From Patescibacteria group bacterium (lineage in GTDB: Bacteria > Patescibacteriota > Patescibacteriia > JACQRZ01): DNA of 49,323 nucleotides. The notes under the pieces were generated by a model. It saw nothing but the letters and a program-made list of their open reading frames with translations. It ran no database searches and was not told the origin of the DNA. Positions 1 through 49,323 of this stretch are shown here, one piece after another. Both the position numbers and the translations under genes were made by a program. The stretch covers positions 1 through 49,323 of the forward strand of contig JBBTRP010000038.1 in assembly GCA_038065125.1 (NCBI GenBank). The letters are read 5' to 3'. Each line of letters begins with the position of its first letter. The stretch's first letter is position 1.

Positions 1-1833
1 ATCACGCTGGTCATCATGGATGACTGGAAGCTCTGGATCGGGGTGATGATTGGGCTTCTCTTTCTTTTGGGAATGCTCTTTCTCAAACTCCCAAAAAACC
101 AAAAAGTTCCCTGGCTGGTTGCCCCGTGCTTTATTGTCGTTCTCTCGCTCGCGCTCTCTATCATCCACTTGCCGCGCGTCCTCCCTCTGCCGCTTGCCGC
201 TCAGCCGACCTGGAAGACGAGCGTGAACCTTACCTGGGAAACACTGAAACGCGCACCACTCTTCGGTGCGGGTCCCGGCAACTTTCTGACCAGCTATACG
301 CAGTTTCGCCCGCAGGAAATCAACTACGAAAACTTCGCTCGTCTCTGGACAGTGCGCTTTGATCAATCCAGCGCGGCCGCTCTCACAAAAATTGCCGAAA
401 CGGGCCTGGTTGGATTTGTGGGTATGGCGGTTCTGTTCGGAATCGCAGGTTTTTCGACATTCCGGCTCCTCAAACGGAAGGAAGAAGTCGGCGAAGAATC
501 GCTTCCGCTTATTGGTGTTGCGGCAGCGCTCCTCTCGCTCGGATTTTTCTGCCTGACAAAACCGACAAACATGACGGTCGCACTCCTTTGGTGGGTGTTC
601 CTGGGAATACTCGCCTCGTTCACTACAAAGACAATTGTCACGGTTTCAGCGCAGAACAGTAACCGGTTTCTCATCCTCTCATCCGGCATTCTCTCCATCA
701 TCGTTGTTGCGGGACTGATCGGTGGCACATTCGCGTGGCAACGCTTCTCGGCAGACGTTGCCTACGGACAAGCTCTTGAAGACGATCGGCGCCTTTCCGG
801 CCTCATCTCCTCAAACCAACAGGTAGAACTTGCGGCAGTCGATGGACTCATAGAAAAACTCAACGCCGCACGAGTCAAAGACCCTCTCAACGACACGTAC
901 CTTCGTACGTTGAGTCAGGCGATTCTCTTTAAGATCCAGATGCTGGTGAATTCATCTGATCAGTCGCAGGTTCAAACGATTCAGTCGCTCACCTCGAGTG
1001 CAATCGACATCGCAAAGCAGGCGGTCGCCCTGAATGGACGCGACGTGCGAAATATTGAAAATCTTGCCGGAGCGTACCGCGCAATCACTCCATTTACCAA
1101 CGGCGCGGAGCTCTTTGCGGAAGAAAGTTTTATCAAAGCAAGCCAACTCGACCCGCAGAATCCTTCCTTGAAAGTCGACCTTGCAAAAATGTACCTTGAC
1201 GTTGCGGGAGTTGCCTTGCGTCGAGCGGAAGTTGAGAAGGGAGATGCGGAAAAGCAGGCAAAGAAAGCTGTGGCGATCCAAGCAATCGACAAAGCGGAGA
1301 AAGCGCTCTCCGAAGCGCTCACTCTCAAAACCGACTACGCACAGGCGCACTACTTCCTCGGGCTCATCAAGGGTCAGCAGAACAAAAAAGAAGAGTCTCT
1401 TGCAAGTCTTTCTCGGGCGCTTGAGATAAACGCTTCTCTCGCGTCGGTCCAAGCGGTGGACCAGCAGCTCTTTGGACTTATCGCTGCGGCGTATGTGAGT
1501 ATAAATGAAAAAGAACGCGCACTGGAAGCCGTACGGCTCTCCCTCAATCTCAATCCTGATGACACGCAGTCACTCTGGCTCTATGGAAACCTTCTTGCCG
1601 ACCTCGGGAAAAAAGAGTCTGCGCTGGAAGTGATGAACAAACTTCTCTCACTGCAGCCCCAGAGCACTCAGGTACAAGATCGCATCAAAGAAATCCGCGG
1701 AGAAAAGCCGACCACAAAGACTGGGAGCGAAAAACAAAAATCAGAGACAGAAAGCACGTCTACTCCATCAGTTGAATCATCGGAAGAAACTCAAAAAACC
1801 AACGAGTCCACAGCGACTCCGGCAGAGGAATAG
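1..1833 (+). CDS. O-antigen-ligase-like membrane protein tail fused to TPR repeats (5' partial; frame is open to the window edge)
   Basis: Track ORF 16..1833 has no in-frame stop back to nt 1. It has several hydrophobic helices and a GAGPGNF motif typical of Wzy_C-type proteins, then TPR-like repeats (AQAHYFLGLIKG, LEAVRLSLNLNPDD) and an S/T/E-rich tail. Confidence 0.6.
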   Translation: MTLVIMDDWKLWIGVMIGLLFLLGMLFLKLPKNQKVPWLVAPCFIVVLSLALSIIHLPRVLPLPLAAQPTWKTSVNLTWETLKRAPLFGAGPGNFLTSYTQFRPQEINYENFARLWTVRFDQSSAAALTKIAETGLVGFVGMAVLFGIAGFSTFRLLKRKEEVGEESLPLIGVAAALLSLGFFCLTKPTNMTVALLWWVFLGILASFTTKTIVTVSAQNSNRFLILSSGILSIIVVAGLIGGTFAWQRFSADVAYGQALEDDRRLSGLISSNQQVELAAVDGLIEKLNAARVKDPLNDTYLRTLSQAILFKIQMLVNSSDQSQVQTIQSLTSSAIDIAKQAVALNGRDVRNIENLAGAYRAITPFTNGAELFAEESFIKASQLDPQNPSLKVDLAKMYLDVAGVALRRAEVEKGDAEKQAKKAVAIQAIDKAEKALSEALTLKTDYAQAHYFLGLIKGQQNKKEESLASLSRALEINASLASVQAVDQQLFGLIAAAYVSINEKERALEAVRLSLNLNPDDTQSLWLYGNLLADLGKKESALEVMNKLLSLQPQSTQVQDRIKEIRGEKPTTKTGSEKQKSETESTSTPSVESSEETQKTNESTATPAEE

Positions 1834-1851
1834 AAATACACTCGTTTCATA

Positions 1852-1887
1852 ATGAAAAAATCCATGATCGTTCATGGATTTTTTCAT
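1852..1887. terminator. Bidirectional stem-loop between the TPR gene and the tRNA-Trp trailer
   Basis: ATGAAAAAATCCATGA tcgt TCATGGATTTTTTCAT is a perfect 16-bp stem with A/T runs on both sides. Confidence 0.6.
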
Positions 1888-2095
1888 TCGGGGGGTAGAG
1901 GAATTCCGCTCTCCCGACGTCCACTGGACGTCAGTCGTTTGTACTGGGTGTACTCGGAGTGCCGCCGGCACTCCTCGCTCGCTCCTTGGATGCCTGTGGT
2001 CTTCGTCCTCGGCATCCGTTCGCTCACACCCGTTCGATTCCTCTCTCATTACATGAGAACAGAAAACCCTACTTCGTAGGGTCCTCTGTTCTCAT
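1884..2095 (-). repeat. tRNA-trailer structured element, copy A (behind tRNA-Trp)
   Basis: There is a 21-nt direct repeat of the tRNA 3' end (1884-1904 = 2092-2112). 2032-2044 is the exact reverse complement of the T-arm at 2105-2117. The core at 1946-1987 is nearly identical to 7238-7281 and 16358-16402. It also has a palindrome at 1916-1932 and a long hairpin at 2053-2095. Confidence 0.75.
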
Positions 2096-2096
2096 T

Positions 2097-2167
2097 CGGG
2101 GGGTAGAGGAATCGAACCTCTCCTAGCGGTTTTGGAGACCGCCGTTCTACCGATAAACTAACCCCCC
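2097..2167 (-). tRNA. trnW: tRNA-Trp (anticodon CCA), CCA end not encoded
   Basis: Hand-folded cloverleaf: acceptor GGGGGGT/ACCCCCC, anticodon stem GCGGT/ACCGC with loop CTCCAAA, T-arm AGAGG-TTCGATT-CCTCT, discriminator G. Confidence 0.9.
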
Positions 2168-2177
2168 AAGAAAAAAA

Positions 2178-2210
2178 GGTTATAGGTTATAGGTTATAGG
2201 TTATAGGTTA
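2178..2210. repeat. Tandem heptamer (GGTTATA) x4 plus a partial unit
   Basis: Direct reading. The last partial unit contains the folD stop codon. On the minus strand it reads (TATAACC)n just upstream of tRNA-Trp. Confidence 0.8.
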
Positions 2211-3047
2211 AGCAGTCAACGAGGCTTTTGCAGCTCTCACGACGTTGTCCAAGAGGCATGCGACTGTCACGGGGCCGACGCCGCCGGGGACGGGGGTGAT
2301 CGCGCGAACTTTGTGCGCAACCGATTCGAAGTCTACATCGCCGACAATTCCGGCGTCTGTTTTGCTTACGCCGACGTCGATAACGATTGCGCCCTCACCG
2401 ACCATGTCTGTCGTAATCAAACGGGGTTTCCCGACGACAGAGATAATAATTTCCGCAGTGCGCAGATCATCTGATTTCAAATGCTCCGCTTCTTTGATCT
2501 GCGTCACGTTCGCTCCATTATTTACGCAGTGCCAAGCTATCTGCGAAGCAAACAGCCCGCCCCCGACGACCACTACAGCGCGTCCTTCAAGGGTCGTGCC
2601 CGCTGTCTCGATAAGGAGTTTCACCGACTCAGCAACTGGCGGGCGGACTTCACGACTTCCGTTTTTTAGACGCTCGAATGACAGCGGATTAAGGCAGTCA
2701 ACATCTTTGGCCGGGGCGATTCTTGCCCGCGCCGAATCCAGATCAAGGGTTCGAGGAATCGGAATCTGCACAATGATCCCGTGAATGGTTGGATCGGCAT
2801 TGAGTGCCTCAACGACTGACGAGAGCTCCTCATTTGTCGTATGTGTGTTGAGTCGTGAAACGTCGCACCTCATGCCCAACGCACGCGCCTCCCGCTCTTT
2901 GATGGATACATATAAAACCGATGCGGGATCCTCCCCGACCAGCACAATACCAAGACCCGGAGTCATTCCGCGCGTACGAAGGACCGAAACCTCATCTCGC
3001 AAACGCGCAATAATCCCATCTGCAATTTTTTTTCCATCAATAATCAT
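2208..3047 (-). CDS. folD: Bifunctional methylenetetrahydrofolate dehydrogenase/cyclohydrolase
   Basis: IIDGKKIA...GLGIVLVGEDPASVLYV...VVVVGGG matches the FolD family layout. The ATG at 3047 forms an ATGA overlap with the polA stop; the track start at 3068 is the alternative. Confidence 0.9.
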   Translation of the reverse strand: MIIDGKKIADGIIARLRDEVSVLRTRGMTPGLGIVLVGEDPASVLYVSIKEREARALGMRCDVSRLNTHTTNEELSSVVEALNADPTIHGIIVQIPIPRTLDLDSARARIAPAKDVDCLNPLSFERLKNGSREVRPPVAESVKLLIETAGTTLEGRAVVVVGGGLFASQIAWHCVNNGANVTQIKEAEHLKSDDLRTAEIIISVVGKPRLITTDMVGEGAIVIDVGVSKTDAGIVGDVDFESVAHKVRAITPVPGGVGPVTVACLLDNVVRAAKASLTA

Positions 3048-5761
3048 ATCAATTTCATCTCTCCCCAATTCTGCCCCGTTTTCATATCAACAAGAACCGG
3101 AACAGAGAAGGCGACCACCCCTTCCATTGTTTTTTTGATGAGCGGCGCACACTCGGTGAGTGAGTCCGGCGTCGCCTCAAACAACAACTCGTCGTGCACC
3201 TGGAGAATCATCCGAATTGGGGGATCGGTCGGATACCGTTCGTGAAGAGTCTCGTGCACGGCGATCATAGCGAGTTTCATAATGTCTGCTTCCGCACCTT
3301 GGATGGGCATATTCACCGCAGCACGTTCGGTCGCGTTTCTCACCTGGGCGACCCCTGACTGCAGTTCGGGCACATACCGCCGTCTTCCAAACAGCGTCTC
3401 AACATATCCGGTTTTCCGTGCGGTTATGATGATACCATCGAGGAATTCACGCACTTTTGGATATGCGGCAAAATACCCCTCGATAAAACTCTGTGCCTCT
3501 GTAAAGGATATGCCCGCACTTGCCGAGAGTCCCTGCGGACCCATGCCGTAGAGAATACCAAAATTGACTTCCTTTGCAGCGCGGCGCATTTGCGGGGTCA
3601 CGTCGATGAGCGGCACGCCGTTTACTTCAGCCGCGGTTGCCGCGTGAATATCGACATCGTCCCGAAACGCGGCGATGAGCTTCTCGTCGCCTGAGAGATG
3701 GGCAACGATGCGCAGCTGAACTTGAGAGTAGTCGACAGACAGAAGCGTTTTTCCCGGTGCCGCCACAAACGCCCGGCGAATCTCGCGTCCCAGCTCTTGC
3801 CGGATCGGAATGTTCTGTAAGTTTGGGTTGGAGGATGAGAGCCGTCCGGTTGCAGCGACAGTCTGATTAAACGTCGTGTGAACGCGCCCGGTTTCGGGAT
3901 TGATGAGATTGGGCAGAACGTCCACATACGTATTGGAGAGCTTGCTCAGCTCCCGATACTCGATGATGCTCCCAATGATCGGGTGAAGACTCTTCATCTT
4001 TTCAAGTTCCGGGGCGGCGGTCGAAAATCCGCTTTTTCCTTTTCGAATGCGCGCGGTTGAGAGGTTTAACTTTTCAAAAAGAATTTTCTTGAGCTGCAAC
4101 GGAGAATTGATATTGAAATCTTGCCCGGCAAGCGCGTGGATGCTCTGGGTGATCTCTGCAAGACGCGCATCTATCCGCGTAGCAAGCTCTGCAAGATACC
4201 CTGTGTCAAGAAGGATTCCCGCCTCTTCCATCTCCATCAGCGGTTCGAGAAGGGGGAGTTCGAGCGTGTCGTGTACCTTCAAAAGTTCGGTGTCCTCGAG
4301 TTGCTTTTTTAGGACAGTGTACAGTCGCAGGGTGAAATCAGCATCTTCGCACGCGTAGGGGGCGATCTTTTCCAGGGGCACGTCGGCCATGGAGATCTCT
4401 GCTGTGCCCTTGCCGATGAGCGCGGAGATCGGAATTTTCTGATACCCGAATTCAGAAAACGAGAGCGCGTCAAGACTGTACTCGCGAACACCGGCATTGA
4501 GAACGTAGGCCGCAAGCATGGTATCAAAATGAATGCCTTTCGGGTGAACCCCCGCGCGGTGGAACACCTCCAGATCGTACTTGATGTTGTGGCCGACTTT
4601 TTTTATCTGTTCATTTTCCAAAAACGCCGTGAGTTCTTTTTTCCATTTATTTCCCGGCGTACTCCAGGGCATATAGACGGCCGTGCCCTCGTGTGAAGAA
4701 ATGCTCACGCCCACGAGGTCTGCCTGGATCGCGGTGGTGCTGGTTGTCTCCGTGTCGATACTGACCAGCTCATCGTCCGCATGTGTCGACAAAAAGTCCA
4801 GAATATCTTGCTCCCGAGAAAGGCAGTGGTAGCGATCGTTTTGAACGTCCTGCAGCGACGAGTCGTCCTTATCAAATCCCGGGAGTCCCGACAGGCGTGG
4901 AATGAGCGACTTGAACTCAAGCTCATGGAAAAGTGTGACGGTTTTTTTTGAATCGTATGAGCCGAGTTTGCACGCTCCAAGCGAAAAATCGAATTCCACA
5001 TCATGAACCATCGCAACAAGCATGCGGCTTTGACGGACCTGCGTCTCCTGGGGTAGGAGCTTGTCGATGGTTGCGTTTGTGAGGGAGTCATTCACGCCCT
5101 CTTTGATCGCTTGAAAAAGCCTGTCGATCGTCCCGTATTCTTTGATCAATGTGATTGCGGTCTTCTCGCCTATGCCGCGCGCCCCGGGAATGTTGTCCGA
5201 CGTGTCCCCGCGGAGCGCTTTATATTCAGTCAATTGTTGAGGTTCCAAACCGTCAAATCGCTCTCGCACCTGTGCTTCGTCATAGAGCACCGTGTCCATA
5301 AGGCCGCGCTTGGACGCATACACTTTTGTGGTGGCGTCAACGAGGGCGAGCGCATCCATGTCGCCGGTGACAATAATTTTTTCCATCGAGTCTCCGACGC
5401 GACTGCAGATAGTTGCGATTAAATCGTCTGCTTCAAATCCGTCCTTCTCGCATCGGACAACTCCCAGCGCGTCGAGAACCTCCTTGATGCGGTCAAGCTG
5501 CTGATACAGTTCATCCGGCTGCTTCTTGCGTTGTGCTTTGTATTCCGCAAACGCCTCATGGCGAAATGTCGGGGCGCGGCGATCGAACGCAACGATGCAG
5601 TGCGTTGGTGAAAGATCCTTGACGGCTTTCAAGAAAATCGTGATAAAACCGTAGACCGCATTGACGATCTCACCCTTCGCGGTCGTGAGCGGCGGAAGCG
5701 CGTGCCACGCGCGGTGGAGCACGGCATTCCCGTCAATAATCATGAGGCGTTCTTTGTGCAT
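3044..5761 (-). CDS. polA: DNA polymerase I (5'-3' exonuclease, 3'-5' exonuclease-like and polymerase domains)
   Basis: LMIIDGNAVLHRAWHA marks the 5' nuclease N-terminus. The polymerase motifs DYSQVQLRIVAHLS, RRAAKEVNFGILYG and QVHDELLFE are present. The first ATG is at 5761; the track start at 5788 is a TTG. Confidence 0.95.
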   Translation of the reverse strand: MHKERLMIIDGNAVLHRAWHALPPLTTAKGEIVNAVYGFITIFLKAVKDLSPTHCIVAFDRRAPTFRHEAFAEYKAQRKKQPDELYQQLDRIKEVLDALGVVRCEKDGFEADDLIATICSRVGDSMEKIIVTGDMDALALVDATTKVYASKRGLMDTVLYDEAQVRERFDGLEPQQLTEYKALRGDTSDNIPGARGIGEKTAITLIKEYGTIDRLFQAIKEGVNDSLTNATIDKLLPQETQVRQSRMLVAMVHDVEFDFSLGACKLGSYDSKKTVTLFHELEFKSLIPRLSGLPGFDKDDSSLQDVQNDRYHCLSREQDILDFLSTHADDELVSIDTETTSTTAIQADLVGVSISSHEGTAVYMPWSTPGNKWKKELTAFLENEQIKKVGHNIKYDLEVFHRAGVHPKGIHFDTMLAAYVLNAGVREYSLDALSFSEFGYQKIPISALIGKGTAEISMADVPLEKIAPYACEDADFTLRLYTVLKKQLEDTELLKVHDTLELPLLEPLMEMEEAGILLDTGYLAELATRIDARLAEITQSIHALAGQDFNINSPLQLKKILFEKLNLSTARIRKGKSGFSTAAPELEKMKSLHPIIGSIIEYRELSKLSNTYVDVLPNLINPETGRVHTTFNQTVAATGRLSSSNPNLQNIPIRQELGREIRRAFVAAPGKTLLSVDYSQVQLRIVAHLSGDEKLIAAFRDDVDIHAATAAEVNGVPLIDVTPQMRRAAKEVNFGILYGMGPQGLSASAGISFTEAQSFIEGYFAAYPKVREFLDGIIITARKTGYVETLFGRRRYVPELQSGVAQVRNATERAAVNMPIQGAEADIMKLAMIAVHETLHERYPTDPPIRMILQVHDELLFEATPDSLTECAPLIKKTMEGVVAFSVPVLVDMKTGQNWGEMKLI

Positions 5762-5884
5762 TGCAATATCCCAAATCCCACTCTCCAAATATCAAATAAA
5801 TTTTAAGCTCCAAATTCGAATCCTCGAAATAAATCGGGGTTATTTTGTTTTTTTAATTTGGAATTTTTCTGGTGCTTAGGCTAT

Positions 5885-5959
5885 TGGAGGCCTGGGCGGG
5901 AATCGAACCCGCGCATCGAGGTTTTGCAGACCCCAGCGTTTCCACTTCGCCACCAGGCC
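5885..5959 (-). tRNA. trnC: tRNA-Cys (GCA) with encoded CCA
   Basis: Acceptor GGCCTGG/CCAGGCC, anticodon loop CTGCAAA, T-arm GCGGG-TTCGATT-CCCGC, then TCCA. Confidence 0.9.
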
Positions 5960-6056
5960 GAAAGTAACTATCCTATTTCTTAGGCACATTTCAGTGTATC
6001 AAAAACATCCAAAAGAGAAAGGTCGGCAACTATTGGCGCGTGGATGCGCGCCGATC

Positions 6057-6665
6057 TCACTTCGTGGCCAGTTGGTCGACGACGACCTCAAGGGTCGTGC
6101 GCTTCACGCCGAATTGCTTTGCGGCTGTGCGCGTCTTCATCCAGAGGTCGATTCGACCATTCCCATAGCGTGCGTTCATGCGATCTTGGACGATAAATAC
6201 GCGGTCGCCATACAACTCAGGAAGTCTCACGCGGGTGCCGAATGCCAAATAATTTGCCGCGATCACGTTTTCGCGGTTATGAGTACACACGTTAAATCCG
6301 TTTGCGGTGGTGCAGGGGTCGCTGTCTGTTTGATCAGGGGTGCTGGAATAGGCGGTTGCAACGACCGAGTGGGGGCCTCTCTGGGAGTACGTTTGACGTG
6401 GGCGAGCAACAAATTGTGTTGTGGGGCCTGTAATATGTCGTTTGACCGCGGCAGTCCCCTCGCGTTCGCGCTCAGAGAGTCGGTCGTATGAAACGTCAAT
6501 ATCGCTCTCGCCTTCAATGAGCTCTAAGATTTCGGGAGGGACAAAAGGGATCGAAAAACTCTCGTCTGCAAAAACTCCTGTGGGATTTCCCAGGAGTAGG
6601 CTCGCTGTCATAATAAGTGCCCCAACAAAATGGGGGAGTGAATGGTTTGGTTCTAAAGGGTCCAC
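6057..6665 (-). CDS. Secreted 3D-domain (MltA/RlpA-like barrel) protein
   Basis: N-terminal hydrophobic segment. The C-terminal ATAYSS..DQTDSDPCTTANG..VIAANYLAFGTRVRLPELYGDRVFIVQDRMNARY..IDLWM resembles 3D-domain proteins. Confidence 0.6.
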   Translation of the reverse strand: MDPLEPNHSLPHFVGALIMTASLLLGNPTGVFADESFSIPFVPPEILELIEGESDIDVSYDRLSEREREGTAAVKRHITGPTTQFVARPRQTYSQRGPHSVVATAYSSTPDQTDSDPCTTANGFNVCTHNRENVIAANYLAFGTRVRLPELYGDRVFIVQDRMNARYGNGRIDLWMKTRTAAKQFGVKRTTLEVVVDQLATK

Positions 6666-6730
6666 GGTGGTCAGGATTTCCCCTCTTTCGGAGCGGCATG
6701 GATGCCCGAAATCGTATTATTCCTTATGAT

Positions 6731-6759
6731 TAAAATAAAAAACCCTTTTTTCAGGGTCA
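6731..6759 (-). terminator. Rho-independent terminator after ORF 6829-7161
   Basis: On the minus strand it reads GACCCTGAAAAAAAGGGT followed by TTTTTATTTT. Confidence 0.5.
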
Positions 6760-6828
6760 CATTAGTATAGCACAAAACGCCCAAATCGTCAAGGGGCTGA
6801 TGGGTTTTCTGGTAGTGGGGTTGGAGAG

Positions 6829-7161
6829 CTACGACCGATACTCATCTGGCAAGGCCTCGCTGCCAAACAGCTCAACAAACTGTTCTTTTATATCGTAATA
6901 GTGCCTTCGAGCCTGTGCTACCTCGTCTTTTGAAAGTGTTCTCTCTTCGTTTGCCATATCCGCTCGACGGTAGCCCATCAATTCAAGCATGCGATCTTTA
7001 TCGCTCGCTAAGAACTGCGGTTGTCCGCTCGCCTCTTCCTTAAACTCACTGCTTTCGACAACTCGATCGACCCTATCGTCAAAATGCTTTTGAAGTCTGT
7101 CCGGCGGAAGATTTGAGAGCTCGTCACGATAGTGATCTCTGGAGTCTGGGGTTCCTTTCAT
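6829..7161 (-). CDS. Hypothetical small acidic protein
   Basis: Track ORF 6829..7263 is trimmed to the first ATG (MKGTPDS) that does not overlap trailer element B. No recognisable family. Confidence 0.4.
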   Translation of the reverse strand: MKGTPDSRDHYRDELSNLPPDRLQKHFDDRVDRVVESSEFKEEASGQPQFLASDKDRMLELMGYRRADMANEERTLSKDEVAQARRHYYDIKEQFVELFGSEALPDEYRS

Positions 7162-7180
7162 ACGGTTGAGATTATTTTGG

Positions 7181-7421
7181 AGCGGGTAGCGGGAATTCCG
7201 TAGTCGCATCAGCCACTGGCTGATACTCCTGTGTCCTGGGTGTACTCGGAGCGCCACCGGCACTCCTCGCTCGCTCCTTTGACTCCTGCGGCATTCTGCC
7301 TCGGAGTCAGTTCGTCAGGCAGAGCCTGATCCGGCTTCGCCGGACTTACACCCGTCCGATTCCCGAATACTATCTTTTTGAACAAAACTACCCATCCTTT
7401 CGGATGGACACTTTTGTTCAA
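7181..7421 (-). repeat. tRNA-trailer structured element, copy B (behind tRNA-Gly)
   Basis: 16-nt direct repeat 7181-7196 = 7422-7437. 7354-7365 is the exact reverse complement of the T-arm at 7431-7442. It has the core at 7238-7281, a palindrome at 7208-7224 and a long hairpin at 7377-7421. Confidence 0.75.
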
Positions 7422-7493
7422 AGCGGGTAGCGGGAATCGGACCCGCCTCTGCTGCTTGGAAGGCAGCCATAATAACCACTATACGATACCCGC
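7422..7493 (-). tRNA. trnG: tRNA-Gly (UCC), CCA not encoded
   Basis: Acceptor GCGGGTA/TACCCGC, anticodon stem GCTGC/GCAGC with loop CTTCCAA, T-arm GCGGG-TCCGATT-CCCGC. Confidence 0.9.
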
Positions 7494-7494
7494 G

Positions 7495-8028
7495 TTACTT
7501 TTTTTCGTGATGGTCGATGCTGCGATAGGCGGTGATGAACTCCCGAATTTTTGCCTCGTCGAATGATTCGAGTGTAAGTAGTTTCGTCCATGCGGTCAAG
7601 ACGATTGGGGAGGGAAGTTCGGGCTTGATGTAGGGATGCAGTAAAATTTGGTCGTCATAGGTTCCCATGAGACCTTTTAATTTTTCAATATCTTTACTCG
7701 CAATTCTAACGGGATCGTAGTTTATGATAATCCCTCCGTCCTCCATGTTGTGTACGATGAGTTCGTCCGGAACCTGCACCTCAGCAATTCCCCAGGGCGC
7801 TATGCGTGGCAGGTGGGGGCCGGATGTTGGGGGAACGGAGTTGTACGGCTTGTGCGGCGTCGTGATCTCGCGGACGTGCTCATTTCCGAGATCCTCAAAC
7901 ACCGTGCCCGGCCGCGGTTTTGCTTTTTGCTTGGAGATATAGAGAACCGCTCCTGCAATAAGTACAAGGATGATACTCCCTGCAAGAACCGTGAGAATAC
8001 CCCGAATGAGGATGAACTTACGCGCCAT
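7495..8028 (-). CDS. Membrane-anchored DUF3105-like protein
   Basis: N-terminal TM helix. The block YNSVPPTSGPH...WGI...LIVHNMEDGGIIINYDP is characteristic of DUF3105. The start was moved to MARKF so it does not overlap the upstream gene. Confidence 0.65.
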   Translation of the reverse strand: MARKFILIRGILTVLAGSIILVLIAGAVLYISKQKAKPRPGTVFEDLGNEHVREITTPHKPYNSVPPTSGPHLPRIAPWGIAEVQVPDELIVHNMEDGGIIINYDPVRIASKDIEKLKGLMGTYDDQILLHPYIKPELPSPIVLTAWTKLLTLESFDEAKIREFITAYRSIDHHEKK

Positions 8029-8030
8029 AG

Positions 8031-8864
8031 TTACTGTTGGGCGGAGTGCTTTTTGTACTCCTCGAGGCACTGCCTGATCGCCTCACCCGCGGGCCGCAGA
8101 TGTACGCCCGCGCTCTGAAGTTTTGACGTGTCCAGAACGCAATTCGATCGTCCGGTTTTTGTGAGTCCCGCTGACTGAAGATTCTCTGCGGGAATGATGG
8201 TATACGCATGACTCGGATCAACAATCTCAGTATACCACCGCATGATATCCAGGTGGCGTACCGGGTCGGGATTGGTCATATTAAAAATCCCGGTTGCTCC
8301 TTTCATCATCAGCTGCGCGGTGCCCGTGAGGAGATCGGCAACGACCGTGACGGAGTTGATGGCATCAATCACGTGCGAATATCCTGCAAGCTTCGTGATG
8401 AGATTGCGCTGGTTGGGTTCGGTGTCGATCGGCATGCGCAGCCGTAAAATGAGAGCGGGAAATCGTTTGAGAATCTCGTCGGCTTCCGCCTTTGTCCACG
8501 AATAAAAGCTGACCGGGTTGGGGGAGTCTTCTTCGGTGAATCCGTTCGGTCCCGGTGCGGCCCCGTCAAAGATACATCCGCTTGAGAGATGGGTGAGGTG
8601 AATACCGCGATCCAGACATGCGCGCAGAAGAACGAGCGGACCGGTAATGTTACTGGAGACGGTCTCAAGTTTGTGATCCTCGCACCAGTCGATGTTAGGC
8701 CGTCCAGTCTTGCCGGCAGTGTTGAGAATATGGGTTGGCTTAACACGCTCAAGCTCCGCTTCAACCGCCGACCGATCGGCAATATCAACACGAGACACCT
8801 CCGACGAGAGATGACCCCCGAACTGCGTTCCCAGCCATCCTGCCCCAAAAATTAGCGTTTTCAT
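8031..8864 (-). CDS. dTDP/UDP-4-dehydrorhamnose reductase family protein (NRS/ER-like)
   Basis: GAGWLG Rossmann motif. KPTHILNTAGKTGRPNIDWCEDHKLETVSSNITG closely resembles the NRS/ER and RmlD family signature as I recall it. Confidence 0.75.
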   Translation of the reverse strand: MKTLIFGAGWLGTQFGGHLSSEVSRVDIADRSAVEAELERVKPTHILNTAGKTGRPNIDWCEDHKLETVSSNITGPLVLLRACLDRGIHLTHLSSGCIFDGAAPGPNGFTEEDSPNPVSFYSWTKAEADEILKRFPALILRLRMPIDTEPNQRNLITKLAGYSHVIDAINSVTVVADLLTGTAQLMMKGATGIFNMTNPDPVRHLDIMRWYTEIVDPSHAYTIIPAENLQSAGLTKTGRSNCVLDTSKLQSAGVHLRPAGEAIRQCLEEYKKHSAQQ

Positions 8865-8954
8865 AGGGATGAGCGTACCACAGTCCCGAGGAAAATAAAA
8901 GAGTCCGGTGACACCCGGACTCTTTCTCCTACTCTCGGCTCTCGAGAGAGCGGA

Positions 8955-11900
8955 CTACTTCTTCGTATTTCCCCACGCTGCGTCTGCTCCCGCCATCATG
9001 ATCGTCATGCCGGCGTTCGTGAGCTGTGCGCCCGCAAGGTCGCCACCGAGCTCCTGCGCAGACTCCTGGTCGACAAGACCCTTTTCCGCCGCATACGAGA
9101 TCACTGCCGCGTTGTCTTTAAGGTTGAGATCCGGCGGAGCAATCTTATGCCCTTTGAGGACGTCGCGGATTGCTGTGCCGATCGTCACCGGCTTTGCGCC
9201 AATTTCGCGCAGTTTCTTTGCACTGTCAGTGACGTCATTGAGAACACGGTTGAAATCTTTTCGCGCAACCGGCGCCGTGGGGTTTTTATCAAGTCCCGCG
9301 CACACCGACGCCTTATCATCGACAAGACGTTTTGCGGAAGCCAGAAGCGGATCGCCGACATCAAGCGATTTGCAAGGAGTAATTCCCTTTGCAAACGCTT
9401 CTGTCTTTGATTCTTTCTGGATCGCCCCAAGAGCTGCGGTGAAGCCCTGGGCTACCGCTTCAATCGCCTCGTCAGAGTCTGACTCGACAATCGCGTCAAC
9501 CAGCTCGGCGGTCGCATCAGCTGCATGTCCTGCTGCTGTCGGAGCAAAGAGGTCTCCTTTGATCTTTTCGTTTGCCGCCTCAAGCGCCGTAATAGCTTCG
9601 GGGGAGACGTCACCGGCCTCTTTGAGTTCGCTGATAATTTCTTCGAGGTTTCCCTGCTCATTGACAACCTCCGCGTTCGCGATCAAGAGGGGTGCTTGGT
9701 GTACTTGCGGAGCCATTGCCACGGTCTCCGCTAATCCGACCGCCGCCTGGGGGTTTTGCGCTCCCACATCGGCAAGGGCGTCTGTCGCCTCAGCGCCCGC
9801 CTGTACCAATGCGAGCTTGAGATTCGGCGCAACGCTCGGGTCGACCGCGCCCGCAATCCCATTGAGTGTCTCGATGTCTTCTTCCGCGCTTACTTTATTT
9901 TCTGAGCCCGCACCGAGTGTCGCGTCAAAGGACTGTTTCACGTCCTCCGGAACATCATCAAGCGAAACTCCGGAGTCGGCTGCAATACCCTCAAATCCAT
10001 TCCAGAGGCCCTCGCCTTGTGCGGTAAGTTTTGCACGCTTTGTCTCGTCTTTTTCACCCTTCAGCGATGCGTTGATCTTTTTGATCTCACCGACAAGCTC
10101 TCTGCCGCGCGCCTGGAGGGACTTGGCAAGCGCCCCGACTTTTCCTGCGACAAAGCTTGCCGCCGCCTCCATGCCTTTACCCATGACCTTCACGTGATCC
10201 TTCAGGTCTTCCTTGGCAAGGGCGGTGTCGACTTCCAGTGCTTTCTTTTGGGCCTCAGCACCGAGCTCTTGCTCAAGTGCGTACAGCGCGTTCTTTTGTG
10301 TGGCGTCCTCGGTTTTTCCAATCTCTTCGATTAGGGCCTTGTGCTTTTCCGTAAGGTCGGAAAGACCCTGTGCCGCTCGCGAGGCTGCGCCACCCTCTGC
10401 TTGGGCCGCCTGAATCCGACGATCCCGGATGGCGATTTTTGAGTTGGCGGCTTCCACGTCAGCGTTAATGCGCGAATCGTTTGCAACAACACCTTCCGCA
10501 AGGACCGATCCCCACTGATTTTGAGAAACCTTTTTCCAGTTCGAGTTTATTTTTCCCGTGTTCCCGGAGTCGTTTGCAGCCCCAAGGCTTTCAACGTTCT
10601 TCTTCACGTCCGAGAAGCTGCGTTTCATAGCCGTGGTACCGTATCTTTCCATGAACTCTCCAAATTTCTGCGATCGCTCACTGACGTTGTCGATAAACGC
10701 ACCGCGGCTTGCTGAATCGTACGCCGAATCCAGTTCTCCTGTCTGGAGCGCGATCTCCTCCGCTTTTGGCGCGTACTTCATCATGGTTTCCTGGAGCTTC
10801 TTGCACTCGTCAGACTCCGCGGCATCACCCTTGCACTGGCTTTTGAACTCTCCCGCTTTTTCCAGAGCGATTTTTGCAAGACCCGCACTGGAATCAAAGC
10901 CTACCGGAGGCATCGGGGGAGGGACGCCCTTTCCTTGCTTCTGTGATCCTGGGGTTTTGGACGGCTCGCGCTGCGTGAAGAAACGCGCGGACTGTTCGAC
11001 TTGTCTTGCGATCACGTCCGAGACGGCGGTTCCCGCCTGCTCTGCGGCTGAGCGGACCTTCTCAAGAACCGCTTTCAGCGCATCCAACGATTTTCGCACG
11101 AGATCGAGGTTCTTTTCAGAGAAAGGCGCGTTTGAAAACAGCGTTCCCATATTCTCTCCTACCGTACCCCGATCCTCTGCGCTCATTTTGCCACCCAAAA
11201 ATCTCAATTCGTTCTGGACCCGGTGAAAATCATTCTGGGCGTCAAACACTGCCGGGTTGAAAGTGGTCGCTCCTCCCTCGGTCTGACCCTGGGTAGCGTC
11301 TTTTCCCTGCGGCATTTCCGGCTTTCCTTCGCCACTCTTTGACGGCTGCTCGCCCGCAAGACCTTTTTCTCCTACTCCTTCGCGGGATGTCACGGCAGAC
11401 GTCCCTCGGTTAGAGGATCGACGTGAAAAAAACCTTGCGCTTTCGCTCGGCTTTCCTTCCTGCTCGCTGAAATTAAACTTCTTTGCAACGTCTGATTTCT
11501 GCGCTTCAGACATCTTAGAGGGATCAAAGCCCTTCATGAAACAAGGCTTCTCCGACGTTGGCTCCTGGCCCTGGGCGCACTCGGACATCTGTTTACCCGC
11601 CATGTCCTTGTTCATCATCTCTTTCTTTGCGCCCTGATCGCCCTTTCCATCCGCAGGGCACGGAATGTCTTTACCTTCAGGATTTTTGCAGAAGCGCCGA
11701 TCCTGTCCCTTGTGTTCACCTCCTGCCTTACAGGCGGCGTTGTTTGGATCTGTCTTACAGATTTCCTGCGCTCCGGTCATTCCGGCGCCTTGCTTACACG
11801 CTGGGGTTTCTTTGTTCTCTGGCTTTGAGCAGTCTGGCATCGACTTATTATTCTGATTCTGCGCAGGACAGGTCTGTCCCGCAGGGCAGGCTGCTTGTTG

Positions 11901-12284
11901 ACTAGTGTTTGCCTGACTCGTTCCCTGTTCTGAAGCTCGTTTTGCGGCATCGGCGGCGTTACACGCATCCGGCGTCATCATGGCTCCTCCTGCAGATGCG
12001 CAAGAAATCATTCCGTTCGCCGTTCCCGCTCCAGTGTTTCCTGCCACTCCGGCAGCGCCTGCATTCGGGTCCACAAAGTTGTTCACTGGTTGGCTCCCGA
12101 CATTATTGTTCACCACGTTGTTCACCGGCTGAGTGTTCACCGGAGCCACAAATCCTCCAGCTGGAGGAACAAAGCCTCCTCCCGGGGGCATCATCTCGGC
12201 AAAAGCCGTGACAGGGGACATCAAGTTAATCACCATGCTTGCGATGGTGATCATCTGTATCGCCCGATTAGATCTTTTCATCAT
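8955..12284 (-). CDS. Giant secreted low-complexity protein (1109 aa) with a Cys-rich N-terminal module
   Basis: Signal-peptide-like N-terminus ending VTAFA, PPGGGF/PPAGGF repeats, about 16 Cys within the first ~260 aa, then a long A/K/E/Q-rich presumably helical region. No family recognised. Confidence 0.7.
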   Translation of the reverse strand: MMKRSNRAIQMITIASMVINLMSPVTAFAEMMPPGGGFVPPAGGFVAPVNTQPVNNVVNNNVGSQPVNNFVDPNAGAAGVAGNTGAGTANGMISCASAGGAMMTPDACNAADAAKRASEQGTSQANTSQQAACPAGQTCPAQNQNNKSMPDCSKPENKETPACKQGAGMTGAQEICKTDPNNAACKAGGEHKGQDRRFCKNPEGKDIPCPADGKGDQGAKKEMMNKDMAGKQMSECAQGQEPTSEKPCFMKGFDPSKMSEAQKSDVAKKFNFSEQEGKPSESARFFSRRSSNRGTSAVTSREGVGEKGLAGEQPSKSGEGKPEMPQGKDATQGQTEGGATTFNPAVFDAQNDFHRVQNELRFLGGKMSAEDRGTVGENMGTLFSNAPFSEKNLDLVRKSLDALKAVLEKVRSAAEQAGTAVSDVIARQVEQSARFFTQREPSKTPGSQKQGKGVPPPMPPVGFDSSAGLAKIALEKAGEFKSQCKGDAAESDECKKLQETMMKYAPKAEEIALQTGELDSAYDSASRGAFIDNVSERSQKFGEFMERYGTTAMKRSFSDVKKNVESLGAANDSGNTGKINSNWKKVSQNQWGSVLAEGVVANDSRINADVEAANSKIAIRDRRIQAAQAEGGAASRAAQGLSDLTEKHKALIEEIGKTEDATQKNALYALEQELGAEAQKKALEVDTALAKEDLKDHVKVMGKGMEAAASFVAGKVGALAKSLQARGRELVGEIKKINASLKGEKDETKRAKLTAQGEGLWNGFEGIAADSGVSLDDVPEDVKQSFDATLGAGSENKVSAEEDIETLNGIAGAVDPSVAPNLKLALVQAGAEATDALADVGAQNPQAAVGLAETVAMAPQVHQAPLLIANAEVVNEQGNLEEIISELKEAGDVSPEAITALEAANEKIKGDLFAPTAAGHAADATAELVDAIVESDSDEAIEAVAQGFTAALGAIQKESKTEAFAKGITPCKSLDVGDPLLASAKRLVDDKASVCAGLDKNPTAPVARKDFNRVLNDVTDSAKKLREIGAKPVTIGTAIRDVLKGHKIAPPDLNLKDNAAVISYAAEKGLVDQESAQELGGDLAGAQLTNAGMTIMMAGADAAWGNTKK

Positions 12285-12491
12285 ACTGATCGATCAGATT
12301 TATTAATAAATTCGCTCATAAGTATAGCATGCGATTCCTGCGATACCTGTGTATAGCGGTAAGATCCTAATAAGACCCCTGTCTCATGCACATGGACGCC
12401 ATTTCGTCATGGAAACGTGAAGAGAGGTTTCCGTCCGTAGAACTACCATGAGGGCCCCGTGATCATCTTTCTAACCATAACGCCATTTCGT

Positions 12492-13616
12492 ATGACGCCA
12501 ATGAACACGAGACGCATCAGCGCCATTGTCATTGCCTCGTTTCTTGTTGTGTCTCCCGCCCTTGCGGAAGGTACCTGCGTAAAGGTTCCGCCCGGGCACC
12601 TCATCACAAAAGATTGGGTAAAAACATACGGCAATCTCCCGCTCTGCAAGCCAATCCCTCCCGGCATTGCGAAAAAAATTGCCGACCTTAAAAAACCTCT
12701 CACTCCCCCCGACCGAAAAGCCCCTGAGCTCTTCGCTGCAACCGTCACAAACGTGACGCAGACGAGCGCGACAATCTCCTGGATCTCAGATGAGCTCTCC
12801 ACAAGCGTTGTGGCATACTCGACCATCACACCGGTTCTGAAAGCTGCCTCTCTGACGCGTATCGCATCAGACATGGAATATGTGACCTTTCACTCAGTTA
12901 CCCTGACCGGGCTCTCCTCGGATACCACCTATTACTTCCGCGTCTACTCGCGTGACCGGGCGGGCAATCAAGGAAAACTTTTAGACCACTCGTTCACTAC
13001 CGGCGGGCCCGATGTGACCACACCACAGATCTTTGCGCCAACCGTCACCGGCAGTGCGCAGACCACAGCTACAATCATGTGGCTCACGGACGAGGATGCG
13101 AGCGGGAAGGTGTACTATGGGACGACCACGCCTTTAAACACCGGTGCCGCATCAACCCAAACGACCTTTTCGGGTACACTGGAAATGTTCCACACCATGA
13201 CGCTTGCAGGACTTGCTCCCGGAACAACGTATTACTATATTCTTGAGTCCGCTGATACACGCGGTAACACCGGTAAGGTAGCAGAACACTCGTTTACCAC
13301 ACTGGGGCCTGCGGGCGACACCACCGCGCCGACAATCACCGGCGTAAATGCCGCCACTCTTGCAACGAGCGCAAGGGTCGGCTGGTCAACCAATGAGCCG
13401 GCAACCAGCAAAATCTACTATGGGACGACCACCCCGTTGAGTATCGGCGGCCCCACAACGCTTGTCGCGTCTCAGAATGCCTTTGTCACCGCTCACGCGC
13501 TCTCGCTCAACGGCCTTACGGCAAATACCCGGTACTTTTTCATCGCTGAGTCTCGCGACGCGGCCTCAAACTCCTCCTTCTCCTCTGAAGCAAGTTTTGT
13601 CACGAGTCCGCAGTAA
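12492..13616 (+). CDS. Secreted protein with three fibronectin-III / purple-acid-phosphatase-N-like repeats
   Basis: Signal peptide (ISAIVIASFLVVSPALA). The pattern TATI(S/M)W.(S/T)DE..S..V.YG....H...L.GL...T.YY(F/Y).V.S.D..GN occurs three times. Confidence 0.75.
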   Translation: MTPMNTRRISAIVIASFLVVSPALAEGTCVKVPPGHLITKDWVKTYGNLPLCKPIPPGIAKKIADLKKPLTPPDRKAPELFAATVTNVTQTSATISWISDELSTSVVAYSTITPVLKAASLTRIASDMEYVTFHSVTLTGLSSDTTYYFRVYSRDRAGNQGKLLDHSFTTGGPDVTTPQIFAPTVTGSAQTTATIMWLTDEDASGKVYYGTTTPLNTGAASTQTTFSGTLEMFHTMTLAGLAPGTTYYYILESADTRGNTGKVAEHSFTTLGPAGDTTAPTITGVNAATLATSARVGWSTNEPATSKIYYGTTTPLSIGGPTTLVASQNAFVTAHALSLNGLTANTRYFFIAESRDAASNSSFSSEASFVTSPQ

Positions 13617-13635
13617 CGGTCATTGGACCCACTAG

Positions 13636-13667
13636 TCAACGCCTCAACCCCTTGAGGCGTTGATTTT
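13636..13667. terminator. Bidirectional terminator between convergent genes
   Basis: TCAACGCCTCAA cccc TTGAGGCGTTGA followed by TTTT. Confidence 0.6.
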
Positions 13668-15264
13668 ACTTGCCACGAACAAAGGTATACCCCGCGTAGG
13701 ATACCTCTGGCTGGTCGTTAAAATCCTTCCAGTAGACGCGCTTACCGGACGGGAGATCGCGGGGAAGAAGATCGGCCCTTTCAATCTCTTCGTAGTCAAT
13801 GGTGTTTGTAACGATCATGAGTGACTGAACCGATTGAGGAACGTGGATCGTGTCCCCGTATTGGAATGCGAGCTTCGAGTGGTTCTGAATTCGAAAGTAT
13901 TTTTTTTCTTTCCAAAAAAGTTCCACAACATCAACGCCCGGCAGATAGTAGCTCATATGTCGCATATACTCTTTTGTATTCTTGATCCACGGGGCGCCGG
14001 GCTTTTCCCGATACCGGAATCCTCGTTCGGTAATGACTACGAGGGAGCGCGGATCGACACCTTGCGCGTGGCGCACCAGGCCACCAATATCTGAATCGCT
14101 CTTGGCAAGCTCTGTGCGCGTAAAAAATCCATACCACCAGCTAACGCGCTGAAACGAGCGCGTGAGAGTGGGGGAAGCGCCAAGGAAGAAAGCAGCATGG
14201 AAGATAATAAGCGCAACGAGAAGAACGTTTCGATGCGGAATATGAACGATCGCGATCCCGCCCAATAACACAAGGGCCCCGAGAATAGTCATCACATATC
14301 CTGCTTGGCCCAAATGAAGGAAGCCGTACACGAATAGAGAAGGAGCGATCCAGAGCGCAAGGATCCACAGATGATGCGAGGGAGTTGTACGCATGCGGGA
14401 GTGGAGGAGAAAAAGAGGTGCGAACGCGATGAAAATAAAAAATGATGATCCTGCGGCAATCAAAATCTTGGCGAGGAGTTTGAGCTGTGAGAGTGTCGCG
14501 CCCCACGGCGCTCCGGCAAAAATCGAGGTTGTCTGCGCAGACCGCAAAAGCAAGAGATCGGTGATGTGTGTATACGGCCCCCATCCGCCCGCCAATGACA
14601 AAAGCGGCACAAACCAGATTCCAAATGCACTCAGCCCCAGAAGCGCGCCAATCACACTGTCTTTTCGCGAGCAGAGTCGGCGGGTGATCGCCACACCGAT
14701 GGCAAAAATAAACAATGGTGCAAAGAGCACGAGGAGGCTCTGCCGAATCCCGCCCGAGAGAAAATACAAGAATACAAACGAGCCGAGATATTTTTTGTCT
14801 GATGTCTCGTAGAGACGCACGGCGCACAGTGCGAACGCGAGCGAGAAGAGGAGATCAAAAATATAGGCGGTCGCCACCTCGCCATAAAACCACACTGCGG
14901 GAAGAGAGAGGAGGGCGAGCGCGAACAAAAAGGAAAAAGCGGTGTCGCGAAAGAACGCTTTTGCAAGACGGAAAAACAAAACTCCGCACACCGCTGCTGC
15001 GAGGATACTTATCGCAACAAACCCGGCGTTGGCATCCGCACTCAGTGCCGCAGCGATCTTTCCCAGTGCAATATAGAGGATATATCCAGGCGGGTGGGGC
15101 TGGTGCGTGGCAAGGTTAAATTTCTCAAGCGCCAAGGCGAACTGCACCGAGTCCCAGGTATACAAGTAGTGCGTCTGGAAGGGGATCCGCGTCGCGAAGA
15201 CAAACAGAATCAGAAAAATCTCGTGCCAGTTCGCTCGTGCGCTGCGGAGTATATTTGAGATCAT
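13666..15264 (-). CDS. Polytopic GT-C type glycosyltransferase (GT39/ArnT/PMT_2-like)
   Basis: At least 10 hydrophobic helices. The N-terminal loop RIPFQTHYLYTWDSVQFALALE..HQPHPPGY is typical of the PMT_2/DUF2723 group. The ATG at 15264 makes an ATGA overlap with the upstream stop. Confidence 0.7.
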   Translation of the reverse strand: MISNILRSARANWHEIFLILFVFATRIPFQTHYLYTWDSVQFALALEKFNLATHQPHPPGYILYIALGKIAAALSADANAGFVAISILAAAVCGVLFFRLAKAFFRDTAFSFLFALALLSLPAVWFYGEVATAYIFDLLFSLAFALCAVRLYETSDKKYLGSFVFLYFLSGGIRQSLLVLFAPLFIFAIGVAITRRLCSRKDSVIGALLGLSAFGIWFVPLLSLAGGWGPYTHITDLLLLRSAQTTSIFAGAPWGATLSQLKLLAKILIAAGSSFFIFIAFAPLFLLHSRMRTTPSHHLWILALWIAPSLFVYGFLHLGQAGYVMTILGALVLLGGIAIVHIPHRNVLLVALIIFHAAFFLGASPTLTRSFQRVSWWYGFFTRTELAKSDSDIGGLVRHAQGVDPRSLVVITERGFRYREKPGAPWIKNTKEYMRHMSYYLPGVDVVELFWKEKKYFRIQNHSKLAFQYGDTIHVPQSVQSLMIVTNTIDYEEIERADLLPRDLPSGKRVYWKDFNDQPEVSYAGYTFVRGK

Positions 15265-16295
15265 GGGAACAGATACGCTCGCTTCTCGATTGCCGCGGTG
15301 CATACCGGCCGATCGCCCTTCTTCAGGCTGGGACATAGGGCGCGCGCTTCTTTGAGTGACCCGTGATGATCGATGAAAAGACCGATCAACCCATCAAGGC
15401 ACGGCTCCCTGCCTGCACTGGGGGCGTTTTTACAAACTGCTACGGCGCGAGTCGGCTCAGTGATAAAATGCTTTACCGCCTCCCCGCCAATACCGGCAAA
15501 ACACGGCTCCTGTACTCCCTTGTCAAGCGTCGCACACCAGCCAAGAGCCTTCTTATAGTTATTTCTTTCTAATGAGAGGGTATATTTCGCGGCGTACAAC
15601 ACGCACGCGCTTCGAAACTTCTCGTCAATTTCAAAACAGGGGTAGGCCGGCTCTCCAGGCCGCAGATACGCTGTTGGATGAACAAGTGTGTCGCTATTAA
15701 AATTCTCCATAAACGCGCCGTCAGCACAGGTGACCTGCTCAAACTCGCTGGGGTACTCGTTGCAGAGGCCAAGCGACTGAATCAGATTGTTTCCGGTGTA
15801 GTACATAGTGCCGTGCCCGACGCCATGGTAGCAGTTCCACTGGCCGAACGATCGCTCTTCGTACTTCTCGCATGCGGTGCGGATGCTTTCGATAATATCC
15901 GATGAGTTTTCAAACGACGCCTCGATCACTCCGTGAGTATACCCGGAAATGCAGAGCGGATCACGAAATGCGATTGCTGCAGAAAAGTCTTCATATTTTT
16001 TGAGTGCCTCGCGACCAAGAGCATGTACAAAACGATGGCACTCCGCCGCGACGTTCCGATCTTTCTTCATGAGCTTCGAAAGGCGGATGAGCGCTGTTCG
16101 CGGATTTTTTTTGTAAAGCAATGTGATCAGTTCTTTTTCTGTTTTCGCATACGCGGCCTCTGAGAGATGGGGAGTCTGATGGTTAGTCGCCACATCGCCA
16201 AATGCAGCCGGTACAACAGGTCCGCCCGCGCCGGTAATAAGGAGAAAAAAAATTAATCCAAATATTCTCTTTACTTGTCGCATAGAATGTCTCAT
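15261..16295 (-). CDS. Secreted Cys-rich hypothetical protein
   Basis: Signal-like RIFGLIFFLLITGAGG and many spaced Cys and His residues (CHRFVHALG, WNCYHGVGHG). Start is at 16295 or 16283; the track start at 16337 lies inside trailer element C. Confidence 0.55.
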   Translation of the reverse strand: MRHSMRQVKRIFGLIFFLLITGAGGPVVPAAFGDVATNHQTPHLSEAAYAKTEKELITLLYKKNPRTALIRLSKLMKKDRNVAAECHRFVHALGREALKKYEDFSAAIAFRDPLCISGYTHGVIEASFENSSDIIESIRTACEKYEERSFGQWNCYHGVGHGTMYYTGNNLIQSLGLCNEYPSEFEQVTCADGAFMENFNSDTLVHPTAYLRPGEPAYPCFEIDEKFRSACVLYAAKYTLSLERNNYKKALGWCATLDKGVQEPCFAGIGGEAVKHFITEPTRAVAVCKNAPSAGREPCLDGLIGLFIDHHGSLKEARALCPSLKKGDRPVCTAAIEKRAYLFP

Positions 16296-16299
16296 CTGG

Positions 16300-16510
16300 T
16301 CGGGCTGCTCCCGAATTCCGCTCTCAGGACCGTCCACTGGACGTCAGGCGTTTGCCCGGGGTGTACTCGGAAGTGCCACTGGCACTCCTCGCTCGCTCCT
16401 TTGGCTCCTACGGCTATTCGCCTCGTGCCAGGTCGCTCACACCCGTTCGATTCCCTTTCAAATCCATTAGGGACATGATACTCCAACTTCGTTGGAATCT
16501 CATGTCCCTA
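16300..16510 (-). repeat. tRNA-trailer structured element, copy C (behind tRNA-Pro)
   Basis: 10-nt direct repeat TCGGGCTGCT (16300-16309 = 16511-16520). 16445-16455 is the exact reverse complement of the T-arm at 16521-16531. It has the core at 16358-16402, a palindrome at 16331-16343 and a long hairpin at 16468-16510. Confidence 0.75.
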
Positions 16511-16581
16511 TCGGGCTGCTGGGAATCGAACCCAGTCTACTTGGTCCCAAACCAAGCGTACTACCGGTATACGACAGCCCG
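16511..16581 (-). tRNA. trnP: tRNA-Pro (UGG), CCA not encoded
   Basis: C1-G72 acceptor CGGGCTG/CAGCCCG, anticodon stem CTTGG/CCAAG with loop TTTGGGA, T-arm CTGGG-TTCGATT-CCCAG. Confidence 0.9.
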
Positions 16582-16649
16582 TCATCGTCGCAAGTCTGTT
16601 TCTCATCGTAGTTGATTTGAGACTCACAGACAAGGAGGAGCTGAACCGT

Positions 16650-18233
16650 CTATGTGTCGCCCGGCTTTCCCGCTTCACGCTCGAGGGAGTCGATGAGCGT
16701 TCGGGTATACTCATTCTCCATAAGAAGCGGCATACTCTTTGTTTTCTCCAAAAGATCGGGGATCGCCTGATGCAGTGGCGGGCGCGTCATCCGTCGAACC
16801 GCCTTGACGACCCAGAACCGATCAAAGGACGCAAGCACCTCTTGAGGGTCATTTTTTACAAGTCGACTCACGAAATGTTGTAATTTTTCTTCGTTGTATA
16901 CCTTGCGGCCATCAATAGTAAGAAGGTGCTCAAAAATCACTCCGACCCCCTCGGGGGTCCACCCTTGGGTTTCAAACACGTGCTGAAGAGCTGTGGTCAA
17001 GTCGGTGATTCGTCGTTCGAAAACATCGGCAAGGACGGGATTTTCTACCGTAATGAGCTGTCCACCCTCTTTATTCTTTTCACGGAGCTTGATGACCCCG
17101 ATTCCGCTTCCGCCTTCTGCGCGAGAAGATACCCGTAAAAGCGGATATACTACTGCGGACGGTTCAAAAATCACCTTCCCGCATGATGAGAGCCGTTCTC
17201 CGAAGCGCGTATCCTCTCCTTTGCCGACCGTCGGGATCCCGTCTGCGAGCGCTGTTTGGTATGCTCGTGCCGACATACTCGGACCGACGGTTTTTGCTTG
17301 CATTTCAAAGGACTCATGAGGCCGTGACCGCTGGTGGAAAAGAGCGTGGTGATACGCAAGAATCAGTTTTTTATAGAGCCCCTGCAGATGCTTCAGCCGA
17401 AAAAGCTCGTCATCAAGGGCGTCTTTGTCGTGCTCCATAATCACCTCGCCGGTCACGCCGATCGCATCCGGTCTTCGGGTGTACGCGTCAATGAGATTCC
17501 TGAGGTAGTCGGGGTCAAGACGCGTGTCAGCATCAGTGTGAGCAACAATCCCGTTGCGGTCGATCTCAAGAAACCGCTCGATTGCCTCTGCGGTTCCTCG
17601 ATTTCGCGCGCCGCCCACATTCGCGACCTCCTCAGGAAGCGTCTTTCCATCAGACGCCTTATCGACAATATGCACCTTCACGCCGTGTTCCTTTAGTAAG
17701 TCAATCGCCTCTCTCTCGTCATCAGAGAGGTCACTGCTGGCTGCTCCGGTTGTGATGTGCGCAAGGATGGAAAGTGTCTCTTGGTTGTCCTGCCGTGCCC
17801 GCAGGAAGTGCTCGCAACGGGAGCGGTACACAGTCTCCGGTTCGTTCTCCAGGCGCGTTGGTGCATGCGTAGGATTATTGACGACAACAATCGCCTCAAA
17901 CTCTTCGGGGGAGGTGCCGCGCTGCTCCGCAAGAGAAGCGAGGAGTCGAAACACATGCTCGCGTTCGCCGTAGGCGGGAATGACGAGCGAAAGAACGCAC
18001 GCGGGGTCCATCGGGATCCCGATTCGCTCTTCAGTCTGAGGAAGATGTTTCTCGACGTATTCGCGAGCGGTCTCTTTAAGGCGTTCCTCCTCTGGAATCA
18101 TGCCGTCGTATCGGGCTGACATATCTTTAACGCGGCAGTACGTCAGAAAGTCGCGCTGCCGCAAAGCGGATGTACTTTTTTTGATCCGCGGCCCCAGTAC
18201 GAGAGGAGGGCATGCGGGATTTGCGAAAGACAA
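16650..18233 (-). CDS. Family-2-like (GT-A) glycosyltransferase, large
   Basis: LVIPAYGE...IVVVNN and DADTRLDPDYL (DxD) motifs. The start codon is uncertain. Confidence 0.6.
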   Translation of the reverse strand: MSFANPACPPLVLGPRIKKSTSALRQRDFLTYCRVKDMSARYDGMIPEEERLKETAREYVEKHLPQTEERIGIPMDPACVLSLVIPAYGEREHVFRLLASLAEQRGTSPEEFEAIVVVNNPTHAPTRLENEPETVYRSRCEHFLRARQDNQETLSILAHITTGAASSDLSDDEREAIDLLKEHGVKVHIVDKASDGKTLPEEVANVGGARNRGTAEAIERFLEIDRNGIVAHTDADTRLDPDYLRNLIDAYTRRPDAIGVTGEVIMEHDKDALDDELFRLKHLQGLYKKLILAYHHALFHQRSRPHESFEMQAKTVGPSMSARAYQTALADGIPTVGKGEDTRFGERLSSCGKVIFEPSAVVYPLLRVSSRAEGGSGIGVIKLREKNKEGGQLITVENPVLADVFERRITDLTTALQHVFETQGWTPEGVGVIFEHLLTIDGRKVYNEEKLQHFVSRLVKNDPQEVLASFDRFWVVKAVRRMTRPPLHQAIPDLLEKTKSMPLLMENEYTRTLIDSLEREAGKPGDT

Positions 18234-18357
18234 TAATCGTCATAGCGTGGCATGACGAGGTCGGTATCTCGGGATGGGACAATCAATTTTTCGCTTCGGC
18301 GAGTAGTCATGGTGGTAGTGTATCTTTCCTATCCTAAATGATTCACGCGTCTCGGAC

Positions 18358-18579
18358 AAGAAAAAACCTCCTTCGGGGGAGGTTTTTTCAATGCCGAGGG
18401 CGAGGATCGGTCTCGCCTCTCGTCGCCTCCCGGCTCCTCGGGCTGACCACCGCCTCGCGGTCCGGCTCGCCACTCTGCGTCGCCGGACATCGCTCCGGCG
18501 TTCGATCCCCGACGCGATCCAAACTGTTGGATCGCTCCCTGGCATAAGAAAAAACCTCCTTCGGGGGAGGTTTTTTCAA
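18358..18579 (-). repeat. tRNA-Phe trailer: 52-nt direct repeat (terminator hairpin plus tRNA 3' end) flanking a 136-nt GC-rich structured insert
   Basis: 18358-18409 and 18546-18597 are identical. The copy continues as a near-complete T-arm (GGCGAGGATCGGTCTCGCC). The insert contains GGATCGAAC, which is complementary to the host T-loop, plus several hairpins. Confidence 0.65.
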
Positions 18580-18889
18580 TGCCGAGGGCGAGGATCGAAC
18601 TCGCGACGCAAGGATTTTCCTTCTGCTTTCTTACGTTTCCGTAAGTGTTGGACTATATCATCACCCTTCTTTCTAGAGAAAGAAGGGGTCGAGCGCTTAT
18701 GCAGGAATATTGTTGAGGCTCACCTGCTAGTCTCTACGCCTTCCAGAAAAACAACGCTCTTTCTGGCTTGGCTCGGAGTTATCACAATTTGACTGGAGAC
18801 TTCTCCGAATTCACCCGATTTTTAATCACACTTTACAGTGTGATGGACCGAAAATTCAGTCCTTCGCTCTACCACTGAGCTACCTCGGC
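18580..18889 (-). tRNA. trnF: tRNA-Phe (GAA) interrupted by a group I intron after U33
   Basis: 5' exon 18889->18858 is GCCGAGGTAGCTCAGTGGTAGAGCGAAGGACT. 3' exon 18619->18580 is GAAAATCCTTGCGTCGCGAGTTCGATCCTCGCCCTCGGCA. Spliced, they give a canonical 72-nt cloverleaf. Confidence 0.85.
18620..18857 (-). ncRNA. Group I intron (IC3-like) in the tRNA-Phe anticodon loop
   Basis: P1 is formed by exon GGACU pairing with the intron guide GGUCC, with a U-G pair at the 5' splice site. The intron ends in G. P6 is CCAGAAA/UUUCUGG and P7 is GACUA/UAGUC. The strings CCGAGCCAAGCC and GGAAGGCGUAGAGACUAGC resemble cyanobacterial tRNA-Leu intron cores as I recall them. Confidence 0.8.
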
Positions 18890-18955
18890 AAAGTGAAAAA
18901 TAGTATACCTTATCGTTATAATCTTTCAAGTATAATAAATCGAACTCGTGGTATA

Positions 18956-19660
18956 ATGAACTTGTACTATAATGATATGAACGAGATAAAACACCAAGCA
19001 ATCCTATTGAGAAAAGAAGGGCTTTCATACAATACTATATCGAGGCGACTGCATGTTGCTAAAAGCACTCTTTCAGGATGGTTGAGCACGGTGCCTTTTT
19101 CGGAGAATATCAAAAGAGAGAATAACGAAAAAAACAAAAAAATACAAGCAAAAAATCTAATTGCATTTAACAAAAATCGATCGAGATTGATCAGGTTGGG
19201 ATGGATAAAAACTCAAAAAGAAAGCTCTCATGAAATCGGAGCTCTTACGGAAAGAGAGCTCTTTCTAATTGGAGCTTCGCTATATTGGGCGGAAGGATAC
19301 AAAAAATCAAACTGGAATATGGTCTTTTGTAACTCTGATCCGAAAATGATTAAACTCATGATGCATTATTTCCTGCACACATGTTCCGTGCCAAGAAAAA
19401 AAATAAAGATCCAAGTCCAACACTATTCCAATCAAGACGAACAGAGAGTCCTACAGTACTGGTCTCGTGTTTGCCGTCTTCCACTCAGCCAGTTCAATAA
19501 GCCAATTTGTATGGTCAGTAAAAGCAGCAAACTAAAACGCGGTTCGACGCTTCCTTTTGGAACGATTCGGATTCGAATTAACGACGTTACTCTTCTCAAT
19601 AGAATGAAGGGATGGATTGAAGGAATTGCCGATTCAAATAGATACAGACGACAGAAGTGA
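18956..19660 (+). CDS. HTH plus LAGLIDADG-like homing-endonuclease-type protein in an AT-rich island
   Basis: LSYNTISRRLHVAKSTLSGWL looks like an HTH. LIGASLYWAEGYK followed by VFCNSDPKMIKLMMHYF resembles single-motif LAGLIDADG_3 domains. The start was moved to the first ATG clear of the tRNA-Phe 5' exon. Confidence 0.5.
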   Translation: MNLYYNDMNEIKHQAILLRKEGLSYNTISRRLHVAKSTLSGWLSTVPFSENIKRENNEKNKKIQAKNLIAFNKNRSRLIRLGWIKTQKESSHEIGALTERELFLIGASLYWAEGYKKSNWNMVFCNSDPKMIKLMMHYFLHTCSVPRKKIKIQVQHYSNQDEQRVLQYWSRVCRLPLSQFNKPICMVSKSSKLKRGSTLPFGTIRIRINDVTLLNRMKGWIEGIADSNRYRRQK

Positions 19661-19697
19661 ATCCGTCGGCTGGAAGGGGGGGGCTCTAAACAGATCT

Positions 19698-19774
19698 TGG
19701 TGGGCATGGGAGGACTCGAACCTCCGACCTCTTCATTATCAGTGAAGTGCTCTAACCAACTGAGCTACATGCCC
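19698..19774 (-). tRNA. trnI: tRNA-Ile (GAU) with encoded CCA
   Basis: GGGCATGTAGCTCAGTTGGTTAGAGC...CTGATAA...GGAGGTTCGAGTCCTCCCATGCCCACCA. Confidence 0.9.
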
Positions 19775-19820
19775 ATTAACCTTTGCAAACAATGGAAAAA
19801 TACTACACGGGAATCGTCTC

Positions 19821-20702
19821 TTATGCAAGGTTGCTGACAATTCGTCTAAGATACTCCCCGTAACCGTTTTTACTGTGCTTGTCGACCGCCTTGAGAAGGG
19901 TTTTGGCATCAATGTACCCCAGGGTGTAAGCGATTTCCTCAATGCAGGCGATTTTGAGACCTTGGCGTTTTTCGATAGTGGCGATAAACTCGCTCGCTTC
20001 CAAAAGACTCTCGTGGCTGCCGGTATCAAGCCACGCCGTGCCGCGACCAAGAAGTTCAACACGGAGTTTTTTCTGCTCGAGGTAGGTCCTATTCACGTCG
20101 GTGATCTCAAGCTCCCCGCGCCAGGAGGGCATAACTCCTTTTGCGATCTCAACCACCGAATTATCATAGAAATAGAGGCCGGTTATCGCGTAATTCGACT
20201 TTGGTTCTTTCGGCTTCTCCTCGACAGATACCACCTTTCCGCTCTCATCGAACTCCACGATGCCATATTGGTTTGGATTCTGAACGTAGTATCCAAAAAC
20301 CGTTGCTCCACCGTGAGTCTCAATATCGGTTGCCGCCTTCCTGAGAAGTCCGGTAAATCCGTGACTAAAAAAAACGTTGTCTCCAAGGATCAAGCACACC
20401 GAATCGTCTCCGATAAACTCTTGTCCGAGAATAAATGCTTCAGCAAGGCCGTTTGGCGCGTCTTGCACTTTATAGAAAAAGTTCAACCCCAGATCAGAAC
20501 CGTCCCCGAACAAATCCTGAAAGCGCGGCAAGTCTTGTGGAGTGGAGATCAAAAGAATATCCCGAATACCCGCAAGCATAAGTACCGAGAGCGGGTAATA
20601 AATCATGGGCTTGTCATAGATCGGCAGCAGCTGCTTGCAGACCCCCCGAGTGATCGGGTAGAGCCGCGTCCCGCTTCCACCCGCAAGAATGATTCCTTTC
20701 AT
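19821..20702 (-). CDS. rfbA: Glucose-1-phosphate thymidylyltransferase
   Basis: [18 protein letters not shown]...[31 protein letters not shown] is the canonical RmlA N-terminus. Confidence 0.95.
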
Positions 20703-20826
20703 AGTTTTTTTTGAATAGAAAACAGATCCATTGAAGCATTGTTTTGCCCGATTGTCTACTCTTCATTTGCACATACCTGCCGGGGGAGCGTACACTATAG
20801 TGAAAGACTTCATAATCAACACCTCT

Positions 20827-21411
20827 ATGGACCTCTCTCATCGTGCACAGCACGCATATACGCAGGAACTCGGAACCTTGGTACTCCTTACGGTCGTGTC
20901 CTATGGCACGTACCCGCTGTATTGGTTTTATCGCAATTGGACACACCTCAAGGAGGTCAATGGCCTCTCACTTCGACCGGCCCTGAGAACGCTCGGGCTT
21001 CTTGTTCCGTTCTTGAATATTTTTCTCATCGCCCAGCAACTGCAGCAGATCCGTGAACTCTCCGGCACCGCAGAGCAGAAGGTATATTACCCGTCGGTAT
21101 GGGTGACGATCGGTCTTCTGGCCCTGGGGTACTTGTGGGTCGGGTATACGATTGTTGCGATCGCGATGTTCTCAAGCGAGGTTCCCCCGACAAGCCTGGA
21201 GGCAGTGAGCGCACTGGTTATCGACCTATTCATGGCACTACTTGTCGGACTCTTACTCGCCGCGCCTCAGCGCGCGCTCAATAGCTATTGGCACACTCAT
21301 CATAAAGATCGCTCTCAAGCGTTAGGCTTAACTCCCGGTGAAATCGCATGGATTGTCATCGGCGGCATGGTCTGGACACTCTCCCTCGCGCAAGGATTTC
21401 TCTTTGGCTAA
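20827..21411 (+). CDS. Membrane protein, DUF4234-like
   Basis: Four hydrophobic helices and YGTYPLYWFYRNW, which is typical of DUF4234. The start is at 20827 or 20731. Confidence 0.5.
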   Translation: MDLSHRAQHAYTQELGTLVLLTVVSYGTYPLYWFYRNWTHLKEVNGLSLRPALRTLGLLVPFLNIFLIAQQLQQIRELSGTAEQKVYYPSVWVTIGLLALGYLWVGYTIVAIAMFSSEVPPTSLEAVSALVIDLFMALLVGLLLAAPQRALNSYWHTHHKDRSQALGLTPGEIAWIVIGGMVWTLSLAQGFLFG

Positions 21412-21431
21412 CGCTCAACCCTGTTGTTCTG

Positions 21432-23024
21432 TCATAGAACCTGGTAAAGAGTTACCTCGCGGTTCTGATACACATTTTTAAGAAAGGAATAATTCTCGGG
21501 AGAAAAATCACCTGGAATTTTTTCATAAAAAGAATAGAATACGTAGCTGATTTTTTCTTTTTTGAGAAATTCGTGCATCGTGTTCTGGCTGTCACGCCCT
21601 TCAAAAATTGCGTACGCCTGCTTTCGCTTTCTGTCCAAATCAAGCGTCAAAAGCCAATGCCCGATAAATACTCTTCGATTAGAAAAGTATGGAATAACAT
21701 TTCCGTTAACCATTGATGAAAGAATGATGCTTTCATTTTTTGTATGAACCGACAGCCACCGCATCGCCTCGATATTTCCGTTTGGCAAAAAGGGGCTGCT
21801 AACGCGAGTCGCGTCGCTGTGATAGCGCACAAGGAATCTTTTCCATGATGCGACGGCGGGACCCGCGAAGATTCCAACAACCACCAGTGTGATCGCGCTG
21901 ACAAGAACCGTATCACGCATGAGAGATCCCGATCGATTTCTCCATCTCGTCAGTACCTCAAAAAACAGGCTCATCCCGTAGCTTGCGCCAATCGCGACCG
22001 GCAAGATAGTTGTCGCTTCAAAAAGACGTGTTTTCTGCGCGATCGGCAGACTATACATGAGGAGCATGCCGCACGCGAGCGTACACGCGGATGCTCGTCC
22101 ATCGTCATGCCGCTGGAGCGATCGAAATCCAATGATAAAAAAAATCCATAGTCCTCCAAAGCCCGTCAGAAGCTCGGGGATACTATATGCTCGTAGCACG
22201 CCGTGCTGAGAAATCGCCAGGGGATGATCGGAAAGCCCGATCAACGCCATGACGATAAAAGATGGCAGAGAGATCGCGAGGAAGAGAAACGCATGAAGCG
22301 CGATTTTTTTTCTCTCGCTCGGCAGAGACAGCATGCGCTCGACAACCAGTACGCCGGCAAGGGCAATGAGAAGAATTGAGTAATACGGCAACACGATATT
22401 TAGGAGCGCCACGCACATTCCAGCAACTGCCATGCGGAGACATCGCGTCTCTCTTCCGTACAAAAAACAAAGGGTTGCCGCGAACACGAAAAGGCTGTGC
22501 GCCAACATAAAGTGTGGGAAGTCGGCAAAACGAAGGAGCGATGTTGTGCCGGGCCAGACACGTACAGCGAATGGCACTATATACCCGATCCCTCCGGCAA
22601 AAAAAGTGAGCAGATATGCGTATCTGCGTACGCGCAACGAGCGAACGAGACTCCTAGTGCAATAAATCGAAGCGGCCATGAAGAGTAGTCCGAACGCATA
22701 CCGGGCGATGTGGAAGGTTTTTTCAATAGAGAGGCCGGCGATGCGCGAAAGATGCCCGAGCGAGAGATAGAATGGATGATAGAACAACGGCGAATGCTCT
22801 TCCGTGGTGAATGGGTCGACGGAGAGCCACTTCCCCTCAAAACCAGCGCGCATTTCCGTGAGGTAAAAGGAGAAATCCATCGAAATGGTCGGAAGACCAA
22901 CGTATGTCACATCCTCAACTGGATGCGTTGCTCGATAGAGATCTGGCGCGAGATTCCAGAGAAAAGCGATCAACGCCAAAACGATTACGAATTTTTTTTC
23001 TGAAATCTTTTGCATAGACTTCAA
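21432..23024 (-). CDS. Polytopic membrane protein (possible GT-C type glycosyltransferase)
   Basis: At least 12 hydrophobic helices followed by a soluble C-terminal domain. No confident family assignment. Confidence 0.6.
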   Translation of the reverse strand: MKSMQKISEKKFVIVLALIAFLWNLAPDLYRATHPVEDVTYVGLPTISMDFSFYLTEMRAGFEGKWLSVDPFTTEEHSPLFYHPFYLSLGHLSRIAGLSIEKTFHIARYAFGLLFMAASIYCTRSLVRSLRVRRYAYLLTFFAGGIGYIVPFAVRVWPGTTSLLRFADFPHFMLAHSLFVFAATLCFLYGRETRCLRMAVAGMCVALLNIVLPYYSILLIALAGVLVVERMLSLPSERKKIALHAFLFLAISLPSFIVMALIGLSDHPLAISQHGVLRAYSIPELLTGFGGLWIFFIIGFRSLQRHDDGRASACTLACGMLLMYSLPIAQKTRLFEATTILPVAIGASYGMSLFFEVLTRWRNRSGSLMRDTVLVSAITLVVVGIFAGPAVASWKRFLVRYHSDATRVSSPFLPNGNIEAMRWLSVHTKNESIILSSMVNGNVIPYFSNRRVFIGHWLLTLDLDRKRKQAYAIFEGRDSQNTMHEFLKKEKISYVFYSFYEKIPGDFSPENYSFLKNVYQNREVTLYQVL

Positions 23025-23053
23025 TTTTTACATACCGGTTGCTCGTCCGCAAC

Positions 23054-23084
23054 AAAAAAACCACCCAATAAAGGGCGGTTTTTT
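23054..23084 (-). terminator. Rho-independent terminator immediately downstream of the 16S rRNA unit
   Basis: On the minus strand it reads ACCGCCC TTTATT GGGTGGT followed by TTTTTTT. One pair is G-U only in this orientation. Confidence 0.55.
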
Positions 23085-23085
23085 A

Positions 23086-23106
23086 TCTTTGACTCTTAAA
23101 AGCGAT
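23086..23106 (-). promoter_or_regulatory. 3' strand of the long-range 16S precursor (RNase III-type) processing stem
   Basis: TCTTTGACTCTTAAAAGCGAT pairs with 24835-24856 over 21 bp, with a single bulged nucleotide. Confidence 0.5.
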
Positions 23107-23237
23107 CCAAGCCTGAACTCAACAGCTCAATTCCGGTTTTTTTACTGAATCTGTGTGTGTCGCTTTAGGGGCGACTCATACAGCATCGACCAGTGTTGAA
23201 ACACGATTTGTGAAAACCGCATTTCGAATTCTCCCTA

Positions 23238-24745
<1,508 letters not shown>

Positions 24746-24834
24746 GAGTGTTGATTGACTCGATAGTTTATTGGAATTGATCTATTTTGTTCCATGGAAC
24801 TACCCCAGTAAACTGGGATAGCCATGTGGCTTGT

Positions 24835-24856
24835 ATCGCTTTTAAGATGTCAAAGA
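24835..24856 (-). promoter_or_regulatory. 5' strand of the 16S precursor processing stem
   Basis: ATCGCTTTTAAGATGTCAAAGA is complementary to 23086-23106. Confidence 0.5.
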
Positions 24857-25003
24857 TCGCCTTTTCTCTTCAGTCAGAAGAAAAAAGAGAGAAGTCGTCT
24901 CAGTGGATAAGATGACCTCACTCCTTTTGCTTTTGTCTTGCCGATGAAATGATTACTTTCTGTGTATTTGAAAGCAATTCAGGACTAAGAATACAATATG
25001 TCC

Positions 25004-25032
25004 ATCCTAGAGGAGACAGAATCGTTTGTCAA
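25004..25032 (-). promoter_or_regulatory. Candidate sigma-70 promoter for the 16S rRNA gene
   Basis: On the minus strand: TTGACA (25032-25027), a 17-nt spacer, then TAGGAT (25009-25004), about 260 nt upstream of the mature 5' end. Confidence 0.35.
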
Positions 25033-25100
25033 GAGGAGGTTGGGGGGCATTCTATCAACAGTTTATCCACATGCCCACAGGTCTATCGACAGATGGGGGG

Positions 25101-25745
25101 TCATTTTCTTACAGTCTTTTTTGCGCGCCACTCACTGATCTTTTTATGGTCTCCGGAGAGAAGAATTTTGGGAACCTTTAATCGGCGAAATAGTTCCGGT
25201 CGCGTGTACTGCGGATACTCTGCCGCGCCTTCTTGCACGTGCGACTCCTGGGCAAGGGATTCCGGATTCCCCAGGACCCCGGGAAGAAGGCGGCTGACCG
25301 CCTCGATCACCGCCATCGCCGCAACCTCGCCGCCGTTGAGGACGTATGGCCCGATTGAGAGCTCTTCGTCAATGAACTTTTTGATTCGGGCATCAACGCC
25401 CTCATAGCGACCGCAGACAAAAATCAACTGATCGTATTTTTTTGCAAAGGTGTTCGCGCGCTTTTGATCGAACTGCTTCCCGGCAGGCGAGAGGAGAATA
25501 ACGCGTGATTTCTTATTTCGCTTGATAGACTCGAGCGCTTTGACCAGTGGGTCGATCTTCATGAGCATCCCTGCTCCGCCGCCGTATGGCTTGTCATCGA
25601 CGGTTTTGTGTTTGTCGACCGCAAAAGCACGCAGATCATGCACCGTTATTGCAATGAGTTTCTTGTCCAGCGCTTTCTTCAATAAACTCTCGCTCATGAA
25701 CGAGTCAAAAAGCGTGGGGAAAATGGAAATAACATCAAACTTCAT
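25101..25745 (-). CDS. trmD: tRNA (guanine37-N1)-methyltransferase
   Basis: MKFDVISIFP...DDKPYGGGAGMLMK...FVCGRYEGVDARI are canonical TrmD motifs. Confidence 0.95.
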   Translation of the reverse strand: MKFDVISIFPTLFDSFMSESLLKKALDKKLIAITVHDLRAFAVDKHKTVDDKPYGGGAGMLMKIDPLVKALESIKRNKKSRVILLSPAGKQFDQKRANTFAKKYDQLIFVCGRYEGVDARIKKFIDEELSIGPYVLNGGEVAAMAVIEAVSRLLPGVLGNPESLAQESHVQEGAAEYPQYTRPELFRRLKVPKILLSGDHKKISEWRAKKTVRK

Positions 25746-25776
25746 ACGCATCTCAAGTCCCATGTCGCACTTCCTC

Positions 25777-26643
25777 TCATTTGTTTTTCCTTTTTAGAAT
25801 ATAGATGGGCGCCCATTTTTTAAAACAGTCGGTGCCGTAGCGTATGTTCGTTATCTCAAAAAAACGCGACATGACTTCTTCAGCAAATGCTTTCAAGGGA
25901 ATAATGAATGCGGATCCTTCGTGCTGCCATCGATCATAACACGCGTGATACTCTGCTTTTGAAATTTTCTTTTCGAGGAGCTTTTCTTTAAGAAGATGGA
26001 TCATCGCGGGGTAGTTGGCATTATCGTTGAGAAAATCATAGCAACACATATACAGAGGCATGATATTTGCCGTATAAAAATGCGACTTCGATCCGGCCTT
26101 TCTATATGATTTGAGTATTGTGTCAACAGATCTGTGCGCGCTACTGGCGCGAACCCATGTTCGCAACATACAGACACCGTCTTGCGAAAGACTCTCTTTA
26201 AGTTTTTGCAAGATGGTTGAAATATCTTCTTTTTGAACAACATTGAGAACCAGATCGCCAAGAATCAGGTCATAGCGTTCTTTTGTGTGCATCCTTCGCC
26301 AGTCCTCCTCTCGGACATGTTCTGTACCTCGGTATTTCATTTGCTGACGAGAAAGGATCGCGTAGTGCTTCTTGCTGAATTCAATGACTGTTACATCAAG
26401 TGAATATTTATGACACAAAGAGCGAAATTCAACTGTCGACCCTAAAATAGCAACCGTGACGTGACTCTTTTGTTTTTTCAACTTCACAATACGCTCTTCG
26501 TATCGCTTTAGTTCTGATCGAGAGGGACGAGCTGGAATAACATAATTTTTCCAGTCGTACACTTTGGTTGATTCCCAGCTTAGCCGCTTGGTCATAGGTG
26601 CTTTCGTTCTTTTCTTACATCTATTGCAAAAAGTATAAACCAT
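25777..26643 (-). CDS. AT-rich class I SAM-dependent methyltransferase-like protein with an N-terminal CxxC
   Basis: VAILGSTVEF (motif I-like) and DLILGDLVLNVV (motif II/III-like), with an N-terminal CNRC. Its composition is clearly more AT-rich than its neighbours. Confidence 0.6.
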   Translation of the reverse strand: MVYTFCNRCKKRTKAPMTKRLSWESTKVYDWKNYVIPARPSRSELKRYEERIVKLKKQKSHVTVAILGSTVEFRSLCHKYSLDVTVIEFSKKHYAILSRQQMKYRGTEHVREEDWRRMHTKERYDLILGDLVLNVVQKEDISTILQKLKESLSQDGVCMLRTWVRASSAHRSVDTILKSYRKAGSKSHFYTANIMPLYMCCYDFLNDNANYPAMIHLLKEKLLEKKISKAEYHACYDRWQHEGSAFIIPLKAFAEEVMSRFFEITNIRYGTDCFKKWAPIYILKRKNK

Positions 26644-26653
26644 TAGTCGAATA

Positions 26654-26686
26654 ACAAAAGAACCCCCTTGGTGGGGGCTCTTTTGT
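26654..26686 (-). terminator. Stem-loop terminator after the KH-domain gene
   Basis: ACAAAAGAACCCCC ttggt GGGGGCTCTTTTGT. Confidence 0.5.
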
Positions 26687-26698
26687 TTGATTGATGTT

Positions 26699-27049
26699 CT
26701 ATATCTTTAGGTCGTCGACCAGTGAGGTGTCCACACCGGTGTCCCAGCCTGAGGTTGCCATACTCGGCGCCTCGCTTGGGCGGTGGCCGCGGGTTGATCC
26801 TTCCGGTTCGTTGATCTTGAGATTGACGCGCGCGGAGTTCTTGGCGCCGACAATCTTGAGGAGAGTTCTGATCGCGCGTGCGGTCTGGCCTTGCCTGCCG
26901 ATCACATACCCCATATCCTCGGGGTGGATCGACAGCGTGATGAGCACGCCGCGCTCATCAATCTTTCGTTCTGTCTTCACGTCTTCGGGGTGCGCTACAA
27001 TTGCTTTGACAACTGTCTCTACAAATTCCTGATCTGACAATTGAGTCAT
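26699..27049 (-). CDS. KH-domain RNA-binding protein (YlqC/UPF0109-like)
   Basis: VKAIVAHPEDV...LSIHPEDMGYVIGRQGQTARAIRTLLK contains the GxxG KH motif. It sits in the conserved position after rpsP. Confidence 0.8.
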   Translation of the reverse strand: MTQLSDQEFVETVVKAIVAHPEDVKTERKIDERGVLITLSIHPEDMGYVIGRQGQTARAIRTLLKIVGAKNSARVNLKINEPEGSTRGHRPSEAPSMATSGWDTGVDTSLVDDLKI

Positions 27050-27163
27050 AGTCTTTCGAGTTCGGTTACATGAAATATCATCTGTCTGCTCGTCCGGGCC
27101 TGTCGACCAAGGTCTCCAACGAAAATACCCCCTGAGTATATCATGGGGTATTTGGTGGTCAAT

Positions 27164-27448
27164 CTATTTTTTTTCTGCTTTTTTCTTTGCTTTTGACTTT
27201 ACGATTTTCTTCTCGGTGATCACCTTCTCTTTGACGAGCAGGTTGTGAACGGACGGGGAGGCTTGTGCCCCCTTGGAAAGCCAGTAGGTGATGCGATCGG
27301 CCTTCAGTGTCACGGGCTTATCTTTTGCGGCGGGGTTGTAGGTGCCGACTTCTTCAAGGGCGGTACCATAGAGATCGCGTGATTTCTCTGATACCAGGAG
27401 CCGGAAGAACGGCGCATTCTTTTTTCCTCGCCGAGCGAGACGAATCAT
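27164..27448 (-). CDS. rpsP: 30S ribosomal protein S16
   Basis: MIRLARRGKKNAPFFRLLV...YNP. The ATG at 27448 is preferred over the track GTG at 27454. Confidence 0.9.
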   Translation of the reverse strand: MIRLARRGKKNAPFFRLLVSEKSRDLYGTALEEVGTYNPAAKDKPVTLKADRITYWLSKGAQASPSVHNLLVKEKVITEKKIVKSKAKKKAEKK

Positions 27449-27455
27449 TAGCACA

Positions 27456-27480
27456 GGGTTTAGGGTTTAGGGTTTAGGGG
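27456..27480. repeat. Tandem heptamer (GGGTTTA) x3 immediately upstream of rpsP
   Basis: Direct reading. On the coding strand it reads (CCCTAAA)3 and ends 8 nt before the rpsP ATG. Confidence 0.8.
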
Positions 27481-27511
27481 ATAGTGAGTAGAAACACTAT
27501 CCTGGGAGCCG

Positions 27512-30109
27512 TCATGATTGGCTCATGGTAGCACCGGCGTTGGCAATGTCAAGACTGAGGACCTTTGAAACGCCGTCATCGCCCATGGTTACCCCGTAGA
27601 GCACCTGCGCGGTGTGAATAGTCACGCGGTTGTGGGTGATGATGATGAATTGCGTTTTGGACACGAGCTCGGAGATGATGTCGGCAAACCGATGCGCGTT
27701 TGAGTCGTCCAGACTCGCGTCCACCTCGTCGAGAACCACGAACGGCGCAGGGTTACTCGATACGATTGCGCAGAGAAGCGCAATTGCGGTCATCGCCTTC
27801 TCGCCGCCGGAGAGAAAGCTGATGTTCTTGAGTTTCTTCTGTGGGGGGTTACAGTAAATCTCAATTCCCATGATCTCGTCGGCATCCTCAGCTGGAGTGC
27901 TTGCCTCCTCGTCCTCGTCCTCCCCGGGCTCAGCCGGTTCCCGCTTGAGAACCGAGATGCGCGCCGATCCCCCGGAGAAGAGAATCTTGAAATACTGATC
28001 GAAGGTCTCGTTGATGCGGATAAGCGCGTCATCAAAACGCTGTCGGACGATAGTGTTCAGGTCGCGGACTGCGACGGTGAGCGATTCGCGCGCTGCCTCA
28101 AGGTCGGCAATCTGGACGGTAAGGAACTCATAACGCTCCTTCGTGCTCTCGTACTCTGCAAGCGCATCGTCGTCGACGCTTCCGATCTGCTCAAGTTTCT
28201 TTTTTGCTCGCTCGATAGTGACCCGCATCTCCTCCAGATTAATCGGCTCGGGGTCTTTTCGAAAGCCCAGTATGGAATACACCGTCTCGGTGGCTTCGCA
28301 CAGCTGAGTTGAGCGATCTGAGTCGAGGGAGAACTCTTCGCAAATCCGCAAGAGAAGCTCTTCTTGATGCGCCTCTGCTCGTGCAACCTCAAGGCTCACT
28401 ACGGTGTGATTCTCTTTGATTGCATCAACCACTGTCCGGGCCGCCGTCACTTCTTGAGAGAGCGAGAGAAGCGTGCGCGCGGTCTGTTTTTCTTTTTCAT
28501 AAAATCCTGCTAGTTGGGAGTCGGCATCACGGAGCCTTTGAGAACACTCCGCGAGTTTTTGATCAATGCCCTCTTTTTCTTGTTGGGCGACCGCGTGCTG
28601 ATCCGAAGGCTCGTTCGAAGAAAAGTACGCGCAGTCGGCTCGCAGTTTCTCTAGCTCCTGTTTCCTTCGAACGATCTCGGCCGTGATGGTTTGCAACTGT
28701 GCCCGATCAACACCGAGCGCGATGCGCACCTGTGCAAGCTCTTCGCGGAGACGTCGCTCGCGGTCTTTCTGACCCTCGCGCTCTCGGTTCGCACTCTCCG
28801 TAGACACAGAAACGCTTCTGCCGATACGCTCAACAAGGGAGTGTACCTGACCGATCACCCGTTCAAAAATCGCAAGTAAAACGTTGACAGAATCTGTCGG
28901 CGCATTCTCCTTGAGCTTCAGGATTTCGAGAAGACTCTCACGAACGCCCGCAAGAGTGAGTGCTTCCTGTTGCGGCGTCTCAGCGCTTTGTGCGCACACC
29001 TCCCGGAGTCGCTGCTCTTCCCCGGAGTGCTCAACAATTCTTTTTTCAAGGTTGGTGGCTGCCACTTCCTTTTCGGCAAGCGCGTCGCTTGCAAGTCGCT
29101 CTTGTTCAAGAAGCCAGGAGAGCTGAACCTTCCCGGTCTGCTGAAGCGCGCTTTTCAGTCGCCCCTCAATCAGGGCCTGCCGTTTGAGAAGCTCTTGCTT
29201 TTCCGTGCTAAGTCGCGCGTGTTGGGCGGAAAGCGCAAGGAACGCGTCGTCTTTCTGCGGCTGAAGACCGTTTTTCTTTTTTTGGAAGTCCGCGTCGAGC
29301 GCGTCTGCACTCTTTTGCGCGTCGTTAATTTTTTGCTGTAACTGCGCTTGTCGATTCTTGGAGTCACCAAGCCCCCGCAATCCGTTCTGCCAGAGGACGT
29401 TGTAATACGAGCGCAAGTTTTCGCTCAGCTCCTGCTCGATTGCTGACCGCTCTTGGAGTCGTTTCATGAGTCGAGAAAAAAACCGGATTTTAGGTTCAAG
29501 TTCGGACACGAGAAGACGCGCGCTGTCGAGATTCTCGCGGGTACTTTTGAGTTTTTGGAGGGATTGGTCTTTTTTGAGGTGATACTGCTTCACGCCGGCG
29601 GCCTCATCAAAGTAGTCTTTCCGTTCTGCCGGCGAAGCATTAATGATCGAGTCGATCATGCCCTGACCGATGACACTAATGTTTTTCGGACCGCACTGAG
29701 CCTGCGCGATGAGCATCACCACATCGGAAAGTCGTACCTTCACACCGTTAAGAAGAAACTCGGACTCGCCATCGCGGTACAGCCGCCGCGTGATCACGAT
29801 CTCCGGCGCGCTGCCGACAAGCGTTCCATCTTCATTATTAAAAGTAAGGGCCACTTCGCAAAATCCCAGCTGACTCTTACGCGCAGACCCAAAAAAAATC
29901 ACATCTTCAGCCTTCTTGCTTCTGAGTGCGGTTTTTGACTGTTCGCCCAATACCCACCGAATCGCGTCGGCGACATTACTTTTTCCGCTCCCGTTGGGAC
30001 CGACGACACCGGTGACGCCCCGCTCCCCGTCGCGCGGAGGTGGAAATGAAAAAACCGTTTTGGCGGCAAACGACTTGAACCCGACTATTTCCAGTTTTTG
30101 TAAATACAT
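27512..30109 (-). CDS. smc: SMC-family chromosome segregation ATPase, short form (865 aa)
   Basis: N-terminal FKSF...GPNGSGKSNVADAIRWVLGEQS. The C-terminal LSGGEKAMTAIALL...VLDEVDASLD has the signature and Walker B motifs. A long coiled-coil-like middle lies between them. Confidence 0.9.
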   Translation of the reverse strand: MYLQKLEIVGFKSFAAKTVFSFPPPRDGERGVTGVVGPNGSGKSNVADAIRWVLGEQSKTALRSKKAEDVIFFGSARKSQLGFCEVALTFNNEDGTLVGSAPEIVITRRLYRDGESEFLLNGVKVRLSDVVMLIAQAQCGPKNISVIGQGMIDSIINASPAERKDYFDEAAGVKQYHLKKDQSLQKLKSTRENLDSARLLVSELEPKIRFFSRLMKRLQERSAIEQELSENLRSYYNVLWQNGLRGLGDSKNRQAQLQQKINDAQKSADALDADFQKKKNGLQPQKDDAFLALSAQHARLSTEKQELLKRQALIEGRLKSALQQTGKVQLSWLLEQERLASDALAEKEVAATNLEKRIVEHSGEEQRLREVCAQSAETPQQEALTLAGVRESLLEILKLKENAPTDSVNVLLAIFERVIGQVHSLVERIGRSVSVSTESANREREGQKDRERRLREELAQVRIALGVDRAQLQTITAEIVRRKQELEKLRADCAYFSSNEPSDQHAVAQQEKEGIDQKLAECSQRLRDADSQLAGFYEKEKQTARTLLSLSQEVTAARTVVDAIKENHTVVSLEVARAEAHQEELLLRICEEFSLDSDRSTQLCEATETVYSILGFRKDPEPINLEEMRVTIERAKKKLEQIGSVDDDALAEYESTKERYEFLTVQIADLEAARESLTVAVRDLNTIVRQRFDDALIRINETFDQYFKILFSGGSARISVLKREPAEPGEDEDEEASTPAEDADEIMGIEIYCNPPQKKLKNISFLSGGEKAMTAIALLCAIVSSNPAPFVVLDEVDASLDDSNAHRFADIISELVSKTQFIIITHNRVTIHTAQVLYGVTMGDDGVSKVLSLDIANAGATMSQS

Positions 30110-30187
30110 GTCTCTAGTATACGGATCGATCGGGGTGCGGGCAAGAGAATGCCTCGTCCCAACAGTGTTGAGGCGAGGCGAAATAAG

Positions 30188-32449
30188 TCACTCCACCGTT
30201 TCGAGGAATCCGCCCAGGGTGTACCCGGGCGAGCGGTAGAAGTACCACCGTCCCTGGAGATACACGAGGTTTGCGGTGTATGACTGGTACCCGGTCCGGG
30301 GGAATACAACATTATTTGAAGAATCTGTGAGGTGGATCCGGAACGACGCGGTCACGCGGTTTGTTTTACCGGGGACCATGTCGATGAAGGTGCGCGAAAG
30401 CTGAAGGACTGGCTGCAGCCCACTTTCGCGAAGTTGCCCCACGAAGTACGCGTAAATGAACTTGATAACCGCGTCTCGCACTTCCGGAGTGACGCTCGTC
30501 ACTGCTCCTGAGTCGCGATCCTTGGCAAGAGTAAGAACATCCTCGGCGATCGAGGTGAAGTACTCCGTGTCAGAAGACGACTTTCCGATCGCGAGATCCA
30601 GATGCGTGTACCCAGACCTCATACGGACGCCGCGAACCCATTTTGGCGCGCGTGCTGCCGCGATTGCGAGGTCGACAGTCCCATCAGCGCCAAGGTCTGC
30701 GCCGGGCTCTAAGCCAAACGCGTCCTCCACGCGCACCAGTCCGTCGTTGCCCGCGCTTTTCTTCCCGCTTGCCGTGGGAATGAGGGGAAATATCGATCGA
30801 CTGATCCAACGGAGCGCCGCCTGCTGCATCTGAACGCTCGTATCCCCGGCGACCGTCTCAATGCCCTTGTCGCGCACATAGCGCGCAACCAGATCGTCGT
30901 CGCTCTCGCGGATCTTTTGGTCAATCGCGCCAGCATGCGCGAACACATGCGGCGTGTCTGCGCATCCGACAACCATTTCGTATCGCTTGATCGCTTCGAC
31001 CTGGTTGATCCGTGCCTTGTTGTCGGTGGTCCGCATTCGAATCGCTCCCTTCACTCCGGAGACTGCCGCGAACGCCGAACTTGATTCGGGAACGAGAAGA
31101 TTGTCGCCCTGGTTAAGGATACCCGGCAGCGGTACGCCCTGAAGGGGTCCGAACGAGAACTTCGTGACGAACTCCTTGTCCGGAATGCCGAAGGACTGCT
31201 CATGGCTCGCGAGCGAGACGAATCCGTCACTGTAGAGTTTGAGAAGTTCAGTGACATAGTCGCTTACGCGCTTTTTGAGGCGCAGCGAGCGCATCCCGCC
31301 GATGAAGTTGTTCACGACGATCTGATAGAGCACCGTGAAAAGTGTGGGGTAGGGAAACGTCGAGAAGGTGCACCCCATGAGTTCGGGGACAGCGAGCGGC
31401 GATCCGTTGTGTGGCGTCCCAAGAGTCACCACCCCGCCCGCGAGTCCCTCCTTGAAGAGATCGGCATACCCGCACCGGCTCAGCAATCCACCCATGCTGT
31501 GCCCGACAAAGTACGTCACGCGAGGGCCGTAGGCAGCGCGTAGCGCACTCACCATGGCACGGGCGTTGGAGTCGATCGCTGCTTGCGAGTCGTACCGCCA
31601 CACGACGATCACGAACCGCTTGAGGAACTCATCGCGGAATGCGGGGTTTGCCTTGAGGAACGCGAGGAAGTTTTCCCAAAGGTGGAAATATTCGCGATTC
31701 TCAGATCCTGCCCCGTGCACGAACACGAGCAGATCCTTGGTCCCCGTCACCACCGCATCGGCTGGCGTGATAATGGCGTGGCTGATGTACTGCGCGCGGA
31801 ACGCCGAGACGGCAACGGGCGGCTCATCAACAAATTCAGGAATCGCCTCGAGTCCTGCATTTTGCACGTTCGTACTTACGAGCACCACGCTGTCCGGAAT
31901 GTTGGTGCGCTCAGCTGTGATTGCAAGATACCGGCCGTTCCTGGATGGAATAGCCCGCGAGGCCGCAACCGAACTCACGGAGCGCTGGGGGGATGTTACC
32001 GGCACCCAGTAGTCGTGCTCAGCGGCCGTACTCGCATTTGAGACAAACACACGCACGTCGCTGGCCTGACCCTGTCCCAGAATTGAGAGGCCAAGCGGTT
32101 CGCTTGAGCGCTCGTCAACACCGGAAAGCGTGAACTCGTATCCACCCTCGGAGAGGAGGGGAGAAACAGGCGCGATATCGGAAACAACCGGCGCGACCAC
32201 GTCTCCTGAAGGCGCGGCAACCACAATCGGCATTTCGGGAGTGGGTGTTGGGGTCGGCGTCTGCACGAGAGTCTCTCCACCGGGTGGAGCGGTCGGACTC
32301 ACATCCGGTGACGCCCCCAAAGGCTGCGGCGAGGTAGAGCCGAGTGGGCTCGTCTCTCCCTTTGGAGCGCGCGGAACCGATGGAGGGCCGACGCACGCAT
32401 CAAGGATGCCAATAAGAACTGCCCAGAGAAAAGAACGGCGATGCATCAT
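30188..32449 (-). CDS. Secreted lipoprotein with an alpha/beta-hydrolase (lipase/PGAP1-like) domain
   Basis: Lipobox-like LIGILDAC, a P/T-rich linker and the GHSMGG nucleophile elbow (YFVGHSMGGLLSR). Confidence 0.6.
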   Translation of the reverse strand: MMHRRSFLWAVLIGILDACVGPPSVPRAPKGETSPLGSTSPQPLGASPDVSPTAPPGGETLVQTPTPTPTPEMPIVVAAPSGDVVAPVVSDIAPVSPLLSEGGYEFTLSGVDERSSEPLGLSILGQGQASDVRVFVSNASTAAEHDYWVPVTSPQRSVSSVAASRAIPSRNGRYLAITAERTNIPDSVVLVSTNVQNAGLEAIPEFVDEPPVAVSAFRAQYISHAIITPADAVVTGTKDLLVFVHGAGSENREYFHLWENFLAFLKANPAFRDEFLKRFVIVVWRYDSQAAIDSNARAMVSALRAAYGPRVTYFVGHSMGGLLSRCGYADLFKEGLAGGVVTLGTPHNGSPLAVPELMGCTFSTFPYPTLFTVLYQIVVNNFIGGMRSLRLKKRVSDYVTELLKLYSDGFVSLASHEQSFGIPDKEFVTKFSFGPLQGVPLPGILNQGDNLLVPESSSAFAAVSGVKGAIRMRTTDNKARINQVEAIKRYEMVVGCADTPHVFAHAGAIDQKIRESDDDLVARYVRDKGIETVAGDTSVQMQQAALRWISRSIFPLIPTASGKKSAGNDGLVRVEDAFGLEPGADLGADGTVDLAIAAARAPKWVRGVRMRSGYTHLDLAIGKSSSDTEYFTSIAEDVLTLAKDRDSGAVTSVTPEVRDAVIKFIYAYFVGQLRESGLQPVLQLSRTFIDMVPGKTNRVTASFRIHLTDSSNNVVFPRTGYQSYTANLVYLQGRWYFYRSPGYTLGGFLETVE

Positions 32450-32558
32450 GACTCCTCCTTCCATACTCGTCATCGGGAAGCCATTACAGCCTACTGCCCG
32501 TCAAGTAAAATGAAAAGTCCAAAAGAAAAGATCCGTCGTTTGGACAGATCTTTTCTTT

Positions 32559-32630
32559 TGGACCTAGCGAGAATCGCCAGGCAGAGCCTGGTCCGCCTTT
32601 GGCGGAAACTCCTAATTACAAAACTTTCAA
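32559..32630 (-). repeat. Short tRNA-Ala trailer ending in a degenerate duplicate of the tRNA 3' end
   Basis: On the minus strand, CGATTCtcgcTAGGTCCA (32576->32559) compares with the tRNA's CGATTCccggTAGGTCCA. Two small hairpins lie between them, and a separate terminator hairpin (32517-32561) follows. Confidence 0.45.
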
Positions 32631-32701
32631 TGGACCTACCGGGAATCGAACCCGGACCTCAGCAATGCGAATGCTGCGTAATACCGTTTTACTATAGGCC
32701 C
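32631..32701 (-). tRNA. trnA: tRNA-Ala (CGC), CCA not encoded
   Basis: Acceptor stem with the G3-U70 identity pair, anticodon stem CAGCA/TGCTG with loop TTCGCAT, T-arm CCGGG-TTCGATT-CCCGG. Confidence 0.85.
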
Positions 32702-32801
32702 ACCTACAAACAAACGGCGGTGCACCCCAGTATACTAAAGGGGGGCTTCCCGCGCAACCTCCCTTGAAAGCAGCGACTGACCCTGCTAAGATTCGCCGCA
32801 T

Positions 32802-33764
32802 ATGAAATGCATTGTTACCGGCGCAGGGGGATTTATCGGAAGCCATTTGACCGAGGCGCTCCTTGATGAGGGTCACACGGTTATAGCGCTTGATCGATTT
32901 ACTCCCGGTAAGCGAGATAATTTGAGTACGGTTCGCGATCACGAGAAGTGCACGATTGTCAAAAAAAATATCTGCAACGATCTTGCTAATATTTTCGGAT
33001 CTGGAGACATCGACGCCGTGTTCCATATGGCTGCTATGCCCAAGGTGCAATACTCAATTATCCACCCGGCAGAAACGCATGACGCAAACCTTAACGGTAC
33101 CCTCAACGTCCTTGAGGCGTGTAGGACGTTCGGCATAAAGCGCTTCATCTTCTCATCCAGTTGCGCGGTGTATGGAGAACAGAACGAGGCGCCATTCCGC
33201 GAGTCGTTCCACCCGCGACCAATCTCGCCCTACGCGGTCCATAAGCTGGTCGGGGAGTACTATGCAACGCTGTATTTCAATCTCTACGGAGTCGAGACAA
33301 TAAATTTGCGGTACTTTAATGCCTTTGGTCCGCGCCAGGACCACCGGGGAGACTACGCAAACCTCTTTGGCCGGTTCATCACGCGCATCGCGCGCGGGGA
33401 GCAACCGGTCATCAACGGCGACGGAAGAAACACCCGCGACTACGTGCATGTGTCCGACATTGTTCGAGCAAATATTCTCGCGGCTCAAACCACCAGTGGC
33501 GCGTGTTTTGGGCAAGTGATCAATATAGGTTCCGGCCGCGCACTCTCAGTGAACGATATCTACAACCATATCATGTCGGTGCACCCTGAACGGGTCGAGC
33601 CCGTGTACGGCCCCGCCGTTGTCGAGATCAAACACGCGGTTGCCGACATCAGTAAAGCGGGGAGTCTCCTTGGCTGGGCTCCACAGAAAAACTTTGACGA
33701 GGGCCTTAAAGAAACTTACGACTATTTTATAACGCTCCCGCAATCAACGGCTCAACCGGCTTAG
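32802..33764 (+). CDS. NAD-dependent sugar epimerase/dehydratase (GalE/WbpP-like SDR)
   Basis: VTGAGGFIGSHL Rossmann motif, the YAVHK catalytic YxxxK, and RYFNAFGPRQ. Confidence 0.85.
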   Translation: MKCIVTGAGGFIGSHLTEALLDEGHTVIALDRFTPGKRDNLSTVRDHEKCTIVKKNICNDLANIFGSGDIDAVFHMAAMPKVQYSIIHPAETHDANLNGTLNVLEACRTFGIKRFIFSSSCAVYGEQNEAPFRESFHPRPISPYAVHKLVGEYYATLYFNLYGVETINLRYFNAFGPRQDHRGDYANLFGRFITRIARGEQPVINGDGRNTRDYVHVSDIVRANILAAQTTSGACFGQVINIGSGRALSVNDIYNHIMSVHPERVEPVYGPAVVEIKHAVADISKAGSLLGWAPQKNFDEGLKETYDYFITLPQSTAQPA

Positions 33765-33804
33765 CCATTAAAAAAAAGACCCTTTCGCGCGCGCTGCACT
33801 ACAA

Positions 33805-33835
33805 GAAAAACACCGCTTTCAAGACGGTGTTTTTC
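33805..33835. terminator. Bidirectional terminator between the epimerase gene and tRNA-Arg
   Basis: GAAAAACACCG ctttcaaga CGGTGTTTTTC. Confidence 0.6.
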
Positions 33836-33839
33836 TCAA

Positions 33840-33911
33840 TACCCCCGAGAGGAATCGAACCTCTATTTACTCGTTAGGAGTGAGTTGTTCTATCCATTGA
33901 ACTACGGGGGC
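33840..33911 (-). tRNA. trnR: tRNA-Arg (CCU), CCA not encoded
   Basis: Acceptor GCCCCCG/CGGGGGT (G1-U72), anticodon loop CTCCTAA with one A-C mismatch closing the stem, T-arm AGAGG-TTCGATT-CCTCT. Confidence 0.8.
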
Positions 33912-33931
33912 GTGTTCCATTTTGTCCGCCT

Positions 33932-34282
33932 TTACGCGGCGTCGCCGCGCATTGTCGGTTCCGGTTGGACGGCGACATCCTTGGCGCGACTCAGTGCTTG
34001 GTAGTAACGCTGCTCCGGTTCGCTGAGCTCGAGGATCGCCCCATCGCGAACGGTCATTTCTCGATCAGTCATCCCAACAACCTGCTCTCGCGCAATCAAG
34101 TAGGTCTGGCCCGAAAGTGTTGGGGGGATAAGCACGCAGAGAATGCGCCAGGGCGGCCGCACTCGATAGTGGGTGACGAGGTGCGACTCCGTGTCCAGGG
34201 TAATGTCACACACGCGTCCTAAAAAAAATCCTCGCTTCGTGACGACGCGGAGTCCAAGTATCTGTTTTTTTGAGAGTCTCAT
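33932..34282 (-). CDS. PRC-barrel domain protein
   Basis: ILGLRVVTKRGFFLGRVCDITLDTESHLVTHYRV resembles the PRC-barrel fold signature. Confidence 0.55.
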   Translation of the reverse strand: MRLSKKQILGLRVVTKRGFFLGRVCDITLDTESHLVTHYRVRPPWRILCVLIPPTLSGQTYLIAREQVVGMTDREMTVRDGAILELSEPEQRYYQALSRAKDVAVQPEPTMRGDAA

Positions 34283-34286
34283 ACCC

Positions 34287-35018
34287 TCACTTCTTTTTCA
34301 TCACCACGAAGAATACTTTTTGTTGGATAACGCTGACAAGGGTCTGCACAAGAAAATAAAGTCCCAGACCGCTCGGGAACGTATAGCTCATAACGCCGGT
34401 CATGAGTGGGAACACATACAACATTTGCTGGTTCATCGCGGACGCGATGTCTTCTTTTTTCTCTTCCGTCTTTTTTTCGTTCGCAGCCGGTTTTACCGGA
34501 GTCATCATTTTTGTCTGGACAAACTGCCCGACGGCGTTTAACACGGCAAGAAGAATATTATGGCTCTGCGTAAGTGAGAAAAGTCCCAGAAGAGTCTCGT
34601 TAAGCTTGCCCGGGTCTGCAATAAACGGATAGAGAATTTTTGCATGACTGCCGCCATTCTTGAGTCCCTCGGAAAGAACGTAGAAGAGCGCAAAGAGAAA
34701 CGGGAGTTGGATCAGCAAGGGAAAACACGAGGAAAGAGGGTTAATCTTTTTTTCCGCGAAGAGCTTCATTTGCGCCTGCGCGAGTGCCTGCTTGTCGTCC
34801 TTGTGCTCGTCCTTTAACCGCTCAATGTGCGGCTGGAGCTCCTGCAGCGCGGCTTGTGCCTGCACCTGCTTCCAGGAAAGCGGGAGGAGGAGCACCTTCA
34901 CGATTACAGTGAGGAGAATGATCGCGAGTCCAAGGTCGTGATTGGGAAGCACGTTATACAGCCACACGAGTAGATTAAACAGCGGCTGATAAAAAAGTGT
35001 CGTAAAGAGTTCCTGCAT
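34287..35018 (-). CDS. yidC: Membrane protein insertase YidC (short form)
   Basis: LGLAIILLTVIVKVLLLPLSWKQ...LQPHIERLKDEHKDDKQ...KINPLSSCFPLLIQLPFLFALFYVL. Confidence 0.9.
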   Translation of the reverse strand: MQELFTTLFYQPLFNLLVWLYNVLPNHDLGLAIILLTVIVKVLLLPLSWKQVQAQAALQELQPHIERLKDEHKDDKQALAQAQMKLFAEKKINPLSSCFPLLIQLPFLFALFYVLSEGLKNGGSHAKILYPFIADPGKLNETLLGLFSLTQSHNILLAVLNAVGQFVQTKMMTPVKPAANEKKTEEKKEDIASAMNQQMLYVFPLMTGVMSYTFPSGLGLYFLVQTLVSVIQQKVFFVVMKKK

Positions 35019-35041
35019 AGGTGATTTTTATGTTTTGTGTA

Positions 35042-35225
35042 CTACCGACCAATCCACCCCAACCTAATTGATAAAATGTATGATTGTGGGTCGGATTCGA
35101 AGTCCCTGGAGTCGTGAAAAAACAAAATCGTATTAAAAATACGATGAGGATTTTTTGCGATGAAGGGCGAGAATGCGGCCAGAATCATAGGCTTTAGCAT
35201 TAGGTTGGGGTGGATTGGTCGGTAG
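35042..35225. mobile_element. MITE-like unit: 27-bp perfect terminal inverted repeats around a 130-bp spacer
   Basis: CTACCGACCAATCCACCCCAACCTAAT (35042-35068) is the exact reverse complement of 35199-35225. The spacer holds a nested palindrome, ATCGTATT aaa AATACGAT. Confidence 0.5.
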
Positions 35226-35486
35226 GTCGATGCCGCCTCGGTTCCATGGGTTACATCGCATCACGCGGTGCACGGACCTCACCACCGCAATGGAAAGGGA
35301 GCTGTTTTCAAATGATTGGCGGCAGTACTCAGAACAGGAGGGATGAAAACGACAATACCCGTATGGGTACAAGATCCGAAGGGGACCGTGATCAGGAGAG
35401 AGGCTTTTTTGATACAGGCGAATTGCTCCGCCGATAAGCTGGCGCACCACTGGGACGAGGGAGGCGAGCAAGAATGCTCTCCACAT
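35133..35486 (-). CDS. yidD: Membrane protein insertion efficiency factor YidD with a C-terminal tail read out of the inverted-repeat unit
   Basis: IRLYQKSLSP...CRFHPSCSEYC...RCNPWNRGGIDLP is the YidD core. The remaining 28 aa are encoded by the right IR arm and spacer. Confidence 0.75.
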   Translation of the reverse strand: MWRAFLLASLVPVVRQLIGGAIRLYQKSLSPDHGPLRILYPYGYCRFHPSCSEYCRQSFENSSLSIAVVRSVHRVMRCNPWNRGGIDLPTNPPQPNAKAYDSGRILALHRKKSSSYF

Positions 35487-35787
35487 CTCCTTTGAGCGCA
35501 TCAAATGACGCGGTCGCGCTTGGCGCTTTTGCAATGAAGGCATAATCTGCGTCTTGTCGGAACGCGTCCGTGCGCTTTCGAATGATTTCTCGGAGTCTCC
35601 GCTTGATCGTGTTGCGAACCACGGCATGTTTGGATACTTTATTGGAGACAATAAACGAAAAGCGGGGAGGCGGCGACGCCTTTTGATTCGCGCGAAGCGT
35701 GAACAGCTGCGTAGAAAGACTGATCCCGCGCCGCACAACCGCGCGGACATCCCGCATACGCCGCAAGCGATTGGGGGCTGACAGCAT
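35392..35787 (-). CDS. rnpA: Ribonuclease P protein component
   Basis: RLRRMRDVRAVVRRG...VSNKVSKHAVVRNTIKRRLREIIR, in the conserved position after rpmH. Confidence 0.85.
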   Translation of the reverse strand: MLSAPNRLRRMRDVRAVVRRGISLSTQLFTLRANQKASPPPRFSFIVSNKVSKHAVVRNTIKRRLREIIRKRTDAFRQDADYAFIAKAPSATASFDALKGDVESILARLPRPSGAPAYRRSNSPVSKKPLS

Positions 35788-35790
35788 CGC

Positions 35791-35928
35791 CTACACGGTC
35801 AATTTTTTTCGTCCTTTTTGGCGGCGCCGCTTCAGCACGTTCCTTCCATTCTTTGTGGTCATCCGTTTTCGGAAGCCGTGCTCTTTGGCGCGCTTTCTCT
35901 TTTTTGGCTGATAGGTTCGTTTTGGCAT
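35791..35928 (-). CDS. rpmH: 50S ribosomal protein L34 (absent from the ORF track because it is under 60 aa)
   Basis: My translation of the minus strand gives [45 protein letters not shown] followed by a stop. Confidence 0.9.
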
Positions 35929-36027
35929 AGAATAATCTTACCCATGATGGGCTTGATCATACCGTCTCGCGAGCGGTTCGTCAAGCGCCCCACCTCACCC
36001 CGGTACACTCCACGGGTTGTACACAGC

Positions 36028-36036
36028 TTATCCACA
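36028..36036 (+). promoter_or_regulatory. Perfect DnaA box TTATCCACA upstream of dnaA
   Basis: Exact consensus 9-mer in the rpmH-dnaA intergenic region. Confidence 0.6.
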
Positions 36037-36136
36037 CTTTGTCACCAGGTCACACCTTTGTAACTCAGATATGCCTGTGATACCATGACCGGATCCGTCA
36101 TTTCATTATTCGTACCCCTTATTTAAGAATACCGCT

Positions 36137-37519
36137 ATGAATACCGCGCAACTCTGGCAATCAGCGCTTGGAGAGTTGGAGATTTTACTCTCGCGTCCAA
36201 ACTTCTCCACCTGGTTTAAAGAGACGAGTATCCTATCTTACGAGAATGAGCGCGTGATTGTTGGGGTTCCGAACCTCTTTACAAAAACATGGCTGGAGAA
36301 GAAATATCACACGATGATTATCAAGGCGATCCGCAACGTGGCGTCGATCAGTATTAAAGATGTTGTCTATAAAGTAGAGGTGCTTGATGCCGCTCGAAAA
36401 AAGGCGGTCCAGGCATTTCCGTCGACACAAGCAACATTTGTCGCGTCATACGGCGCGGACACTCCACGCCCAGGAATCGGGGAGTCTCCCCATCCATCCG
36501 GCCTCAACCCGAAATACACCTTTGAAAATTTTATTGTCGGTAAATACTGCGAACTTGCCAATGCCGCCTGCCTCGCGGTTGCCGCGCAACCGGGCGAGGT
36601 CTACAACCCGCTCTTTATTTACGGCGGCGTGGGCCTCGGGAAAACCCACCTCCTCCAGGCGGTCGGCCACGAGATTCTCAAAAAAGATCCGTCAAAGCGC
36701 ATTCTTTTTGTTACCTGCGAAAAATTCACGAACGATTTTATCCAGGCGGTTCGCTCCGGCCGCGGAAAGGAGCTCAAAGACACCTACCGGACCGTGGACG
36801 TCCTCATTATCGACGACATTCAATTCCTTTCCAGTAAGGAGGGGTCCCAGGAGGAATTTTTTCATACCTTCAATACTCTTCATCAAACCAACCGCCAACT
36901 CGTCATCGCGTCAGACCGCCCCCCAAAGGCAATCCCCGCAATCGAAAGCCGTCTTCTCTCCCGTCTGGAGTGGGGGATGATTGCCGATATTACCTCTCCC
37001 GACCTTGAAACACGTATCGCGATTCTTGAGACGAAATGCAAAGACAAAAACGTCGAGCTCTCCTCTGAAGTGATCAACTTTATCGCGACCATGGTACACT
37101 CTAACATCCGCGAGCTTGAGGGCGCGCTCAATCGGATTCTCGCGTTCATGCAGCTCAACGCGACGCCTCTGAGTTTTGAGAAAATAAAGCAAATTCTCTC
37201 TTCAATCACGACTAGCTACGCAAAAAAATCCATCACTCCTAAGCAGATAATCCTGATTGTGTCGGAGTTTTACAATATCGAAGTTCCTGATATTATCGGC
37301 GAGTGTCGCAAGAAGGAACTCGCGATGCCGCGGCAAATTATTATGTATCTGATGCGAGAGGAGATAAAATGCTCCTTTCCACTTATTGGGACTGAGCTCG
37401 GTGGACGCGATCACACCACCGCGATTCACGCATACAACAAAGTAAAGAGAGATGCCGAACAGAGCCCGAAGGTAAAACAGGATCTCGACCTTATCCGGCA
37501 GCGTATTTACAACATTTAA
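36137..37519 (+). CDS. dnaA: Chromosomal replication initiator protein DnaA
   Basis: LFIYGGVGLGKTHLL (Walker A), LIIDDIQFL (Walker B), a C-terminal DNA-binding helix region, and gene order with dnaN. Confidence 0.97.
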   Translation: MNTAQLWQSALGELEILLSRPNFSTWFKETSILSYENERVIVGVPNLFTKTWLEKKYHTMIIKAIRNVASISIKDVVYKVEVLDAARKKAVQAFPSTQATFVASYGADTPRPGIGESPHPSGLNPKYTFENFIVGKYCELANAACLAVAAQPGEVYNPLFIYGGVGLGKTHLLQAVGHEILKKDPSKRILFVTCEKFTNDFIQAVRSGRGKELKDTYRTVDVLIIDDIQFLSSKEGSQEEFFHTFNTLHQTNRQLVIASDRPPKAIPAIESRLLSRLEWGMIADITSPDLETRIAILETKCKDKNVELSSEVINFIATMVHSNIRELEGALNRILAFMQLNATPLSFEKIKQILSSITTSYAKKSITPKQIILIVSEFYNIEVPDIIGECRKKELAMPRQIIMYLMREEIKCSFPLIGTELGGRDHTTAIHAYNKVKRDAEQSPKVKQDLDLIRQRIYNI

Positions 37520-37741
37520 CAGGGTGTGAATAGACCTGTGGGTGAGGTGAGGATGGTATGTTGAAAAGTCTAAAAAAAATTACTTACTCACATTCTCTTC
37601 AATAATTACCCACACATCTATTTTTTAAAAAATTCGATTTTTATGTGTAACAAAAAGAATAAAAAAATCTTTATCCACAATTCACACCCCCTATTACTAT
37701 TACTAATATATATTAATATCTTTAATTAAAAGATATACTGT
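37520..37741. other. Candidate oriC (DnaA-box cluster plus an AT-rich unwinding region) between dnaA and dnaN
   Basis: Perfect TTATCCACA at 37671-37679 and TTACCCACA at 37606-37614. Two 2-mismatch boxes lie on the other strand at 37525-37533 and 37537-37545. A very AT-rich tract runs about 37690-37735. Confidence 0.6.
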
Positions 37742-38866
37742 GTGAAATTCTCCTGTCTTCAAGAAAATCTATACCGAGGACTTCAGATAGCCAGATCAAG
37801 TGTCGGGCGCGAACAAAGCCTTCCGATTCTTTCTCACATCCTTCTCACCACAGAAAAAGGAATCCTCTCCCTAACCGCGACGAATTTAGAAATTGCAGTC
37901 CACGCCACTGTGCGAGGAAAAGTTGAAACGGAAGGGAGTATCGCTCTTGATGCAAAAACACTGGTTGAGTTTGTAAGTCTTCTCCCAAAAGAGAAAGTTG
38001 ATCTCACTACATCATCTCAAGGAATTCTTTCAATTCAGTGCGGGGGATATTCAACAACACTTCACGGCCTTTCATCGGAAGATTTTCCACTTATCCCAAG
38101 CGTTGAAAAAGAGAATCCCATAACTTTTTCACTAAGCGATATTCGTGAAGGTCTTTCCACCACACTCTTTGCAGTGTCTCTCCAAGAATCTCGTCCGGAA
38201 CTTTCGGGAGTACTTTTTCATAGTGATCCGGTAAAAAAAACACTCACCATTGTCGGAACTGACGCGTATCGTCTTGCGGAAAAAACAATTCCTGCGGAGG
38301 GGGAGCTTTCACAAAACCACGACGTTATTATTCCACTTAAAACCCTCCAAGAGTTTCTTCGGATTACCCAATACGGAATGGGTGCGCGCGGAGAGTTGGT
38401 GATTACCGACCATCAACTCCTCTTTCTTTGTGATAGTGTTGAGTTGTACTCAAAGCGAATTCAGGGTACGTACCCTGATTATAAAAATATTATTCCCCCT
38501 TCTTTTTCCACTCATGTCCGCATTCCTCGACAAGAATTTATTCAAGCGATTAAAGCGTCAAGCATTTTTTCAAAGGCGGGGCTTCACGATGTTCAGTTGA
38601 CGGTGACCCCAAAGCAGGACGGCAAGGGACTTCTCTCACTCTATGCGGCAAACGCAAGTGTTGGGGAGAATACCACCACCCTCGACATTGAGATGAGTGG
38701 AGGAGAGAACACAGTGCTACTCAACTACAAGTATCTTCTTGACGGTCTTTCATTAATCACGTCACAGAACGTGACCCTCGATATTGTTGATAGTGTAAAC
38801 CCGTGTGTACTCAAACCGGAAGGTGGAGAGGGGTATCTCTACCTTGTTATGCCGATACGGCAGTAG
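37742..38866 (+). CDS. dnaN: DNA polymerase III beta sliding clamp
   Basis: GTG start. LPILSHILL...LTATNLEI...GTDAYRLAE...MPIR is the DnaN family layout. Confidence 0.95.
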   Translation: MKFSCLQENLYRGLQIARSSVGREQSLPILSHILLTTEKGILSLTATNLEIAVHATVRGKVETEGSIALDAKTLVEFVSLLPKEKVDLTTSSQGILSIQCGGYSTTLHGLSSEDFPLIPSVEKENPITFSLSDIREGLSTTLFAVSLQESRPELSGVLFHSDPVKKTLTIVGTDAYRLAEKTIPAEGELSQNHDVIIPLKTLQEFLRITQYGMGARGELVITDHQLLFLCDSVELYSKRIQGTYPDYKNIIPPSFSTHVRIPRQEFIQAIKASSIFSKAGLHDVQLTVTPKQDGKGLLSLYAANASVGENTTTLDIEMSGGENTVLLNYKYLLDGLSLITSQNVTLDIVDSVNPCVLKPEGGEGYLYLVMPIRQ

Positions 38867-38900
38867 GGGTTAAGAGCGGGTGAATACCGTGTGGTCGGGT

Positions 38901-41444
38901 TTATTTTTTTATCACGAGAAGATTTACCACGACACTCCCCTGCTGAGTGTTTCCGGTGAGGTCGGTCACCCTAACTTTCAATGAGCGAAACCCGTTATCC
39001 TTCAATTCAAGGGGGTAGGAAAGGTTATAGGGCGCCGTGGGGGGTGAGGCGATAAGCGCGTCGTCGAGAAAATACTCAACCTTCCCAACTCCTGACGGCG
39101 CGGATACTTGAAGGGTCGCGGTGAGTGTGTCAGACGCGATTGTTTCATTCTCCTGTGGTGTAAGAATTACCAGTGTCGGCGCCTGGCTGTCACTTGAAGG
39201 GGTGGTAGTCGGCGTGAGGACCCCCTCTTCAATATTATTTTTTTTCACCCAAGCACGAACCCCCTTCTCCCAGACGGAGTATTGAGGATCTTGTTCGGGG
39301 TGGTCAGGGGTAGTAACGGCCCGTGGGTTATTTTTATCGAGGAGATGAAGAATGGTATGAATTTCGCGCGTAATCCGCTCCTGTCGCAACTCGGGCGGCG
39401 TAAGGTCGGTCGCAGGCTCTCCGGTCGTGCTGTCAATCATTACTTTTTTTTCATTAGCATATTCCCCGTCTAACACCGCGACACCGGTTGTGAGTGGAAG
39501 CGGCTTCTGGAAGGGTTCGACCGGCATCCCTGCAAGACTTGCGCGCATATATTGGTTCCAGATCGGTGCTGCAATCTTTGAACAATCCGCGCCGCGCTTC
39601 ATGGCGGTATTGTCGTTATTGCCGACCCAGACACCCGTCACCAGTGAAGGGGTGTAGCCGATCGTCCATGCGTCGCGGTAATCGTTTGTGGTACCGGTTT
39701 TTGCGGCGACCGACCGACCGGGAAGCGTGAGATGGTTCTTTGCGCCAAAGATATACGTTCTGGCGCTATTATCGGAGAGTATATCATTGATCTGGCGTGC
39801 AGCCTCAGGGTCAAGTGTGTCGGTGACCGCGGGCGTGCGCCACTCTTCAAGCGTTGTTCCGCGACTGTCTTGGACTTTTAAAATCGAAACAGGCGTCACC
39901 ACACTCCCCTCGCGTGCAAAGACCGTGAAGGCGGCCGTGTGCTCCAGAAGTGTCACCTCCGCGCCTCCTAACACCAAGGCGAGGCCGTACCGATCGGGAT
40001 CCTGAAGCGACTGGTAGCCAAGGGTTTTTGCGAGCGTGATTACATTGCGTACCCCCGCGAGGTACAGCGTTTTAACCGCCGCGATATTCAAAGATCCCGC
40101 CAAGGCCTTTTTCATAGTCACGGGACCATACTCCGTGTCGGTGTAGTTATGGGGCGTATAGTCCTTTTGACTTGGGTCGGTTGAGAAGTTTGTGACCAGA
40201 TCAAAAATAATAGTCGAAGGGGTAAAGCCGCGGCTAAAGGCCGTTGCGTAGACGATCGGCTTGAAGGACGAGCCGGGCTGTCGTTTCCGGAGAACTACAT
40301 TGACGTTGCCGTCGATGGATTCGTCAAAGTAATCCTTCGACCCGACCATCGCGAGAATCTCGCCGGTATGCGCGCTCAGTGAGACGAGAGCGGCGTTGGA
40401 CGCGCCAAACGACGCTGCGGTTTTAGAACCTTGGGTAATCGCTTTTTCAGCCGCAAGCTGTTTTTCAAAATCCAGAGCCGTGGTGATTTTGAGGCCACCC
40501 TCCTGCACGAGCTTTTCTCCGTACGTCGCGCGTAACTGTTCGCGCACGTAGTTGACGAAGTGAGGTGCCAGGAAAACCCCCCGCTCTTCCCGGAAAGTCA
40601 GTTTTTGGTTTTTTGCGTCCTCTGCTTCGTCGCGCGAAATAATATCCAGTGTCGCCATGCCATCGAGGATACGGTGCTGTCGCGCGATGAGCTTGTCGCG
40701 ATTCGCGCCCCAGGGAGAGTAGTAGCTTGGCGCGCGCGGCAGCGATGCGAGCAGAGCGGATTCGGCTGTGGTGAGCTCTGTGATATTTTTTGCAAAATAG
40801 AGCTGCGCGGCAGCAGACACGCCATAGGCCGTCGAGCCGTAGGGAATCTCGTTGAGATAGAGTTGGAGAATTTGATCTTTGGTGAAGCGCTTTTCAATTT
40901 GGTATGCAAGGATTAACTCGCGGAACTTCCGCGTGAAGGTTTTTTTGGAGCTCAGAAGCGCGTTTTTGATGAACTGTTGCGTGATGGTCGAGCCGCCTTG
41001 CGCCTTTCGCCCGGTGAGAACGTCGACTACGATTGCGCGCGCGATACCGCGAAGGTCAAATCCTTTGTGCGAGTAAAAATCGCGATCCTCCGCAACGATC
41101 GTCGCCCACTTCAGGGCGCTGGGCACGTCGGCAAGCGCGACCAGCGAGCGCTGTTCCTCGCCGTGCACCTCGTAGAGGAGGTGCTGTCCGGTGCGGTCGT
41201 AAATTTTTGTACTCTGAGAGACGACCCGGTCCATGAGCTTGTTTGGGTCCGGAAGGCCCGCCGTGAGCCAGCCGAGTGCCCCAATCAAAATAAGCGTACC
41301 CACCGCACCCAGAAGTGCGAGTGCAAGCAGCGCTGTTTTTCCGCGCGATTTTTTCCTGCGGGGGGAGGGGCGTGTCACTTTCATCGGGAGCACTTTCCGC
41401 TTGAATCCGCCCGCGCCTTTCTTGTACGAGTAGGAAATTCGCAT
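38901..41444 (-). CDS. Class A penicillin-binding protein (glycosyltransferase plus transpeptidase) with a C-terminal Ig-like domain
   Basis: EDRDFYSHKGFD...GGSTITQQ are GT51 motifs. SSFKP, SLN and KTGTT are transpeptidase motifs. An N-terminal TM anchor is present. Confidence 0.9.
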   Translation of the reverse strand: MRISYSYKKGAGGFKRKVLPMKVTRPSPRRKKSRGKTALLALALLGAVGTLILIGALGWLTAGLPDPNKLMDRVVSQSTKIYDRTGQHLLYEVHGEEQRSLVALADVPSALKWATIVAEDRDFYSHKGFDLRGIARAIVVDVLTGRKAQGGSTITQQFIKNALLSSKKTFTRKFRELILAYQIEKRFTKDQILQLYLNEIPYGSTAYGVSAAAQLYFAKNITELTTAESALLASLPRAPSYYSPWGANRDKLIARQHRILDGMATLDIISRDEAEDAKNQKLTFREERGVFLAPHFVNYVREQLRATYGEKLVQEGGLKITTALDFEKQLAAEKAITQGSKTAASFGASNAALVSLSAHTGEILAMVGSKDYFDESIDGNVNVVLRKRQPGSSFKPIVYATAFSRGFTPSTIIFDLVTNFSTDPSQKDYTPHNYTDTEYGPVTMKKALAGSLNIAAVKTLYLAGVRNVITLAKTLGYQSLQDPDRYGLALVLGGAEVTLLEHTAAFTVFAREGSVVTPVSILKVQDSRGTTLEEWRTPAVTDTLDPEAARQINDILSDNSARTYIFGAKNHLTLPGRSVAAKTGTTNDYRDAWTIGYTPSLVTGVWVGNNDNTAMKRGADCSKIAAPIWNQYMRASLAGMPVEPFQKPLPLTTGVAVLDGEYANEKKVMIDSTTGEPATDLTPPELRQERITREIHTILHLLDKNNPRAVTTPDHPEQDPQYSVWEKGVRAWVKKNNIEEGVLTPTTTPSSDSQAPTLVILTPQENETIASDTLTATLQVSAPSGVGKVEYFLDDALIASPPTAPYNLSYPLELKDNGFRSLKVRVTDLTGNTQQGSVVVNLLVIKK

Positions 41445-41449
41445 ATAGT

Positions 41450-41938
41450 TTATTGGAACGCGACTGCGTGTGAGCAGAGCGCGATTGCAAGCGCGTCTGC
41501 CGCATCGTCGGGCCGCGGTCGTTCAGGAAGTTTAAGAAGGGTTTTGACCATCGACTGAACTTGTTTTTTGTCGGCGCCCCCATAGCCGGTAACCCCCTGC
41601 TTCACCTGCAAGGGCGTGAGTTCATGAATGCGTGCGCCGAAGCGGCGCGCAAGAAGAACAATAACTCCGCGGACCTCCGCGACCGCCATGACCGTTTTTG
41701 CGTTGTTTGCGAAAAAAAGTTTTTCAATGCCGACGATTGCCGGTCGATGTTCTTTTAGAAGGGCCTCGAGGTCGTTTGCGAGTTGAAGTAAGCGCTCGTC
41801 AAAGGGAAGCGTTTTTGGCGCGGTGAGACAGCCGTGGGCGATGTGGCACGGAGCGGCGTGCACACCCGAAATTACGCCATAGCCGAGTCGGTCAAAGCCT
41901 GGATCGAGCCCGATCGTGATAGTGGAGCGCGGCATCAT
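41450..41938 (-). CDS. ruvC: Holliday junction resolvase RuvC
   Basis: IGLDPGFDRLGYGVI...VGIEKLFF...DAADALAIALCH. The ATG at 41938 makes an ATGA overlap with the upstream stop. Confidence 0.9.
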   Translation of the reverse strand: MMPRSTITIGLDPGFDRLGYGVISGVHAAPCHIAHGCLTAPKTLPFDERLLQLANDLEALLKEHRPAIVGIEKLFFANNAKTVMAVAEVRGVIVLLARRFGARIHELTPLQVKQGVTGYGGADKKQVQSMVKTLLKLPERPRPDDAADALAIALCSHAVAFQ

Positions 41939-42651
41939 GAGTCGCAATTGGAGTAATGGGCCGTGACGTCGTTACGCTCATCAAGCTCCTCCACGAACTT
42001 TTCATATGCGGCGTGAACACCCTCGTTAAGGGCGAAGGGCGTTTTGGGAAGGTAATCAATTTCAGCAAATGCCGGGGCGATGCCTAAAGCCTCAACAGCG
42101 GCCTTGAGGCGTAAAAAATCTTCCGGCTCGCAAGTGATTGTGCTGCCATCCTCGCCCATGTGGATGTCTCCGGCCCCCGCCTCAATAAGGGAGAGCTCAA
42201 GTTCTTCCGGGAGGGCGGTATTCGGGATTCCAATCAGTCCTTTTTTTTCAAACATCCACGACACGCTGTTCTGTGCGCCGAGCGCCCCCCCATACTTTGA
42301 AAAAAGATGCTTAATTTCTGAGGATGAGCGGTTCCGGCTGTTGGTGAGGACATCAATAATGAAGGCGCAGCCACCCGGGCCATATCCCTCGTAGCGAATC
42401 TCTTCGAGGATCTCCCCCTCAAGGGTTCCGAGCCCGCGTTTGATTGCGCGCTCGATGTTGTCCTTGGGCATATTGACCATTTTGGCCTTTTCAACGGCGA
42501 GGCGCATGGAAAAATTCGTTTCCACGTCCCCACCCTTCTCGCGCGCCGCGATCGTGATAAGGTTTGCGATTCGGGTAAAGACGCCGGCGCGCTTTGCGTC
42601 AACGACGGCTTTAGCGCGTTTGGTGGTCGCCCACTTAGAATGTCCAGACAT
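41935..42651 (-). CDS. yebC: YebC/PmpR family DNA-binding regulator
   Basis: MSGHSKWATTKRAKAVVDAKRAGVFTR is the family's signature N-terminus. Confidence 0.9.
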   Translation of the reverse strand: MSGHSKWATTKRAKAVVDAKRAGVFTRIANLITIAAREKGGDVETNFSMRLAVEKAKMVNMPKDNIERAIKRGLGTLEGEILEEIRYEGYGPGGCAFIIDVLTNSRNRSSSEIKHLFSKYGGALGAQNSVSWMFEKKGLIGIPNTALPEELELSLIEAGAGDIHMGEDGSTITCEPEDFLRLKAAVEALGIAPAFAEIDYLPKTPFALNEGVHAAYEKFVEELDERNDVTAHYSNCDS

Positions 42652-42859
42652 AGAAGGATTGACTTAGGTGACACGATATGATAGCATTATATAGCTTTTT
42701 ACATCAAGAACTAGGGCCTACCCTTATTTATGGTTGTTTCGACACTTCTTTCCGCACTTCGGTTTATCAAAAGAAAAAGTATTCGAGATATGGTTGTTGG
42801 TAAGACCTCCAAAGTATTTCGCAGGCTCGCCCTGCGCGCGGCCCACCGGTAAAGGAACT

Positions 42860-43930
42860 ATGAATATTGGTATTGTCGGCCTCCCCAATGTCGGCAAGTC
42901 GACCCTTTTTCACGCGCTTACCAAAAAACAAGTCGACATTGCAAATTACCCCTTTTGTACCATCAACCCGAACACGGGCGTGGTAAAGGTTCCTGACGAG
43001 CGGTTGGAGCTGCTCTCTACGATGTCTCATTCCACGCAGATTATTCCCGCGGCAATCGAATTTGTAGATATCGCGGGGCTGGTAAAGGGCGCCTCGCAAG
43101 GCGAGGGGCTGGGCAACAAATTTTTGAGTCATATCAGGGAGGTGGACGCGATCGCGCACGTGGTGCGCGTGTTTCCTGGCACAGACGTCGTGCACGTATC
43201 CGGCGCGACACATCCGCTTGACGACATTGAGGTCATCAATCTCGAGCTCATCTACGCAGACCTCGCGACACTTGAGAAGAAGATCACATCAGTTCGTGGG
43301 CAGCTCAAGAGCGGCGGAGACCGCACGGCCACAGCAACCCTTGCCGTATGCGAGCGACTGAAAGAGGTTCTTGAGCGCGGGGTGCTTGCTAATACGGTGG
43401 CCCTCTTCCCTGAAGAAGAGCCGTTAGTTCGCGACCTTCACCTACTTACACGCAAGAAGTTTTTAGTTGTTCTCAACACCGACGAGTCCGGCGCGGTTGA
43501 TGCGGCCGTGAGCGAAGGAATTCGAGAAAAGTGCGGCGCGTGCCCCCAAATCCCTCTCTGCATCAAACTTGAAAGCGAGTGCGCAGACCTCACGGCCGCC
43601 GAGCGAACCGAGCTCGTCCTCCCCCCATCGGGACTCGACCGCTTCATTTGTGCCGCGTACGAGACACTCTCTCTCATCACCTATCTCACGACCGGACCAA
43701 AAGAGACGCGCGCCTGGACGATTCAGACCGGCACAAAAGCGCCTCAAGCCGCGGGAGTAATTCATACCGACTTTGAACGAGGATTTATCCGCGCAGAAGT
43801 AATTAACTGGAAAGACCTCCTCGACGCCGGCAGCGAAACTGCCGCAAAAGAAAAAGGACTCATACGACAAGAAGGCAAGGAGTACATCGTCAAAGACGGC
43901 GACACGATCGTATTCCGGGTCGGAGTATGA
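42860..43930 (+). CDS. ychF: Ribosome-binding ATPase YchF
   Basis: MNIGIVGLPNVGKSTLFHALT...ANYPFCTI...DIAGLVKGAS, with a C-terminal TGS-like IVKDGDTIVFRV. The start at 42860 is preceded by AAAGGAA. Confidence 0.95.
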   Translation: MNIGIVGLPNVGKSTLFHALTKKQVDIANYPFCTINPNTGVVKVPDERLELLSTMSHSTQIIPAAIEFVDIAGLVKGASQGEGLGNKFLSHIREVDAIAHVVRVFPGTDVVHVSGATHPLDDIEVINLELIYADLATLEKKITSVRGQLKSGGDRTATATLAVCERLKEVLERGVLANTVALFPEEEPLVRDLHLLTRKKFLVVLNTDESGAVDAAVSEGIREKCGACPQIPLCIKLESECADLTAAERTELVLPPSGLDRFICAAYETLSLITYLTTGPKETRAWTIQTGTKAPQAAGVIHTDFERGFIRAEVINWKDLLDAGSETAAKEKGLIRQEGKEYIVKDGDTIVFRVGV

Positions 43931-44430
43931 AGCCACTGCCAACAACCTATATCTATACGCAGGCGATTTGCGCAGCCGGCGTCGTTCTTGAGAAGGAGGG
44001 AAAGATTTTGATGATCAAAGAGCATCGCCCCGGGAACGCTGACCACGGCAAATGGAATTTTCCGTGCGGTTTTTTAGATCTTGGCGAAGATCCGTATGAG
44101 ACGGCGATACGAGAGACGCGTGAGGAGGCCGGGTATGACGTACGACCGCATGCGCTTCTTGGTATCTACTCAGTCGCACGCAATGACATCGTGAAGGGCA
44201 ATGCCATGCCACACTACGTCGGGATCTACTATATTGGCGCGCCCTTGAATGAGGTGCCATATGAGCACGATAGTGAAGTGGCAGAGATCCGCTGGCTAAC
44301 CCCAGATGAGGCGCTCGCGTTTCCTGACGAGCTCATGCGCAGCAGGAATATAAAGATAGTCATCAAAGATTACGCCGCCGGCACGCGATACCCACTTGAG
44401 GTGGTGCACCATATGGACCAGGTGCAGTGA
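43927..44430 (+). CDS. NUDIX hydrolase
   Basis: Nudix box GFLDLGEDPYETAIRETREEAGY. Confidence 0.85.
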   Translation: MKPLPTTYIYTQAICAAGVVLEKEGKILMIKEHRPGNADHGKWNFPCGFLDLGEDPYETAIRETREEAGYDVRPHALLGIYSVARNDIVKGNAMPHYVGIYYIGAPLNEVPYEHDSEVAEIRWLTPDEALAFPDELMRSRNIKIVIKDYAAGTRYPLEVVHHMDQVQ

Positions 44431-44530
44431 TTCATTGTCCTGTACACATAGGGGAGCGGAACGTGTAAAAGGATTTTGAGCCTGCGCGCCATTCGCGACA
44501 GGCTCTTCTTCATACTGAACCTGGCAACAC

Positions 44531-45061
44531 TCAACCTTGAGAGGTCATCTCCAGAATTTTTTGAGCAGCTTCTAATGGAGAAAGTTGGTCGGTATCAATA
44601 ATTGGGGGGTTGTATTCTGTCAGGTGCGGAAGTGTTCCTCGGGCGATATAATCATCGAGCTCTACTTTGGTTGTTGATTTCGTCGTTCCCTTGCGTGATG
44701 GGTGAGCGATTCGTTTTAAAATTGTTTCCATTGAGCAGCGAAGTTCAAACGGGAAAATACTTCCGTTATGGGATTCCACGATCCGCACCCAATTATTCAC
44801 AATCTCCACTGAGCGCGGGCCCGCACCGGAGACGGTAGTTATGAGCCCCGGGAGCTGTGCGCGACACGCCCCCTCAATTAGGAGGTTTCTTATCTCTCCT
44901 GAAATCTCCCGAGAGAGCGGGTGTGACATCGGGAGAACCTTTCGAACAACATCGAGCACGCTGTGATTATCGAGCAGCGGAAAACCGGTGATTTTTTCCA
45001 GCTCCAATCCGACAGTTTTCTTGCCCGTGCCCGGGTATCCGAAAAGGAAGACAAATTTCAT
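44531..45061 (-). CDS. P-loop kinase/ATPase-like protein (AAA_33-like)
   Basis: FGYPGTGKKTVG Walker A motif and small size; no specific family assigned. Confidence 0.55.
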   Translation of the reverse strand: MKFVFLFGYPGTGKKTVGLELEKITGFPLLDNHSVLDVVRKVLPMSHPLSREISGEIRNLLIEGACRAQLPGLITTVSGAGPRSVEIVNNWVRIVESHNGSIFPFELRCSMETILKRIAHPSRKGTTKSTTKVELDDYIARGTLPHLTEYNPPIIDTDQLSPLEAAQKILEMTSQG

Positions 45062-46338
45062 GTAGTCTTTTTCAGTACGAACAGTTCTCTGCCCACGTGT
45101 TGTCCGGGGCGTGAGACAAAGATTGACCCTCTGTCTGAGAGGTTTCCGAAGTCGGGAAGATCTTTTGTGTTAAGCGCCGAGACAAACCCGAGACCAAGGA
45201 GTTTTGGGAGGAAGGGGATGCGGGTCTTTTTCCTTTCCTCGATCCAAAACGGAAGCACGATGACTAGGGGTGCGCCTCCTTTGAGGGTACGGTGCGCCTC
45301 GTGAAAGAAGGCGGTATAGAGTTGTTCGAGTTCGCGAAGAATTGCAGAGAGATTTTTTACCCCCGATCGGTGCACGGATGGGCCGAGGTACGGCTCCGTC
45401 ACGATCGCATCGACTGAGTTTGCGGGGAATGTGCTCGAGAGCTTTCGCGCGTCACAGGAAATAAGTCGCACCGCGGCAAGCGAGGCGCCCTTCTCATTTG
45501 AGAGCCACGCGAGATTTTTTTTTGCGGCGGCGAGCGTAGATTCATTGATGTCGCACCCGACGAGACTTGAATATCCCACCATAAGCGCCTCTTGGATGAT
45601 GGTTCCGAATCCACAGAAAGGATCCAGGAGCGTGCCGTCTTTTTTTACGCCGGCAAGATTGATCATCATGCGCGCAAGTTTTGGCGGAAGGAGGCCGACA
45701 TCCATACTGCGCTCCGGCCGTGAGTAGTCGCGGAGAGAGTACTCCTCGAATTCTTGAACCGCATCGGTGAGCGCAACGCGAGTGACATCACCCTCAGCGA
45801 GAAGTAAGAGCTCAACTCCGTTTTCTCGCGTAAGATGGTTTTTTTCAACCTGAACGGATGTGAGTGTGTCACCCAGTTGGGGTGCGACAACGCGGACAGA
45901 ATACCCCCGACTTTTCAGGACTTTTTTCACCGCCAACCCGAGCTGGCGTACGCGGCGGCTTGCTCGGTGTTCTCGCAAAGATTTTTGTGATACCGTATAG
46001 CTACTAATGCCGATCGTGACGCGTTTTGACGAGTCCGTGATGCGCATTTCGACACCATCTGCAAGGGTTTCGGCGTGCACATCGTGTATGTGTCCGGAAA
46101 GAGACGTGTCACTCAAGGTTCCGATTTTAATGCATCCCCCGAGCTCGCGCATAAGTGCGACACAATCGACCGGTTGCGTGACGGATACGCTCAAAGCGTC
46201 ACGCGTGAATGAGCGAATGGTAGGAGTAAGTCCTCGTGCACTGAGCACCGAGAGGGCCTCCGCGCCGGAGAGCTCAGGGACTCTCCCGAGAATAAAACAA
46301 AGTGTGTGCGACTGATCCATGGGAATATTATTTTTCAT
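45058..46338 (-). CDS. THUMP/Trm11-like RNA (guanine-N2) methyltransferase
   Basis: FILGRVPELSGAEAL N-terminal domain, the DPFCGFGTIIQEA SAM motif and the TEPYLGP catalytic motif. The start is at 46338 or 46320. The track's extra ~70 N-terminal residues are an R/S/T-rich read-through into the divergent gene. Confidence 0.65.
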   Translation of the reverse strand: MKNNIPMDQSHTLCFILGRVPELSGAEALSVLSARGLTPTIRSFTRDALSVSVTQPVDCVALMRELGGCIKIGTLSDTSLSGHIHDVHAETLADGVEMRITDSSKRVTIGISSYTVSQKSLREHRASRRVRQLGLAVKKVLKSRGYSVRVVAPQLGDTLTSVQVEKNHLTRENGVELLLLAEGDVTRVALTDAVQEFEEYSLRDYSRPERSMDVGLLPPKLARMMINLAGVKKDGTLLDPFCGFGTIIQEALMVGYSSLVGCDINESTLAAAKKNLAWLSNEKGASLAAVRLISCDARKLSSTFPANSVDAIVTEPYLGPSVHRSGVKNLSAILRELEQLYTAFFHEAHRTLKGGAPLVIVLPFWIEERKKTRIPFLPKLLGLGFVSALNTKDLPDFGNLSDRGSIFVSRPGQHVGRELFVLKKTT

Positions 46339-49323
46339 ACTGGTTTTTTTGGGGTTCGGCGCGATTGCGTGGAGATCTCTCCCCACTGCGATCGCGGTCC
46401 TTCTTGCCGTTCTTCCATTATATACTGTCCGTCTTTCCATCGGGCCGCTTCCTACCACGCTTCTTGAGGCATGCGTGCTTGCGCTGGTGGGTGTGTGGCT
46501 GGTGCGCGATGGCCGCACGGCCCTTCGCGACTGTTCCGTTCTCGTCAAAGAGCGACATCGTCCGAAACCCGCAGCCCTACTCTTTTGGAGTGGCGCGACA
46601 ATTTTTTTGCTCGCGTCTCTTATTTCGATCGTGATCTCTCCAAAGCCGGTTCAGGCGCTGGGGGTGTGGCGGGCGTACTTTTTGGAGCCGGCGCTCGTGT
46701 TTGTGGTGCTCGTCCGAACGATCTCAACAGTGCCACAACTCACCCGCTGCGTGCACGCGCTCCTCATCTCCGGAATGGCCGTTGCGAGTATCGCGATTAT
46801 CCAATGGTTTACCGGATGGGGGCTTTCTGGGGCGTTACTCCTTCAGCATCGAGTCACGTCTCTCTATCCCTATCCCAATGCCGTTTGGTTGTATCTTGCC
46901 CCGATCATTCCGATCATAGCGTATCATGGCCTTGCTGTCAGGCGATCGCTGTCTGGCAGTGGCCACCACGTCCGCCACACGTTTATCTGGGGCGGGGCCG
47001 TCAGCATGATGCTTCTTGCAATTTGGTTTGCACAAACGGAAGCCGCGATCGTCGCGCTTCTCGTGGTTGGGGTGTTGGGCATGATATTTTGGAGTGAGAC
47101 AGCGCGCAAGCGCACGATCATAATCACGATTCTCGGTATTCTTGCGGTGATGGTCGCCAGCCCGCTCTCGTCCGTTGTTTCAAAAAAACTTCAACTCAAG
47201 GACTGGTCGGGAAAGGTGCGTAAGAGCATCTGGCAGGAGTCTGTCGCCATGCTTTCTGACCGCTGGCTCCTTGGAGCGGGCCTTGTGGGGTATCAAACCG
47301 CGCTTGAGCCCTATCACAAGGCGCGACACCTGGAGATCTTCTTGTATCCGCACAACGTGATCCTTAACTTCTGGAGTGAGACAGGCCTCTTCGGGGTTCT
47401 GGGATTTTTTATCCTTGCTGTATCATTTTTCTGGTTTTTTTCGTCTTATAGAATAGGCCTCAAGCAAGGCCGTGCAGGCCCTGATTTTGATGTGACGCGC
47501 GGTTTGACGTTTGGATTTGTCTCAAGCATGGGAGTTGTCCTTGTGCACGGCCTGGTGGATGTTCCCTATTTAAAAAATGACCTTGCGATATTTTTTTGGT
47601 TCCTCCTTGCCGCGGCCCTGATCATGCATACCAATTTTTATACACCTCACACCCTTGAGTCGCCCGACACCGTTAAGGCAAAACGAGTGGCTTCACAGCC
47701 CGTGCGAAAAAAGAAGACCCCCACTGCCTTGCTCGCAGTTTTTGTCGTCGCCCTCCTCGGTGCGATTTCATGGGAGCAGACCAATGCCGGAGCGCTTCTC
47801 CAACGAAGCGCGCCTCGTGCAGAGAGTGTGGCCGTCATTCCTAGCCACCAGTTTTTTGAGTGCGGCATCACCTGGTGTCTGACCGCTCAAATGCTCGCGG
47901 GCGAGCCATTTCAGTCGCTGGTAGTGGAGTGGCCTAAAGAAGCATTTCTTGAGGCGCGAATTTTTGATTCGGGGCGCTGGACTCCCTGGACGCCACTGGT
48001 GGGAGAGTCGGACGTGCGGGATGGAGAGCCTTCGGAGGAGAACGCGTTTTTCTTTTCTGCAAACAGCGGTACGCATTTTCAACTCCGCGCACCAGCGGGC
48101 GCACCAGCTCTTGCGACCGTACGCATGTTCACCGTGCCGCCCCTGTCAGACGAGCCGGCCGGACACGATGTTCGTATCTCGTCGCTTGGCGACAACGAAG
48201 GCCCAACACTCCTTTCACGGTCGCAGTGGCTGGGAGATCTGGCGCTCTCACGGGAAAAACTGGAAAGCCTCTGGCCGCCGGAGTATGAGGAGGTCAAAAA
48301 AATTATTATTCACCACACCGCCAGCACCGTACGAGACGTGAACGGGGACGGAGCGCTCGATGGAAGCGACTATCGCGAGCTGGTACGCGCCATTTACCAC
48401 TATCACGCGAGTTCAAAAAAATGGGGTGATATCGGATATCAATACATCATCGATCCGGACGGCACGATTTATGAGGGACGCTTCGGAGGCGACGGGGTGG
48501 TCGGCGGCCACGCCTATCGCAGTCGCGCGTGTACCAAGTTCGGCCCCTCCAATATGCCCTTCAACAAGGGGACGATCGGCATCTCACTATTAGGAACGTA
48601 CCAGGATCAATCCATCTCGCTTCAGGCGCACGAGGCGCTCACCACCCTGATTGCAGAAAAAGCATGGGAGTTTGAATTTGAACCGTCGGGATCCGGATTT
48701 TTTCAGGACCGGGTCTACCCGAACATCATTGCACATCGGGATGTTGACTGCACCTCGTGCCCGGGCGACACCCTCTATAACACGCTCTCTGAAATTTCAA
48801 ACATCAGTCAGCAGAAGTTTGACCTCGCTCGGGAGACGCGTGCAAGGCTGTATCATGCAGAGATGATCCCGGGAAGCGTGCCGACACGCATCACCCTTAT
48901 TCCGGGACAGCCGCAAACGATCACGGCGCAGTTCAAGAATACGGGTACGGCGACATGGCGGGCATATGGCTCGCAGAAACTCAGTCTTGCACCATCAAAC
49001 ATTAAAGAGCGTCTCGCCTCGCTCGAGTCGGTCCGCCTCGCGGCGCTTAATGACGCACGTGAAGAAGGAGGACGCGATCTAACGACAGCGCCCCTACCGC
49101 CCAAAGAAGACCCCTCGATTCGTCTCGTACAGCCGAATGTGCGGCCCGGTGAAATCGGCACTTTTGAGTTGACCGTTCCCGATCCGCCACCAGAACTCGA
49201 AAGCGAGCAGTCCTATGTGCTTACACTGGGAAACCGCGGATGGTTTGCCGACGGGCAGATTTCTTTTGAGGTGGAAAACGCCGGCCTCGAGTGGGCGGGG
49301 ACGCGGGTGCTTGACGAGGGAGA
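46319..49323 (+). CDS. O-antigen-ligase-like polytopic membrane domain fused to an N-acetylmuramoyl-L-alanine amidase (Amidase_2/PGRP) domain and NBR1-like Ig domain (3' partial; missing from the ORF track)
   Basis: I translated the frame starting at the 46319 ATG by hand and found no stop up to the window end. It has YPHNVILNFWSETGLFGVLGFF (Wzy_C-like). The amidase motifs are IIIHHTAS, GDIGYQYIIDPDGTIYEGRFGG and IIAHRDVDCTSCPG. ITAQFKNTGTATW...GTFELTV is NBR1-like. Confidence 0.8.
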   Translation, partial: MGILFFILVFLGFGAIAWRSLPTAIAVLLAVLPLYTVRLSIGPLPTTLLEACVLALVGVWLVRDGRTALRDCSVLVKERHRPKPAALLFWSGATIFLLASLISIVISPKPVQALGVWRAYFLEPALVFVVLVRTISTVPQLTRCVHALLISGMAVASIAIIQWFTGWGLSGALLLQHRVTSLYPYPNAVWLYLAPIIPIIAYHGLAVRRSLSGSGHHVRHTFIWGGAVSMMLLAIWFAQTEAAIVALLVVGVLGMIFWSETARKRTIIITILGILAVMVASPLSSVVSKKLQLKDWSGKVRKSIWQESVAMLSDRWLLGAGLVGYQTALEPYHKARHLEIFLYPHNVILNFWSETGLFGVLGFFILAVSFFWFFSSYRIGLKQGRAGPDFDVTRGLTFGFVSSMGVVLVHGLVDVPYLKNDLAIFFWFLLAAALIMHTNFYTPHTLESPDTVKAKRVASQPVRKKKTPTALLAVFVVALLGAISWEQTNAGALLQRSAPRAESVAVIPSHQFFECGITWCLTAQMLAGEPFQSLVVEWPKEAFLEARIFDSGRWTPWTPLVGESDVRDGEPSEENAFFFSANSGTHFQLRAPAGAPALATVRMFTVPPLSDEPAGHDVRISSLGDNEGPTLLSRSQWLGDLALSREKLESLWPPEYEEVKKIIIHHTASTVRDVNGDGALDGSDYRELVRAIYHYHASSKKWGDIGYQYIIDPDGTIYEGRFGGDGVVGGHAYRSRACTKFGPSNMPFNKGTIGISLLGTYQDQSISLQAHEALTTLIAEKAWEFEFEPSGSGFFQDRVYPNIIAHRDVDCTSCPGDTLYNTLSEISNISQQKFDLARETRARLYHAEMIPGSVPTRITLIPGQPQTITAQFKNTGTATWRAYGSQKLSLAPSNIKERLASLESVRLAALNDAREEGGRDLTTAPLPPKEDPSIRLVQPNVRPGEIGTFELTVPDPPPELESEQSYVLTLGNRGWFADGQISFEVENAGLEWAGTRVLDEG

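Follow-up and report, generated by a model that had tools for sequence, protein, structure and literature searches.

Structured, gene-free modules at the T-loop of tRNA genes in a patescibacterial genome

The window (the whole stretch of DNA that was analyzed, 49,323 nt) carries on its minus strand a tRNA-Trp gene that is followed by a short noncoding module and then by a second copy of the tRNA 3' end. We refer to this arrangement as copy A; in its reading direction, it contains the following features.

2097-2167, minus strand: intact tRNA-Trp(CCA) gene, with ends at 2096/2097 and 2167/2168 (ARAGORN; Rfam tRNA model, 63.8 bits)
2092-2112, minus strand: upstream repeat copy, from T-loop A58 to discriminator G73 plus AATGA, identical to 1884-1904
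2053-2095, minus strand: hairpin H1, ATGAGAACAGAGGACCCTA-CGAAG-TAGGGTTTTCTGTTCTCAT, with a U-rich 3' arm; terminator-like and locus-specific
2032-2044, minus strand: anti-T segment AGAGGAATCGAAC, complement of tRNA residues 53 to 65 and exact reverse complement of 2105-2117 (13 nt)
1905-2031, minus strand: conserved type-1 core, delimited by alignments, RNAalifold, covarying pairs and covariance model R1
2026-2031 (GGGTGT) with 1946-1951 (ACACCC), minus strand: core helix P1
1988-2017, minus strand: core P2, a variable hairpin
1975-1987, minus strand: invariant junction of the core, AAGGAGCGAGCGA
1956-1974 and 1916-1932, minus strand: core P3 and P4, respectively
1905-1909, minus strand: 3' end of the core, GCGGA, fused at T-loop position 58 to the second tRNA 3' end
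1884-1904, minus strand: downstream repeat copy, the displaced original 3' end of tRNA-Trp with the start of the native trailer, AATGA
1849-1880, minus strand: native bidirectional terminator, shared with the convergent TPR gene (16-1833, plus strand) and recognized from sequence and hairpin alignments

All the parts that a sequence-only reading had picked out are present, namely, the tRNA, the hairpin running from 2095 to 2053, the GGATGCC/GGCATCC hairpin, the 13-nt inverted copy of the T arm, the 21-nt direct repeat, the palindrome at 1916-1932, the GGAATTCC junction and the downstream terminator. Residues 58 to 73 of tRNA-Trp belong to the upstream, insert-supplied copy of the repeat. The whole insert measures ∼190 nt and was taken by that reading as one structured module. 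The region is indeed structured (folding z = -8.3 for the full 291 nt of copy A), but the conserved module covers only ∼140 nt (1901-2041; 162.7 bits with R1), since the long hairpin differs from locus to locus and resembles a terminator. H1, which forms two G-U pairs on the minus strand in copy A, has unrelated sequences in copies A, B, C, L013 and L014 and, contrary to what had been supposed, does not belong to the family.

The same architecture was found at four other loci of the window. Copies B (tRNA-Gly) and C (tRNA-Pro) had been noticed together with copy A, and the tRNA-Phe and tRNA-Ala loci are additions to the earlier list.

7181-7493, minus strand: copy B, whole
7422-7493, minus strand: tRNA-Gly(TCC), with the unusual T-loop TCCGATT
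∼7378-7421, minus strand: hairpin H1 of copy B, called terminator-like
7193-7363, minus strand: core of copy B (R1, 147.5 bits); its anti-T, CGGGAATCGGAC, carries a G matching the T-loop change of tRNA-Gly
7312-7344, minus strand: M module of 33 nt, nested in copy B
7181-7196, minus strand: displaced 3' end of copy B, then CCA
16300-16581, minus strand: copy C, whole
16511-16581, minus strand: tRNA-Pro(TGG), with hairpin H1 at ∼16468-16510
16313-16454, minus strand: core of copy C (R1, 144 bits)
16300-16316, minus strand: displaced 3' end of copy C, degenerate (T-stem strand changed), then CCA
18351-18889, minus strand: type-2 locus at an apparent tRNA-Phe(GAA)
18629-18867, minus strand: group I intron splitting the apparent tRNA-Phe (Rfam Intron_gpI, 76.5 bits)
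18539-18604, minus strand: type-2 upstream repeat, terminator included
∼18417-18538, minus strand: GC-rich type-2 module with anti-T GGGGATCGAAC
18351-18416, minus strand: type-2 downstream repeat, 66 nt, 92% identical
32556-32702, minus strand: M-module locus, with tRNA-Ala(CGC) at 32630-32702
32574-32606, minus strand: two-hairpin M module
32556-32573, minus strand: degenerate downstream 3'-end copy CGATTCTCGCTAGGTCCA, then a terminator

The 42-nt segment at 1946-1987 recurs at 7238-7281 and 16358-16402, as the first inspection had indicated, and the window contains the 19-mer GGAGCGAGCGAGGAGTGCC 3 times (0.01 occurrences expected). With covariance model R1, which was built from five copies, the three window copies scored 144 to 163 bits, and the next-best match in the window scored 11 bits. 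The view of a single element family behind three tRNAs holds for these three type-1 copies, but at least three module types exist. The type-2 module reached only 6 bits with the type-1 model and is a separate type, which shares with type 1 no more than the architecture and a short motif, "anti-T + 5-6 nt + AGCGA." Two candidates connected with tRNA-Phe were discarded: a match to the tRNA-Phe trailer at 22712-22742 lies within a coding region and is due to chance, and an open reading frame next to tRNA-Phe, taken by eye for a LAGLIDADG homing endonuclease, yielded only a helix-turn-helix domain with Pfam.

We then looked into the corresponding loci of relatives. The order folD-tRNA-Trp-terminator-TPR is found without the module in the syntenic relatives L010, L011, L021 and L071, which was the comparison called for by the sequence-only reading, and relatives have one such terminator, at the position matching 1849-1880. 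The tRNA-Gly site is empty in L021 and L071, as is the tRNA-Cys site, which is also empty in the window; an empty tRNA-Leu site exists in syntenic relatives. The tRNA-Cys site is apparently filled in L020, where the contig begins inside the element and the tRNA itself is unseen. Since these sites are empty in relatives that keep the gene order, the module is, as judged from this comparison, an insertion.

The position of the encoded CCA tells the two tRNA ends apart. A CCA after the discriminator is confined to the uninterrupted genes (tRNA-Cys and tRNA-Ile) and to the downstream copies of Gly, Pro and Leu, and the trailer of copy A, AATGAAAAAATCC, is similar to those found natively at the empty sites of L021 (AATAAAAAAACC) and L010 (AATGGAATC). 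Because the encoded CCA (Gly, Pro and Leu) or the ancestral trailer (Trp) is kept downstream, the downstream copy is the original tRNA end, and the working upstream 3' end came with the insert; the integration footprint suspected at the outset thus stands. The downstream copies are decaying, with T-stem strand changes in Pro (ATTC-GGGAG-CAGCCCGA versus ATTC-CCAG-CAGCCCGA in copy C) and Ala. What was inserted comprises a tRNA 3' end (residues 58 to 73, without CCA), a terminator hairpin and a short linker, together with the T-arm complement and a ∼125-nt multihelix core ending in GCGGA; after insertion, the upstream tRNA is intact with the supplied 3' end, and the original end lies beyond the core.

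The direct repeat corresponds to the 3' part of the tRNA starting in the T-loop, as in the T-loop class of tyrosine-integrase elements. Its 5' edge is fixed in the T-loop at all loci, at position 58 (type 1) or 56 (type 2). The repeat was expected from the first inspection, but its length is not a constant of the family (21, 16, ∼16, 66, 66, 65 + 44 [109] and ∼10 nt).

The type-1 core opens with 11 to 13 nt complementary to the T arm of the host tRNA. This anti-T segment covers the insertion point, 57|58: its CGAAC pairs only with tRNA residues 53 to 57, and AGAGGAAT pairs with residues 58 to 65 of either repeat copy, forming helix P0. The "inverted T-arm copy" first recognized in copy A is therefore an exact complement, better described as the complement of the uninterrupted target over the insertion point. 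Being complementary to that target on both sides of the joining point, anti-T looks like a built-in guide. Its best match is in each case its own host tRNA (Trp, 13 nt; Gly, 12; Gly of L014, 12; Phe, 9; the universal baseline is 10, 9, 11 and 7, respectively), in agreement with the claim that the ends are tailored to the host. The tRNA-Gly T-loop of the window is derived (TTCGATT in relatives, TCCGATT here), and the element mirrors the change, from AATCGAAC to AATCGGAC; both the T-loop and the anti-T of copy B are the same in an independent assembly. The T arm of tRNA-Arg is exactly that of tRNA-Trp, yet the tRNA-Arg site is empty.

The core folds as a three-way junction plus a hairpin, closed by P0. 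In this fold, 96% of the cells are paired, compared with 33 to 48% in slid controls, and 13 pairs show compensatory changes, a number reached in 0 of 500 shuffles of an alignment that holds only four independent sequences. Wobble pairs favor the tRNA-sense strand (RNAalifold and pair counts). These results suggest that the core structure is under selection. Reading frames shift between the copies, and none is conserved.

In Rfam 15, only the tRNA scored in positions 1700-2300 at the gathering threshold; at a permissive setting (E ≤ 10), the remaining matches in this interval were trivial hairpins below threshold. Intron_gpI had no match there at E ≤ 10, and the same model detects the tRNA-Phe intron. 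By eye, no convincing match to the hammerhead, twister, group I or group II domain V motifs was apparent. The phage and plasmid collections contained no match to the module (blastn), and four scans of viral contigs returned either nothing or coding-sequence and chance matches, none of which was confirmed by the covariance model; no autonomous relative with the core appeared among the viral contigs. A scan of the genome collection with the pattern GGAGCGAGCGAGG..CCGAGTAC gave 8 matches, all of them chance occurrences in GC-rich unrelated genomes with no tRNA nearby; the pattern was too strict, because other lineages have CCGAAGTAC, which it misses. As the earlier reading anticipated for the core, the modules thus match no described RNA or transposon family among those searched. 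Pfam revealed no recombinase, integrase or reverse transcriptase in ∼63 kb of the organism (window plus flanks), where it assigned only housekeeping genes and proteins without a Pfam match.

Type-1 cores were found in at least three lineages and at at least five tRNA loci, which answers the earlier call for further copies. Full copies scored 144 to 165 bits with R1, the L020 fragment scored 51.5 bits, and the core copies are, as estimated by eye from the alignments, ∼85 to 90% identical. Wherever the 5' end is visible, type-1 copies have the same two boundaries, anti-T at the 5' side and GCGGA at the 3' side, across loci and lineages. Nearly alike cores lie behind different tRNAs in lineages whose FolD proteins are only ∼51% identical, which suggests mobility over evolutionary time. 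The same insertions occur in all sampled strains of the species, so there is no evidence of recent movement. The host is a small bacterium with a reduced genome, and most of the tRNA genes seen carry modules behind them (7 of 10 in the organism, with the three module types taken together).

We propose that copy A belongs to a family of gene-free miniature mobile modules that home to the tRNA T-loop and, being nonautonomous, are moved in trans; we give this reading a probability of about 0.5. The element would move as a unit of repeat plus core, probably through a circle or an equivalent intermediate, and would join the chromosome at the T-loop, which would fix the 5' edge of the repeat at 57|58 (55|56 for type 2); the 3' extent of the repeat would be set by the length of tRNA end and trailer that element and locus have in common. 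Anti-T could pair with the target strand, in the manner of intron guide sequences, or could fold back on its own repeat through P0 and imitate a double-stranded target, as the CTX phage site does. The conserved core would be a scaffold recognized by an enzyme supplied in trans.

Several known systems share parts of this picture. Miniature inverted-repeat elements (MITEs) and SINE-like elements are also small, noncoding, multicopy and presumably mobilized in trans, and a duplication of variable length with one fixed edge resembles target-primed insertion. However, the module has neither the terminal inverted repeats and fixed short target duplication of MITEs (its repeats span ∼10 to 66 nt or more) nor the poly(A) or internal promoter of SINE-like elements. 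The complementarity at its end is to the host T arm and is not a family-wide inverted repeat, and it differs from both groups in being strictly targeted to the T-loop with functional repair of the target. Integrative mobile elements that exploit host recombinases (IMEX), among them CTX phage, likewise lack a recombinase of their own. The fold-back of anti-T on the start of the repeat would recreate a target-like duplex with a mismatched fork on one side, like the folded single-stranded attachment site of CTX phage, an arrangement that suits single-strand exchange resolved by replication (PMC3442271). Unlike these elements, the module targets the tRNA T arm and not dif, and, in contrast to CTX phage, it is a 200-nt unit without replication or packaging genes.

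A bolder and more tentative version of our proposal, to which we would give a minority share of our confidence, is that the core is the scaffold of a new nucleic-acid-guided mobility system. A 125-nt RNA or single-stranded DNA would pair across the insertion point in the universally conserved T-loop and insert by its own chemistry or with an enzyme acting in trans, of a kind so far not connected with guides, bringing along a "prosthetic" tRNA 3' end. If so, bridge-RNA, omega-RNA and intron homing would have in the module a minimal counterpart that lacks protein, and the prosthetic end would keep an essential target functional. The bridge (seek) RNAs of IS110/IS1111 elements and the omega RNAs of TnpB/IscB also place a structured noncoding scaffold beside target-matching sequence, a likeness that raises the idea of a trans-acting RNA-guided enzyme. 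The module is nevertheless not an IS110-type bridge RNA element: no recombinase (DEDD) or nuclease gene adjoins it, and its fold, a three-way junction with a P0-closed hairpin, is not the two-loop target/donor architecture. Bridge and omega RNA systems leave no long repeats, and the guide-like segments of the module pair with each other.

Alternatively, the core may be so highly conserved because it serves the host. The core would then be a small RNA produced from the tRNA 3' trailer by read-through past the hairpin, acting by T-arm pairing or through an end that resembles a tRNA 3' half (P0 with a free acceptor strand), and the duplicated tRNA end would belong to the function of this RNA and would not be a scar of mobility. 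Conservation about equal to that of tRNA across the lineages with ∼51% FolD identity, the covarying helices with strand-specific G-U pairs, the compensatory change that ties the T-loop to anti-T in copy B, and the retention of modules at 7 of 10 tRNA genes in a small genome all speak for such an RNA. Yet we found no promoter-like site for the module, which has a terminator-like hairpin on one side and either another terminator or the start of a gene on the other, and close relatives do without it. In copy C and at tRNA-Ala, the downstream repeat, and therefore also P0, is degenerate although the core is intact. Furthermore, three unrelated or barely related module types have the same insertion architecture, which points to a shared insertion process rather than to one RNA function, and we regard a host RNA as unlikely.

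An origin as an intron-like mobile RNA appears to us distinctly improbable. The core would be, or would derive from, a small ribozyme-type intron whose guide spans the junction, and it would have entered either by reverse splicing at 57|58 followed by reverse transcription and recombination or by target-primed reverse transcription. In group I (P1/P10) and group II (EBS/IBS) introns, the guide is an unbroken complement of the ligated target on either side of the junction, and the module, inserted in the orientation and strand of its target, has such a segment; as with self-splicing introns, this segment complements the target over the junction, the insertion is in sense orientation, and the guide varies with the host. 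Target-primed reverse transcription would leave a repeat with one edge fixed and the other variable, several repeats stop at a terminator or shortly beyond it, as a primary transcript would, and a relative in the clade has a reverse transcriptase adjoining folD. However, none was found in the ∼63 kb of the organism. At 125 nt, the core is far below known self-splicing cores, it has no recognizable catalytic core (no P3-P9 by Rfam, and no group I or other ribozyme match at E ≤ 10), and the element ends in A where group I introns need a G. The upstream tRNA is already intact and needs no splicing, and the guide is parted from the 5' junction by the copy of the 3' "exon" and the terminator. The upstream copies lack CCA and were therefore not copied from mature tRNA.

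The textbook integrase signature at tRNA genes consists of a T-loop identity block, a regenerated tRNA and a displaced native end. All three are present at our loci, which could accordingly be deletion relics, in which a prophage or integrative element entered via a tyrosine integrase and lost its interior, the core being an attachment-site arm. Like tRNA-integrating islands, prophages and cis-mobilizable elements (CIMEs), the modules have a repeat that runs from the T-loop through the tRNA 3' end; as with integrase islands and prophages, the element gives the working 3' end, displaces the native one and faces empty sites in relatives; and CIMEs also occur without recombination genes, bounded by attachment sites. 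In the tyrosine-integrase T-loop class, the element contains the integrase gene, which the ∼190-nt insert does not. The module differs further from integrase islands and CIMEs in this small size (with a core of ∼125 nt), in a sharply bounded structured core repeated at different tRNAs, in helices that covary as a folded single strand and in carrying the complement of the target across the crossover. A CIME is defined by its derivation from an identifiable ICE or IME, and no parental element of the module was found in the viral, phage or plasmid collections, nor did any phage, plasmid or viral contig searched show likeness to it. The two identical core boundaries of type-1 copies would not result from independent deletions, and compensatory pair changes would be unneeded in protein-binding double-stranded arms. 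Deletion relics thus seem very unlikely.

Repeat misassembly can be dismissed as the source of the duplications: although low-coverage assemblies are noisy inside repeats (L083, L084 and L077), the same architecture is present in at least six independent assemblies, the same order and junctions are found in ERZ1286166, ERZ1292621, ERZ2470813, ERZ1300416 and GCA_964358935.1 (several samples and assemblers), and the other lineages, from unrelated metagenomes, show them too. Acceptor-strand differences in tRNA-Trp of L077 and L078 were set aside, since these ∼5× assemblies are visibly noisy in repeats.

As gene-free mobile modules, these inserts would be among the smallest site-specific mobile units described, combining an attachment function, a terminator, a spare tRNA end and a structured core. 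Their complement over the insertion site raises the question of whether tRNA genes can be targeted by a nucleic-acid guide as opposed to the protein-DNA contacts of an integrase. The inserts, found at roughly two of every three tRNA genes observed in the reduced genome, also reshape tRNA gene structure: the working Gly, Pro and Leu genes have lost their encoded CCA, and these tRNAs therefore depend on the CCA-adding enzyme.

Finally, spurious open reading frames run over the cores (e.g., 1777-2049 and the 5' extensions of 6829-7263 and 15261-16337); in annotation, these frames and the displaced tRNA 3' fragments should be recognized as such.

Read on the minus strand, copy A behind tRNA-Trp is composed of the following features.

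2097-2167, minus strand: tRNA-Trp(CCA), found by ARAGORN and Rfam
2095->2053, minus strand: long hairpin with a CGAAG loop, directly 3' of tRNA-Trp and followed by a short linker
2044->2032, minus strand: anti-T segment AGAGGAATCGAAC, exact reverse complement of tRNA-Trp positions 53-65
between the anti-T segment and the downstream repeat copy, minus strand: multi-helix segment, then GCGGA (order read in the sequence)
1904->1884 (= 2112->2092), minus strand: 21-nt exact copy of tRNA-Trp from the T-loop to the 3' end, plus AATGA (sequence identity)
3' of the downstream 21-nt copy, minus strand: canonical terminator (read in the sequence)

Segments homologous to the core of copy A were also found behind tRNA-Gly (7422-7493; copy B) and tRNA-Pro (16511-16581; copy C). 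The sequence-only reading had proposed a covariance model of the three copies; one that we built from five recovered all three window copies at 144-163 bits (163, 148, and 144 bits, against 11 bits for the next window match). These scores and a direct check of the layout in the sequence establish that the earlier description of copy A is correct at every coordinate. On its upstream side, tRNA-Trp abuts an 8-mer (AACCTATA) repeated ∼4 times in tandem (2178-2212, minus strand), kept in two other assemblies of the organism (L009 and L077) and slightly varied in the more distant relative L011, which may be a promoter-region element.

The alignment of the five cores (the three window copies plus two of a metagenome organism) delimited a conserved unit of ∼140 nt, from GGAATCGAAC to GCGGAATTC (type 1). 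Its predicted fold has a three-way junction closed by helix P1 (GGGTGT/ACACCC), a variable hairpin P2, a helix P3 that pairs GGAGTGCC with GGCACTCC, a further hairpin P4, and an outer helix P0 between the anti-T segment and the 8 nt with which the downstream tRNA-end copy begins; GAGCGAAC, AAGGAGCGAGCGA, and GAGU are invariant and single stranded. RNAalifold and explicit pair counting gave 96% of cells paired, and sliding the partners by one to three columns lowered this value to 33-48%. Thirteen pairs were changed on both sides, a number reached by none of 500 column shuffles. G-U pairs were frequent and A-C mismatches almost absent, so the folded strand is the tRNA-sense strand, as RNA or single-stranded DNA. 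The covariation thus supports, but does not prove, a real structure in what is a small sample of four independent sequences. The core listed in the sequence-only reading is therein borne out, and the hairpin directly 3' of the tRNA, which that reading counted as part of the element, falls outside the family: its sequences are unrelated among copies, the 5' arm being rich in A and the 3' arm in U, and the hairpin of copy B was called terminator-like. Comparison across copies revealed no conserved reading frame in the core. The longest ORFs at 1777-2049, 6829-7263, and 15261-16337 (minus strand) cross cores or displaced tRNA ends; the first is probably not a gene, and the true starts of the other two probably lie further downstream, at ∼7160 and ∼16296.

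We then looked into the corresponding loci of relatives, located via their FolD homologues. L010, L021, and L071 have the order polA-folD-tRNA-Trp-terminator-TPR gene without a module, which provides the empty tRNA-Trp sites that the earlier note had suggested seeking; the site is only probably empty in L011, because its contig ends within the downstream hairpin. Further empty sites were found at tRNA-Gly and tRNA-Cys in L021 and L071 and at tRNA-Leu in L071. The uninterrupted tRNA-Cys and tRNA-Ile genes of the window encode CCA; in tRNA-Gly, tRNA-Pro, and tRNA-Leu, CCA occurs only after the downstream copy, with TTG or TAG in its place after the working copy upstream. Likewise, the downstream tRNA-Trp trailer AATGAAAAAATCC resembles the native L021 trailer AATAAAAAAACC. 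CCA and the native trailer thus sit at the downstream copy, from which it follows that the insert supplied a replacement 3' end and terminator, displacing the native end. The displaced copies are free to decay: copy C has a changed T-stem strand, and that of tRNA-Ala differs at two stem positions.

The 5' edge of the repeat always lies in the T-loop (position 58 in type 1, position 56 in a second module type), and its length varies between loci, so that it is no fixed-length target duplication.

Repeat length and anti-T match to the host tRNA (baseline with other tRNAs in parentheses)
Trp: repeat 21 nt; match 13 nt (10)
Gly, window: repeat 16 nt; match 12 nt (9 or fewer)
Pro: repeat ∼16 nt, degenerate
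Phe, type 2: repeat 66 nt including terminator; match 9 nt (7 or fewer)
Gly, L014: repeat 66 nt including terminator and linker; match 12 nt (11)
L013: repeat 65 nt plus the first 44 nt of a second core
L020: repeat ∼10 nt

One fixed and one free edge would be left if a unit made of repeat and core, circular or transferred, joined at the T-loop, the extent of the repeat being whatever sequence the unit has in common with the locus; target-primed copying also fits this pattern. Unequal exchange between repeats can produce a tandem such as that in L013.

The anti-T segment of each copy matches its own host tRNA best. The window tRNA-Gly(TCC) has a derived T-loop, TCCGATT (TTCGATT in relatives), in which position 55, normally invariant, is C, as confirmed in independent assemblies. 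Its element mirrors the change, carrying AATCGGAC in place of AATCGAAC, also in an independent assembly. Within the anti-T segment, CGAAC pairs on the upstream side of the junction, with positions 53-57, and lacks a partner within the element, and AGAGGAAT pairs with either repeat copy at positions 58-65. Judged from these pairings, the complement appears to behave like a guide. By our reasoning, this layout would parallel that of intron guide sequences, which match an uninterrupted target to either side of the joining point and agree with it in strand and orientation; a folded single strand imitating its target would be expected to look similar.

Type-1 cores occur at Trp, Gly, and Pro in the window organism, behind tRNA-Gly after Nramp (L014) and an unidentified tRNA (L013) in the metagenome organism, and upstream of polA in a third lineage (L020). 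We infer the host tRNA of L020, since its contig begins inside the element; at the equivalent position, tRNA-Cys is uninterrupted in the window, L021, and L071. Judged by eye from alignments, the cores look ∼85 to 90% identical, and FolD identity between the lineages is ∼51%. The GC-rich type 2 lies behind tRNA-Leu and an intron-containing tRNA-Phe, with a longer AT-rich form (∼620 nt) behind tRNA-Ser(CGA), and has nothing in common with type 1 beyond the layout and the motif "anti-T, 5-6 nt, AGCGA." The M module consists of two hairpins in 33 nt; it is found behind tRNA-Ala, nested inside the tRNA-Gly core, and behind tRNA-Leu, where it is the second insertion. In all, 7 of the 10 tRNA genes seen in the organism carry modules, tRNA-Cys, tRNA-Ile, and tRNA-Arg being free. 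The single family initially proposed therefore stands in its recurrence behind three tRNAs and was too narrow in scope, given two more module types and other lineages.

18580-18889, minus strand: tRNA-Phe(GAA), identified by eye and missed by ARAGORN
18629-18867, minus strand: group I intron in the tRNA-Phe anticodon loop (Rfam, 76.5 bits)

tRNA-Leu(TAG), ∼7.5 kb before the window start (L009, 17968-18293; L077, 18754-19059), contains a type-2 module and then M, with a tRNA 3' end copy after each and CCA kept only in the last. tRNA-Ser(CGA) lies ∼2.1 to 2.8 kb past the window end (L073, 16240-16860); its noncoding insertion has an anti-T segment near the start, a long AT-rich interior, which may be a further nested element, a type-2-like 3' end, and the tRNA 3' end copy. 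Between tRNA-Ile and tRNA-Phe, an ORF of ∼234 to 255 aa (18893-19660, plus strand; N-terminal HTH_23) is called as just 92 aa in low-coverage strain assemblies; a LAGLIDADG homing endonuclease, suspected from an LYWAEGYK stretch, had no Pfam support.

Copy A is thus a real element that falls in no family tested, and the finding is of larger scope than the sequence-only reading gave it. For the mechanism, we infer a nonautonomous, tRNA-targeted integrative module mobilized in trans, at a probability of about 0.5. This reading fits best because of the T-loop insertion, the supplied 3' end and terminator, the displaced native end, the bounded structured core, the host-matched complement spanning the junction, and the spread across tRNAs and lineages. 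Integrase-borne islands at tRNA genes similarly repair their target on insertion but carry an integrase, which sets the module outside that class; the module's folded core and its built-in complement of the target are additions, neither described for such islands. Pfam scans of the window ORFs and extra flank revealed no integrase, transposase, or reverse transcriptase, the genes being those of replication, the cell envelope, and translation (including dnaA, dnaN, polA, ruvC, an SMC protein, a penicillin-binding protein, and yidC), with several proteins lacking a Pfam match. The core had no match in Rfam 15, in keeping with the first impression of no known RNA family. A small RNA of the host, made from the tRNA trailer, is unlikely; no promoter-like site was found preceding the core. 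We regard an intron-like or retro-copied RNA element as quite improbable, and deletion relics of larger elements as slightly more doubtful still; phage and plasmid collections and viral contigs gave no match to the module. An assembly artefact is excluded, as at least six assemblies contain the species and those covering a given locus agree on its architecture, with no presence/absence polymorphism seen among them.

Just upstream of folD, a more distant relative that keeps this gene order and lacks tRNA insertions carries bAvd and a reverse transcriptase, a diversity-generating-retroelement-like pair (L071, 8542-9924; L072, 700-2082). The 16S rRNA gene (23239-24745) lies ∼3.4 kb from tRNA-Ile (19701-19774), with three protein-coding ORFs between them. 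Since a 23S rRNA gene was not detected anywhere in the window, the rRNA genes are apparently not linked. The presence of dnaA and dnaN (35800-38900) places the replication origin region inside the window. All seven ARAGORN tRNA genes of the window are on one side of it and co-oriented with replication, which makes the folded tRNA-sense strand of the modules the template of the lagging strand.

Follow-up and report, generated by a model that had tools for sequence, protein, structure and literature searches.

The region downstream of the tRNA-Gly(UCC) gene of an uncultured CPR/Patescibacteria bacterium raises the question of what kind of sequence can lie between two copies of the 3' end of one tRNA while carrying, in addition, an inverted copy of the T-arm of that tRNA. 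The window, that is, the whole stretch of 49,323 nucleotides analyzed, is a chromosomal segment encoding DnaA, DnaN, PolA, SMC, a class A PBP, YidC, and 16S rRNA. According to lineage-specific proteins, its closest named relatives are Candidatus Uhrbacteria and Kerfeldbacteria MAGs; searches for homologues of the DUF3105 protein and of a glycosyltransferase indicated a thinly sampled lineage, with MAGs of these two groups as the nearest informative relatives. Groundwater assemblies yielded contigs near-identical to the window. All seven tRNA genes detected by ARAGORN and an intron-split tRNA-Phe gene are located on the minus strand, as are the elements of the window described below.

The tRNA-Gly(UCC) gene (7422–7493) is intact and contiguous and has no encoded CCA (ARAGORN; Rfam tRNA model, 58.8 bits). 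Its positions 58–73 (ATTCCCGCTACCCGCT, 7422–7437) constitute the proximal repeat, after which the next bases are TTG and not CCA. The same 16 nt recur downstream (plus-strand form AGCGGGTAGCGGGAAT, 7181–7196 = 7422–7437); read on the tRNA strand, the distal copy of positions 58–73 (AUUCCCGCUACCCGCU, 7196–7181) is followed by CCA (7180–7178), so that the distal repeat with CCA occupies 7178–7196. This CCA was absent from the initial annotation, whose coordinates and sequence strings for the locus were all correct on re-examination. A near-perfect, terminator-like hairpin of 44 nt (hp1, 7378–7421; −24.4 kcal/mol, z = −8.2), with GUUUUGUU after the stem, begins at N73+1 and was flagged by the terminator scan (match 7410–7389). 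It is followed by a spacer of 12 nt (7366–7377) and by the segment CGGGAATCGGAC (7354–7365; CGGGAAUCGGAC at 7365–7354 on the tRNA strand), hereafter anti-T, which is the exact complement of tRNA positions 53–64, the C55 variant included; its plus-strand form GTCCGATTCCCG is accordingly the exact reverse complement of 7431–7442.

Between anti-T and the distal repeat lies a folded region (7353–7197). The 5' strand of helix P2 (GGGTGT, 7348–7353) pairs with ACACCC (7238–7243), and the P3 hairpin (UGACUCC...GGAGUCA) occupies 7280–7309. The conserved core (7238–7279) comprises AAAGGAGCGAGCGA, helix P4 (GGAGUGCC-GGU-GGCGCUCC), GAGU, and the P2 3' strand ACACCC; the stretch 7238–7281 is common to 1946–1989 and 16360–16403. 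The palindrome ATCAGCCACTGGCTGAT at 7208–7224 forms hairpin P5 (AUCAGCC-AGU-GGCUGAU), and the right junction GCGACUACGGA (7197–7207) terminates in CGGA, which is invariant in all copies and, together with the repeat, forms GGAATTCC across the junction. The variable region had been described as three hairpins; these exist and consist of one hairpin shared by the family, P3, and a nested 30-nt two-hairpin module (TCCGGCGAAGCCGGA TCAGGCUCUGCCUGA, 7315–7344) that corresponds to an alignment gap in the four other family members and has a solitary copy (85% identity) after tRNA-Ala (32574–32606). The ATG of the next gene (ORF 6829–7161, 110 codons) is located 16 nt past the CCA and, as had been claimed, 20 nt past the repeat. 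The chance expectations of a 16-mer repeat within 300 nt and of a 12-mer inverted match within 100 nt are <1e-5, and the same layout is present in all five members of the family, so chance is excluded as an explanation of the layout at tRNA-Gly.

This family consists of five copies, each after another tRNA, from three or more genomes, with identical internal boundaries; the architecture of the tRNA-Gly copy (copy B) is repeated in copy A, as proposed initially, and extends to copy C and two metagenomic copies. Copy A (1885–2095) follows tRNA-Trp (2096–2168), carries the anti-T AGAGGAATCGAAC along with a repeat of 21 nt, and scores 184 bits with the covariance model. Copy C (16297–16510; 142.5 bits) follows tRNA-Pro (16511–16581); in its distal repeat, the T-stem strand is degenerate and the acceptor strand and CCA are intact. 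The metagenomic copies were found after tRNA-Leu(CAA) (L004) and tRNA-Glu(UUC) (L005). The alignment of the five copies spans about 160 positions, of which the conserved core (P4 and the unpaired junctions) has 90–98% identity among all copies; the 21-nt block AAGGAGCGAGCGAGGAGTGCC shows no difference between the three window copies and the tRNA-Glu copy, and the tRNA-Leu copy departs from it by one substitution (AAGAAGCG...). Copies within the genome are mosaic; for example, P3 of copy B is 97% identical to that of the tRNA-Glu copy, and its P5 is unique. These copies are only 76–81% identical to one another, so no recent burst is indicated. A protein-coding element was rejected: no reading frame is conserved, since the ORFs over copy A and the tRNA-Glu copy are in different frames and the tRNA-Leu copy has an early stop. 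Six further assemblies of this species contain copy B at 99–100% identity and thus gave no sign of polymorphism in the population; neither a polymorphic empty site nor an excised form was seen in them.

Scanning 185,579 species genomes with the core pattern revealed no true copy (two chance matches, both in coding regions), and the same scan of metagenomes recovered the two true copies and one chance match. Nothing real was found in viral contigs, and blastn against phage and plasmid collections gave no match. No Rfam 15 family covered the element at the gathering threshold, and cmscan of 7100–7520 at E ≤ 10 reported only the tRNA and a sub-threshold GA-cis match (17 bits versus a gathering score of 34.7); a true group I intron at 18629–18867 was detected by the same Rfam run over the whole window. 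Genes for a recombinase, transposase, or reverse transcriptase were found neither in the element nor in the 49-kb window nor beside the metagenomic copies, and no recombinase domain was detected in the window or flanks. Literature searches turned up no description of such an element.

The initial annotation regarded the element as a trailer of the tRNA. This origin is contradicted by the syntenic Uhrbacteria locus (L009, MAG GCA_016206155.1), in which the gene order is the same as in the window (DUF3105, tRNA-Gly, tRNA-Cys, PolA, FolD, tRNA-Trp, and a TPR protein) and both tRNA-Gly and tRNA-Trp agree with those of the window in T-stem and acceptor stem, encode CCA, and have no element. The former tRNA ends in ...GGTTCGATTCCCGCTACCCGCTCCA / ...ATTCCCGCTACCCGCTCCA, and the latter in ...TTCGATTCCTCTACCCCCCGCCA, followed by a terminator; the covariance model finds nothing anywhere in this locus. 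For closer relatives (protein identities of 74% and 86%), the contigs break off no more than about 45 nt past the DUF3105 gene and are therefore uninformative on the element. In copies B and C, CCA is present after the distal repeat and not after the intact tRNA-Gly and tRNA-Pro, and CCA is encoded by tRNA-Cys and tRNA-Ile of the window, which have no element. Given the empty sites in the relative and the retention of CCA on the distal repeats only of B and C, the simplest reading is that the inserted unit extends from A58 through the constant CGGA and that it brought in a new 3' end and hairpin and displaced the original end. The proximal repeat of copy B would thus be an element-borne replacement of the tRNA 3' end, and the distal repeat the displaced original 3' end of tRNA-Gly.

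A terminator-like hairpin beginning at N73+1 separates tRNA and element in all five copies (17–20 bp, z from −6.7 to −8.8), with sequences unrelated between copies; co-transcription of tRNA and element is therefore not a given. Distal repeats are decayed in two cases, after tRNA-Pro and tRNA-Ala, and in both the changes are confined to the T-stem strand. Since this decay spares the acceptor strand, there are hints that the distal copy may be more than a mere relic.

The proposal that both ends of the element follow the respective host tRNA, rather than a common ancestor, was borne out by the whole family. Anti-T is complementary to 11–13 nt of tRNA positions 53–65 in the Trp, Gly, Pro, Leu, and Glu copies, exceeding in each of them the constant, near-universal T-stem GG by 1–3 nt, and A58 is the first base of the distal repeat in all five (other cargo types begin at C56 or G57). 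A start fixed within the T-loop and a variable 3' extent are familiar from integration at this position of tRNA genes. The repeat comprises 16 nt in copy B, 18 nt in the tRNA-Glu copy, 21 nt in copy A, and at least 55 nt in the tRNA-Leu copy, where it takes in the entire terminator and reaches the contig end; this long repeat may reflect tandem units. The T-loop of tRNA-Gly(UCC), TCCGATT, carries U55C at a position that is almost universally conserved in tRNAs (the Uhrbacteria orthologue has TTCGATT and CCA), and the anti-T of copy B bears the G matching this unusual C55. The co-variation noticed earlier is real, although it amounts to a single event, with an estimated chance of roughly 1 in 30 given one change per side.

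Several known classes of elements were rejected on these features. MITEs have element-specific terminal inverted repeats and a target duplication of fixed length; here, the inverted termini are host tRNA sequence and copy-specific, and the duplication length is variable, as given above. IS110/IS1111 elements with a bridge RNA possess a DEDD recombinase gene beside the guide RNA and a 2-nt core duplication; the present element has no ORF, and its duplication is at least 16 nt. A bulge-helix-bulge intron of the archaeal type was discarded because the genome is bacterial and the motif is absent. Reverse transcription primed by tRNA with a stop at m1A58 does not fit the repeats, which pass the discriminator into the trailer in copy A and in the tRNA-Glu and tRNA-Leu copies and in no case carry a post-transcriptional CCA, and an IS91-type GTTC target would leave the duplication unexplained. 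Group I or group II introns and known small ribozymes had no covariance model match at E ≤ 10. As in T-loop integrative elements, the repeats are copies of the tRNA 3' segment starting inside the T-loop, an intact tRNA at one end is combined with a displaced 3' end at the other (CCA of B and C), and empty sites occur in a relative (tRNA-Gly and tRNA-Trp of Uhrbacteria); an integrase gene was not found in the element. It is best described as a putative tRNA T-loop integrating element of a new type, structured and without genes, that is so far limited to a narrow CPR lineage.

The five copies share a predicted fold in which P1 closes the structure, P2 encloses hairpins P3 and P4, and P5 is the palindrome hairpin. 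Among the 45 predicted pairs, standard pairing was observed in 96% of cells across the five copies, and both sides were changed in 13 pairs, as compared with 4.5 ± 1.6 in shuffles; only 0–3 double-change pairs were obtained in controls with the partner slid by 1–3 columns. Covariation was concentrated in P3 (double changes in four of the seven outer pairs) and in P5 (seven of the ten pairs across copies); the changes in the palindrome arms are thus compensatory, as had been suggested, and those in the second hairpin likewise. This pattern of substitutions indicates that the fold is under selection. A fold on the tRNA-sense strand, also anticipated in the initial annotation, is favored by nine G-U cells versus one A-C cell, which is modest evidence because five of the nine G-U cells come from one invariant pair. 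In P1, the 5' part of anti-T (CGGGAAT in copy B) is predicted to pair with the distal repeat, at positions 58–65, leaving a bubble opposite positions 53–57. When the full transcripts of tRNA and element were folded, anti-T was instead predicted at all five loci to pair with positions 53–65 of the live T-loop, and the distal 3' strand to close the acceptor stem. Comparative analysis demonstrates the insertion, its layout, the replacement of the tRNA 3' end, the matching of both ends to the host, and the conservation of the fold, and the question becomes what the folded part does.

One answer would be a structured RNA serving the host, derived from the trailer or independently transcribed, which pairs with the T-arm of its own tRNA, mimics tRNA at its 3' end, and regulates tRNA maturation, folding, or stability, so that the repeats would be functional mimicry and not insertion scars. 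The conserved fold with its compensatory changes and invariant junction nucleotides, the excess of G-U pairs on the tRNA-sense strand, the integrity of the distal acceptor part even where the T-stem part has decayed, and the change in the anti-T of copy B that matches U55C are all consistent with such an RNA, and the pairing of anti-T with the live T-loop in all five minimum-energy transcripts keeps an RNA-level role under consideration. However, the orthologous tRNA-Gly and tRNA-Trp of a related genus have no element, only some tRNAs have it, each copy lies behind a strong hairpin of terminator type, and no consistent promoter was found for it; moreover, a CCA after the distal copy is restricted to cases in which the ancestral tRNA would be expected to encode one, and unrelated cargos occupy the same position in other tRNAs. 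A host-serving RNA therefore appears unlikely to us.

Distal copies of the 3' end starting in the T-loop were identified for six of the nine known tRNAs of the species (Trp, Gly, Pro, Phe, Ala, and Ser), with three types of cargo of about 55 to 620 nt. The anticodon loop of tRNA-Phe(GAA) (18572–18890, minus strand) is split by the group I intron at 18629–18867 (Rfam Intron_gpI, 76.5 bits), and the gene is missed by ARAGORN. It is followed by a second element family (18351–18604, minus strand), a GC-rich folded insert of about 120 nt flanked by a 66-nt repeat of the tRNA 3' end and terminator (92% identity), which has its own T-loop complement (GGGGAUCGAAC / GGGGATCGAAC) with a G-U pair kept; the distal T-loop is altered to ACCGATC. 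After tRNA-Ala (32559–32629, minus strand), the 30-nt two-hairpin module of copy B occurs alone and precedes the degenerate repeat CGATTCTCGCTAGGTCCA, which has two changes, both in the T-stem strand, and an intact acceptor strand. Past the right end of the window, in the same species, tRNA-Ser(CGA) (L021, 4260–4985, minus strand) precedes a non-coding, AT-rich filler of about 620 nt, which contains, in inverted orientation, a 3' fragment from another tRNA (GGTTCGAATCCCTTCCGGGTA, opposite strand) and terminates in a related, GGCGAGC-rich module (GGCGAGCGATGGCGAGCCGAG) and a 19-nt repeat of the tRNA-Ser end.

Similar arrangements were detected in the Kerfeldbacteria MAG GCA_016204585.1 (L018), where tRNA-Gln (9600–9760) has a 53-nt insert directly after it, flanked by a 36-nt repeat from A38 in the anticodon loop. 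Another copy of the tRNA-Gln 3' end, from G57, is located 1.9 kb downstream (11560–11645), with a glycosyltransferase gene in between, and is immediately preceded by the core CAGAGTGGCGAGCCG, which resembles that of the second family. The T-loop and the anticodon loop are the two classic crossover positions of tRNA-integrating elements, and these starting points, here associated with very small cargos, correspond to them.

The element could also be read as a decayed scar of a larger island, the functionless residue left between attL and attR after deletion. Remnant-like neighbors, such as the degenerate repeats after tRNA-Ala and tRNA-Pro and the 620-nt AT-rich filler after tRNA-Ser, together with the absence of a mobility gene, are in line with it. 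Against it are the five copies with the same internal boundaries and a fold kept by compensatory substitutions, on which independent deletions would not converge, and a core conserved at 90–98% although the hairpin arms have turned over. As an account of the element, decay is highly doubtful.

The reading we favor, which we hold at about even probability, is that copy B is an approximately 240-bp gene-less insertion cassette in the T-loop of tRNA-Gly, a miniature, non-autonomous counterpart of tRNA-integrating islands and prophages. The inserted unit would extend from A58 of the seemingly intact tRNA through the CGGA at 7197 and would bring a replacement 3' end (58–73, without CCA), the terminator-like hairpin, and a folded module of about 185 nt, with the original 3' end and its CCA pushed downstream as the distal "direct repeat". 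The folded module would open with the 12–13-nt anti-T directed against positions 53–65 of the host tRNA; together with the distal repeat (P1), anti-T could rebuild a duplex T-arm half-site on one strand or, alternatively, in the integrated state, pair with the live tRNA T-loop. Movement would presumably proceed by Campbell-type recombination within the 58–73 segment, with an enzyme supplied in trans, and anti-T may serve in recognition of the target or site on a single-stranded (RNA or DNA) form; the excised circle would then have the junction ...GCGGA|ATTCCCGC...hp1. Weighing against an insertion cassette are the negative results for a recombinase gene and for an excised or polymorphic form, the limited identity of the in-genome copies, and the sparing of the acceptor strand in the decayed repeats. 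Moreover, a unit whose 3' end is specific for one tRNA is not readily transferred to another, which leaves the origin of five host-specific versions unaccounted for, and several helices combined with invariant unpaired nucleotides resemble a functional RNA more than a recombination site.

A classification of integration by tRNA "sublocations" was reportedly given by Williams in 2002. Textbook integration at tRNA genes involves kilobase-sized islands with their own integrase. The present element resembles prophages and islands integrated at the T-loop by tyrosine integrases, such as mycobacteriophage Ms6 at tRNA-Ala (PMC1762012), in its T-loop crossover, replacement 3' end, displaced repeat, and empty sites; it differs from them in its size (about 240 bp instead of kilobases), in having no integrase or other gene, in its multi-helix fold and T-arm complement, and in the occurrence of one family at five or more tRNAs. 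In integron attC sites and the CTX attP(+) hairpin used by XerCD, structure is conserved over sequence, and paired inverted parts rebuild a mismatched duplex site. By analogy, the P1 duplex over positions 58–65 with its bubble opposite 53–57 may be comparable, as may the inverted arm located just inside one junction after integration; in contrast to these sites, the element is predicted to form a junction of five helices instead of a simple hairpin, and its target is the tRNA T-arm. The tRNA 3' external transcribed spacer RNAs, e.g., 3'ETS-leuZ of E. coli, are structured RNAs encoded on the tRNA strand immediately after the tRNA, a position shared by the element, whereas they are not insertions and contain neither a copy of the tRNA end nor a T-arm complement.

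A segment complementary to the insertion site and varying with the target is also known from group I and group II intron guides and from IS110 bridge RNAs, although the element matches no intron model, has no IS110-type recombinase, and, unlike them, has a target duplication of at least 16 nt. On another reading, the element would be a self-propagating structured RNA or ssDNA element that finds tRNA genes by base pairing, its core catalyzing or scaffolding insertion at 57/58. The 13-nt segment would then read the target's T-loop together with the 3' strand of its T-stem, and the matched U55C would be a footprint of the element–target heteroduplex; we regard such guide-directed propagation as distinctly unlikely.

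A further possibility is an intron-like mobile ribozyme of a new class, in which anti-T would act as an internal guide aligning the 5' exon (G53–G57) with the distal 3' exon (A58–C65), and read-through transcripts would be spliced or reverse-spliced at 57/58. The 13-nt segment is indeed a continuous complement of 5 nt of the upstream exon and 8 nt of the distal copy, in the order 5'-(3' exon part)(5' exon part)-3' that group I guides use; the core of about 150 nt has multiple helices and conserved junctions, and the true group I intron in tRNA-Phe shows that self-splicing elements are present in the tRNA genes of this genome. However, no Rfam group I, group II, or small-ribozyme model matched even at E ≤ 10, the putative 5' splice site lacks a U-G pair, the "intron" ends in A and not G, the tRNA is complete without splicing, and a terminator-like hairpin lies inside the putative intron. 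A ribozyme is thus a very improbable identity.

Under the favored reading of an insertion cassette, a gene-less unit of about 240 bp does an island-type job at the same position, repairing the tRNA it interrupts, with versions tailored to at least five tRNAs, a strongly selected fold, and a target-complementary segment. If the fold acts in targeting or recombination, this would be a minimal, programmable tRNA-directed insertion system; guide-directed propagation would imply a new class of guide-directed mobile elements specialized on the most conserved hairpin in biology, and a working RNA would represent a family not described so far, from CPR bacteria, of which the non-coding RNAs are, to our knowledge, almost unknown. 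The rebuilt 3' ends in six of nine tRNA genes also affect tRNA annotation, conclusions on whether CCA is encoded, and the breaking of contigs in assemblies of CPR genomes. Gene calling is touched as well: long ORF calls begin within the elements, at GTG 16337 (minus strand) in copy C (a 358-codon ORF) and at GTG 7263 (minus strand) in copy B, the latter sharing its frame with ORF 6829–7161, and gene callers may over-extend downstream genes into both elements.

Several observations concern the surrounding genes. The 16S rRNA gene (23239–24745, minus strand) is followed by protein genes instead of 23S, and no 23S rRNA was reported across the whole window. The genes after 16S (region 19698–24745, minus strand) are a 530-codon ORF without a family match and RmlA, with tRNA-Ile 3.4 kb off. 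The top homologues of RmlA (glucose-1-phosphate thymidylyltransferase; 19821–20702, minus strand) are from Nitrospirota (75–79% identity) rather than from CPR, which suggests that this gene was horizontally acquired. Finally, the Uhrbacteria locus carries a diversity-generating retroelement (bAvd accessory protein and reverse transcriptase, 16907–18289) between PolA and FolD, which the window does not have.

Follow-up and report, generated by a model that had tools for sequence, protein, structure and literature searches.

Integrases that insert DNA into tRNA genes classically leave a repeat of the tRNA 3′ part on both sides of the insert, and casposons, which rely on Cas1-type integrases, insert at the 3′ ends of tRNA genes with an unusually long target duplication of about 14-15 bp. 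The candidate-phyla-radiation bacteria have tiny genomes and single-copy tRNA genes. The guides of the IS110/IS1111 bridge RNA (seekRNA) were recognised by short segments that covary with the flanking target DNA (PMC11208160). Here we describe a family of structured elements of about 150-210 nt, encoding no protein, that trail tRNA genes in a few Patescibacteria and that are apparently undescribed, since a search of the literature, including one with the sequence strings themselves, found no description of the element. The window analysed, a single Patescibacteria contig of 49,323 nt, holds three copies, A behind tRNA-Trp, B behind tRNA-Gly and C behind tRNA-Pro. Four further copies come from two other Patescibacteria genomes, one behind tRNA-Glu (L010) and, in L015, one behind tRNA-Cys and a tandem pair behind tRNA-Gly, giving seven copies in three genomes.

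Copy C occupies positions 16300-16510 of the minus strand, directly 3′ of its target tRNA-Pro(UGG) (16511-16581, minus strand; ARAGORN, Rfam tRNA 59.2 bits), a gene that is complete and has no encoded CCA. Right after the discriminator base A73, and abutting the tRNA 3′ end, starts a nested 43-nt hairpin with a C-GAA-G tip and no U-tract (H1, 16468-16510), followed by a segment antisense to the T-arm (the "guide", GGGAAUCGAAC, 16445-16455) that is complementary to tRNA-Pro positions 53-63; GTTCGATTCCC at 16445-16455 is the exact 11-nt reverse complement of 16521-16531. The structured core (16317-16444) scores 148 bits (E about 1e-43) with R1, a covariance model built on five copies, and comprises helix P2 (16439-16444 with 16359-16364), then hairpin P3, helices P4 (16369-16388) and P5 (16328-16345), and the 3′ end GAGAGCGGA (16317-16325). 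Beyond it lies the displaced 3′ part of tRNA-Pro from A58 to A73 (16300-16316, 17 nt), which reads ATTC, then GGGAG where CCAG originally stood, then CAGCCCGA, with AGCAGCCCGA following the changed bases. The exact direct repeat TCGGGCTGCT is 10 nt long (16300-16309 and 16511-16520), or 10+4 nt when ATTC is counted, and the fragment is directly followed by a CCA (16297-16299) that the working tRNA-Pro gene lacks; copy B has a CCA in the corresponding place (7178-7180).

The sequence-only reading had placed these modules at the same coordinates, and all of them are borne out when read off the sequence: the hairpin with its GAAG-type loop, the inverted 11-nt T-arm copy, the palindrome CGTCCACTGGACG at 16331-16343, the GAATTC at the junction (16313-16318), and the 10-nt direct repeat beside replaced T-stem bases, where the change from CCAG to GGGAG (tRNA strand) creates a local hairpin, UCGGG-AGCAG-CCCGA. 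The single inserted base that it saw in the core hairpin (core at 16358-16402) is also there, this hairpin being one base longer in copy C than in copies A and B (GGCACTTCC versus GGCACTCC). The last hairpin carries a 1-nt insertion (GGACGGUC) and the second a 1-nt deletion. That the features of copy C lie far beyond chance follows from the module order, which recurs behind tRNA-Trp and tRNA-Gly as had been claimed, from the model score and from negative control tRNAs: no inverted T-arm copy of at least 9 nt and no 3′-end repeat of at least 10 nt occurs within 700 nt downstream of about 25 tRNAs at unoccupied sites of related contigs. Copy C scores lowest among the window's copies and has a broken closing stem, in keeping with a partly decayed member, the most decayed of the copies, rather than an adapted one.

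Copy A (1884-2095, minus strand; R1, 185 bits) follows tRNA-Trp (2096-2168), with H1 at 2053-2095, the guide at 2032-2045, a core reaching to 1905 and a displaced fragment at 1884-1904 that is a 21-nt exact repeat, then a terminator (1855-1884). Copy B (7181-7421, minus strand; R1, 162 bits) follows tRNA-Gly (7422-7493), with H1 at 7377-7422, the guide CGGGAAUCGGAC at 7354-7365, a 30-nt double-hairpin insert at 7315-7344, and a displaced fragment at 7181-7196 preceding the CCA. Two related inserts lie on the same strand. The one behind tRNA-Phe (18392-18579; gene at 18580-18889, carrying a group I intron at 18629-18867, 76.5 bits with Rfam Intron_gpI) has the same plan and a different core, with a terminator at 18549-18576, a hairpin at 18514-18535, the guide GGGGAUCGAAC at 18500-18510, a G+C-rich core of about 85 nt, and the displaced T-arm and 3′ end at 18392-18416 before a second copy of the terminator (18361-18388), the whole 66-nt repeat, terminator included, running over 18351-18416 at 92% identity. 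Behind tRNA-Ala (32630-32702) there is a mini-insert (32559-32629) made of a 24-nt spacer, a double hairpin (32577-32606) that is the module of copy B, and, ahead of a terminator, an imperfect copy of the tRNA 3′ part that starts at C56 (32559-32576). Of the eight tRNAs in the 49 kb, at least five have an insert bordered by a repeat of their own 3′ part.

R1 gives seven matches at 89-185 bits (the lowest cut by a contig end) and no others in about 240 kb, nothing else in the window scoring above 11 bits with filters off. Copies A, B and C are mutually 75-80% alike, more so than any of them resembles the L015 copies, whose tandem units are 100% identical across 87 aligned nt; one contig stops inside the tandem array, the element breaking assemblies. 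The two tRNA-Gly copies from different genomes are not mutual closest relatives, and copies cluster by genome, not by tRNA. Host G+C contents are 41%, 46% and 52.5%, and that of the element is 57-62%. In Rfam the element has no match at gathering thresholds and only noise at E ≤10 (e.g., tmRNA_permuted, 13 bits), in a scan that did detect the group I intron at 18629-18867. An exact core 19-mer searched in one genome per GTDB species gave four matches, all of them chance occurrences in coding DNA without element-like flanks; the sole tRNA near any of these (L003) is 1.4 kb away. A gapped pattern found six matches in JGI metagenomes, of which only L010 is genuine, three patterns had no match in IMG/VR, and blastn with the element had none in phage and plasmid collections. 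Lacking any Rfam, viral, phage or plasmid match, the family does not appear to be a known RNA or mobile element.

In every copy, a stretch of 11-13 nt is antisense to the T-arm of the tRNA in front of it: GAGGAAUCGAAC in copy A against the tRNA-Trp T-arm GUUCGAUUCCUC, CGGGAAUCGGAC in copy B against the tRNA-Gly T-arm GUCCGAUUCCCG with its unusual UCCGAUU T-loop, GGGGAAUCGAAC in the L010 copy against the tRNA-Glu T-arm, and, in the tRNA-Phe insert, GGGGAUCGAAC against GUUCGAUCCUC with one G.U pair. The UCCGAUU T-loop also occurs in the tRNA-Gly of two related contigs (L016, L021) and is therefore ancestral, so that it is the guide that adapted to the tRNA and not the reverse. In intact copies the guide has two mutually exclusive predicted partners, the T-arm and the start of the displaced fragment, with which it forms the closing stem. 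Its covariation at positions 58-65 is mostly explicable as ordinary compensatory change in that stem, and only the CGAAC part, including the G of copy B opposite C55, needs pairing with the real T-arm. At its 3′ side the element ends in CGGA, or in CGUA in both tandem units at the tRNA-Gly of L015, and is joined there to the repeat of the tRNA 3′ part. The junction falls exactly at T-loop A58 in six copies at five tRNAs, always in the orientation of the tRNA, and reads CGGA/ATTCC in the main family, within the most conserved T-loop letters; at the tRNA-Phe and tRNA-Ala inserts it falls directly before CGAT. The repeats measure 21 nt (A), 16 nt (B), 18 nt (L010) and at least 32 nt (L015-Gly), all exact, and 66 nt at tRNA-Phe, in several copies extending over the downstream flank or terminator. 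A, B and L010 have kept their displaced fragments without any change despite diverged H1 hairpins, whereas the fragment is mutated or truncated in copy C and L015-Cys. An origin of the fragments from mature tRNA was considered; they run into CCA in B and C, but into the genomic flank in A, L010 and L015-Gly.

The core, which has five helices and covaries strongly, is common to all copies; its consensus fold comprises one closing stem, three hairpins and one long-range helix. Both sides have changed in 19 of 46 core pairs, with 94.6% of cells paired in an alignment that is itself fitted to the model, compared with 30-47% paired and at most six doubly changed pairs in slid-partner controls, and none of 500 shuffles reached the covariation score. 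G.U pairs outnumber A.C by 15 to 3, which marks the tRNA-sense strand as the one that folds; the compensatory changes and the one-strand G.U pairs together indicate that the core is under selection as RNA. A coding function was considered and rejected, since the copies differ by 1-nt indels and their substitutions follow a compensatory pattern: the insert contains no ORF conserved between copies, and such indels would break any frame.

The core bears directly on whether the copies are scars, i.e., remains of prophages, integrative plasmids or islands whose tyrosine integrases entered the T-loop and which were later deleted down to attL, a short arm region and attR. The flanking repeat of the tRNA 3′ part is what an integrase leaves, the repeat lengths vary from 10 to 66 nt and the layout is that of a Campbell product. 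Independent deletions, however, would not keep one 150-nt core with its ends in seven copies at five tRNAs, nor does such an origin account for a core selected as RNA; there are no gene remnants within any copy and no match in the phage, plasmid and viral collections. We consider an origin as scars unlikely.

The same fold raises the question of catalysis. As a T-loop intron or trans-splicing ribozyme, the guide would align GUUCG57 with A58 UUCC... and the core would catalyse the joining of the two tRNA pieces, body and distal fragment, acting as a silent intron or as a module for repair by which a damaged tRNA 3′ part is swapped. The guide is contiguous across the junction, like P1 and P10 of group I introns, a conserved structured core lies between guide and junction, and the closing stem has a conserved 2-nt bulge that adjoins the junction phosphate. 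In the minimum-energy fold of tRNA-Pro plus element (z = -8.8) the acceptor 5′ strand of the tRNA is paired to the distal fragment and the T-arm to the guide, and the distal fragments are those that stayed unchanged in A, B and L010 while H1 diverged. Yet the proximal tRNA is already complete and needs no splicing, Rfam gives no group I match, a terminal G is missing, as is a U at the putative 5′ splice site, and the distal "exon" is mutated or truncated in copies C and L015-Cys. The H1 hairpins, which seem to come from local terminators, do not suit reverse splicing of a unit with its own 5′ part either, and a ribozyme is in our view quite improbable. Reverse splicing of a unit that brings its own 5′ tRNA part was rejected, H1 resembling the terminator of the local tRNA.

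Comparison with related contigs, retrieved by homologue searches, shows the same tRNA sites empty, with only tRNA and terminator, in 5-8 contigs per site. The tRNA-Trp site is empty in L014-L022, those of tRNA-Gly and tRNA-Pro in L016 and L021, and that of tRNA-Gly in L019 and L020 as well. The tRNA-Cys site, occupied in L015, is empty in the window and five relatives, and about 120 kb of sequence from syntenic relatives has no copy of the element. These empty orthologous sites imply that the element arrived by insertion and is probably mobile. At the relatives' empty sites a hairpin is followed by a T-run, whereas H1 has no U-tract in A, B, C and L010; in copy A, both H1 (P about 0.0015) and the terminator after the displaced fragment are similar to the tRNA-Trp terminator of L014, and in copy B, H1 is similar to the terminator that follows tRNA-Gly in L016 (P about 0.001), while H1 of copy C matches none of the compared terminators. 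A scan of 38 ORFs of the window and L010 with Pfam, NCBIfam and PHROGs was part of the search for mobility genes, which turned up no recombinase, reverse transcriptase, TnpB or integrase, either anywhere in the 49-kb contig or within the 14-19 kb around other copies. No autonomous version of the element was seen, the copies contain no gene remnants, and metagenome contigs with this organism, which break in repeats, include no excised or empty allele, that is, no joint that skips the element. From the comparisons we infer a non-autonomous element that is mobile or was so until recently.

Mobility of this kind might do without dedicated machinery if template switching or short-homology recombination copied a tRNA-linked RNA gene, with the T-tracts after terminators and the ATTCC of the T-loop as microhomology and an antisense segment that serves the RNA's own function. 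Such passive spread agrees with the lack of any mobility gene, with upstream junctions just past a terminator-like hairpin, with downstream junctions that always fall in the most conserved T-loop letters, and with the 30-nt double hairpin that precedes CGA both within copy B and at tRNA-Ala. It requires, however, repeated rare events in one small genome and across genomes of 41-52% G+C, and it leaves unexplained the constant orientation, the exact A58 junction in six copies at five tRNAs and the guide match to the tRNA-Gly T-loop outside the repeat; on balance, we regard it as rather unlikely.

A stable, ancient non-coding RNA of the host, lost in most relatives and acting as a regulator of tRNA maturation or a decoy with guide and repeat as a switch, would account for the conserved structure, the two mutually exclusive guide pairings that are predicted and the likely co-transcription with the tRNA. 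Its distribution speaks against it, presence being scattered, with different tRNAs per genome and absence from the about 120 kb of syntenic relatives, and so do the tandem array and the grouping of copies by genome instead of tRNA. The repeat, moreover, contains flank or terminator and acceptor strand that a decoy would not need. We give this reading as little credence as the ribozyme.

The sequence-only reading had further proposed that copy C could double as the leader or ribosome-binding context of the gene behind it, which encodes a Cys-rich predicted secreted protein (15261-16295, minus strand). The start of this gene is likely ATG 16283 or 16295, both favoured by the homologue alignment, whereas the database gene call (358 amino acids, GTG 16337) starts inside copy C; in the same manner, PolA in GCA_030647285.1 is annotated with an N-terminal extension that starts inside an element. 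What stood of the proposal is the position in front of the gene without a terminator. Only 4 nt separate the end of the displaced fragment from ATG 16295, nothing like a terminator lies between tRNA-Pro and the ORF, and the only promoter-like match in that stretch is weak (9/12, inside the variable hairpin), which makes read-through from the tRNA promoter into the gene plausible. With the terminator missing and the displaced fragment mutated, copy C has become an upstream, probably co-transcribed region of the Cys-rich gene.

A functional role as 5′ leader or ribosome-binding context would go further. The changed bases do create, along with the local hairpin, a GGGAG 12 nt before ATG 16295, and ORF starts also lie close behind copy B and L015-Cys. 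The 12-nt spacing is long, however, the likely start at 16283 is 17 nt from the fragment, most genes of the contig have no Shine-Dalgarno motif, and the would-be leader is the most decayed copy of all. The comparison with orthologous loci that had been suggested goes against the idea, too: in L011 and L012, the genes of homologues (at most 44% identity) follow other protein genes at a distance of 8-13 nt, and neither tRNA-Pro nor the element lies upstream, so that the element is not associated with homologous genes. Elsewhere, copies precede terminators (copy A, the L010 copy and the tRNA-Phe and tRNA-Ala inserts) or unrelated genes, the tight linkage of tRNA-Cys and polA exists without the element as well (L018), and the family is defined by the tRNA and not by the downstream neighbour. 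Recruitment of copy C as a leader is accordingly very unlikely, and its place ahead of the secreted-protein gene looks like a by-product of insertion rather than a function.

Taken together, the explanation that we favour, with somewhat more confidence than doubt, is that the family consists of non-autonomous, tRNA-targeting, co-transcribed, RNA-structured insertion elements with a core of about 150 nt (about 210 nt with flanks), and that copy C is a partly decayed member. Entry at the T-loop would regenerate an intact tRNA and push the old 3′ part downstream, an outcome that would formally match the Campbell-type integration of a unit in which tRNA positions 58-73 are combined with trailer or terminator, guide and core. 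The antisense segment would pair across the 57/58 junction and so specify or stabilise the target. The element would be transcribed by read-through from the tRNA promoter, as suggested by a hairpin after the tRNA that has lost its U-tract, and in the transcript the antisense segment could pair with the tRNA T-arm or, as the closing stem, with the displaced fragment. In a metatranscriptome, low-depth contigs cover copy B and one further copy at the depth of neighbouring genes, which may also reflect DNA carry-over. The acquisition of a new tRNA 3′ part at each retargeting is left unexplained by this account.

A more specific version, which we offer only tentatively, is a self-contained RNA-guided mobile unit whose transcript finds the tRNA T-arm (in the gene or the pre-tRNA) with its 11-13-nt antisense segment, is joined at 57/58 and captures the 3′ end of each target, the joining being the work of ribozyme chemistry or of a putative recombinase or reverse transcriptase that acts in trans. 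If this were true, the element would be a protein-less, retargetable combination of guide and cargo that is harmless in essential genes and, in the boldest form, a module that replaces damaged tRNA 3′ parts by trans-splicing. If pairing directs insertion, it would provide a compact natural template for programmable insertion beside essential genes without inactivating them.

With respect to known systems, the family resembles tRNA-integrating elements (prophages, islands, ICEs, and integrase-less forms such as cis-mobilisable elements and tycheposon remnants) in that the insert sits at the tRNA 3′ side, the tRNA is regenerated, the displaced 3′ copy forms a direct repeat from the T-loop, tandem arrays are possible and the layout is of the Campbell type. 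It has the flanking repeat and the intact tRNA of the tyrosine-integrase class and no integrase gene in or beside it; it measures 150-210 nt instead of kilobases, carries no genes, has a covarying folded RNA as its conserved part and an antisense T-arm copy, and one core occurs at five or more tRNAs, each with a tRNA-specific repeat. Its two ends (H1 or linker ... GAGAGCGGA) do not form inverted repeats with one another and the repeat varies from 10 to 66 nt, which sets it apart from MITEs and non-autonomous IS elements; from casposons it differs in that the repeats have no fixed length, that terminal inverted repeats and a casposase are lacking, and that the hosts are bacteria of the candidate phyla radiation.

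TnpB/IscB omega (re)RNAs of IS200/IS605 elements are similar in having, at the element end, a scaffold of about 150 nt followed by about 16 nt of target flank, formally scaffold plus guide, but no TnpB/IscB gene and no Rfam HEARO or IS605-orfB match is present here, and IS605 makes no repeat. A self-targeting guide of the TnpB type was rejected, there being no such gene and the resident tRNA gene being what would be cut. Group I introns share the guide contiguous across the junction, the core between guide and 3′ junction and the location in tRNA genes, while the element sits at the T-loop and 3′ end instead of in the anticodon loop, leaves the tRNA uninterrupted and has its guide ~80 nt from the 5′ junction; Intron_gpI does not match even at E ≤10, the junction letters are G57/A58 and A/A58, and both a G.U pair at the junction and a terminal G are absent. 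An intrinsic terminator or plain trailer would not have an H1 without a U-tract followed by a 150-nt conserved core, whereas a generic conserved structured RNA describes the element well, double changes exceeding those of slid and shuffled controls in an alignment fitted to the model.

Like the IS110/IS1111 bridge RNA, the element is a compact structured RNA (150-250 nt there, at the element end) with one segment complementary and another identical to the target. It differs in that no DEDD recombinase or Tnp gene accompanies it and no sequence or Rfam relation was found, in that bridge RNAs have two internal loops, for target and donor, with split guides around a 2-nt core, where the fold here has no two guide loops and instead one contiguous 11-13-nt segment plus a long repeat, and in that IS110 elements make no long target repeat. 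A gene-less element of 150 nt with a conserved fold and a target-matched antisense segment would, if confirmed, be the smallest tRNA-targeting insertion element described, and its features suggest a choice of target by base pairing that would differ in form from CRISPR, omega-RNA and bridge-RNA systems.

Directly behind tRNA-Pro(UGG), called by ARAGORN at 16511-16581 on the minus strand, we find every feature that the sequence-only reading had described within 16300-16581: a nested hairpin of 43 nt adjoining the discriminator base, an exact 11-nt inverted T-arm copy, the core, a hairpin centred on CCAGUGG, GAATTC, a 10-nt repeat of the final ten tRNA bases, the altered T-stem bases making a small local hairpin, and two ATGs. 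This element (copy C, 16300-16510, minus strand) shares its module order with copy A behind tRNA-Trp (1884-2095) and copy B behind tRNA-Gly (7181-7421), both also on the minus strand. A fourth copy, detected by a pattern scan in the JGI metagenomes, lies behind tRNA-Glu on a 109-kb contig of 41% G+C (L010), and the contigs of PolA relatives added three from GCA_030647285.1 (L015, 46% G+C), of which one follows tRNA-Cys (L015-Cys) and two form a tandem pair carrying 3' fragments of tRNA-Gly at a contig end (L015-Gly; JAUSJL010000018.1, 1-315). A covariance model trained on five copies returned seven matches of 89-185 bits, the lowest-scoring one being cut off by the contig end, and no further match in ~240 kb of window and relatives, with the window also scanned with filters off. 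No Rfam family matched the element at any threshold in a scan that did detect a group I intron at 18629-18867, similar sequence was absent from IMG/VR, GenBank phages and PLSDB plasmids, and literature searches, element sequence strings included, yielded no description; the element is real and apparently undescribed. In runs X3, X4 and X17, from the same aquifer/groundwater samples, we observe further variants of window regions 1900-2045 and 16370-16460 with other flanks of the antisense segment (e.g., CAGCGGAAUCGAAC and CUAUGGGGAAUCGAAC), so copies beyond those of the window exist in the genome or community.

Read on the tRNA-sense strand, the arrangement opens with a complete tRNA in which CCA is not encoded, followed by a long hairpin of free sequence without a U-tract (H1, missing in L015-Cys), a linker of 8-15 nt, an antisense segment of 11-13 nt (NNGGAAUCGAAC, the guide), a core of ~130 nt, in which P2 pairs GGGUGU with ACACCC and is accompanied by hairpins P3, P4 and P5, then GAGAGCGGA (GACUGCGUA instead in L015-Gly), and finally the tRNA 3' part once more, the joint falling exactly on T-loop position A58. 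The core's GAGCGA/GAGCGA is a possible tandem-G.A helix, and L015-Cys has a Watson-Crick helix in its place (GCUGCA/UGCAGC). In a seven-copy alignment, which was itself fitted to the model, 94.6% of cells are paired, 19 of 46 pairs have both partners changed, none of the shuffles attains the covariation score, and pairing falls to 30-47% with slid partners. G.U pairs outnumber A.C pairs by 15 to 3 on the tRNA-sense strand, indicating structural selection on that strand and pointing to RNA. A coding function is excluded by the 1-nt indels between copies.

The guide pairs with positions 53-64/65 in the T-arm of its own tRNA, over 13 nt for Trp (GUUCGAUUCCUCU), 12 for Gly (GUCCGAUUCCCG) and Glu, and 11 for Pro and Cys. 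The unusual tRNA-Gly T-loop UCCGAUU is also found in the element-free relatives L016 and L021, so it is the antisense segment that adapted to the tRNA. Guide letters 58-65 pair too with the start of the displaced tRNA fragment, forming a closing stem (6-8 pairs, with a further CG/CG beyond a 2-nt bulge), so that a large share of the covariation may be nothing more than the upkeep of an ordinary helix. For the guide letters CGAAC (CGGAC in copy B) the real T-arm is the only partner, and both RNAalifold and RNAfold prefer the T-arm pairing in predicted folds once the tRNA is included.

The window is a complete contig of 49,323 nt from a groundwater Patescibacteria (candidate phyla radiation) bacterium, carrying dnaA, dnaN, polA and a 16S rRNA gene; its PolA shares no more than 71% identity with any recorded sequence and ~55% with Uhrbacteria. 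All seven of its ARAGORN tRNAs lie on the minus strand. Between the 16S rRNA gene (23239-24745, minus) and tRNA-Ile (19698-19774, minus) lie ~3.4 kb that contain protein ORFs, and the 16S rRNA gene is not followed by a 23S rRNA gene (region 19698-24745, minus); the rRNA genes of this contig are unlinked. Across the start regions of 22 window genes a Shine-Dalgarno motif is recognisable upstream of few, and several of the longest ORFs start with TTG or GTG.

Comparison with relatives indicates that the element came in by insertion. The orders polA-folD-tRNA-Trp-TPR gene and tRNA-Gly ... tRNA-Cys-polA are conserved at 57-71% PolA identity. The tRNA-Trp site is unoccupied in the related contigs L014-L022, tRNA-Gly and tRNA-Pro are unoccupied in L016 and L021, tRNA-Gly likewise in L019 and L020, and tRNA-Cys is unoccupied in the window and five relatives and occupied in L015. 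An unoccupied site consists of the tRNA and an intrinsic terminator. The closest relative, L014, has a tRNA-Trp terminator similar both to H1 of copy A (p ~0.0015) and to the terminator after that copy's displaced fragment (p ~0.006); the L016 tRNA-Gly terminator is similar to H1 of copy B (p ~0.001), and the L015-Gly repeat extends 16 nt into H1. Another insert of the same plan (hairpin, antisense T-arm, repeat), with a different G+C-rich core, lies behind tRNA-Phe at 18351-18579 (minus); its antisense T-arm is GGGGAUCGAAC, with one G.U, its 66-nt repeat (92%) comprises T-arm, 3' end and the whole terminator, and the U-tract is kept in the first terminator copy. From these terminator likenesses and the L015-Gly and tRNA-Phe repeats, the duplicated piece therefore starts in the T-loop and originally reached as far as the end of the tRNA's transcription unit, and H1 is most simply read as the first terminator copy minus its U-tract. 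In form, the layout matches the product of Campbell-type integration, the integrating unit being [58-73, trailer/terminator, linker, guide, core], and repeated integration or unequal exchange would account for the tandem array. In L015-Gly at least two such units (tRNA-Gly 58-73, H1, guide and core) are identical over 87 aligned nt, and the assembly breaks inside the array, which could extend further. Similarity among A, B and C is 75-80%, rising to 82-83% with L010 and falling to 57-72% with the L015 copies, and each of the two tRNA-Gly copies, which sit in different genomes, is nearest to some copy other than its tRNA-Gly counterpart. Within a lineage, the element has thus passed from one tRNA to another, gaining each new tRNA's 3' part. 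At 57-62%, the element's G+C content greatly exceeds that of two hosts.

The spot after tRNA-Trp is variable in relatives (L015 9373-18900, L018 9075-11837, L019 9326-9788), with many toxin-antitoxin/defence-type genes (HicA, AbiEii, Fic, AAA_14/DUF4143). The tRNA-Phe(GAA) gene itself (18580-18889, minus) was missed by ARAGORN because the group I intron (Rfam, 76.5 bits) interrupts its anticodon loop; a 255-aa ORF adjoining it (18893-19660, plus) has a weak HTH as sole match. A 30-nt double hairpin, UCCGSC-RAA-GSCGGA plus YCAGGC-UCU-GCCUGR with compensatory changes, occurs twice on the minus strand, inside copy B (7315-7344) and behind tRNA-Ala (region 32559-32629), each time followed by CGA; at tRNA-Ala the hairpin leads into an imperfect copy of the tRNA 3' part that starts at C56.

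Neither the window contig nor the surroundings of the other copies encode an integrase, transposase, TnpB, reverse transcriptase or other candidate enzyme, and no excised forms or empty alleles were seen in metagenomes with the window organism, where contigs break in repeats. Low-depth contigs in one aquifer metatranscriptome cover copy B and a further unplaced copy (guide CAGCGGAAUCGAAC) at the depth of neighbouring genes, so they indicate neither strong expression nor processing. Site-specific or RNA-guided recombination at 57/58 is one candidate route for capturing a new 3' part, alongside a long staggered-cut duplication and microhomology template switching at ATTCC. Capture at the RNA level followed by reverse transcription is a fourth candidate. 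CCA directly follows the displaced fragments of copies C (16297-16299, minus) and B (7178-7180, minus), and the working tRNA-Pro and tRNA-Gly genes encode none; this CCA may be an ancestral encoded one or of mature-tRNA origin. In copy A, L010 and L015-Gly, genomic flank comes next, not CCA.

Copy C scores lowest in the window (148 bits). Its guide match is the shortest, its helices contain three 1-nt indels, and a T-stem change from CCAG to GGGAG in its displaced fragment destroys the closing stem. The sequence-only reading had proposed that it could double as leader or ribosome-binding context of the Cys-rich secreted-protein gene at 15261-16295. The positional part of this proposal stands: the ORF starts 4 nt (ATG 16295) or 16 nt (ATG 16283) past the fragment, no terminator follows the fragment, unlike in A and L010, and from tRNA-Pro to the ORF there is no terminator-like site and one promoter-like match only, a weak one, making co-transcription plausible; in this sense the gene has the element as its upstream leader. 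For a dedicated role there is no support, since homologues (≤44% identity) lie directly behind other protein genes without tRNA or element, the family's constant partner is a tRNA and not a downstream gene, most window genes are without Shine-Dalgarno motifs, and GGGAG is 12 nt away from the first ATG. ORF starts also adjoin copy B and L015-Cys, but tRNA-Cys and polA are tightly linked at the unoccupied site too (L018). The database protein has 358 aa from GTG 16337, inside the element (extension 16296-16337); the alignment with homologues favours ATG 16295 or ATG 16283 as the probable start. The L015 PolA on record likewise has 958 aa from 6500 (extension region 6500-6640) versus ~912 aa in relatives, gene callers extending both neighbouring proteins into the element.

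The element is neither an omega RNA nor a MITE, the latter being ruled out by the lack of terminal inverted repeats and of a fixed duplication. Its guide spans the junction as the internal guide of a group I intron does, but the element does not match the Rfam model and is without splice-site letters. Like the IS110 bridge RNAs, compact RNAs with short segments that covary with the target (PMC11208160), it combines a compact RNA with target-covarying segments, but it has no recombinase or two-loop architecture and carries a long repeat, which IS110 does not make. RNA-guided targeting of an undescribed sort is less likely than not in our view, but a real possibility. In its workings the element comes closest to the integrative elements of tRNA genes, in which the tRNA is regenerated and its 3' fragment displaced, although the integrase that defines these was not found here and the element is 10-100x smaller; we would file it as a variant of tRNA-targeting insertion elements.
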